Virus record (IMG/VR): IMGVR_UViG_2757320620_000001
Coordinates: 95,417-115,042 of that record
DNA from: a virus
Taxonomy: Duplodnaviria > Heunggongvirae > Uroviricota > Caudoviricetes
DNA length: 19,626 nucleotides
Reading direction: 5' to 3' (one strand)
Shown here: one piece after another, positions 1 to 19,626 of the stretch
How the letters are laid out: each line of letters begins with the position of its first letter
How positions within the stretch are numbered: the stretch's first letter is position 1
Made by a program: the position numbers and the translations under genes
Notes under the pieces: model-generated
Databases searched by the model: none
Told to the model about the DNA's origin: nothing
What the model saw: only the letters and a program-made list of their open reading frames with translations

Positions 1-491
1 AAAGACAATCGCACCACTCAAGCGCACTAAGCACACCACCGGCCTAGAGAGCACCATCACCCTATAGAACGACCATACCAAGCACTAAGCACCTAGAGAG
101 CCACTAAGCGTCTACTGGTGTAGGTGAGCGTGCATGCGTAGGTGTGTGGAGATAGAGAGGTGCTGTTGGAATTCTAAGCGTAGGGGTCGGTGGGCGGCGC
201 CGCGCCTCACACTCCTCCATCAACCGCTTCACCAGACCACCCGTAGCCGCGACACGCCGTTCGCATCCCGACCGCGTGCGTCTATCTTCTGCAGTGCGCG
301 AATGAATTGCGCAGCAAGCAGTCGTCCAGCTGCCTTGTTGATTACATGCAGCGTGGTCGATTTGGATAGCGGCCTTCCTCGAGGCGGGTTTTCGGACCTG
401 CCTCTCTTTTTGGCTTTTCGGAATTTTCAGGAACCACGAGCGCCGGAGCCATATACTGCCAAACGCCGGCACGCACCCTTTGAGCACCAAG

Positions 492-571
492 CCATGGTCG
501 ACCCATCGCCGGAACCATGGACAGCCTCGGATTGCCACGGCACGCCATGGATCACCGCGGACCAGCCACGG
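492..571. repeat. 10-bp-periodic CCNNGG array
   Basis: CCNNGG starts at 492, 515, 525, 535, 545, 555 and 566 (ggaaccatgg acagcctcgg attgccacgg cacgccatgg atcaccgcgg accagccacgg). Confidence 0.9.
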
Positions 572-620
572 CGGGCGGCTCCCGGCTCACTCCGGACGAT
601 CCTTCATTCCGGAGAGCTAA

Positions 621-681
621 TCCGGTCCGTCTCCCTTCATAGTTATTTATATCTAATAGTTATTTTATATATTGAAGGGAG
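621..681. repeat. AT-rich core flanked by CTCCCTTCA/TGAAGGGAG inverted arms, copy 1
   Basis: Shares an exact tccggtccgtctcccttc and atctaatagtta with the copy at 15186-15266. Confidence 0.85.
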
Positions 682-838
682 CAGGCGAATCTTGTGACAG
701 GATTGTGTCCGAGGATTACACTCCGGCACGAGAGACGCTCCAGCCCTTGCCAGATGTTTCGCCTACCCGAGACGCTCTATGTTCTGTTCATCGAAAGCGA
801 ACGACTTTCGACAAAACGTCAACAACATGGAGACAGTC

Positions 839-1537
839 ATGACCAAGAAGAACGCGTCCACGAAGACACCGGCCGGCAAGCAGTCCAGCGAACCGCAGGC
901 CTTCATATTCGACGATGCCATGAAGGCGGTGAACGAGGACGACGCCAAGGCGTTTGCGCTGACGATCGCTGCCGCCTTCGACGAGCGGGTGCAGTTCGAG
1001 ATCAGCCGCAAGGCGAACGGCTCGGCCGACATGCCCAAGGTGAAGAAGCTGAACGCCTATCGCAACAAGCTGGCGCTACCCTCGATGGCGCGCGTGCTGA
1101 TGGTGCTGAAGACCACGCCGGCGTTCATCAACGCTCGCCAGGGCAAGGAGGCCGACGGCGATCGCTTCAACATCTACGCCATCGACAAGGTCGTCGACTT
1201 CGTCCGGGCGCTCAGTGGGCACGCCAAGCTGTCGAACGCGCACAACGTGGCGATCGGCAAGTCGATGCTGAACTTCGAGGCGGCCGGCGCGACCTTCACC
1301 GGCGAGATGGCGATGTGCGCAGCCAGCGACAAGATCCGCAGCCAGGATCCAAACGCCAAGCTGCTGCGGCGCCACAACGTCGACAAGGCAACAGCCGGCA
1401 CCCAGGCGTCGTCGACACTGAACGCGATGATGGCGCTCGGTCTGATCGTCAACAAAGGCACCAAGCGGGCAGCCGCTTACGTCTTTGCCGAGACCGAGCA
1501 GGCCGGCGCATTCAAGGAGCTTCTGAAAGTCGTCTGA
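839..1537 (+). CDS. Hypothetical phage protein, 232 aa, possible C-terminal winged helix; paralog of 3779-4345
   Basis: GGAG RBS before the ATG at 839; host-like codon usage; followed by a terminator; colinear similarity to the 3779-4345 product. Confidence 0.85.
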   Translation: MTKKNASTKTPAGKQSSEPQAFIFDDAMKAVNEDDAKAFALTIAAAFDERVQFEISRKANGSADMPKVKKLNAYRNKLALPSMARVLMVLKTTPAFINARQGKEADGDRFNIYAIDKVVDFVRALSGHAKLSNAHNVAIGKSMLNFEAAGATFTGEMAMCAASDKIRSQDPNAKLLRRHNVDKATAGTQASSTLNAMMALGLIVNKGTKRAAAYVFAETEQAGAFKELLKVV

Positions 1538-1569
1538 CCCTCGCCGGGCAGACAACCGACAGAGAGGGG

Positions 1570-1603
1570 AAGGGCGGTGCTCGTGTGGGGTGCCGCCCTT
1601 TCT
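1570..1603 (+). terminator. Rho-independent terminator
   Basis: aagggcggtgc ... gtgccgccctt stem followed by a T-run, just after the 1537 stop. Confidence 0.7.
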
Positions 1604-1861
1604 GTGTGCGTTGGGTCAGCCATGGGGAACCACGGCGCATTTAGGCAAATATTGGGGAACCGGTGGGGTCCAAGGGACCGGCCGATGAGACAGTGCTCAT
1701 CGGCCTTGGGGCACCACGGTCCTTTGACCTCCCCTCGCCTACCCGTCACCATGGCGATCCATGGTCCCTCCTTCCCAATGCGTGCCATCGTTCGCCAGAT
1801 GTAATGCCTTGTTTGGTCGTGCGACTGTCTAATCGTCAACAACGCAACGAGAGACACCCAA

Positions 1862-2167
1862 ATGACCAACAGGCTTATCGACTGCGGCTTCCAAGATCAC
1901 AACAAGTTCGACGTCGGCATCGCCATCGACAAGAGCGAGATCGAGCCCATACGCAAGGAGATCACCACCTGGCGCGACCGCTATGGCAACGACCTCTTCC
2001 ACTCGCAGCCGCGGATCAAGGCCCATCGCGTCGCCTGGGACGTCGTGCTCGAGGGTGTGGTCCAGGAGACGACCGGTATGCCGGCCGCGATCGAGCTTGG
2101 CTCCGTCGAAGAGCTCATGTTCTTCTCCGGGCTCCTCGACAAGATGATGCGCAGCGCCGGCTACTGA
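1862..2167 (+). CDS. Hypothetical protein, 101 aa
   Basis: GAGAG RBS-like sequence, GC3-rich codons, closely followed by the next gene. Confidence 0.8.
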   Translation: MTNRLIDCGFQDHNKFDVGIAIDKSEIEPIRKEITTWRDRYGNDLFHSQPRIKAHRVAWDVVLEGVVQETTGMPAAIELGSVEELMFFSGLLDKMMRSAGY

Positions 2168-2177
2168 GGAGCCCGAC

Positions 2178-2468
2178 ATGGACATTCACTTCAACACCGG
2201 TCGCCTCTACACCAAAGAAGGCCAGGTCATACGCGCCGTCTGGGACAAGGAGAACGAGGTCATCCACTTCGCCGACACCTCGCGTGCCGTCAACGGCTCG
2301 ATCGAGGCGCCGGAGTGGGACATCAGCTTCACCACTCCGGGCGGCCTGGCGCGCTACGTGATGGAGCGCTACGACCGACACGCCTACAAGAGCAGTGCGC
2401 CCTCCTGGGAGCTCCTGATGATCAAGGGCCGCGATCCCGAGGCCCAGGTCCACCAGTTCACCCTCTAA
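2178..2468 (+). CDS. Hypothetical phage protein, 96 aa
   Basis: GAGGAG RBS, typical codon usage, terminator downstream. Confidence 0.85.
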   Translation: MDIHFNTGRLYTKEGQVIRAVWDKENEVIHFADTSRAVNGSIEAPEWDISFTTPGGLARYVMERYDRHAYKSSAPSWELLMIKGRDPEAQVHQFTL

Positions 2469-2474
2469 CAGCCG

Positions 2475-2498
2475 AGGCGCCCAGGTGGCGCCTTTTCT
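2475..2498 (+). terminator. Rho-independent terminator
   Basis: aggcgcc-caggt-ggcgcct followed by tttct. Confidence 0.75.
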
Positions 2499-2613
2499 GT
2501 GGGTGCGGGTTAGCCATGGCGCGGGAGCCGCCCATGGTCCCTCCTCGACCAGGCCATGGCAGGTCCAGGCGTCGCCAGGCCGGTGTGATCCTGCGCTCGC
2601 CAGATAGGACGCC

Positions 2614-2637
2614 TTCGCGAAATCGCTAAATTGCTAT
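2614..2637. promoter_or_regulatory. Tandem 8-mer (WTCGCTAW-type) cluster
   Basis: ttcgcgaa atcgctaa attgctat, upstream of the gene at 2663; one of 11 clusters. Confidence 0.7.
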
Positions 2638-2662
2638 TTATCGAAACAGCGAGAGCACGCAC

Positions 2663-2995
2663 ATGAACATCGCCGACTTCACCGCCAAGATCGTCGCAGT
2701 CGCCACTCAGAGTGACAACCAGGTCACGCCATTCGAAGGTGCTGACTGCTCGCCGCGGATCGAGACGTTTCTCTCGCCGGTCTACATCGGTATCTGGCTG
2801 CACCAGGCAGACACGGTGCAGTATCACCTCGAGATCTCGAACGTGGTTCAGCCTCATGCTTGGCTCGAAGATGGCGTTACGCGCGATGGCGTCGCGTCGA
2901 TCACCGCCTACACGACCTTCGCCGACGTGATGACCGCCTACAACGCCGTGATCACGCATATCGCCTCGAGCGAAGCGAACTTCCACCGCATCTAG
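2663..2995 (+). CDS. Hypothetical protein, 110 aa
   Basis: GAGAG RBS-like sequence; coding-like codon usage. Confidence 0.8.
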   Translation: MNIADFTAKIVAVATQSDNQVTPFEGADCSPRIETFLSPVYIGIWLHQADTVQYHLEISNVVQPHAWLEDGVTRDGVASITAYTTFADVMTAYNAVITHIASSEANFHRI

Positions 2996-3000
2996 CCAGA

Positions 3001-3028
3001 TTGCGCTAAATCGCTAATTCGCTAAACT
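3001..3028 (+). promoter_or_regulatory. Sigma70-like promoter overlapped by three 8-mer repeats
   Basis: TTGCGC-N16-TAAACT; the repeats tgcgctaa atcgctaa ttcgctaa fill the spacer. Confidence 0.55.
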
Positions 3029-3063
3029 GAGAGCGTCAACAACGAAGCGAGCAGGAGCTCAAC

Positions 3064-3237
3064 ATGTCTACCATCATTCCGGCGCCGACCACCGTCTATC
3101 GCATCAAGGAAATGACGCCGACCGAGTCCGCGTTCATGGCCGAGACCGCTGAAGCCTTCAAGACGGTATGCGCCTTCGTCGCCTTCATCATCTTCGTCTG
3201 CTCCGTCATCGCCCTCTGCATCATGATCAAGACCTAA
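3064..3237 (+). CDS. Small membrane protein, 57 aa, single C-terminal TM helix (not in the supplied ORF track)
   Basis: AGGAG RBS; translates as MSTIIPAPTT...VCAFVAFIIFVCSVIALCIMIKT*; terminator downstream. Confidence 0.75.
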   Translation: MSTIIPAPTTVYRIKEMTPTESAFMAETAEAFKTVCAFVAFIIFVCSVIALCIMIKT

Positions 3238-3268
3238 CCGCTTACGAAAGGAGCAACCCTACCAACCA

Positions 3269-3297
3269 GCCGGCGAGCCGCCTACTCGCCGGCATTT
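3269..3297 (+). terminator. Probable terminator
   Basis: gccggcgag-ccgccta-ctcgccggc followed by attt. Confidence 0.55.
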
Positions 3298-3458
3298 CCA
3301 TTTGCAGCTGGCGCCACGGAGAACCACGGTCTAAATTCCCAGGAACCGGCGCACTTGACGCCATGGCTTGCCATCCTCCGGCTGGTCCCTCGCCCCGCCT
3401 ACGTGACGCTCCATCTCCATCGCTCTCGATTGTATCGCACGCGAGCTAATCGCGCATG

Positions 3459-3487
3459 AAAAGAGCGCGCTAGATCTTAGCGCGCTC
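3459..3487 (-). terminator. Rho-independent terminator built without GG/CC
   Basis: gagcgcgcta-gatct-tagcgcgctc (10-bp stem); aaaa at 3459-3462 gives the U-tract on the minus strand. Confidence 0.75.
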
Positions 3488-3506
3488 GCGTTAGTCGCTC
3501 TTGCTG

Positions 3507-3701
3507 CTATTCGCTGTAACGCGTCTCATGACGCATATTCAGCATTTCATATATGTCTGTCTGCTGATAGTCGAACCGACGGTCCAGCAATTCCACACTG
3601 TCAGTCGTCGCGTTGCGCGTCTTGAAGTCGCGTCGCTTCTGTCTGTCTCTCAATTCGCGCTCTGTGAGCGATACGCGCGCGCTGCTATATGATTTGCTCA
3701 T
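3507..3701 (-). CDS. Probable small protein, 64 aa, second gene of the island transcript
   Basis: Lies between the 3779 stop and the 3459-3487 terminator; AAGAG RBS-like sequence; no recognisable family. Confidence 0.5.
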   Translation of the reverse strand: MSKSYSSARVSLTERELRDRQKRRDFKTRNATTDSVELLDRRFDYQQTDIYEMLNMRHETRYSE

Positions 3702-3778
3702 GTCTCTTGTCTCGCTTCTGTGACGCTGCTAGCGCGCTTTATGACGCGCTAGCTAAGTCAAGATTGATTGATCACGCG

Positions 3779-4345
3779 TTACGCTGCAAAGCGCGCTTCG
3801 ATCGCTTGCATAATCGCGTTGTCGTTGACAGTATACTTGTCTTTCGACGCTGCTTTCAGCAAGTTGAGCGCAACAAGAGCGCGCATGTTCATCGAAGCAT
3901 GACGCTTCGCAGAAGAGAATTCATCTTTGCGACGATAGTAAAGCGCGACGCGTTCTTTCGCGACTTTGATATTCTTGTCGAGCGCGATTTCAATGTCGCT
4001 TGCGCTGAACTGCTCACCAGCGCGCTTGAAGTTGACGAGCGTGCGCAGCACTTCTTCAACGTTGCTCTTGAGCTTGTCGACGTTGCGAGCGTTCGCAGCG
4101 AACTCGAGAATATGCGCGCAATTCTCGAGTGCTTTCATGCAGAACGCGCTGTTAGCTTGCACGCTGTCTTGTGCAAAGTCTGTCTTCACTTCGCACGCTT
4201 CGAGCATCTTCGCGACGCTGTCTTGTGTGACGACAAGCGCGCACTTCGATATGAAGTTGAGCGAGTTTGCAGACTTCTTTGCTGCAAGCTCTACGTCGTA
4301 GCGAGCAGACAGAGACAGTGCATATGCGTTAACAACTTTAGTCAT
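3779..4345 (-). CDS. GG/CC-free paralog of 839-1537, 188 aa (1 Gly, 0 Pro, 0 Trp)
   Basis: Start chosen at MTKVV after aaagagagaaacgatc. Aligns to 839-1537, e.g. AYALSLSARYD/AFALTIAAAFD, LVNFKRAGEQFS/MLNFEAAGATFT, ASMNMRALVALNLL/ASSTLNAMMALGLI. Confidence 0.85.
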   Translation of the reverse strand: MTKVVNAYALSLSARYDVELAAKKSANSLNFISKCALVVTQDSVAKMLEACEVKTDFAQDSVQANSAFCMKALENCAHILEFAANARNVDKLKSNVEEVLRTLVNFKRAGEQFSASDIEIALDKNIKVAKERVALYYRRKDEFSSAKRHASMNMRALVALNLLKAASKDKYTVNDNAIMQAIEARFAA

Positions 4346-4425
4346 GATCGTTTCTCTCTTTCGTGTTGACTGTCTAGCAGTCGTTGTTGACATGATCTTT
4401 AGACACTAGTTCGCAGCGTCATGCA

Positions 4426-4449
4426 ATAGCTATTTCGCTAAATCGCGAA
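4426..4449. promoter_or_regulatory. 8-mer cluster at the island promoter
   Basis: atagctat ttcgctaa atcgcgaa, abutting a TTGCAT -35-like box on the minus strand. Confidence 0.6.
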
Positions 4450-4816
4450 TTATTTTTCATAGCATAATTGCTATGTGATGATACGTGCGCATTGACTCAC
4501 AGAGACGCGCTGACACGCATAGACGCGTGAGCAGTGTCACGCGACACAGAAGCGCGTCGATCGATCCCTCGCGCTCGTGTGTGTCGCTGTGAAAGCGCGA
4601 CGTGCGAAGAGAAGCGAAGTCTTAGAGATTTTGCGTGTGGGTCAGCATGATGCCCACTGCTGCCCGGCAAATCCGGTGCTCCGACTACCTATCCCAGTGC
4701 CTTACCGGGACGGACAGCATGCCCTGGGTAGCGATCCGTCAACCAGATCCCCGGCGCCCAGGTTCCCCTGCCCCGCACCCCCGATTCCCGTGCCCAAGCT
4801 ACCCATCCTCTTTTCA

Positions 4817-4836
4817 CTCAATCAATATTGACTGAC
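4817..4836. promoter_or_regulatory. 20-bp palindromic operator (GTMARTMAATATTKAYTKAC), site A
   Basis: ctcaatcaatattgactgac, one mismatch to consensus; upstream of the gene at 4892. Confidence 0.75.
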
Positions 4837-4891
4837 CGTTAGCGCTCGGATAATGTCCTGGCAATTCCAACATGTGAGGATCCAATTTCCC

Positions 4892-5725
4892 ATGAATCTC
4901 TCTTTCCCTGCCCGCGGCCCCATCATCGTTCGCAAGGTGACGCGTGATGAACCGACGCGCATCATTGAAGCGCCGCTCGAGACAACCGTCGACACGTCGA
5001 TCCCTGGCATCGAATACCACAACAGCGCGACTGGTCCCTTTTTCATCGTTCGCGACGAGGCTGGAACGGCTCTCACCTACCGTGTCACCGAAATGACGGC
5101 GCCGGTCTGGGGTCCGCTCGAAACCAAGGGAACGCTTGTGGGAATCGAACATGCGCCGCAGGGCGTGATCTCGATCAAGGAGCACGACGACAAGCTTTCG
5201 GCCGCGATCGACATTGCCTTTGAGGCTGGTGTGCAGAACGAGCGCCAGGAGAACCAGGAAGCGGTCAAACGGATCGCCGCTGATTTGGTCACAACGCTCG
5301 ATGAGCCGAACAACGTTCTCATCGGCTTCACCGACGGGCAGTTTCTCGTGTTTCCTGACATTGTCGCCTACAGCGAGCTCGATGGTCAGCTGAGCCTGGA
5401 GACGACCGTGGGCAGCGTCATCAACGTGCATCCGTCCTGGCGCTCCTACGAGCTCGAGCCGATCACCGATGCGGTCGACGAGGACGATGATGATGTCGAG
5501 CTGATCAATCCGCTTGCGACGCTCGAAGGCGTGTCCAAGGGCGAAGCGGCCGGCTGTGGCTGTGACGTCTGTGATGCGGCGCGTGCGGAGGAACTCGCCA
5601 AGGCCGTCTGGGATGGCATCTGGGCTGACAAGAAGCTCGATCTCGCCTCGGTCGTGTCGGAGGGCGCGCGAACGTTCTGGAAGCCGCGCTATGGCCCGGT
5701 CGGCAACCGCATCGACGACGAATAA
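4892..5725 (+). CDS. Hypothetical acidic protein, 277 aa, with a CxCxxC motif
   Basis: GAGGA RBS before the ATG at 4892; GCGCDVC motif and an acidic run. Confidence 0.8.
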   Translation: MNLSFPARGPIIVRKVTRDEPTRIIEAPLETTVDTSIPGIEYHNSATGPFFIVRDEAGTALTYRVTEMTAPVWGPLETKGTLVGIEHAPQGVISIKEHDDKLSAAIDIAFEAGVQNERQENQEAVKRIAADLVTTLDEPNNVLIGFTDGQFLVFPDIVAYSELDGQLSLETTVGSVINVHPSWRSYELEPITDAVDEDDDDVELINPLATLEGVSKGEAAGCGCDVCDAARAEELAKAVWDGIWADKKLDLASVVSEGARTFWKPRYGPVGNRIDDE

Positions 5726-5748
5726 TCGCTAATTCGCCATTTCGCTAA
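5725..5748. promoter_or_regulatory. 8-mer cluster
   Basis: atcgctaa ttcgccat ttcgctaa. Confidence 0.7.
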
Positions 5749-5762
5749 ATCAGGAATTCGTT

Positions 5763-6143
5763 ATGCCCAACAAAGAACCCTCCCTCCCCTTCGGCTTCCC
5801 GCTCGAGGGCATTCCGCTCGCCGGCAAGTTCCCTGAGAAGGACGTCGTCATTCAGGGCGACACGATCTATGCCGGTCTGATCGCTCCAGATGTGACGCTC
5901 CACACTCCCCTCCCCGTGACCGGCTATACGCCCGTCGAAGACGACAAGGTTCAGCTCGTGAACTCGATCAAGATCGAAGAGGAACGCATCCTGCGCCGGC
6001 TCGACGAGCTGAAGGCGGGCGGCCAGAAATACGACCAGCGCTTCGTCGCGCTCGCCATGACCTACGTGCAGGTGGGTATGATGCTCGCCTACCGCGGCGT
6101 CTTCCAGCCGGAACGCATCACCCTGCCCGAGGACGCCGCATGA
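5763..6143 (+). CDS. acb2: Acb2/Tad1-hairpin-like nucleotide-signal sponge with an N-terminal extension
   Basis: C-terminal TGY...VQLVNSIK...LDEL...DQRFVALAMTYVQVGMMLAYRGVFQP matches the Acb2 pattern GY..N.IK..RW.AI..T..Q.G.M...RA..QP. Confidence 0.65.
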   Translation: MPNKEPSLPFGFPLEGIPLAGKFPEKDVVIQGDTIYAGLIAPDVTLHTPLPVTGYTPVEDDKVQLVNSIKIEEERILRRLDELKAGGQKYDQRFVALAMTYVQVGMMLAYRGVFQPERITLPEDAA

Positions 6144-6592
6144 GCGTTGTCGTCTATCACGACGGCGTGATGGCTGCCGACAGTCGAGCCTATTCGGGCT
6201 CGACGCACCCGGCCGGCCACAAGCGCAAGATCCACCGTCTGCCCGACGGTGGCCTGGTCGGGATTACGTCCAATCAGATCGGCATGCCGGAAGCGTTTCG
6301 CGACTGGCTGGCTGCCGGCGCAAACCGGGAAGCTTCTATGCCGAACGAGCCTGGCTTCGACGCCCTGCACGTCACGTCGGACGGCGAGGTCTTCCTCTAC
6401 AGCGACAGCTATACACCGTCTGGGCCGCTCTACGGCACGACCTTCACGATCGGCTCAGGCAAGGCATATGCCCTCGGCGCCCTCAAGGCCGGCGCTTCGG
6501 TCACAGAGGCCATCGAGATTGCCAAGGAATGCGACCTGTGGTGCGGCGGGCCGGTTATCGAACTGCCTCTCTACGAAGACACCAAACCCTGA
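6140..6592 (+). CDS. Ntn-hydrolase / proteasome beta-subunit-like peptidase with N-terminal Ser
   Basis: (M)SVVVYHDGVMAADSR, KRKI, TIGSG..A.GAL..GAS..EAI.IA..D...GGPV pattern; ATGA overlap with the upstream gene. Confidence 0.8.
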   Translation: MSVVVYHDGVMAADSRAYSGSTHPAGHKRKIHRLPDGGLVGITSNQIGMPEAFRDWLAAGANREASMPNEPGFDALHVTSDGEVFLYSDSYTPSGPLYGTTFTIGSGKAYALGALKAGASVTEAIEIAKECDLWCGGPVIELPLYEDTKP

Positions 6593-6601
6593 AAGGAACC
6601 C

Positions 6602-6790
6602 ATGTTCAATCTTCGTCTCCAACTTCGCCTGCTCGCTGCCGACGCGATCCGCTTCGTGGTCATCGCGCTGATTGTGCTGATTGCCCTGCTGATCGGCGCC
6701 GGGCTGTTCTTTGTCGGTCTGCCGCTGATCCTTCTGATCTTGCTGGTCTTCGCTCTCTGGGCGCTCGCCGGCTCTGTCGCGCCGCGATAG
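6602..6790 (+). CDS. Small hydrophobic membrane protein, 62 aa
   Basis: AAGGA RBS; long hydrophobic stretch consistent with 2 TM segments. Confidence 0.75.
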   Translation: MFNLRLQLRLLAADAIRFVVIALIVLIALLIGAGLFFVGLPLILLILLVFALWALAGSVAPR

Positions 6791-6810
6791 CGATTTCGCT
6801 AAATCACGAA
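6787..6810. promoter_or_regulatory. 8-mer cluster downstream of the par operon (candidate parS)
   Basis: atagcgat ttcgctaa atcacgaa. Confidence 0.6.
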
Positions 6811-6816
6811 ATAAAG

Positions 6817-6841
6817 AAAGGGCGGTTTCGACCGCCCTTTT
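6817..6841. terminator. Bidirectional terminator
   Basis: aaagggcggt-ttcg-accgcccttt between convergent genes. Confidence 0.85.
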
Positions 6842-6846
6842 CGTTG

Positions 6847-7125
6847 TCAGCCGCGGCGTGATGCCGTCCAGGCGTCGAAGCACTGCTCGAGCAGCTCCTT
6901 CATTGATAGCCCGGCCGCGGTCGCCGTCATCTTGAAGCGGGTGTGAAACTCCGGATCGACCTTGAAATTCAGGTCGCGCAGCTTGACCTCTTCCATGTTG
7001 TCGGCAGCCTCGATCTTCGGCTCGTCGACCAGGCTACCGAGGAACTTCATGCCGCCTGTCTGCTCCCTCGGCCGGATATTGGCCTTGGTCACTGCAGTCG
7101 TCTTTGTGGCTACTGGTCTTTTCAT
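6847..7125 (-). CDS. ParG/omega-like ribbon-helix-helix centromere-binding protein, 92 aa
   Basis: C-terminal DLNFKVDPEFHTRFKMTATAAGLSMKELLEQ has the beta-alpha-alpha RHH pattern; overlaps the parA stop. Confidence 0.8.
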   Translation of the reverse strand: MKRPVATKTTAVTKANIRPREQTGGMKFLGSLVDEPKIEAADNMEEVKLRDLNFKVDPEFHTRFKMTATAAGLSMKELLEQCFDAWTASRRG

Positions 7126-7763
7126 GCGGCTACCTGCAGGGAGTTGAGCTTGTCGACGATCTCGGCTGCGAGCCGGTCGGCGCGATCATTGAGCGAGGAA
7201 TAGAGCGTCTCGGCAATCGAGAAGCCACGGTTCTGGGCCATCTGATAACCGGTCTTCGACGTGATATCGGTCTCGGCGACTTCAAAGCCCTGCTCCCGGA
7301 TGAATCCTGCCGCCTCGCGAGACGCCAGGTCGCTTTCAGTCGTCTTGTTGAGGACGAAGAGCAGCTTGTGGCGCGCAACGCCCTTGTTGGCGAGCTCGTG
7401 GGCGAAAGCGATCTGTGGTTTCAGGTCGTCGCGAGTGGCGCCGGTCGGTATGATCACGACGTCGGCGATCTGAGCTGCGTCCAGGGACGTCTGCTGGCTG
7501 TCCGGCGCCCCGTCGATAACAAGCAGGTCATGACGCTCTGCCTTCACCTTCTTGACGGAGTTCATCGGCTGGGCCTCGATCACCGGCTCGATGTTGGCGA
7601 TCATCCGGATTGCCACCCAGTCGGTCGAGGTGAGCTGGTTGACGTTGAAGTCGCAGATCTTCACCGACCAGCCGACGGAAGCGAAGGTGCGCGCCAGGAG
7701 CCGGGCGATCGTCGATTTGCCGACGCCACCTTTCTGAGACAGACATGCGATGATGGTTGCCAT
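7122..7763 (-). CDS. parA: Short type Ib ParA (ParF-like) ATPase, 213 aa
   Basis: Deviant Walker A QKGGVGKST, ICDFN, VIDGAP, VIIPT; lacks an N-terminal HTH. Confidence 0.95.
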   Translation of the reverse strand: MATIIACLSQKGGVGKSTIARLLARTFASVGWSVKICDFNVNQLTSTDWVAIRMIANIEPVIEAQPMNSVKKVKAERHDLLVIDGAPDSQQTSLDAAQIADVVIIPTGATRDDLKPQIAFAHELANKGVARHKLLFVLNKTTESDLASREAAGFIREQGFEVAETDITSKTGYQMAQNRGFSIAETLYSSLNDRADRLAAEIVDKLNSLQVAA

Positions 7764-7807
7764 TTCGCGAAATCCCTATGTCGTTAATTCGCTAAATCTT
7801 TAGCGCC
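7756..7807. promoter_or_regulatory. Five in-register 8-mers over the parA start (autoregulatory operator / centromere)
   Basis: gttgccat ttcgcgaa atccctat gtcgttaa ttcgctaa, then ttagcgcc. Confidence 0.7.
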
Positions 7808-7973
7808 TAATGGTTAACGAAAATTTACGGGATTGGGAAGGGCGGGGCGACGCGGCCCATTTGCGTCAACAACGAACAAACACGACAGCGCCGGCATCTT
7901 GGGAGATCAGCGCTGGAGAGGTTCTAGGGCCGCGTCGAAACCTACATAGGCCGACGCCGGCCGGGCTTCAAGA

Positions 7974-8330
7974 TCAGTGGGGAATGAAGTCGCGCTGGTC
8001 GAAGAGGAATTCGTATTCGTCGATATCACCGGCGATGATCGCCGGCCGGGTGACGCGATAGCCGAGATTGATTGGATCCTCGTTGACACTGCAGATGCGC
8101 GGATCGACTTGCAGCATATTGATGATCCATTCCTGGATCTCAAGGCCGCTGCGCATCAGGTCGGCTCGATCGACAAGGTCGGTCTGGGTCGTTAGCGAAA
8201 ACGCTCTTTCGCTAAATGCGACCGCATTTCCAGCCTCATCGCGCTCGGCAAGCCTGATAACGCGCTCGTGCTTAGGTGCGCTGATATTCAGCGCACCCAC
8301 CTTCCGTCGTTGAAACCGAACCTCGATCAA
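7974..8330 (-). CDS. Hypothetical protein, 118 aa
   Basis: Overlaps the stop of the upstream kinase gene (ATGA-type coupling). Confidence 0.75.
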   Translation of the reverse strand: MIEVRFQRRKVGALNISAPKHERVIRLAERDEAGNAVAFSERAFSLTTQTDLVDRADLMRSGLEIQEWIINMLQVDPRICSVNEDPINLGYRVTRPAIIAGDIDEYEFLFDQRDFIPH

Positions 8331-8893
8331 AACACCGGCCCAATCACGTCGATCAGCTTATTCATCAGGTCGAGCCGGGCATCTTCCGGCGACAGACCGC
8401 GCGCCAGGCCGTCGTTCTGGATCTGGCGATCGGCATAGGCCGGATTGTAGGTGTCGAACTCATACTGCGACGGGCCGGCGAGGGGATTGACGATCTCGAG
8501 CACCAGAGCGCCCTGTTCCTTCCAGTAGCGACCCTGCTCGCGCCGGACGGAGCCGAACACCGAGAACTGGCCCTTGGGCTGGGCGTTGTGGCTCATGATC
8601 GGGATGATGTCGCCACCGAATTTCTCTTCGAAGGCATTACCGATTTCGCCGAGCACCTCACGCACCTGCCACTGCCGGCCGTTGATGGTGACGTATTCGA
8701 GCTTGCCGGCCTGGGTGAACACCTGGTCGGGCGTCAGGCCGAGATAGTCGATGGCGATTTTGCGGAGAGGGAGGCCGTCATCGGCGAGCTTGTGGCCGTA
8801 GAGGTCATTGATGATTTCGGCGGCCGTCGATTTGCCCGAGGTCGGGTTGCCACAGAGGGCGATTAGTTTGGGGTAGGGGGTCGGGTTTGACAC
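8327..8893 (-). CDS. Deoxynucleoside monophosphate kinase-like P-loop protein
   Basis: LIALCGNPTSGKST Walker A; pattern PLRKIA...REVLGEIG...SVRREQ; GTG start at 8893 after AAGGAG. Confidence 0.75.
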   Translation of the reverse strand: MSNPTPYPKLIALCGNPTSGKSTAAEIINDLYGHKLADDGLPLRKIAIDYLGLTPDQVFTQAGKLEYVTINGRQWQVREVLGEIGNAFEEKFGGDIIPIMSHNAQPKGQFSVFGSVRREQGRYWKEQGALVLEIVNPLAGPSQYEFDTYNPAYADRQIQNDGLARGLSPEDARLDLMNKLIDVIGPVF

Positions 8894-8908
8894 TTTTGCT
8901 CCTTTGCA

Positions 8909-8928
8909 GTCAGTCAATATTTACTTAC
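8909..8928. promoter_or_regulatory. 20-bp palindromic operator, site B
   Basis: gtcagtcaatatttacttac, perfect match to consensus. Confidence 0.8.
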
Positions 8929-8970
8929 TGCAAAGGAGCGTTTTAGGGAAGGCGCGAAATAGCGATTTCG

Positions 8971-9144
8971 CTAATTCTCCTGCTCGAGAAGGCCGCGGTT
9001 CTTGGCGCGCTCGACAAGCCGGGTCAGCCGCTCATTGTCGGCGCGCAGCTTCTCGATCACCTCGAGGTAGAAGACCTCGCTGACGGCCGACAGGCCGCAG
9101 GAGTTGAAGAAGTGGATCGGGTCGACGAGGCGCTGCTGGCTCAT
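8971..9144 (-). CDS. Small coiled-coil hypothetical protein, 57 aa
   Basis: AAGGA RBS; the ATG overlaps the helicase TGA. Confidence 0.65.
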   Translation of the reverse strand: MSQQRLVDPIHFFNSCGLSAVSEVFYLEVIEKLRADNERLTRLVERAKNRGLLEQEN

Positions 9145-10739
9145 GCTGCTTTCCTTTGTGCTGCGAAGATCTGCCAGGGGAAGTCCTCGTTCGCCGGCAA
9201 GATGTTCTCCCGGAAGCCGGGCGTGGATTTGACGATGTTCTTGCGTTCGGCCGTGTGCTCGGCGAGCGCAATGTTGTTGGCGCATGAATAGTCGGCGATG
9301 AAGGCATAGTTCGGCATATTTTTCTTGGCGCGCAGCCCGCGGCCGATCCGCTGACGCAATGCCACTTCCGCCTTGCCACCACCGGCAAGCTGCACCAGGC
9401 CGATACCGGGCACGTCAACGCCGACATCGACGATCGTCGAGCCGATGATCGCGTCGATTTCGCCGGCCTCGAGCTGCGACAGGGCGGCCTGGCGCTCCTT
9501 CTGGTCGTTCTCACCACGCAGGAACACCGTGCGCAGCCCGACATGGGTGAACTTCTTGAAGAGGATCTCGCCATGATCCATGCGCTGGATCAGCGTCAGC
9601 ACCGGCAGCCCGTAGCGCTTCGCCATCAGCGCGTCACGCACGATATCCTTGTGCATGAAGCCGTTCTCGATATAGCCGAACTGATAGGCGCGCGCCCAGG
9701 GCGACGAGCGGAACAGCATCTTGTGCGGCTGCGACGTCACGTATTTGAAGATCGGCTTGGCAAGCACGCCGGACTCGATCAGCTGCTCCTCGGTGATGCG
9801 GATCAGCACCGAGCCGAAAGCGGCCATCAGGCGCATGTTGTCTTCGGCGCTGGAGCGCATGAACGGCGTTGCGGTGAGCGCCACCCGGATCGTCGCGTTC
9901 TTGCAGTGCTTGAGGATCTCGTAATAGCTGTTGCCGCCCGCCTCATGGGCTTCCTCGCCGATGACCACGTCGATCAGCTCGAGGAACTTCAAATAGCGAT
10001 TTCGCTTTTTCGTCTTTTCGTCAAAGCGCGCCTGGGCCAGTTCGCGGATCTGCTCCTTCGGCATATTCGCATCCTTCTTCTTCGAACGATGCTGCGACTT
10101 GGTGACGGCGATGATCTCCTTCTGCAGGTTCGGCTCCTCGAGCGCTTCGACGAGCGTCTGCACCATGGCGAGGTTGACGCCCTTGACCATCTTCTCCTTG
10201 CCGTCGCCGATGACGCCGGTGTTGAGATCGAGCGCGTCGAGCTGCTCCTTCATTTGGTAGAGCAGCACCTTGCGCGTCGTCAGGAAGAGGGTAGGGCGCC
10301 GGTAGCGCAGCATGATCATCTTGGCGATCTTCGATTTGCCACCGCCCGTTGCGACCTGGATGATGCCGCGGCCGAACTTCTCGACGCGCCGCAAGCTCTC
10401 CGGCTGGTGAGCGTAGCGCGGATCGTCATTGCCGAATGCATCGACGATCGGATTTTCGGGGCCGAGCGGCTCGACGGCCTTCTTCCGGAAGATCTGCACC
10501 TTGTAGCCGAGCCGCATCAGCTCCTTGTGGACCATGAAGGCAAAGCCGGCCGGGAAGGAGTTGGTCTTGTATTCGTAGAAGGACGATTTGCCATCCCAGG
10601 TGCCCTGGTTGAACGCAAAGGTCTGCTCGGCGCCGTCGACCAGGTAGGAGAGCAGGTCCGAAACGGTGTCGGCGACCTTCTCGGGCGGGTCGAGCAGCTG
10701 GGCGGTGACTGCGTTGTAGGCCAGTTTGATCAAAGTCAT
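9141..10739 (-). CDS. Superfamily 2 DNA helicase (UvsW/XPB-like), 532 aa
   Basis: ATGGGKS, VIGEEAH, LTATP, GSTIVDVGVDVP and QRIGRGLR motifs. Confidence 0.9.
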   Translation of the reverse strand: MTLIKLAYNAVTAQLLDPPEKVADTVSDLLSYLVDGAEQTFAFNQGTWDGKSSFYEYKTNSFPAGFAFMVHKELMRLGYKVQIFRKKAVEPLGPENPIVDAFGNDDPRYAHQPESLRRVEKFGRGIIQVATGGGKSKIAKMIMLRYRRPTLFLTTRKVLLYQMKEQLDALDLNTGVIGDGKEKMVKGVNLAMVQTLVEALEEPNLQKEIIAVTKSQHRSKKKDANMPKEQIRELAQARFDEKTKKRNRYLKFLELIDVVIGEEAHEAGGNSYYEILKHCKNATIRVALTATPFMRSSAEDNMRLMAAFGSVLIRITEEQLIESGVLAKPIFKYVTSQPHKMLFRSSPWARAYQFGYIENGFMHKDIVRDALMAKRYGLPVLTLIQRMDHGEILFKKFTHVGLRTVFLRGENDQKERQAALSQLEAGEIDAIIGSTIVDVGVDVPGIGLVQLAGGGKAEVALRQRIGRGLRAKKNMPNYAFIADYSCANNIALAEHTAERKNIVKSTPGFRENILPANEDFPWQIFAAQRKAA

Positions 10740-10779
10740 GAAATTTCTCGTTTGCCTGTTGCCTTGTTTGGCGGATATG

Positions 10780-10799
10780 ATAAATCAATATTTACTGAC
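10780..10799. promoter_or_regulatory. 20-bp palindromic operator, site C (divergent helicase/ParB promoter region)
   Basis: ataaatcaatatttactgac, one mismatch. Confidence 0.75.
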
Positions 10800-10826
10800 T
10801 ACCACCCATTATTCAACAAGGCGCCG

Positions 10827-11573
10827 ATGACATATCCGAAGATGATGGAGCTCGATCCGGGCTCCCTGCGACCGAACCCCTGGAACACCAACATCGTTAC
10901 GCCCGAGAACGAGACGAAGTTGGAGGAGTCCATTCGACGCCTGGGCTTCTTCCGTCCGGCCGTCGTTCGCGAAATCGCTATTTCGGGAAATAGCGATCCG
11001 AGCGCATACGAAATCCTGGGCGGGGAACACCGCGCGCAGATCGCGGCGAAGATGGGTCTGAAGACCATCCCGGTCGTGAACCTTGGTCCGATCGATGATC
11101 TGAAGGCCAAGGAGATCGGCATCGCCGACAACTCGCGCTACGGCATGGATGACCAGATCGCCTTTGCCGACCTCATCAAGGGCATGGGCAACGCAGAGCA
11201 ACTGAAGGACTTCCTTCCCTATACCGAGCATGATTTCACCGATCTGTTCACAACATCAGAGATAGATCTGGATTCACTGGGTCTTGAAGAAAACTTCGAA
11301 AAGGAAGCGGAAAAAGACGCTGTCGAGGAGCCGGTCCAGCCAAAGGCCGCAAAGACCCACACGATCATCCGCTACAAGGTCTCCAACCGCGACGCCGAAG
11401 ACATCACCGCGCTGATCGAGCGCACGATGAAGGACAACGGCTTCACCTCCTCCGACGAGCTGACCAATGCCGGCGACGCCCTGGTGCATCTGCTGCTGGC
11501 CGGCAAGAACCAGGCGGCCGCGCAAGACGAGCTCGATGCGCTCGAGGATCTGCTTGACGAGGATGCCGCATGA
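10827..11573 (+). CDS. ParB/Srx-like N-terminal domain protein, 248 aa
   Basis: LRPNPWNTN, SIRRLGFFRPAVVR, ILGGEHRAQIA. Real start at MTYPK; the long upstream extension in the ORF track is helicase antisense. Confidence 0.85.
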   Translation: MTYPKMMELDPGSLRPNPWNTNIVTPENETKLEESIRRLGFFRPAVVREIAISGNSDPSAYEILGGEHRAQIAAKMGLKTIPVVNLGPIDDLKAKEIGIADNSRYGMDDQIAFADLIKGMGNAEQLKDFLPYTEHDFTDLFTTSEIDLDSLGLEENFEKEAEKDAVEEPVQPKAAKTHTIIRYKVSNRDAEDITALIERTMKDNGFTSSDELTNAGDALVHLLLAGKNQAAAQDELDALEDLLDEDAA

Positions 11574-11752
11574 CCTTCGTCCGGCCCAAATTCGACGACT
11601 GCAAATCCTGCGTCTTCTTCCTGAAAAACCGAGTGAACCCGATCTGTGGCGAGTGCGACAGCGGCGAGTTCTACGAGGAAAAGATCCGCTCACGCGAGAA
11701 GACGCGCCACGAACTCATGGAACTCTACGGGGAATATCACGATGACGAATAA
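11570..11752 (+). CDS. Small Cys-rich protein (CxxC-x11-CxxC), 60 aa
   Basis: CKSC and CGEC motifs; overlaps both neighbours. Confidence 0.75.
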   Translation: MTFVRPKFDDCKSCVFFLKNRVNPICGECDSGEFYEEKIRSREKTRHELMELYGEYHDDE

Positions 11753-12404
11753 GGCCGTCACGCTGGTCGCTGTTGCCGACCTGGTGCCATACGAGAACAA
11801 CGCCAAGAAGCACTCCGACGAGCAGGTCGAGAAGCTGATGGCGCTGATCAGTCGCTACGGCTGGACCTCGCCGATCGTCACCGACAAGGATCTGGTGATC
11901 ATTGCCGGCCACGGCCGGCGCCTGGCTGCCATCAAGCTTGGTCTGGAGAAGGCGCCGGTCATCATTCGCGACGATCTCAGCAAGGAAGAGGCGGCAGCCC
12001 TGCGCCTGGCCGACAACCGCGTCGCGTCGACCGAATACGATCTCGGGCTCGAGCAGGCCGAACTGTCCATGCTGTCGGACGTCGAGGGTATCGACCTGAC
12101 GATGCTTGGCTATTCCGAGCACGAGCTGGACTTTGCGACCGCCGACCTGATCGACATGGACGACACGATCTTCGTTCAGGACGTCGGCGCTGCGGTCGAG
12201 CAGCAGAAGGCCGAAAACGAGCAGAAGGTCAAAGAGGTCGACGATGTCGCCGCACCGGTCGCCGATGCGCTGGGCTTCAAGCGCGTGACGATCGCCGAGA
12301 GCCGCAAGATCCGCGACCTGATGTCCCGCATCGAACAGCGCTCCGGCTACAAGGGCGTCGAGGCGCTGATCTATGTGCTCGAGACCTCGGAGCTGCCTGC
12401 ATGA
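11742..12404 (+). CDS. Second ParB/Srx-like domain protein, 220 aa
   Basis: LVPYENNAKKH, YGWTSPIV, IIAGHGRRLAA, LRLADNR: the type usually found beside phage DNA-modification and terminase genes. Confidence 0.9.
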   Translation: MTNKAVTLVAVADLVPYENNAKKHSDEQVEKLMALISRYGWTSPIVTDKDLVIIAGHGRRLAAIKLGLEKAPVIIRDDLSKEEAAALRLADNRVASTEYDLGLEQAELSMLSDVEGIDLTMLGYSEHELDFATADLIDMDDTIFVQDVGAAVEQQKAENEQKVKEVDDVAAPVADALGFKRVTIAESRKIRDLMSRIEQRSGYKGVEALIYVLETSELPA

Positions 12405-12820
12405 GCGAGGTCATCGATTTGAAGACCCGCAAGCCCTTTGCGCTCGCCCGCTCGGAAGAGCGCAAGCAGAAGCGCGCAGCCAGCCGCAAGGCTAGAAAGC
12501 AGGCGGCCGACGCGGTGATGGAACACCGCGACGCCATGGTCGAGATCCTCGAAGGCCTTTTGAAGATGACGCGGGAAGGGCACCTCGAGGGCCTGGTGCT
12601 GCTGTCGCGCGACACCAAGCACAAGATCTTCCTGACCGAGATCCTGCTCGATGACCGGATCATCCCGCCAAATGACCTGCATGCCTTTGTCGGCGTCATG
12701 GAGACGCTGAAGCTCGAGCTTGCCGACCAGGCGGCCGCGACAGCGCCGGCGCTGCTCATCGGTGGCGAGCGGCTCGATCCGACTGCAGAGCCTATCGAAC
12801 CAGATTGGGAATACGAATGA
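12401..12820 (+). CDS. Hypothetical protein, 139 aa
   Basis: ATGA overlaps on both sides. Confidence 0.8.
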   Translation: MSEVIDLKTRKPFALARSEERKQKRAASRKARKQAADAVMEHRDAMVEILEGLLKMTREGHLEGLVLLSRDTKHKIFLTEILLDDRIIPPNDLHAFVGVMETLKLELADQAAATAPALLIGGERLDPTAEPIEPDWEYE

Positions 12821-13461
12821 CCATCTACACCATCAATTGCGGCTTCACCTCGTCGGTGGAGCGCAGCCCGCGCGTGCTGGAGATTGCCGAGTCCTTCGGG
12901 CTGGGACTGGCCGAGAAGCGGTTTGAGATCTACCGCGATCTTGCGCTCGATATCCGCGACGACGACGTGATCTATATCAACGGTCAGTCCGGCTCCGGTA
13001 AATCGCTGCTGCTGCGCGAGCTGACCCGCCAGATGCGCGAGCAGGGCAGGGTGGTCGCTGACCTGAACGAGGTGGTGCTTGATGACCGGCCGGTGATCGA
13101 CCAGCTCGGCAAGACCAGCAGCGACGCCCTCTATCTGCTTGCATGCGCCGGGATCTCCGACGCCTGGATCTATATCCGCAAGCCCTCGGAGCTCTCCGAC
13201 GGCCAGCGTTATCGTCTGAAGCTGGCAAAGGTCATGGAGACCGACGCCGATGTCTGGGTCGCCGACGAGTTCGGCGCCGTGCTCGACCGCGTCACAGCCA
13301 AGGCGATCGCCATGAGCGTCCAGAAGGTCGCTCGCCAGCGAGGCAAGAGCCTCATCGTCGCAACCACCCACACCGACCTCGAAGCCGAGCTGGCGCCGAA
13401 CCTCGCCGTCTACAAGCGCTTCAAGGAAAAGGTCGATATCACCAAAGGAGAAGCAGCATGA
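12817..13461 (+). CDS. Soluble ABC-type ATPase (COG2401-like N-terminal half), 214 aa
   Basis: GQSGSGKS Walker A, LSDGQ signature, VADEF Walker B, ATTH H-loop; no TM partner. Confidence 0.9.
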   Translation: MTIYTINCGFTSSVERSPRVLEIAESFGLGLAEKRFEIYRDLALDIRDDDVIYINGQSGSGKSLLLRELTRQMREQGRVVADLNEVVLDDRPVIDQLGKTSSDALYLLACAGISDAWIYIRKPSELSDGQRYRLKLAKVMETDADVWVADEFGAVLDRVTAKAIAMSVQKVARQRGKSLIVATTHTDLEAELAPNLAVYKRFKEKVDITKGEAA

Positions 13462-13760
13462 ACCTCGGTCAAGCCCTTGAGGCGGTAAAAGATGGCAAGC
13501 GGGCGGCCCGCGCCGGCTGGAATGGCAAGAAGATGTTCGTCTTCCTGATGCCGGGCTCGGCGCCGCGGTCGACCGAAGTCACCACACGCGACGGCGTCGA
13601 CCTGATCAACAACGTCCGGGGCGATCTCTTTACCGACGGCGACGAAGGCACATCGATCCGGATGCCGTCTTTCTGCCTGAAGGCGGCCGACGGCTCGACG
13701 GTTGTCGGTTGGGCGGCCTCGCAGGCCGACATGGGCGCCGAAGACTGGGAGCTCGTCTGA
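13458..13760 (+). CDS. tad2: DUF2829 / Tad2-like nucleotide-signal sponge, 100 aa
   Basis: MNLGQALEAVKDGKRAARAGWNGKKMF ... GWAASQADMGAEDW: both family signature ends are present; AAGGAG RBS. Confidence 0.8.
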   Translation: MNLGQALEAVKDGKRAARAGWNGKKMFVFLMPGSAPRSTEVTTRDGVDLINNVRGDLFTDGDEGTSIRMPSFCLKAADGSTVVGWAASQADMGAEDWELV

Positions 13761-13960
13761 TGGCGAAGGCACCGGTCTATCGCACCACAAAGGATATCGT
13801 CATCCCTGCCGGCACAGAAGTCGGTCTCGGCCCGGTCACCTCGCGATATCTCACCGATCATGGCGAGGTGATCATCGGCTTCGACAAGGACACGACCGGC
13901 AGCCTGCGCTTCGACCTGGAAGAGGCGCTGCAGCTCGGCTTGATCGAGAAAGCCGAATGA
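13760..13960 (+). CDS. Hypothetical protein, 66 aa
   Basis: TGATG overlap with the upstream stop. Confidence 0.7.
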   Translation: MAKAPVYRTTKDIVIPAGTEVGLGPVTSRYLTDHGEVIIGFDKDTTGSLRFDLEEALQLGLIEKAE

Positions 13961-14067
13961 CGAAATCGCTAATTCTTGCTTTCGCTATTTCGCTGCTGGT
14001 GAGCGCCTGCACTGCGGGAGCACCCGCATACGCAAAACTCGACGGAGCGCGCTGTGAACGAACCTGA
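13957..14067 (+). CDS. Putative micro-lipoprotein, 36 aa
   Basis: MTKSLILAFAISLLVSAC signal peptide with lipobox; ATGA overlap. Confidence 0.5.
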   Translation: MTKSLILAFAISLLVSACTAGAPAYAKLDGARCERT

Positions 14068-14938
14068 GCTGATTGTGCAGCGTTTCGAGAACCCTCGAGC
14101 ACGCTTCACGCTGGCCGACGACATGTTTGTCGAACGCGGCACGGCTGCCGACTGGGAGCTGCTGCACGATCTCCACTACAAGGCTGAAAAGCTGCCCTTC
14201 GCGCCGAAGTTCTGGCGCCTGGTGATCGGCACCGACACGATCGGCGTGCTGGTCACCGGCGCGCCCAAGGGCATGCTGCGCGAGCGGCACCTGGTCTTTC
14301 CGAAGATCAAGCCTAACGGGCAGGATACGAAGATGACCAACACCAATCGCTTCGTCTACCTCAACAAGAACTTCCGGGTGATCTCGCGGTTCGTCGTCGA
14401 TACGATGTATCGCGGCATCGGCGCCGGCTACCGGATGATGAACCTGGTCAGCCGTATGGAGGCTGCTGATCCTGCCAAGCCGCTGAAGGTGATCGAGATC
14501 CAGTCGTCGATGTCGAAGTTCAACGTCTTCGGCCAGAAGGCGGGCTTTCAGTTCGCCGCACCCCAGAACGCCAACAAATACGACGCCGGCATGAAGTTCT
14601 TCCGCTCGCATTTTCAGGCGACGCCCCAGGACTTCGAGGCGATCGTCCAGGAGATCGAAGCCTCGGCCGATCCGGAGAAGCTGGCGCAGGCCTGCCGGGA
14701 TTTCTATCTGCGCAACTCGGCGATGGAAAACACCGGTGCTGCCCGCGACAAGGCGCAGGAGAAGGTTGCCGCGATGAGCGTGCGCGACCTGGTGAAGGGC
14801 ATTCAGCAGGTGAGCCTGGCCTCGCCGATGTATGGCGTCTGGAAAGCCGTCGACAAGCCGGGCTCGGTGCCCGACCGGCTGCCGCTGATGGCGTTCGACT
14901 GCCAGGGCACGTCCGAACCTTTGAAGTGGAAGCCGTAA
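14054..14938 (+). CDS. GNAT-fold acetyltransferase-like protein (COG2401-like C-terminal half), 294 aa
   Basis: LHDLHYK, ISRFVVDTMYRGIGAG acetyl-CoA motif A, SSMSKFNVFGQKAGF. Confidence 0.85.
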   Translation: MNEPELIVQRFENPRARFTLADDMFVERGTAADWELLHDLHYKAEKLPFAPKFWRLVIGTDTIGVLVTGAPKGMLRERHLVFPKIKPNGQDTKMTNTNRFVYLNKNFRVISRFVVDTMYRGIGAGYRMMNLVSRMEAADPAKPLKVIEIQSSMSKFNVFGQKAGFQFAAPQNANKYDAGMKFFRSHFQATPQDFEAIVQEIEASADPEKLAQACRDFYLRNSAMENTGAARDKAQEKVAAMSVRDLVKGIQQVSLASPMYGVWKAVDKPGSVPDRLPLMAFDCQGTSEPLKWKP

Positions 14939-15181
14939 ATGGCGATGATCCGCAGAGGGGAGAAACACCGCGAGATCGCCGAGATCATTCTGAAGGCGGC
15001 CGACACCGGCCGGTTTCTGACCGTGACCGAGATCCACGAGAGCCTTTCCTACGGCTGCGCTTACGGCTCGCTCCGGAAGATCATCAAGCTTTTCGAGGAA
15101 CGTGACTGGGTGACGAAACAGCGGGCCGGCATGTCCGTTCTGATTAAGCCAAACATGCTTCTCTACCGGTGGTTCCGGTGA
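14939..15181 (+). CDS. Winged-helix DNA-binding protein, 80 aa
   Basis: Helix-helix-recognition helix-wing pattern (LTVTEIHESL...YGSLRKIIKLFEERDWVTKQR). Confidence 0.7.
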   Translation: MAMIRRGEKHREIAEIILKAADTGRFLTVTEIHESLSYGCAYGSLRKIIKLFEERDWVTKQRAGMSVLIKPNMLLYRWFR

Positions 15182-15185
15182 GCTT

Positions 15186-15266
15186 TCCGGTCCGTCTCCC
15201 TTCTATGTATTTAATATCTAATAGTTAGTTAAAGATATAAGATACTATGAAGGGAGTTGGACCGGA
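15186..15266. repeat. AT-rich core flanked by inverted arms, copy 2 (upstream of terS)
   Basis: tccggtccNNctcccttc ... gaagggagNNggaccgga around a 45-bp AT-rich core. Confidence 0.85.
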
Positions 15267-15284
15267 TTGAGCGCGCGTGTTACG

Positions 15285-15304
15285 ATAAATAAATATTGAT
15301 TGAC
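15285..15304. promoter_or_regulatory. 20-bp palindromic operator, site D
   Basis: ataaataaatattgattgac, one mismatch; just upstream of the terS-like gene. Confidence 0.75.
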
Positions 15305-15312
15305 TGGTTCCG

Positions 15313-16002
15313 ATGATGACTGAAGAAACAACTGCTCCGGCGAACGAAGAAATTGCTGACGTAAAGGCCAAGCGGCTCTCGGATGCGGAATACGCCGAGG
15401 CCAAGGAACTCTATGAGCTCGGCACGATGCGTCTGTCGGAGCTCGGCGAGAAATACGACGTCTCCCGGCAGGCACTGTGGCGTCGTTTCAAGCAGGATGG
15501 CGTAGAATACGGCTCCAGAGCGTCAGAGGTGAGCGCCGCGGCATCGGCTGGTGTCAAGGCAGCGACGACGCAGGCTGCGGTTCAGCAGGTCGCTCAGCAG
15601 CAGGAGCGCTACAACGACAAGCGCGCCGAATGGATCGAGGAAACCAGGACTGCCGGCTACCGGGCGCTGAAGCAGGCCGACATGCTGGCAAAGAAGATCG
15701 TCACCGACGCCATCAAGGCGGCCGGGGCAGGGGCTATTCCCTCCGGCGCGATCGCTGCGACCAACGAAGATCTGAAAGCCGTCCAGCGCTACCAGAAGAT
15801 CCTGGTCGAAAACACCCTGACCAGGCTCGAAGTCCTGCGTGCCAATGAGCTGATCGACGAAGACGATCTGCCGGAGATCCATTTCGAGGATCTGACCGAC
15901 GACGACATTCTCTCGCACCACAAGGAGAACGGCCTGATCGACGAGGGCGAAGATCCGGATGCGATCCTGGCCGAGATCAACGCGGTGGAGATTACCGCGT
16001 GA
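15313..16002 (+). CDS. Probable terminase small subunit, 229 aa
   Basis: N-terminal HTH (LSELGEKYDVSRQALWRRF), long helical middle, overlaps the terL start. Confidence 0.7.
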   Translation: MMTEETTAPANEEIADVKAKRLSDAEYAEAKELYELGTMRLSELGEKYDVSRQALWRRFKQDGVEYGSRASEVSAAASAGVKAATTQAAVQQVAQQQERYNDKRAEWIEETRTAGYRALKQADMLAKKIVTDAIKAAGAGAIPSGAIAATNEDLKAVQRYQKILVENTLTRLEVLRANELIDEDDLPEIHFEDLTDDDILSHHKENGLIDEGEDPDAILAEINAVEITA

Positions 16003-17273
16003 GCGCACCGCTTGTTTTGAAGGCGCACCGCGGTCAGAAGATCGTTCTGAAGGATAAGCGCCGCTTCAAGGTCATCGTCGCCGGCCGACGCTGGGGCAAG
16101 ACGCAGATCTCCAAGATCGCGCTGATCAAGGCGGCCGTCAGCCGCAAGAATCAGCTGTGCTGGTATGTGGCGCCGACCTATCAGATGGCCCGGCAGATCC
16201 TTTGGGACGACCTGAAGCGCTCGATCCCGAAAGCGCTGATCGTCTATAACGGCATCAACGAGACCCGGATGACCATCCGGCTGATCAACGGCTCGCGCAT
16301 CGAGCTGAAGGGCGCCGACAATCCCGACACGCTGCGCGGCGTCGGCATCAACTTCCTGGTGCTCGACGAAGCCCAGGACATGAAGGAGGACACCTGGAAG
16401 ACGGTTCTGCGTCCGACGCTCGCCTCGACGGGCGGCCAGGTCATCTTCATCGGCACGCCGAAGGCCTTCAACTGGCTCTACGACATGTATGTGCTCGGTC
16501 AGCGCGGCGACACCTACCGCGACGACAAGGGCAAGATCGTCGTCAATTCGTGGAAGAGCTGGCAGTTCCCGACGATCATGTCGCCGTTCATCCCGCGCTC
16601 GGAAATCGAGACGGCTCGGCGCGAAATGGATCCGAAGAGCTTCCGCCAGGAGTTCGAGGCCTCCTTCGAATCGATGTCGGGCCGCGTCTACTATCCGTTC
16701 GACCGGCGCACGCATGTCGGCGACTATCCGTTCAATCCGAAGCTGCCGATCATCATCGGCCAGGACTTCAACATTGATCCGATGAGCTCGGTCATCATGC
16801 AGGAGCAGGCAAACGGCGAGATCTGGGTGATTGACGAAGTGATCTTGCTTGGCTCCAACACCCAGGAGACGGCCGACGAACTCGGGCGCCGCTATCACCG
16901 GCACATCAACAATATCACGATCTATCCGGACCCGGCCGGCAACAACCGCACGCACGCCCGCGGCGAGTCCTCGCTCGAGATCCTGCGCGACGCCGGCTTC
17001 AAGCGCATCAAGTTCCATCGCAAGCACCCGCCCGTTGATGACCGCGTCAACGCCGTCAACCGGCTGCTGCTTGACGCCGAGGGCACGATCCGCATGAGGT
17101 TCGACCGCAAGTGCAAGCACACAATCGATGCAATGGAGCAGACGATCTACAAGGCCGGCACCCGTGACGTCGACAAGAAGGCCGGCGTCGAGCACCCTGC
17201 CGACGCGCTCGGCTACTTCGCGGAGTTCGAATATCCGGTTCGCAAGGTTCGCATCCTCGGTGTCTCTCTGTGA
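15999..17273 (+). CDS. terL: Terminase large subunit, 424 aa
   Basis: AGRRWGKT Walker A, LVLDEAQ Walker B, IGTP, GQDFN nuclease motif, HPADALGY. Confidence 0.95.
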   Translation: MSAPLVLKAHRGQKIVLKDKRRFKVIVAGRRWGKTQISKIALIKAAVSRKNQLCWYVAPTYQMARQILWDDLKRSIPKALIVYNGINETRMTIRLINGSRIELKGADNPDTLRGVGINFLVLDEAQDMKEDTWKTVLRPTLASTGGQVIFIGTPKAFNWLYDMYVLGQRGDTYRDDKGKIVVNSWKSWQFPTIMSPFIPRSEIETARREMDPKSFRQEFEASFESMSGRVYYPFDRRTHVGDYPFNPKLPIIIGQDFNIDPMSSVIMQEQANGEIWVIDEVILLGSNTQETADELGRRYHRHINNITIYPDPAGNNRTHARGESSLEILRDAGFKRIKFHRKHPPVDDRVNAVNRLLLDAEGTIRMRFDRKCKHTIDAMEQTIYKAGTRDVDKKAGVEHPADALGYFAEFEYPVRKVRILGVSL

Positions 17274-17281
17274 CGTTGACG

Positions 17282-17301
17282 GTCAATCAATATTGATTTA
17301 C
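17282..17301. promoter_or_regulatory. 20-bp palindromic operator, site E
   Basis: gtcaatcaatattgatttac, perfect match; between terL and portal. Confidence 0.8.
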
Positions 17302-17329
17302 CATTGGCGTTCAATTTGAAGGACGGCCT

Positions 17330-18904
17330 ATGAACAAGGATCTGCTCAGGAGCTTTTACGATCGGCGACACCCGGATTACGCCCGGTCGATCGGCCATTG
17401 GCATTTCCTTGAGAAGACCTATGAGGGCGGCCGGGCCTGGTTCGAACAGAACATCTTCGCCTATCACAAGGAAGGTGAAGCCGAATATCTGAAGCGCATC
17501 GAGCGCGCCTACCGCTTCAACCACACCCGCGAAGTCGTCGAGCTGGTCACCAAATACCTGTTCAAGGGTCAGATCACCCGCGATACCGACAATGCGCCCC
17601 AGTCCGTCAAGGATTTCTGGAAGAACTCGACGCTGCAGAATATGCGCATCGACCAGCTGATGCGCTCGGCCGGCACCTCGAGCTCGATCAAGGGCCGCGT
17701 GGCGCTGATCGTCGACACCAATGCCCGCGAGGGCGCGATCTCGGTCGCCGAAGCCAAGAAGTCCAAGCGCAAGATCTACGCCTATACGGTCGATGCGACC
17801 GATCTGCTCGATTATGCCTATGACGAAACGGGCGACGGTGGTCTGCTCTGGGTCAAGGTGCGCGAATATTTCCGCGACGACGCCGACCCGATCCTCGGCA
17901 CCGGCGAAGTCGTCACCCGCGTGCGTCTGTGGACGCGCGAGGAATGGGTGCTGTTCGAAGAGCAGGAAGAGACCTCGCAGGAAACCCGCGGCCGCAAGAA
18001 GGTTGCCAAGAAGATCGTCGAAATCGACCGCGGCGCGCACGACCTGAAGAAGGTGCCGATCGTCTTCCTCGACCACATCATCACCGACAATCCGTATCGC
18101 ACGCCTGGTCTGATCGACGATATCGCCTATCTCGACCGCGCGATCGCCAACTACCTGTCGAACCTCGATGCGATCATCCAGGACCAGACCTTCTCGCAGC
18201 TCGCCATGCCGGCGCAGAACCTTCTGCCTGGCGAGGACGGCTACAATCAACTGATCGAGGCCGGCACCAAGCGCGTCTTCACCTATGACGGTGGCCTCGG
18301 CTCCGGCAAGCCCGAATACCTGTCGCCCGATCCGAAACAGGCCGGCGTCATCCTGACGGTGATCAACAAGATCATCAACGAGATCTACAATACCGTCGGC
18401 CTGGCCGGCGAGCGCACCAAGGAAGACAATGCCGTCGGCATCGACAATTCCTCGGGCGTCGCCAAGGCCTACGACTTCGAGCGCGTCAACTCGCTGCTGA
18501 CCTCGAAGGGCCAGTCCTGCGAGAAGGTCGAAAACGAACTGACCGAGCTGGTTTGCCTCTGGGCTGGCGAGACGCTGCCGGCAGACAAGCTGGTCAAATA
18601 TCCCGAGACCTATGACGTCATGCGTCTGATGGACGACCTTGCGGTCGCCGAGCAGCTCGCAACGATCATGGCGCCGGCCGAAGTTCGCCGTGAGCAGCTG
18701 CGCGTCGTCGTCAACAAGCTCTTCCCGCGTCTGAAGGCGGATATCCGCCAAAAGATGGAGAAGGACATCAGCAAATGGCTGGAAGGTGTGGATCTTCTGG
18801 CCGTTCCCTCAACCTTTGGCACGAAAGCGCCGGCCGGTCCCTCCAGACAGGGACAGGTCACGAAGACGTCGCCAAACAAACAAGGCGCCACAGCCGCAAA
18901 GTAA
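17330..18904 (+). CDS. Portal protein, 524 aa
   Basis: Position after terL, size, and motifs such as VPIVFL, DIAYLDRAIANYLS and SGVAKAYDF. Confidence 0.85.
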   Translation: MNKDLLRSFYDRRHPDYARSIGHWHFLEKTYEGGRAWFEQNIFAYHKEGEAEYLKRIERAYRFNHTREVVELVTKYLFKGQITRDTDNAPQSVKDFWKNSTLQNMRIDQLMRSAGTSSSIKGRVALIVDTNAREGAISVAEAKKSKRKIYAYTVDATDLLDYAYDETGDGGLLWVKVREYFRDDADPILGTGEVVTRVRLWTREEWVLFEEQEETSQETRGRKKVAKKIVEIDRGAHDLKKVPIVFLDHIITDNPYRTPGLIDDIAYLDRAIANYLSNLDAIIQDQTFSQLAMPAQNLLPGEDGYNQLIEAGTKRVFTYDGGLGSGKPEYLSPDPKQAGVILTVINKIINEIYNTVGLAGERTKEDNAVGIDNSSGVAKAYDFERVNSLLTSKGQSCEKVENELTELVCLWAGETLPADKLVKYPETYDVMRLMDDLAVAEQLATIMAPAEVRREQLRVVVNKLFPRLKADIRQKMEKDISKWLEGVDLLAVPSTFGTKAPAGPSRQGQVTKTSPNKQGATAAK

Positions 18905-18998
18905 CGGTCGAGATACTGACCAATCAGACTACCGATAGGCCAAGTGACCGGCCGCCCCTGTAAATAACGAACGCCCGAGAGACTGGGCAAGGATGAAA

Positions 18999-19626
18999 AT
19001 GATGACTGAAGTTCTGAAGAAGTATAGCCGCGCCTCCTCGTTTGGCGCGTTCGCAGCCGCTCCGATGTATCCGGGCGCACCGCGCATCGCATTTGCACCT
19101 CCCGGCGACGGTGATGGTGGCACCGGTGGCTCCGACGACGATGCCGCTGCAAAGGCCGCTGCCGACAAGGCTGCCGCCGAGAAAGCCGAAGCCGACAAAC
19201 TCGCAGCTGAAAAGGCTGAAGCCGATCGTCTCGCTGCCGAAAAGGCCGCTGGTGACGACAAGGACAAGAATAAGGACAATGGTCTGCTCGCCGAAGTGAT
19301 GGCGAAGAAGAACAAGATCAAGGATCTCGAAGCCACGCTCGCCCGCTTCGATGGTATCGATCCCGACGCCGTGCGCGCTCTCCTCGACGAAAAGCGCAAG
19401 ACCGAACTCGCTGCCGAAGAAGCCAAGGGCAATTTCGAACGCGTCAAGGAAATGATGGCCGAGGAGCACACCAAGGACAAGAAGAGCCTGCAGGACACGA
19501 TCGCCGATCTGCAGAAGAAGCTCGAAGGCGCCAACGGCACGATCAACGATCTGACCGTCGGCCGCTCGTTCTCCGAAAGCAAGTTCATCGGTGAAGACCT
19601 GGTGCTGCCGCGTGCCAAGGCGCGTG
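18999..19626 (+). CDS. Capsid scaffolding protein (truncated at window end; start ambiguous among 18993/18999/19002)
   Basis: Follows the portal; acidic Gly-rich N-terminal segment, AAEKA repeats, coiled coil, FDGIDPDAV motif. Confidence 0.75.
   Translation, partial: MMTEVLKKYSRASSFGAFAAAPMYPGAPRIAFAPPGDGDGGTGGSDDDAAAKAAADKAAAEKAEADKLAAEKAEADRLAAEKAAGDDKDKNKDNGLLAEVMAKKNKIKDLEATLARFDGIDPDAVRALLDEKRKTELAAEEAKGNFERVKEMMAEEHTKDKKSLQDTIADLQKKLEGANGTINDLTVGRSFSESKFIGEDLVLPRAKAR

What the first reader, a model, noticed from the sequence alone, without database searches (positions are those of the whole stretch)
839..4345. Paralog pair: one normally coded, one recoded to avoid GG/CC even at the protein level
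Seen: the 232-aa protein (839-1537, +; 12 Gly, 6 Pro) and the 188-aa island protein (3779-4345, -; 1 Gly, 0 Pro, 0 Trp) align colinearly: AKAFALTIAAAFD/VNAYALSLSARYD, SMARVL/SVAKML, NFEAAGATFT/NFKRAGEQFS, QASSTLNAMMALGLI/HASMNMRALVALNLL. The only GG/CC in the island CDS (4017) encodes the Gly shared by both proteins, while other Gly/Pro positions are substituted. Inference: the phage keeps a modification-proof copy and a modification-sensitive copy of one regulator or effector. The pair could act as a switch reading the DNA modification state (incoming virion DNA versus resident plasmid) or as a fail-safe first-expressed gene.
Basis: partly seen in the sequence, partly recalled or inferred. 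Interest (0 to 1): 0.88.

Follow-up and report, generated by a model that had tools for sequence, protein, structure and literature searches.

The report
Phage regulator paralog rewritten without GG/CC
A Rhizobium phage-plasmid carries two anciently duplicated DNA-binding proteins. One is encoded in a small operon that selection keeps free of every GG and CC, so the protein has no glycine, proline or tryptophan; what reads that dinucleotide is still unknown.

Summary
P0001 (839-1537, +) and P0002 (3779-4345, -) are true but very old paralogs, about 20% identical. Evidence: local alignment z = 6.2, hhalign 91% over 172 colinear columns, cross-family HMM hits, and two confident AlphaFold models that hit the same seven AlphaFold DB clusters. 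Both have an N-terminal helical domain and a C-terminal winged helix.

P0002 lies in the genome's only GG/CC-free stretch (about 3418-4638), which is a complete minus-strand transcription unit. Its CDS has 1 GG/CC, against 59 +/- 6 expected from its own amino acids. At five of seven conserved P0001-family glycine positions the P0002 family has Asn.

The pair and the island recur in Rhizobium, Sinorhizobium, Shinella, Pararhizobium and Methylobacterium elements and in a 46%-GC metagenomic contig. A few lineages have lost the DNA constraint but remain nearly Gly/Pro-free.

The presumed DNA-reading helices differ between the families, and I found no modification enzyme.

The scan had already noted the GG/CC-free operon on other DNA; the paralog link is the new part. 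The cause is unknown. My best guess is an expression unit made immune to an agent acting on GG·CC in duplex DNA.

The parts
839..1537 (+). P0001, the normally coded paralog (232 aa). It has a disordered N-terminal 22 aa, a helical domain and a C-terminal winged helix.
   Evidence: Translation. 89 GG/CC observed against 94 +/- 6 expected. AF2 pLDDT 88.4. The family has 301 representative clusters. No Pfam or PHROG match.
3779..4345 (-). P0002, the recoded paralog (188 aa; 1 Gly, 0 Pro, 0 Trp), with the same fold.
   Evidence: Translation. hhalign 91.4% against the P0001 family. AF2 pLDDT 87.9, pTM 0.86. 1 GG/CC against 58.7 +/- 5.8 expected. dN/dS 0.05-0.15 with 0 GG/CC in orthologs.
3418..4638 (.). 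GG/CC-depleted island, the only one in the 115-kb genome. It holds 7 GG/CC in 1221 bp, against about 168 at the genome's density.
   Evidence: Odds ratios are CC 0.08 and GG 0.01, against 0.74 and 0.77 genome-wide. No other dinucleotide is avoided.
3507..3701 (-). orf64, the second gene of the island unit (64 aa; no Gly, Pro or Trp). It is conserved in close relatives.
   Evidence: 4 GG/CC against 17.9 +/- 3.4 expected. Annotated as a CDS in relatives.
3463..3487 (-). Terminator-like hairpin built of alternating G/C without GG/CC. It closes the island unit.
3756..3769 (.). Copy (2 mismatches) of the genome-wide palindromic operator, between P0002 and orf64.
   Evidence: 6 matches in the window against 0.23 expected.
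4383..4391 (-). GTCAACAAC box 38 nt upstream of the P0002 start codon. A GG-less purine-rich ribosome-binding site (GAAAGAGAGA) follows it.
818..826 (+). The same GTCAACAAC box, 12 nt upstream of the P0001 start codon.
   Evidence: 10 copies in the genome against 0.78 expected. Five lie just upstream of start codons in this region.
4017..4018 (-). The only GG/CC inside the P0002 CDS. It is the Gly110 codon, aligned to conserved G150 of the P0001 family.
   Evidence: It is Asn in 14 of 19 family members.
4639..4840 (.). GG/CC-rich flank (0.245 per bp against 0.133 background). A similar flank lies at 3201-3417.
   Evidence: The flanks are enriched in 9 of 10 elements on at least one side.

Best explanation
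P0001 and P0002 are ancient paralogs of an uncharacterised family of DNA-binding proteins with a helical domain and a winged helix. The family belongs to alphaproteobacterial phage-plasmids related to SSU5.

Shown:
- One copy (P0002) sits in a self-contained two-gene transcription unit from which selection continuously removes every GG·CC step, in promoter, leader, coding and terminator DNA.
- This pushed the protein into a 17-letter amino-acid alphabet. Conserved glycines were mostly replaced by Asn, and prolines by Asp, Glu or Thr.
- The copies are kept together but have diverged in the presumed DNA-reading helix.

Inferred:
- They are two regulators of one early or immunity circuit with different targets. 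They share leader boxes, so they are probably switched by the same signal.
- P0002's unit is built so that an agent acting on GG·CC in duplex DNA finds nothing to act on there. That agent could be a modification, a lesion or a cut, made by the phage or by the host.
- P0002 (with orf64) can therefore be expressed when the rest of the genome, including P0001, cannot.
For: Paralogy: sequence; same fold, same AFDB clusters; the P0001 model matches a 188-aa BFVD protein at TM 0.64/0.76.

Winged helix: partial Foldseek hits to ArsR/SmtB and MarR regulators with probability up to 0.99; VIA Z 7.5, rmsd 2.7 over 80 aa.

Recoding at the codon, codon-junction and amino-acid levels. Gly to Asn at 5 of 7 conserved Gly columns, with N161 invariant opposite G201.

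Ongoing selection: dS 0.5-1.2 but 0 GG/CC in orthologous CDSs. The same number of random substitutions would create 48-62 GG/CC.

The whole unit is covered, including the terminator and 90-300 bp upstream of the start.

The depletion is strand-symmetric (GG and CC equally absent), which fits one duplex-DNA feature.

Conservation: 7 annotated phage or plasmid relatives, one metagenome contig and 7 of 10 IMG/VR loci carry the island. One is a 1531-bp zero stretch at 65% GC.

Pair co-occurrence: 9 of 9 IMG/VR loci with enough DNA.

The ancestral state was GG/CC-free. Lineages that lost the DNA constraint (M. oryzae plasmid, L061, L065) still have only 3 Gly+Pro.

Shared leader elements.
Against: - No agent was found. 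No methyltransferase or base-modifying gene is annotated in a close relative, and the literature searches found no description of this phenomenon.
- DNA binding and a regulatory role rest on fold alone. No Pfam, PHROG or PDB sequence family matches.
- Shared leader boxes suggest co-regulation, which sits awkwardly with the idea that the two are expressed under different DNA states.
- Unrelated genes in the same unit are recoded too, so the paralogy may be incidental to the constraint.
- The transcription start is unmapped, so an RNA-level constraint is not excluded.
Confidence: 0.4

Rival explanations
1. The paralogy is incidental. The GG·CC ban belongs to the locus, for example because it is the first DNA to enter the cell, like the pre-early first-step-transfer region of phage T5. 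Any gene sitting there is recoded. P0001 and P0002 then have independent jobs and do not form a switch.
For: Unrelated second genes in the unit are also free of GG/CC and of Gly, Pro and Trp: orf64 here and a 126-aa gene in pAMS5a. B1VFA has fixed ends with 3,605-bp direct terminal repeats (PMC12509600). The distance from the large non-coding region upstream of the P0001-type gene to the island's outer edge is of that order.
Against: The position of the termini relative to the island could not be checked. The B1VFA record has no repeated ends and starts inside another gene. The pair is kept together in every element examined, and the two genes share leader boxes. That is more than an incidental neighbour would show.
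Confidence: 0.35
2. Self-avoidance. One of the two proteins itself reads GG/CC-containing sites, such as the phased CCNNGG array at 492-571. The P0002 unit must lack all such sites to escape its own repression or coating.
For: A helically phased run of six or seven CCNNGG lies about 270-350 bp upstream of P0001. The flanks of the island are GG/CC-enriched in most elements.
Against: A reader of a 2-bp step would be titrated by the 60%-GC host chromosome. Complete removal of isolated GG/CC, not just CCNNGG, is more than operator avoidance needs. There are no binding data.
Confidence: 0.1
3. RNA-level constraint. The transcript must lack GG and CC to escape an endoribonuclease or an RNA-binding repressor, as with MazF-resistant ACA-less mRNAs.
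For: The depleted zone matches a transcription unit from leader to terminator. Even the ribosome-binding site is GG-less. The element encodes RtcB and an RNA ligase, which are RNA-repair functions.
Against: Two different dinucleotides (GG and CC) would have to be banned independently in one RNA, whereas a single duplex step explains both. In this phage the zone runs 220-295 bp upstream of the start codon, beyond the shared leader box.
Confidence: 0.1
4. Evasion of a CRISPR PAM (type I-F CC, Cas9 NGG) or of a set of restriction sites.
For: CC/GG is a known PAM (my own knowledge). Motif depletion in phages is documented (PMC4246573, listed but not read).
Against: A 1.2-kb PAM-free patch cannot protect a 115-kb genome with a GG/CC every 7 bp. 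Many restriction sites contain no GG/CC. The trait spans hosts of several genera.
Confidence: 0.05

Closest known systems
Pre-early (first-step-transfer) region of phage T5 and its lack of EcoRI sites (my own knowledge, not checked here)
   Same: A small block of early-acting genes is kept completely free of a short DNA motif that the rest of the genome carries freely. The block's products are thought to act before the rest of the genome is safe.
   Different: Here the motif is a 2-bp step and not a 6-bp site, so the ban reaches the amino-acid alphabet. The location at a physical end is unverified, and the agent and the products' functions are unknown.
Toxin-site-free mRNAs, for example ACA-less messages resistant to MazF (my own knowledge)
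   Same: Coding sequence is purged of a short cleavage motif by codon choice so that the gene stays expressible.
   Different: The depletion here is strand-symmetric (GG and CC), includes non-coding flanks, and required amino-acid replacement.
Same-fold regulator pairs of temperate phages, such as lambda CI and Cro (my own knowledge)
   Same: Two related DNA-binding proteins are kept in one control region of a temperate element.
   Different: The genes are convergent and 2.2 kb apart, with several genes between them. No shared operator has been shown. There is no sequence relation to CI/Cro, and one member is recoded.
ArsR/SmtB- and MarR-type winged-helix regulators
   Same: The C-terminal roughly 90 residues adopt the helix-turn-helix plus beta-wing fold.
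   Different: There is no sequence-family membership. The proteins have an extra N-terminal helical domain, and no metal or ligand sites are evident.

Membership tests
Winged-helix DNA-binding fold (ArsR/SmtB, MarR and relatives) | Three-helix bundle with a recognition helix followed by a beta-hairpin wing | tested here: met
   The AF2 models show H-H-H-E-E at the C-terminus. Foldseek partial hits to CzrA, SqrR, HlyU and APE_0880a reach probability 0.85-0.99, TM by target 0.5-0.63. VIA gives Z 7.5, rmsd 2.7 over 80 aa; that Z is middling by the tool's own note.
Winged-helix DNA-binding fold (ArsR/SmtB, MarR and relatives) | Sequence match to a curated HTH family profile | tested here: not met
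   No Pfam, PHROG or PDB-profile match at significant E-values for either family. The best is NmtR at E = 0.31.
Winged-helix DNA-binding fold (ArsR/SmtB, MarR and relatives) | Sequence-specific DNA binding | not testable with these tools
   Needs EMSA, DAP-seq or ChIP-seq.
One protein family containing both P0001 and P0002 (paralogy) | Significant profile-profile and cross-family HMM similarity over the full length | tested here: met
   hhalign 91.4%, E = 9e-7, 172 columns. A bridging Methylobacterium protein matches both families at 98% and 83%. HMM cross-hits.
One protein family containing both P0001 and P0002 (paralogy) | Same three-dimensional fold and topology | tested here: met
   The order of secondary-structure elements is the same. 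The same seven AFDB clusters top both searches. Cross-match in BFVD at TM 0.64/0.76.
T5-like first-step-transfer (pre-early) region | Lies in the terminal repeat at the leading end of virion DNA | tested here: inconclusive
   B1VFA has 3,605-bp terminal repeats, but the record's ends are arbitrary and not repeated. No read data were available.
T5-like first-step-transfer (pre-early) region | Local absence of a motif that is present elsewhere in the genome | tested here: met
   It is the only GG/CC-free stretch in 115 kb.
Toxin-site-free mRNA | Motif avoided on the transcribed (RNA-sense) strand only | tested here: not met
   GG and CC are both near zero on the same strand (odds ratios 0.01 and 0.08).

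The most novel reading that the evidence does not exclude
These phage-host systems contain an undescribed factor that reads the bare GG·CC step in DNA: a modification writer, a lesion-forming defence or a nuclease. The phage then keeps a normally coded regulator and a GG·CC-free, 17-amino-acid 'safe-mode' paralog as a two-channel circuit, which reports or survives the state of its own DNA.
Probability: 0.25. Interest if true: 0.9.

Novelty: new variant of a known kind. Interest (0 to 1): 0.78.

Why it matters
- It gives a natural before-and-after pair for one fold. One version uses 20 amino acids. The other has been kept for a long evolutionary time without glycine, proline or tryptophan, with Gly replaced by Asn at the conserved turn positions. 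That is a ready-made test case for how proteins tolerate a reduced alphabet.
- The strictness, the ongoing nature and the wide conservation of the GG·CC ban imply a strong, still unidentified selective agent in phage-plasmid biology. The normally coded paralog and the lineages that have lost the ban supply built-in controls for finding it.
- The pair marks an uncharacterised control region shared by a large group of alphaproteobacterial phage-plasmids. The P0001 family alone has 301 representative clusters.

Tried and rejected
- Family assignment: Pfam, PHROGs and PDB sequence searches gave no family for either protein. Foldseek against the PDB gave only partial winged-helix hits.
- The conserved GG/CC-rich block next to the island: ARAGORN and Rfam found nothing, and its folding energy is not unusual.
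- The search for related loci with a very diverse alignment failed. Narrower alignments gave 10 loci.
- Foreign low-GC DNA is rejected. Only GG/CC is depleted, CG and GC are enriched, and the island is syntenic and conserved in all relatives.
- A tRNA-level explanation (all Gly, Pro and Trp anticodons contain CC or GG) is rejected as sufficient. Codon junctions and non-coding DNA are purged too.
- Gene-content contrast between island-bearing elements (own genome, pAMS5a, pLM21S1, Shinella) and island-less ones (M. oryzae plasmid, Klebsiella SSU5-like plasmid) singled out a GHKL-ATPase pair. It looks like rIIA/rIIB. There is no mechanistic link to GG/CC and there are only about two independent contrasts, so I treat it as coincidence.
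- P0002 as binder of the genome-wide palindromic operator is unlikely. The operator is reported to be shared with SSU5, but the Klebsiella SSU5-like plasmid has no homolog of either paralog.
- Literature searches found no description of a GG/CC-free phage operon. One search was malformed.


Full report
CONTEXT

The window is the last 19.6 kb of a 115,042-bp contig at 60.3% GC. It is 86-91% identical to Rhizobium phages RHph_Y2_11 and RHph_N1_10, and 80% identical to a Pararhizobium plasmid. It is more distantly related to phages B1VFA, V1VFA-S and X66, to pLM21S1 and to SSU5-like Klebsiella plasmids. It is therefore part of a phage-plasmid. The window also carries parA, a helicase, two ParB-like genes, terminase and portal.

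THE OBSERVATION

P0001 (839-1537, +) has 232 aa with 12 Gly and 6 Pro. P0002 (3779-4345, -) has 188 aa with 1 Gly and no Pro or Trp.

P0002 lies in the only GG/CC-poor stretch of the genome, window 3418-4638. The gaps between successive GG/CC there are 549, 424 and 159 bp, while the next-longest gap anywhere in the genome is 105 bp. Only GG and CC are affected, with odds ratios of 0.01 and 0.08. CG and GC are enriched, as they must be if 51% GC is kept without GG/CC.

ARE THE TWO PROTEINS HOMOLOGOUS?

BLASTP alone is marginal (E = 0.001 over 72 aa), but five further lines of evidence agree.
- A local alignment covers nearly the full length of both proteins. It scores 76 against 37 +/- 6 for shuffled sequences (z = 6.2).
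- Alignments of 19 homologs of each protein match by hhalign at 91.4% probability, E = 9e-7, over 172 colinear columns.
- A Methylobacterium protein (P0191) bridges the families, matching one at 98% and the other at 83%.
- An HMM of the P0002 family, run over whole plasmid records, finds the P0002-type gene and then the P0001-type gene at E = 5e-9 to 3e-6. The reverse holds in 9 of 10 IMG/VR loci (small search space).
- AlphaFold2 models of both are confident (pLDDT 87.9 and 88.4) and have the same order of helices and strands. Both hit the same seven AlphaFold DB clusters over their full length. The P0001 model also matches a 188-aa phage protein in BFVD at TM 0.64/0.76.

The paralogy is real, but the two are only about 20% identical.

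FOLD AND FAMILY

Each protein has an N-terminal helical domain and a C-terminal winged helix. The wing region gives partial matches to ArsR/SmtB and MarR regulators and to other winged-helix domains. The whole protein matches no solved structure, and no Pfam, PHROG or PDB sequence family matches. The P0001 family is large, with 301 representative clusters, 153 of them at E <= 1e-30.

The presumed recognition helix is strongly conserved within each family but differs between them: T185, T188, Q189, S191 and S192 are invariant in one, and R148, H149, M152, N153, M154 and R155 in the other. I read this as different DNA targets.

RECODING

With its own amino-acid sequence and the genome's codon usage, the P0002 CDS should contain 58.7 +/- 5.8 GG/CC (minimum 40 in 2000 simulations). 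It has 1. P0001 has 89 against 94 expected. GCC, ACC, TCC, CGG and AGG are never used in P0002, although GCC and ACC are the genome's commonest Ala and Thr codons.

At the protein level, 15 of 19 family members have no Gly, Pro or Trp at all.

In a merged alignment of the two families, the conserved residues of the P0001 family correspond as follows:

| P0001 family | P0002 family |
|---|---|
| G61 | N30 |
| G107 | N65 |
| G127 | N85 |
| G150 | N110 |
| G201 | N161 (invariant) |
| G207 | S167 |
| G187 | K147 |
| conserved Pro (P81, P94, P171) | Asp, Glu or Thr |

Asn is the classic stand-in for Gly in left-handed turns (my own knowledge). The single Gly in this phage's P0002 (the codon at 4017) sits at the N110 column, so it is a local exception and not a retained essential residue.

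THE BAN IS ACTIVE AND OLD

Orthologs differ at many silent sites (dS 0.5-1.2; dN/dS 0.05-0.15), yet their CDSs have 0 GG/CC. The same number of random substitutions would create 48-62.

The island is present at the syntenic place in the following elements:
- Phages Y2_11, N1_10, B1VFA and X66.
- The Pararhizobium plasmid p5.
- pLM21S1, with 1334 bp containing no GG/CC at all.
- A Shinella plasmid.
- Methylobacterium pAMS5a, with 1531 bp containing none at 65% GC.
- A 46%-GC metagenomic contig, with 903 bp containing none.
- 7 of 10 IMG/VR loci.

It is absent from a Klebsiella SSU5-like plasmid, which also lacks both paralogs.

Three lineages have lost the ban, and one is partly eroded:
- The M. 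oryzae plasmid's ortholog is 60% identical to that of pAMS5a but has 71 GG/CC against 0. Its second island gene is truncated by an early stop.
- Loci L061 and L065 have 30-32 GG/CC in the CDS.
- L062 is partly eroded, with 10 GG/CC.

The three relaxed proteins still carry only 3 Gly+Pro each, and L062 none. That pattern shows the GG/CC-free state is ancestral and that silent sites relax first.

ANATOMY OF THE UNIT

The unit runs along the minus strand in this order:
- An upstream zone without GG/CC, 220-295 bp here and about 90-120 bp in most other elements.
- A GTCAACAAC box.
- A GG-less purine-rich ribosome-binding site.
- P0002.
- A copy of the genome-wide palindromic operator.
- orf64.
- A hairpin terminator built of alternating G and C.

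Both flanks are GG/CC-enriched in most elements. The second gene differs between lineages (orf64 here, a 126-aa gene in pAMS5a) but is also free of GG/CC and of Gly, Pro and Trp. The ban therefore applies to the unit as a whole.

P0001 and P0002 are convergent and 2.2 kb apart here, and co-directional in the Methylobacterium elements. They occur together in 9 of 9 IMG/VR loci that held enough DNA. Their leaders share lineage-specific elements: GTCAACAAC here, and 14-nt identical strings in B1VFA and in the metagenomic contig.

WHAT CAUSES THE BAN?

I could not find out. Equal loss of GG and CC on one strand is most simply a single feature of duplex DNA. The need to remove every copy across a whole expression unit points to something where one site is enough to block or destroy expression: a cut, a bulky modification or a lesion.

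No methyltransferase or base-modifying enzyme is annotated in a close relative. The ParB/ABC-ATPase module suggested elsewhere as the writer is still present in the island-less M. oryzae element. A gene-content contrast singled out only an rIIA/rIIB-like pair, which I regard as coincidence.

B1VFA has 3.6-kb terminal repeats (PMC12509600), but I could not place them relative to the island. A T5-like first-entry explanation therefore stays open.

VERDICT

The two genes are ancient paralogs with probably different targets, not two copies of one regulator, and no modification system has been shown.

The scan had already described the GG/CC-free operon on other DNA (notes e1-5352931 and e1-1684266). 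New here are the paralog relationship, the Gly-to-Asn replacement pattern, the lineages that have relaxed the ban, and the shared leader elements.

Noticed in passing
window 492-571: Six or seven CCNNGG motifs (CCATGG, CCTCGG, CCACGG, CCGCGG) are spaced about 10 bp apart. They lie in what looks like non-coding DNA upstream of P0001; the 187-aa ORF at 134-697 has an implausible Cys/Arg-rich translation.
   Followed up: partly
window 818, 1835, 3035, 4383 (-), 7865: A GTCAACAAC box occurs 10 times in the genome against 0.78 expected. Four of the five window copies sit 12-40 nt upstream of start codons, in the gene's orientation, including both paralogs. This suggests a shared leader or promoter element for a small gene set.
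   Followed up: partly
window 4640-4760: A GG/CC-rich block of about 120 bp, directly outside the island, is strongly conserved in four relatives. There is no tRNA or Rfam match, and its folding energy is not different from shuffles.
   Followed up: partly
genome outside the window: L052:2291-4690 and L052:4687-6162 (G000 C1 about 65.3-69.2 kb): A GHKL-ATPase protein resembling rIIA sits next to a 491-aa partner. The pair is present in the four island-bearing elements compared and absent from the two island-less ones.
   Followed up: partly
L008:10808-11000 (M. oryzae plasmid): The gene downstream of the P0002-type gene keeps the first 10 residues of its pAMS5a counterpart, then diverges and stops after 39 codons. 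It is a decayed second island gene in a lineage that has lost the GG/CC ban.
   Followed up: partly
window 783-805; L003 upstream of 8626 and of 11453: An inverted repeat, TCGAAAG...CTTTCGA, lies in the leader of P0001. It is also found in the leaders of both paralogs in B1VFA, so it may be a shared regulatory hairpin.
   Followed up: no
Pararhizobium p5 record, L011 and L012: This phage-plasmid group encodes its own sigma factor, a MoxR ATPase, DnaE, RepC, RtcB and an RNA ligase. The last two indicate an RNA-repair capacity.
   Followed up: no

Follow-up and report, generated by a model that had tools for sequence, protein, structure and literature searches.

An operon nearly free of GG and CC dinucleotides at what appears to be a virion DNA end of a phage-plasmid

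Analysis of a 19,626-nucleotide stretch of the genome of a Rhizobium phage-plasmid (Caudoviricetes; positions 95,417 to 115,042 of IMG/VR virus record IMGVR_UViG_2757320620_000001; hereafter the window) revealed a 1220-bp island from which GG and CC dinucleotides are almost entirely missing. The island is a complete leftward two-gene operon, consisting of a promoter, a gene for a protein of 188 amino acids (P0001), a gene for a protein of 64 amino acids (P0002) and a terminator (Table 1). To our knowledge, an operon purged of one dinucleotide on both strands is undescribed, and a full-text literature search found no description of such a cassette. Comparison with related phages indicates that the purge is maintained by strong, continuing and long-lasting selection, and that this selection acts on the DNA itself and not on protein, codon or RNA needs.

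Table 1. Features of the island and its surroundings (coordinates are positions in the window).
Feature	Coordinates	Strand	Basis or remarks
GG/CC-free island	3419..4638	no strand	7 GG/CC in 1220 bp; homologous islands
Intrinsic terminator of the operon	3463..3487	-	10-bp stem without GG/CC, followed by a T-run
P0002 gene, 64 aa	3507..3701	-	no family match; codon-position substitution bias
Palindromic operator copy AGTCAAGATTGATT	3756..3769	no strand	genome-wide phage operator; intergenic in the operon
P0001 gene, 188 aa	3779..4345	-	1 Gly, 0 Pro, 0 Trp; predicted winged helix
Leader and likely promoter	4346..4426	-	sequence reading and invariant columns of alignment A1
Margin upstream of the promoter, outside the operon transcript	4427..4614	no strand	GG/CC-free except CCC at 4566-4568
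12-mer CGAAGTCTTAGA	4615..4626	+	right edge of the island
Conserved GG/CC-rich block GATGCC .. CCGGTG .. CCTATCC	4627..4800	no strand	predicted repeat-end region
Normally coded 252-aa gene	779..1537	+	in the same predicted terminal repeat; hhalign

A total of seven GG/CC dinucleotides (six CC and one GG, starting at 3576, 3581, 3584, 3593, 4017, 4566 and 4567) were found in the island, against 159 expected from its mononucleotide composition. An earlier reading of this DNA made from the sequence alone (hereafter the sequence-only reading) had counted the same seven against roughly 150, and the clean runs it gave (3419-3575, 3595-4016 and 4019-4565) are correct. GC content of the island is 51%, compared with ~60% in the surrounding DNA, and with the lower GC corrected for, the binomial probability of the depletion is <1e-40. 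Across the whole 115,042-bp genome, the other 1220-bp windows (n=1115) contain 135-200 GG/CC (mean 169, sd 14.5). No second depleted window was found in this sliding-window check, every other one having at least 135, and the island is thus the sole such segment in a genome where GG/CC is common elsewhere. Observed/expected GG/CC is ~0.78 outside the island, so that depletion is not spread genome-wide, unlike CRISPR PAM depletion. The sharp boundaries claimed by the sequence-only reading were also found, with observed/expected values of ~1.0 in the left flank and 1.1-1.24, the maximum of the window, in the right flank; the left side, too, is bordered by G-tract or GG/CC-rich blocks in both phage clades that carry the island.

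No dinucleotide class other than GG/CC is abnormal within the island, and CG (138), GC (144), TT (100) and TC (104) are abundant, as had been stated. Palindromic sites are plentiful (GCGCGC 9, ACGCGT 4, CTCGAG 2 and GATC 7). GCGC-type words are not enriched above dinucleotide expectation, and AGACAG/CTGTCT is the only over-represented word (9 vs 0.9), partly owing to an internal protein repeat. Class-by-class counts agree with the earlier claim that coding DNA, non-coding DNA and codon junctions are all affected: codon positions 1-2 and 2-3 hold two GG/CC among 254 codons, codon junctions hold none in P0001 (31 expected) and three in P0002 (10 expected), and the three non-coding parts of the island together hold two (59 expected). 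The purge extends into about 40-250 bp of flanking DNA on each side of the operon, such as ~210 bp upstream of the promoter in the window and ~195 bp past the terminator in the related phage V1VFA-S. It is because junctions, non-coding DNA and these untranscribed margins are all purged that selection is placed at the DNA level.

Both island genes are under strong purifying selection, with substitutions at codon positions 3:2:1 distributed 47:5:4 in P0001 and 16:4:3 in P0002; the latter pattern indicates that P0002 is a real coding gene. The terminator hairpin is conserved in both clades. Between the genes, a GCTAGCGCG hairpin precedes the operator copy AGTCAAGATTGATT, which is invariant in alignment A1. 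The promoter likely lies within the 81 bp assigned to the leader, with a candidate -35 element TTGCAT (4426-4421) and a candidate -10 element TCTAAA (4403-4398); an invariant leader block contains two GTCAAC boxes followed by a purine-rich ribosome site without GG. In the upstream margin, the CCC at 4566-4568 is kept by all four close relatives. The 12-mer CGAAGTCTTAGA at the right edge is invariant, occurs once per genome and is identical between the clades. Neither Rfam nor tRNA scanning found an RNA gene in the window; directly downstream of the island, relatives have a tRNA-Trp or a CCA pseudo-tRNA.

Homologous islands were identified in Y2_11, N1_10, N1_15, X66, V1VFA-S, B1VFA and IMG/VR contigs. 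Four relatives with 81-88% identity (12-19% nucleotide divergence) retain the purge. Comparison of the window with Y2_11 revealed 159 differences, transitions and transversions being about equal; 27% of random substitutions in the island would create GG/CC, and ~44 new GG/CC would be expected, of which six are present. The second clade (X66, V1VFA-S and B1VFA) has a GG/CC-free island in the same place, from 0.85 kb in B1VFA to 1.28 kb in V1VFA-S, and the main island protein shows remote homology across the clades (hhalign probability 90%, E 1e-6, 24% identity). Insertions of 170 and 332 bp that are specific to a lineage lack GG/CC as well. The island is syntenic across the two clades, as it is in phage-plasmids resident in Rhizobium species. 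Strong selection for a GG/CC-free unit, as proposed in the sequence-only reading, is thus upheld at homologous loci in both clades, the purge having survived 12-19% nucleotide divergence and protein identity down to 24%. The syntenic locus of the Escherichia coli phage-plasmid Cyrano shows only weak depletion (observed/expected 0.4-0.5), which means that not every member of the wider group has the trait. Profile comparison detected no homology between CYRAN_113 and P0001, and a profile search of genome contigs with the P0001 alignment confirmed no locus. A search of sequencing runs gave one metagenome match, with a small share.

P0001 is predicted to be a winged-helix DNA-binding protein, the modelled fold (pLDDT 91) being helical in its N-terminal half, with the winged helix in the C-terminal part. 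Neither island protein matched Pfam or PHROGs, and a protein atlas search gave unnamed clusters only. Foldseek against the PDB found no match at E<=0.001, a VIA-wide structure search gave generic winged-helix matches only (Z 6-7), and no ORF of this genome could be assigned to AlphaFold DB matches of 257 and 325 aa. The 252-aa gene in the same predicted repeat is possibly, on a weak profile match (hhalign E 0.022 over 118 columns), a distant paralogue of P0001; the corresponding X66 pair gave a blastp E of 0.15, and blastp of the ORF at 694-1644, which is in a different frame from this gene, found nothing. A prophage immunity operon would encode a DNA-binding master repressor transcribed against the lytic genes, with operators; the island operon has a winged helix, the opposite orientation and an operator copy. 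In Cyrano, however, the expressed master repressor lies near CobT, and the place matching that locus near CobT is occupied by another DNA-binding gene in the phages studied here.

The island appears to be the last ~1.2-1.3 kb of a direct terminal repeat and thus a physical end of the virion DNA, a location that adds to the view given in the sequence-only reading. The argument is arithmetic, based on the fixed termini and repeats of 3605 bp in B1VFA and 3939 bp in V1VFA-S (the latter length estimated from coverage) reported in PMC12509600. Whole-genome comparison showed that the best 3939-bp V1VFA-S window matching 3605 bp of B1VFA is off by 1 bp; it starts at 20977-21166, ends at 24915-25104 and is the only one with non-coding ends. 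The V1VFA-S island (23662-24940) holds a 330-bp indel that the repeat window must include. A second arithmetic solution, off by 7 bp, exists inside structural genes. Terminal position is carried over to the phage in the window through synteny and the shared 12-mer: by V1VFA-S homology, the right repeat end is predicted to fall anywhere from ~20 bp ahead of the island edge to ~170 bp past it, and the 12-mer coincides with the predicted repeat-end edge in both clades. A ATGTTGACAG array is present at the opposite border of the repeat, and no cut-site motif common to both borders was found. Such a location would explain the payoff of a local purge. Over the remaining ~2.5 kb of the predicted repeat GG/CC occurs at normal levels, which would leave a T5-like first-step transfer of the entire repeat unprotected.

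The wider genome shows avoidance of a different kind. GTAC is absent against 119 expected, and TGGCCA, CCCGGG, CACGTG and GTGCAC are all absent. Ordinary hazards, those of true restriction-type sites, are thus met by avoidance across the genome, whereas GG/CC is avoided locally, as would be expected if the hazard depended on position or time. GG/CC is abundant in all other genes of the phage and in most of its promoter cassettes; many operator cassettes have GG/CC immediately next to the operator, and no general purge of promoter-leader cassettes was seen in this genome. Nearly all genes of the phage are oriented rightward. An Acb2/Tad1-like anti-defence gene lies just right of the repeat (5763-6143), and a ParB-ParB-ABC ATPase-GNAT run, also present in Cyrano, lies beside the terminase genes. 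The phage encodes a homologue of the T5 A1 protein (PHROG 1745, E 5e-165) in the middle of its genome. The A1 nuclease was considered as the reader of GG/CC and rejected, since the A1-bearing phages RHEph27 and Spc35 have no purged island and the A1 gene here is outside the repeat.

A purge held for so long points to a strong agent, probably one with two-base specificity, and some activity probably reads GG/CC on island DNA. The explanation we prefer, tentatively and short of thinking it probable, is that a first-entering pre-early operon is kept free of the target of a GG/CC-dependent activity. The island would form the extreme right end of virion DNA, with an inward-reading promoter that lies a few hundred bases from the tip, and would probably be the first DNA into the cell, as suggested by proximity to the terminase genes, temporal gene order and T5-like architecture. 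Some host or phage activity may cut, bind or mark DNA at GG/CC steps while the island is alone and exposed in the cell; a segment without GG/CC would escape it, and the island products could act before the remaining genome is at risk. Purifying selection on double-stranded DNA would then preserve the absence of GG/CC. This explanation is supported by T5-like traits, namely the terminal repeat, the non-coding repeat region at its inner end and the A1 homologue. No GG/CC-specific enzyme was recognised in this genome, which counts against it, and rightward genes with anti-defence genes right of the repeat would fit left-end-first entry equally. The broader proposal, that phage-plasmids or their hosts possess an undescribed dinucleotide-specific activity on double-stranded GG/CC at DNA entry or at the genome end, is doubtful; we know of no defence system, nuclease or modification with two-base specificity for GG/CC. 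Such an activity could belong to a nuclease or nickase, to a modification enzyme, or to a coating or silencing protein, and the phage would have responded by spelling its first operon, down to the encoded proteins, without GG/CC.

An unlikely alternative is that the last-packaged and first-ejected DNA must be GG/CC-free for reasons intrinsic to the phage. The island could be a 'no-cut runway', with a terminase nuclease armed by head filling cutting in the GG/CC-rich block past the 12-mer, or the rigid, most A-philic GG/CC steps could disturb motor stalling, the start of ejection or a nucleoprotein end cap. This would fit a right edge that coincides with the predicted repeat end and the invariant 12-mer and beyond which the window reaches its highest GG/CC content, as well as the GG/CC-rich or G-tract blocks to the left in both clades. 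It would also fit a purge that is strand-symmetric, operates at the level of the dinucleotide step whichever genes lie there, and tracks phage lineage. The imprecision of head-full sensing resembles the island length, ~1% of the genome. However, the island always stops at the terminator region and its length tracks operon content, not distance from the end. Bulk mechanics should tolerate scattered GG/CC and hardly justifies proteins without glycine, proline and tryptophan; the repeat borders share no cut-site motif, and no terminase with a GG/CC requirement is known to us.

The sequence-only reading had suggested a base modification: a phage-made mark at GG/CC on virion DNA would block host RNA polymerase, and the operon would be expressed because it lacks a modifiable site. 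We consider this quite unlikely, and our analysis gave it no support, although it would account for a purge that affects both strands alike at the DNA level and is limited to the first-expressed unit, and many phage genes have no known function, including the ParB-ParB-ABC ATPase-GNAT run. We recognised no base-modification genes in the annotations of Y2_11, V1VFA-S and B1VFA, which leave most genes without a named product; the annotations of relatives include no methyltransferase, transglycosylase, glycosyltransferase or other known modification gene. A weak additional argument is that Illumina libraries made by enzymatic fragmentation assembled normally (PMC12509600). Moreover, GG/CC occurs in all other early-looking genes and in most promoter cassettes, which would then be silent, and the ParB-ABC-GNAT module occurs in Cyrano, which has no strict island.

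Avoidance of CRISPR-Cas targeting has a slimmer chance. Type I-F (CC), some type I-B and type II-A (NGG) systems use GG/CC as their PAM, and the first-injected end is a hot spot of spacer capture and the most effective CRISPR target; a PAM-free leading end would escape capture and targeting until counter-measures are made. No other two-base recognition element is well known from conflicts between phage and host, and this reading would explain why the purge is restricted to the entering end, in keeping with T5, which is CRISPR-sensitive in its first-step DNA only. Against it, the rest of the terminal repeat is unpurged, CRISPR-Cas is uncommon in Rhizobium, and the types of Rhizobiales mostly use other PAMs. 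The PAM depletion known to us is weak and genome-wide and never absolute.

It is very improbable that the purge serves the messages, either by sparing them cleavage by an RNase at GG or CC or by keeping them translatable when tRNAs with CC- or GG-containing anticodons (Gly, Pro, Trp and others) are disabled. Codons containing GG or CC are all read by anticodons containing CC or GG, the island proteins lack proline and tryptophan and nearly lack glycine (one in P0001), relatives carry the tRNA-Trp or CCA pseudo-tRNA, and ribosome-binding sites are also without GG. Nevertheless, codon junctions (0 vs 31) and non-coding DNA (2 vs 59) are equally purged, GG and CC are both missing though only one strand is known to be transcribed, and the purge reaches past both promoter and terminator. 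Least credible of all is a mutational footprint, such as CC-specific cytosine deamination of an often single-stranded segment, or a foreign low-GC island: the GC drop from 60% to 51% is about that expected from removal of all GG/CC by G/C-to-A/T changes, and DNA ends do get resected to single strands, but half of the differences between relatives are transversions, which largely refutes it, relatives have CG, AC or TT opposite the residual sites, and not deamination products alone, two GG/CC sites are shared by all four close relatives, both genes are under strong purifying selection, and recent import is contradicted by an island syntenic and conserved in two clades.

Among known systems, T5 shares with this phage a direct terminal repeat whose ends are fixed and whose inner end carries a non-coding repeat region; both encode an A1-family protein, and in both a target is locally absent from the DNA thought to enter first: first-entering T5 DNA has no EcoRI sites, T5 sensitivity to CRISPR is confined to first-step-transfer DNA, and how that DNA escapes A1-dependent breakdown is an open question. 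However, T5 avoids one 6-bp site and has normal GG/CC in its first-step DNA (observed/expected 1.06 in the T5-like Spc35), whereas the purge in this phage concerns a dinucleotide, has cost it three amino acids and covers no more than the outer third of the repeat, and the A1 gene is mid-genome instead of in the repeat. A promoter near a physical end that reads inward to a small first gene, with protection through the timing of DNA entry, is known from T7, which makes Ocr before its restriction sites enter, and is proposed here. T7 nevertheless relies on an expressed inhibitor and site positions rather than a dinucleotide purge, and since the operon here terminates after 1 kb, transcription alone could not pull the genome in. 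Avoidance of restriction sites or PAMs likewise selects a short target out of phage DNA, and its classical form is found in this genome too; known cases, however, involve 4-8-bp sites or weak genome-wide PAM depletion, whereas the island purge concerns two bases, is near-absolute and local, and overrides protein composition and Shine-Dalgarno sequences. Chloroviruses have frequent-cutting enzymes, such as Nt.CviPII at CCD, some of them virion-borne and degrading host DNA. These viral nucleases and methylases read two or three bases and are active at the start of infection, but there the whole genome is guarded by methylation, and no homologue was recognised here.

With the island placed at the virion end, what was an oddity of composition becomes a model, open to test, of how infection by a widespread family of phage-plasmids begins in its first seconds, and one with a link to the unsolved T5 problem. 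The island is also a natural case of the limits of protein recoding, a predicted winged helix (pLDDT 91) being built with one glycine and no proline. If the model is true, a reader of GG/CC would serve as a model for how the first-entering DNA of T5 escapes the destruction that hits host DNA.

Recounting of GG/CC dinucleotides in the island (positions 3419-4638 of the window; 1220 bp, 51% GC) fully confirmed the seven claimed in the sequence-only reading: six CC and one GG were found, against 159 predicted from base composition. Analysis of 1115 other 1220-bp windows across the whole 115,042-bp genome revealed at least 135 GG/CC in every window (range 135-200, mean 169, sd 14.5). No second GG/CC-poor island was found. 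Other dinucleotide classes showed no anomaly in the island, and the increase in CG and GC is just what a ban on GG/CC forces. The left flank is normal, and the right flank has GG/CC observed/expected values of 1.1-1.24, the top of the window. The hexamer AGACAG/CTGTCT occurs nine times in 3419-4638 (0.9 expected from dinucleotide-preserving shuffles); a QDSV peptide repeat in P0001, the larger island protein, accounts for part of this excess.

The window, the final 19.6 kb of the genome, is 81-91% identical to the ~116-kb Rhizobium siphophages RHph_Y2_11, Y2_17_1, N1_10, N1_15 and N2_6, and RHph_X66, V1VFA-S and B1VFA (the X66 clade) are more distant matches. These phages carry repC, parA and ParB-like genes. 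Assemblies of Rhizobium lentis, R. azibense and Pararhizobium qamdonense contain ~116-kb contigs that encode P0001 homologues, so plasmid prophage is a second state of the family. Two proteins of anti-defence type are encoded in the window: one of 126 aa that carries an Acb2/Tad1 hairpin domain (E 5e-13; 5763-6143, plus strand), ~1.1 kb right of the island, and a Tad2-like (DUF2829) protein (E 5e-23; 13458-13760, plus strand) in the gene run preceding terminase.

GG/CC content at the homologous loci was low, not normal, in both clades. The Y2_11, N1_10 and N1_15 islands are just as empty (5-6 GG/CC in 1220-1390 bp), and syntenic GG/CC-free runs were found in X66 (432+336 bp), V1VFA-S (1279 bp) and B1VFA (851 bp). 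BLAST found no similarity between the main island protein of the X66 clade and P0001; profile comparison (probability 90%, E 1e-6, 24% identity over 163 columns) indicates a remote homologue, and the GG/CC rule has therefore outlived nearly all sequence similarity. Insertions confined to one lineage are GG/CC-free as well (170 bp in N1_15; in V1VFA-S 332 bp, including a further gene of 85 aa), and IMG/VR relatives retain the island, one of them with a helicase just 58% identical. Among possible single substitutions in the island, 27% would create GG or CC, so that ~44 new sites would be expected from the 159 differences that separate the window from Y2_11; six lineage-specific sites were found in both sequences together. 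Transitions equal transversions among these differences, residual sites line up with CG, AC or TT in relatives, and the GG at 3581 and CCC at 4566 are retained in all four close relatives, a pattern that does not fit a deaminase-type footprint. The earlier claim of strong selection is thus borne out, and the comparisons indicate neither chance nor mutation as the origin of the purge.

As claimed earlier, the depletion covers coding DNA, non-coding DNA and codon junctions. GG/CC at codon junctions numbered 0 in the P0001 gene (31 expected) and 3 in the gene of the smaller protein, P0002 (10 expected), and three non-coding island parts held 2 against 59 expected. The purge includes ~210 bp upstream of the candidate promoter and, in V1VFA-S, continues ~195 bp past the terminator; GG and CC are both missing, though reading is known for one strand only. 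These observations go beyond what codon, tRNA or RNase effects could explain, and the constraint acts on DNA. General restriction avoidance was rejected as the cause, since the island is rich in palindromic sites (GCGCGC 9, ACGCGT 4, TCGCGA 3, CTCGAG 2, GATC 7) and classical avoidance spans the whole genome, where GTAC is absent (~119 expected), TGGCCA, CCCGGG, CACGTG and GTGCAC each number 0, and CTAG is depleted fivefold, with 5 of 31 copies inside the island. Ordinary hazards are met genome-wide; the GG/CC hazard counts in the island alone. Promoter cassettes in general are not purged in this genome, and many hold GG/CC next to the operator.

The island contains two leftward genes, while the remaining genes are nearly all rightward. 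Differences from relatives at codon positions 3:2:1 number 47:5:4 in the P0001 gene and 16:4:3 in the P0002 gene, so both are real genes; an antisense long ORF (3689-4369) showed the opposite pattern. Pfam and PHROGs gave no family match for either protein. The AlphaFold model of P0001 (19-sequence alignment as input, pLDDT 90.7) confidently predicts helices in the N-terminal half and a winged helix in the C-terminal part; it resembles generic winged-helix domains among solved structures (Z 6-7) and uncharacterised proteins only in AlphaFold DB. The product of 779-1537 is a possible distant paralogue of P0001, with a weak hhalign match (E 0.022).

Features of the island (window coordinates) and the A1 homologue
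Feature	Position	Direction	Remarks
Residual GG/CC starts	3576, 3581, 3584, 3593, 4017, 4566, 4567		
Terminator	3487-3463	leftward	10-bp stem without GG/CC; hairpin kept in both clades
P0002 gene	3507-3701	leftward	64 aa
Copy of the phage's dispersed palindromic operator	3756		between P0001 and P0002 genes
P0001 gene	3779-4345	leftward	188 aa; 1 Gly, 0 Pro, 0 Trp
Ribosome site	upstream of ATG at 4345	leftward	purine-rich, without GG
Invariant block with two GTCAAC boxes	upstream of ATG at 4345		
Candidate promoter TTGCAT-17-TCTAAA	4426-4398	leftward	plausible by sequence
Full-length T5 A1 homologue (L029)	G000:C1:23883-25742		after lysis genes, outside terminal repeat

B1VFA has fixed termini with a direct terminal repeat of 3605 bp, and V1VFA-S a repeat of 3939 bp, with coordinates given for neither (PMC12509600, Gunathilake et al.). 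The complete genomes, 92-95% identical, were compared by unique-word anchors, and the B1VFA counterpart length was computed for each 3939-bp V1VFA-S window; the required difference is 334. Two places lay within 12 bp of it: one, off by 7 bp, within the capsid-to-tape-measure genes, and one, off by 1 bp, with its start at 20977-21166, within a non-coding region of 1.2 kb, and its end at 24915-25104. The second exists only because it takes in a 330-bp indel within the V1VFA-S island (23662-24940), which is therefore the final ~1.3 kb of the repeat; by length arithmetic the right end of the repeat falls within an interval from 25 bp before to 164 bp past the island edge. The 12-mer CGAAGTCTTAGA (4615-4626), invariant in both clades with one copy per genome, lies exactly at the right edge, followed in both by conserved GG/CC-rich words. 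The left flank is GG/CC-rich in both clades. In the X66 clade the island adjoins a G-tract array, its compositional opposite (CCTAGGG(G), AGGGCAAGG, GGGGAACGG; ~13430-13640 of locus L007, with equivalents in L006 and L008), and the window clade has a different, invariant GG/CC-rich block at 3330-3418.

Judging from these repeat lengths, the island would form the extreme right end of virion DNA in this phage, with the promoter near the tip reading inward and a second copy 2.4-3.9 kb from the left end. The GTCAAC boxes (4366-4391) resemble ATGTTGACAG boxes of an array at ~95113-95240 of the genome, near the other predicted repeat border, so that one DNA-binding protein may mark both. Three indirect arguments make it probable that the right end is packaged last and ejected first: terminase genes are close to the left end; the order from the right is small early genes, nucleotide and replication genes, structural genes; and the non-coding repeat region would then occupy the repeat's inner end, like the T5 injection-stop region. 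Against this, most genes are rightward and anti-defence genes lie just right of the repeat.

The local, near-absolute and strand-symmetric purge is, tentatively, best explained as target avoidance in DNA that probably reaches the cell before all other phage DNA and is then alone there. Every GG/CC would be a separate chance of attack by something acting early, and the remainder of the genome would be safe once operon products or later events have acted. It is a weakness that the other 2.5 kb of the repeat keeps GG/CC. Packaging or end mechanics would account for the island meeting the repeat end and for the GG/CC-rich flanks, but leave unexplained the strictness of the purge and its tracking of operon length, and are an unlikely cause. 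The base modification of virion DNA proposed earlier, blocking host RNA polymerase at GG/CC with the island unmodified, found no support: no candidate enzyme is among the annotated products of Y2_11, V1VFA-S and B1VFA, it would silence all other genes, and we consider it improbable. A ParB-ABC-GNAT module, considered as writer, also occurs in the E. coli phage-plasmid Cyrano, whose syntenic leftward CYRAN_112/113 (L033 1557-2494; Cyrano 99556-100493) occupy a patch of 38% GC in which GG/CC is only partly depleted (observed/expected 0.39-0.5) and encode proteins containing Gly, so some members of the wider SSU5-like group lack the strict purge. Avoidance of PAMs at the injected end has an attractive logic, but to our knowledge CRISPR types with GG/CC PAMs are rare in rhizobia; this reading is judged slightly less likely still. 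RNA-level and mutational causes are largely excluded, the former by the purged junctions, non-coding DNA and margins beyond promoter and terminator, the latter by the substitution pattern, the conserved sites and the deficit of new GG/CC.

For target avoidance the closest precedent is T5: EcoRI sites are missing from its first-step DNA, the sole part of that phage that is CRISPR-sensitive. Its escape from the host DNA degradation driven by A1, the 'DNA transfer protein', is unsolved, and site-free first-step DNA has been proposed. The A1 homologue of these Rhizobium phages (PHROG 1745, E 5e-165; 30% identity to T5-group A1) has an extra ~150-aa N-terminal part resembling helix-turn-helix. A1 was rejected as the GG/CC-recognising activity: its gene is mid-genome, first-step GG/CC is normal (observed/expected 1.06) in the T5-like Salmonella phage Spc35, and the A1-bearing podophage RHEph27 lacks any such island. 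The Spc35 first-step repeat (1-9573) stands apart from 9574-30000 in other dinucleotides, with CG 1.37, GC 1.50 and AG/CT 0.76 against 0.80, 1.10 and 1.10. No description of a GG/CC-purged island turned up in full-text literature searches. The purge would be a new and extreme form of target avoidance in phage DNA that enters first, and there is a sizeable chance that a hitherto undescribed GG/CC-reading activity lies behind it.

Follow-up and report, generated by a model that had tools for sequence, protein, structure and literature searches.

What is the role of a run of genes for two ParB-like proteins, a small cysteine-rich protein, an ABC ATPase and a GNAT-like protein, placed ahead of the terminase genes of a tailed virus, a Rhizobium phage-plasmid? 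The window analysed here is the whole stretch of 19,626 nucleotides from positions 95,417 to 115,042 of IMG/VR record IMGVR_UViG_2757320620_000001. Its initial annotation proposed that the run writes a DNA mark in a GG/CC context, as part of one system with a GG/CC-free island. Here, we suggest that the locus is a split-gene form of a phage ABC-ATPase/GNAT module, which may acylate a DNA base late in infection with help from its ParB and winged-helix (wHTH) proteins. We place this full reading a little short of an even chance.

Gene organisation and conservation

All of the elements named in the initial annotation (the ParB pair, the CxxC-CxxC protein, the ABC ATPase, the GNAT, the wHTH and terS/terL) are present, and all lie on the + strand (Table 1). 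The module consists of ten genes, in the order ParB1, zinc ribbon, ParB2, orf139, ABC, three cargo genes, GNAT and wHTH. The junctions between consecutive genes are -4, -11, -4, -4/-16, -4, -1, -4, -14 and 0 nt, and thus neighbouring genes overlap or abut, as expected from the proposed translational coupling. The genes originally listed for the run were correct, but orf139, the Tad2-like DUF2829 gene, orf66 and a 36-aa ORF had been left out. The module does precede terS, although not directly, since an AT-rich gap of 131 bp intervenes.

The module has its own promoter-like site, which is overlapped by the operator-like palindrome AATCAATATTTACT. The family of this palindrome has five copies in the window, against 0.36 expected. 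Upstream, and divergent from the module, is a UvsW-like helicase gene that is kept as neighbour in all the relatives, and is 40% identical to the genes at the same position in nickie, SSU5 and the Klebsiella phage.

Table 1 Features of the locus, with window positions and principal matches
Feature	Position	Strand	Matches and properties
UvsW-like SF2 helicase	9141-10739	-	Pfam ResIII 7e-16, Helicase_C 1e-09, UvsW_N 1e-04
Promoter-like site with overlapping palindrome	10752-10796	+	palindrome at 10783-10796
ParB1	10827-11573	+	Pfam ParB_N 1e-08, 35.5 bits (cut-off 26.3); phrog_723 4e-62
Zinc-ribbon-like protein	11570-11752	+	60 aa; C11-x2-C14, C26-x2-C29; 4 Cys
ParB2	11742-12404	+	phrog_930 3e-90; Pfam ParB_N 24.3 bits, just below the 26.3 cut-off
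orf139	12401-12820	+	lineage-specific, Rhizobium phages only
ABC ATPase	12817-13461 (ATG; alternative TTG 12805)	+	214 aa; ABC_tran 2e-12
Tad2-like DUF2829	13458-13760	+	Pfam PF11195 5e-23, full profile
orf66	13760-13960	+	slot cargo; common to V1VFA-S
Lipoprotein-like ORF	13957-14067	+	slot cargo; 36 aa; sub-threshold T4_Spackle E 0.012
GNAT-like	14054-14938	+	294 aa; Pfam only 5e-3; phrog_886 3e-127
wHTH-like, basic	14939-15181	+	80 aa; pI 9.9; weak Penicillinase_R 5e-3; phrog_900 2e-3
Spacer, module to terS	15182-15312		AT-rich
terS	15313-16002	+	phrog_867 2e-61
terL	15999-17273	+	Terminase_6N 1e-09; phrog_2 6e-57

The core order helicase, ParB, ParB, ABC, GNAT, wHTH, terS, terL is found in seven of seven gene tables, from seven host genera. 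It is seen in RHph_Y2_11, V1VFA-S, Pseudomonas nickie, Stenotrophomonas ANB28, Xanthomonas JGB6 and Klebsiella ST13-OXA48phi12.3, and this shared arrangement is not due to chance. In SSU5 the two parts are at opposite record ends, terS/terL on the left and the module on the right. The view of Cyrano covers the ABC, the GNAT and the next DNA-binding gene. Together with RHEph10, this makes nine genomes that carry both ABC and GNAT, with identities of 50–58% for ABC, 41–65% for GNAT and 57–64% for terL. ABC and GNAT are conserved about as well as terL and portal, and the module belongs to the core of a phage-plasmid lineage of approximately 100–120 kb.

The ATPase and the GNAT

The ABC protein is predicted to be soluble and minimal, with one nucleotide-binding domain. 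Its catalytic motifs (Walker A, the LSDGQ signature, Walker B D-E and the H-switch) show no variation among 31 homologues. The operon has no membrane-subunit gene, in agreement with the description of the ATPase as transporter-less, and the protein falls far under every NCBIfam transporter cut-off. Its sequence resembles transporter-type nucleotide-binding domains (LolD, MacB, OpuCA), and not SMC, Rad50 or UvrA.

The AlphaFold2 model of the GNAT (pLDDT 80) matches GNATs at Z 11–12.4, and carries an 80-aa helical insert. Motif A (Y-R-G-I-G-A-G) is invariant, and H41, Y42, R78, R112, R120, G123 and E148 are invariant across split and fused forms. The core is basic, with a pI of 9.9. The structural matches are generic, with RimI, SpeG, Naa and Mom tied at Z 11–12, and therefore leave room for protein, polyamine and RNA substrates.

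The profile of the GNAT family also finds proteins of 440–560 residues, in which the match lies at residues ~200–480; these carry both ABC_tran and GNAT Pfam domains. The ABC of the window is 39–49% identical to the N-terminal halves of the fused proteins P0181 and P0182, and the model of P0182 is one compact unit (pLDDT 87, pTM 0.82). The two genes thus match the two halves of fused proteins, which upholds the suggestion that they form one functional unit. Judged by sequence, they are the N- and C-terminal halves of one enzyme, which in other viruses is a single polypeptide.

Fused relatives are found on at least 572 IMG/VR viral contigs, which are mostly small, with the gene abutting TerL, and include many small phages of other lineages. 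Among the best 80 of these contigs, a TerL homologue abuts the fused gene on the same strand in 51, and Pfam confirmed four of the five TerL homologues tested. The best 80 loci form only three clusters at 50% identity, and the adjacency to TerL therefore represents a few lineages rather than 51 independent events. ParB was detected in only two of the 80, and so is not obligatory. In P0221, ParB, a zinc ribbon (between ParB and ABC), ABC and GNAT are all fused, and a terS-like gene, TerL and portal follow shortly downstream. P0230 and P0237 are PolB fusions. Other DNA-centred partners are a DNA ligase neighbour, a DnaB/gyrase module and an ASCH neighbour, and one fused gene is part of a replication module, with no terminase nearby.

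The slot between ABC and GNAT is variable. In this phage it holds the DUF2829 gene, orf66 (which has no family match in Pfam or PHROG) and the 36-aa ORF; in nickie and the Klebsiella phage it holds unrelated genes; in Cyrano and ANB28 it is empty, and the two genes overlap directly. The slot genes, including the Tad2-like one, would be unrelated anti-defence or moron cargo.

The accompanying proteins

ParB1 consists of a ParB/Srx-fold N-terminal domain and an acidic C-terminal half (pI 4.4). Profile searches detected no helix-turn-helix (HTH) in it, and it reaches 31.5 bits against the NCBIfam partition ParB (cut-off 58). ParB2, separated from it by the small CxxC...CxxC gene, is a distant paralogue with 26% identity. 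The N-terminal domain of ParB2 matches the ParB-methyltransferase family phrog_498 (3e-36) and the N-terminal region of PADLOC MTase_II (3e-22), and by these matches ParB2 is of the ParB type that is otherwise fused to phage DNA methyltransferases. Both proteins are acidic, and no recognisable DNA-binding domain was found in either by profile searches.

The wHTH is the conserved final gene of the module, and its positional counterparts match phrog_900 more strongly (2e-46 in the Klebsiella phage, 2e-08 in nickie). Searches of orf139 gave no match in Pfam, PHROG or PADLOC, tblastn matches in RHph_Y2_11 and V1VFA-S only, and Atlas leads below 0.9.

Possible functions

On the basis of the ABC and GNAT unit, its DNA-centred associations (TerL, a methyltransferase-type ParB, PolB fusions, DNA ligase and ASCH neighbours) and the basic GNAT core, acylation of a DNA base is the leading idea, and the phage DNA is probably what the module acylates. 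This much of the original proposal stands, without its GG/CC context. We hypothesise that late in infection the ABC domain would spend ATP on clamping or opening the replicated DNA of the phage, and that the basic GNAT core would move an acyl group from acyl-CoA to an exocyclic base amine. The acidic ParB-like proteins may serve on double-stranded DNA as activators or loaders that depend on nucleotide, as in ParB-dependent thymine dioxygenases, and the wHTH would tether the complex. The packaged DNA would thus bear a mark with a protective or regulatory role. SSU5-like phages, Nickievirus and these Rhizobium phages are not known to have any modified base. The generic fold, the transporter-like ABC sequence, the acidic and non-obligatory ParBs, the few lineages behind the adjacency to TerL and the fused gene in a replication module count against this reading.

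A second possibility is that a packaging-linked ABC-GNAT acetylates not DNA but polyamines that enter the head with it, or a protein (of the terminase, portal or capsid, or a host protein of the nucleoid or of defence). The top structural matches, RimI, Naa50/60 and SpeG (Z 11–12), are protein N-terminal and polyamine acetyltransferases, the module closely adjoins TerL, acidic ParBs would suit protein adaptors, and the ABC domain is of transporter/ABC-F and not SMC type. However, what it is fused to or lies beside are DNA enzymes (PolB, ligase, a methyltransferase-type ParB) and ASCH rather than structural proteins, and the GNAT core is strongly basic. Protein GNATs also seldom work with an ATPase, whereas the nucleic-acid GNATs TmcA and NAT10 do. 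We therefore consider this alternative unlikely, at about half the weight of DNA acylation.

Acetylation of cytidine in tRNA or mRNA, by an enzyme that works like TmcA/NAT10 but with another ATPase, is considerably less probable. NAT10 and TmcA are among the first Foldseek matches (E 3e-4 to 3e-3), the nickie tRNA genes lie just upstream of the helicase, and one fused relative neighbours an ASCH protein, a type of protein that hydrolyses N4-acetylcytidine (PMC6972931). Against this, searches of the window gave neither a tRNA nor an Rfam match, no tRNA-binding domain is evident, most fused forms are on small contigs with the gene next to TerL, and NAT10 and TmcA are absent among the 50 structural entries listed, where Mom (Z 11.4) is no nearer than other GNATs.

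In the version originally proposed, the module acylates C or G in a GG/CC context during packaging, and the island, a recoded paralogue and the CCNNGG arrays follow from this. There is indeed an island, and an extreme one: window positions 3593–4566 contain one GG/CC against about 100 expected, which is unique within the 115-kb genome, and a CCNNGG array with 10-bp phasing is present at 492–571. It is striking that islands of 0.9–1.3 kb lie 6–10 kb upstream of the module not only in RHEph10, RHph_Y2_11 and V1VFA-S but also in Pseudomonas nickie; ANB28 and JGB6 have GG/CC-free runs of only 174–254 bp (45–46% GC) at the syntenic place. However, AT-rich spacers are the only such runs in SSU5, Cyrano and the Klebsiella phage. 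The module is thus present in all nine genomes but a kilobase island in only four, so that neither a context mark that explains the island nor a single system joining island and module is supported. Furthermore, the ABC and GNAT of the island-less SSU5, Cyrano and Klebsiella phage are as RHEph10-like as those of nickie, fused ABC::GNAT occurs in many small phages of other lineages, the likeness to NAT10/TmcA is generic, and nothing in the sequence points to base or context specificity. This unified system is very improbable.

Finally, the database labels ('putative partition ParB-like nuclease protein', 'ABC transporter ATP-binding protein') might be taken literally, the element being a phage-plasmid, but a partition or transporter system is rejected with near certainty: a separate cassette encodes ParA (7122–7763, - strand) and a ParG-like RHH protein (6847–7125, - strand), the ParB scores and lack of an HTH noted above are unlike partition proteins, there is no permease gene, and the ABC, well under the transporter cut-offs, is fused to GNAT elsewhere.

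Comparison with known systems

The module shares the ParB/Srx N-terminal fold with ParABS partition, but ParB1 and ParB2 have no adjacent ParA, and parS was not found in the window. Among phages, ParB-CTPase folds occur mainly as fusions with DNA methyltransferases (PMC12704722). Such fusions resemble ParB2 in their ParB part, whereas here the methyltransferase domain is absent and the ParBs are free-standing beside an acyltransferase. Another parallel may be the ParB that activates a phage thymine dioxygenase (5mYOX) on double-stranded DNA, post-replicatively (O'Toole et al., PNAS 2026, PMC13229309). It has a nucleotide-binding N-terminal domain and a C-terminal domain, without an obvious DNA-binding domain, and so appears similar to the present ParBs by description; its partner is a dioxygenase, and here an ABC-GNAT.

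TmcA and NAT10, which acetylate RNA cytidine at N4, also combine a GNAT and an ATPase acting on a nucleic-acid base, and their ATPase is a helicase-type module. The analogy drawn in the initial annotation holds only at the level of the GNAT fold: the Foldseek matches are weak, by Z-score these enzymes are no closer to the module GNAT than RimI or SpeG, the ATPase here is an ABC domain, no tRNA-binding domain is evident, and beyond the GNAT fold the sequences are not homologous. Phage Mu Mom is a GNAT-fold modifier of DNA adenine N6 (8bv8; rmsd 3.5, 146 residues aligned), but it stands alone, without ATPase or ParB partners, and its match ties with dozens of unrelated GNATs.

The system that the module matches is the one for which Iyer, Zhang, Burroughs and Aravind (NAR 2013) predicted that a GNAT working with an ABC ATPase acylates DNA bases, as summarised in Viruses 2021 (PMC7824862), so that the idea is not new. 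The JGI and Cyrano records label homologues as 'ABC-type ATPase with/fused to a predicted acetyltransferase domain' (MK0520-like). Compared with that system as summarised there, the enzyme here is split into two genes with lineage-specific cargo between them, and is joined by two ParB paralogues, a zinc ribbon and a wHTH in the core of a phage-plasmid.

Gene organisation and conservation

The window covers the last part, at the right end, of a genome of 115,042 bp (RHEph10). Its ParB/ABC/GNAT gene set, here called the module, is listed in the table with the neighbouring terminase genes. All the genes named in the initial annotation are present, namely the two ParBs, the CxxC...CxxC protein, the ABC ATPase, the GNAT, the winged-helix protein (wHTH) and terS/terL, but its description of the run missed four more: orf139, for which no family was found (Atlas scores <0.9), and the three small genes that separate ABC from GNAT. 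The module does lie upstream of terS and terL as described, but is not contiguous with terS, from which it is separated by an AT-rich spacer of 131 bp.

Coordinates of the features discussed (window positions unless a phage record is named)
Feature	Position	Strand	Basis or remark
GG/CC-free island, RHEph10	3593-4566		
Partition cassette, type Ib-like: ParA (213 aa) and ParG-like ribbon-helix-helix protein (92 aa)	6847-7763	-	
ParB1	10827-11573	+	ParB_N Pfam
CxxC...CxxC protein, 60 aa	11570-11752	+	translation
ParB2	11742-12404	+	phrog_930
orf139	12401-12820	+	without family
ABC nucleotide-binding domain	12817-13461	+	ABC_tran Pfam
Tad2-like DUF2829 gene	13458-13760	+	PF11195, 5e-23
orf66	between Tad2-like gene and 36-aa ORF	+	gene call
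36-aa lipoprotein-like ORF	13957-14067	+	translation
GNAT-like protein	14054-14938	+	phrog_886, AF2 model
Winged-helix-like protein, 80 aa	14939-15181	+	phrog_900
terS	15313-16002	+	
terL	15999-17273	+	
GG/CC-free island, nickie	record 103937-105073		
GG/CC-free island, V1VFA-S	record 23661-24939		
GG/CC-free run, ANB28	record 105624-105797		syntenic place
GG/CC-free run, JGB6	record 85184-85437		syntenic place

Consecutive genes of the module overlap by 1-16 nt or abut, and the module has a promoter-like site of its own, overlapped at 10783-10796 by a copy of a palindromic operator of the phage. This palindrome, AGTCAA-NN-TTGACT, occurs at gene junctions in five copies with 1-2 mismatches, against 0.36 expected (window 3756, 4820, 8912, 10783 and 17285); one is the copy at the promoter-like site and another lies between terL and the portal gene. 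The window holds no tRNA genes or Rfam families.

The module is 95% identical to that of Rhizobium phage RHph_Y2_11. Related cultured phages number about 29, with genomes of 84-122 kb, and comprise Rhizobium, Pseudomonas (Nickievirus), Stenotrophomonas and Xanthomonas phages and SSU5-like phage-plasmids, whose hosts are Salmonella, Klebsiella and Escherichia. Logan contigs matching the window came from rhizosphere metagenomes only, with small word shares. In four distant relatives (Rhizobium phage V1VFA-S, Pseudomonas phage nickie, the Salmonella phage-plasmid SSU5 and Klebsiella phage ST13-OXA48phi12.3, hereafter the Klebsiella phage) the ABC protein is 51-58% and the GNAT 41-64% identical, values to be compared with 57-64% for terL, 48-59% for the portal, and about 40% for the ParBs and the helicase. 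To judge from these sequences, ABC and GNAT behave as core genes and not as morons, and the module is a real, well-conserved, terminase-linked ParB/ABC/GNAT set. It belongs to the strongly conserved core of a large lineage of phage-plasmids, among them the SSU5-like elements found in Salmonella, Klebsiella and E. coli. Databases routinely mislabel its genes as 'ABC transporter' or 'partition ParB'.

The ABC ATPase and the GNAT protein

The ABC protein (Pfam ABC_tran, 48 bits; phrog_293, 3.5e-44) has its catalytic motifs intact: Walker A, Q-loop region, LSGGQ-type signature, Walker B with catalytic Glu, and H-switch. G-Q-S-G-S-G-K-S, L-S-D-G-Q, D150-E151 and H185 are invariant in 31 ABC sequences. 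A transporter subunit can be dismissed, there being no permease gene in the operon and the best NCBIfam score being 58 bits against cut-offs of 131-966. A known defence system was likewise rejected for the module: PADLOC gave ABC and GNAT only generic ATPase matches, with membership of no system.

The Pfam match of the GNAT protein is weak alone (E 5e-3), whereas phrog_886 matches at 2.7e-127. An AF2 model built from 36 homologues (pLDDT 80) resembles many solved GNATs, with Z of 11-12.4 over 128-160 residues, and its AFDB cluster matches are named N-acetyltransferase. Motif A, which binds the acyl-CoA pyrophosphate (R/Q-x-x-G-x-G/A), is present as Y-R120-G-I-G123-A-G and does not vary among the homologues. 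The predicted fold and motif A together place the protein in the GNAT superfamily, and acyl-CoA transfer is its predicted activity. In the model, strands five and six are separated by a helical insert of 80 residues. The GNAT core and the wHTH are both basic (pI 9.9 each); the wHTH is a phrog_900 protein, like those encoded at the corresponding place in nickie and in the Klebsiella phage. The 36-aa ORF, which runs into the beginning of the GNAT gene, has a textbook lipoprotein signal (…L-L-V-S-A-C…) and resembles T4 Spackle below the threshold (E 0.012).

Split and fused forms of one enzyme

A profile of the GNAT family, searched exhaustively, gave 348 cluster representatives. Many of the matches are proteins of 440-560 aa in which the match falls in the C-terminal half, and these relatives carry Pfam ABC_tran and GNAT domains. 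The fusions came from this search; a word-indexed search for longer forms returned one unrelated-looking protein of 1475 aa. The ABC protein of the window is 39-49% identical to residues 1-226 of two fused relatives (P0181, P0182), the GNAT profile matches residues ~205-480 at 1e-14, R120 and G123 of motif A are invariant across split and fused GNAT forms, and the model of a fused representative is one compact body (pLDDT 87, pTM 0.82). ABC and GNAT are thus the two parts of a single enzyme, split here, that belongs to a family of ABC::GNAT fusions (phrog_293 plus phrog_886). The label COG2401 / MK0520-like for this family comes solely from the names of source records.

The junction of the split gene is a cargo slot, because ABC and GNAT genes overlap directly in phages Cyrano (Escherichia) and ANB28 (Stenotrophomonas), where the slot is empty, whereas in the Rhizobium phages, nickie and the Klebsiella phage they are set apart by unrelated small genes. 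In the window the slot is occupied by the Tad2-like (Thoeris anti-defence 2-like) gene, which matches PF11195 over the full profile length (81.8 bits, cut-off 25). This gene is translationally coupled within the module and is shared with V1VFA-S; the slots of nickie and the Klebsiella phage hold genes unrelated to it. At 5763-6592 the genes of an Acb2/Tad1 hairpin-domain protein (Pfam 5e-13) and of a proteasome/HslV-like protein, the latter a weak match (2e-4), are also coupled; counting the Tad2-like gene, the window has two candidate cyclic-nucleotide sponges.

In one relative (P0221), a single polypeptide of 666 aa carries a ParB N-domain, zinc ribbon, ABC and GNAT in the order of the window genes. 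Its ParB N-domain is 47% identical to ParB2 over the core, and its gene is closely followed by a terS-like gene, TerL and portal. The associations of other relatives are also DNA-centred. Some have a DNA ligase, an ASCH protein or a DnaB/gyrase module as neighbour. Of the relatives P0230, P0237, P0187 and P0177, the first two have ABC::GNAT behind a family-B DNA polymerase. One relative has an intein with a LAGLIDADG domain within its ABC domain; another ends in a TFIIB repeat and may originate from an archaeal virus.

Fused relatives were found on at least 572 IMG/VR contigs. In the best 80 of these a TerL homologue abuts the fused gene on the same strand at 51 loci, and Pfam confirmed Terminase_6N in four of the five TerL homologues tested; the 80 loci form three clusters at 50% identity and so represent few lineages. 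A home-made HMM of low sensitivity found ParB in at least two of the 80. The contig ends within 300 bp after the ABC::GNAT gene in 31 of the 80, while none begins near the gene start. Our first reading, a physical genome end after the gene, was dropped since 12 contigs stop exactly on its stop codon (L052, L059, L065, L068, L069, L070, L083, L096, L104, L114, L119, L120). These ends probably reflect the trimming of proviruses at gene boundaries; that a genome or prophage really ends there is conceivable. At one locus (L038) the contig continues beyond ABC::GNAT with genes on the opposite strand, for an aminotransferase, an aldehyde dehydrogenase and a PALP enzyme.

The ParB-like proteins

ParB1 matches the Pfam ParB N-domain with 35.5 bits and ParB2 with 24.3 (cut-off 26.3), the latter also matching phrog_930 at 3e-90. 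Both have box II with a GxxR-type arginine (G-G-E-H-R and A-G-H-G-R-R), and on these features both are assigned to the ParB/Srx superfamily as predicted members. ParB2 is of the type found in phage fusions with DNA methyltransferases (phrog_498, 3e-36; PADLOC MTase_II, 3e-22). The two proteins are acidic (pI 4.4 and 4.6, with C-terminal halves of about 4.2), and strong acidity is unusual among DNA-binding ParBs. A role in ParABS partition was rejected: neither protein has an HTH_ParB match or a visible DNA-binding domain, their TIGR00180 scores are 28-31 bits against a cut-off of 58, the window has no parS within 3 mismatches of the consensus, and ParA, 3 kb away, is paired with a ParG-like protein in a cassette of its own.

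The GG/CC-free island

The initial annotation joined the module, the island, the CCNNGG arrays and a paralogue pair into one conjectured system with a GG/CC-specific mark, and proposed co-variation across genomes as a check. This was run on nine genomes that have both ABC and GNAT. The island of RHEph10, about 970 bp with a single GG/CC and ~50% GC, is unique in its genome. Kilobase islands occur in four of the nine; those of RHph_Y2_11, V1VFA-S and nickie are free of GG/CC, the range being 888-1279 bp, and the islands always lie 6-10 kb upstream of ParB1. ANB28 and Xanthomonas phage JGB6 have runs of 174-254 bp (GC 45-46%) with 0 GG/CC against 19-26 expected, and SSU5, Cyrano and the Klebsiella phage have none beyond AT-rich spacers. 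Module conservation does not follow this gradient, so that the module alone cannot account for the island; the one-system proposal fails the comparison. In tblastn, the island proteins of RHEph10 had homologues in RHph_Y2_11 only, and the list of genes common to island-bearing genomes and absent from SSU5 and the Klebsiella phage is dominated by off-frame ORFs.

A narrower version would have ABC-GNAT, as an ATP-driven DNA acyltransferase, mark phage DNA at packaging, with a GG/CC-specific mark or reader in a branch with GC-rich hosts (the Rhizobium and Pseudomonas phages, perhaps also those of Xanthomonadaceae) whose early operon upstream was purged of GG/CC. The modification would then be of a new chemical class and would have left a recoding footprint on the scale of the genome; we consider this version very improbable. 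Since the link between island and module does not hold across relatives, the island needs an explanation of its own. Seven CCNNGG boxes (mostly CCAYGG) lie within an ORF at window 492-571, six of them at ~10-bp spacing (515-566), with smaller 10-bp pairs at 1620/1630, 1704/1714, 1749/1759 and 3314/3324. These arrays look like phased protein-binding sites.

Proposed function and comparison with known systems

The best-supported reading of the module appears to be DNA acylation with ParB help, in which ABC-GNAT, helped by the ParB-like proteins, would use ATP to transfer an acyl group onto phage DNA late in infection. Of this reading, the relation between split and fused enzyme, the intact catalytic motifs, the DNA-centred associations, the linkage to terminase and the basic GNAT core and wHTH are observed; the substrate, the acyl donor, the target base and the part played by ParB are what we infer. 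Acylation of a DNA base by an ATP-dependent GNAT has, to our knowledge, not yet been demonstrated. Acyl modification of a DNA base by a GNAT coupled to an ABC ATPase was predicted by Iyer et al. (2013), as cited in PMC7824862; if this is right, the DNA of these phages contains an acylated base that such an enzyme produces. Our literature search found no experimental work on the module, no paper naming COG2401 and nothing on N4-acetyl-deoxycytidine in phage DNA, and the LF82/Cyrano paper has nothing on the ABC and GNAT genes. Several carriers are cultured and genetically tractable (SSU5, Cyrano, nickie, the Rhizobium phages), which makes direct testing possible.

Because the structural ranking of the GNAT model is generic, with RimI, SpeG, Naa50/60 and Mom tying, its likeness to the RNA ac4C writers or to Mom is at the level of the predicted fold only. 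NAT10/TmcA were matched by Foldseek alone (E ~3e-4, TM 0.26-0.34), with only the GNAT part aligning. TmcA/NAT10 have a helicase-type ATPase module N-terminal to the GNAT and a tRNA-binding tail, whereas the ATPase partner in the window is an ABC domain. The Mom structure 8bv8 matches at Z 11.4, a score shared with unrelated GNATs, and the GNAT protein had no Pfam match to the Mom family (PF25680) at E <= 0.1. Phage ParB folds are versatile in nucleotide binding (PMC12704722), and a ParB acts as activator of phage thymine dioxygenases on dsDNA (PMC13229309), a role that the acidic ParB1 and ParB2, with no visible DNA-binding domain, would fit.
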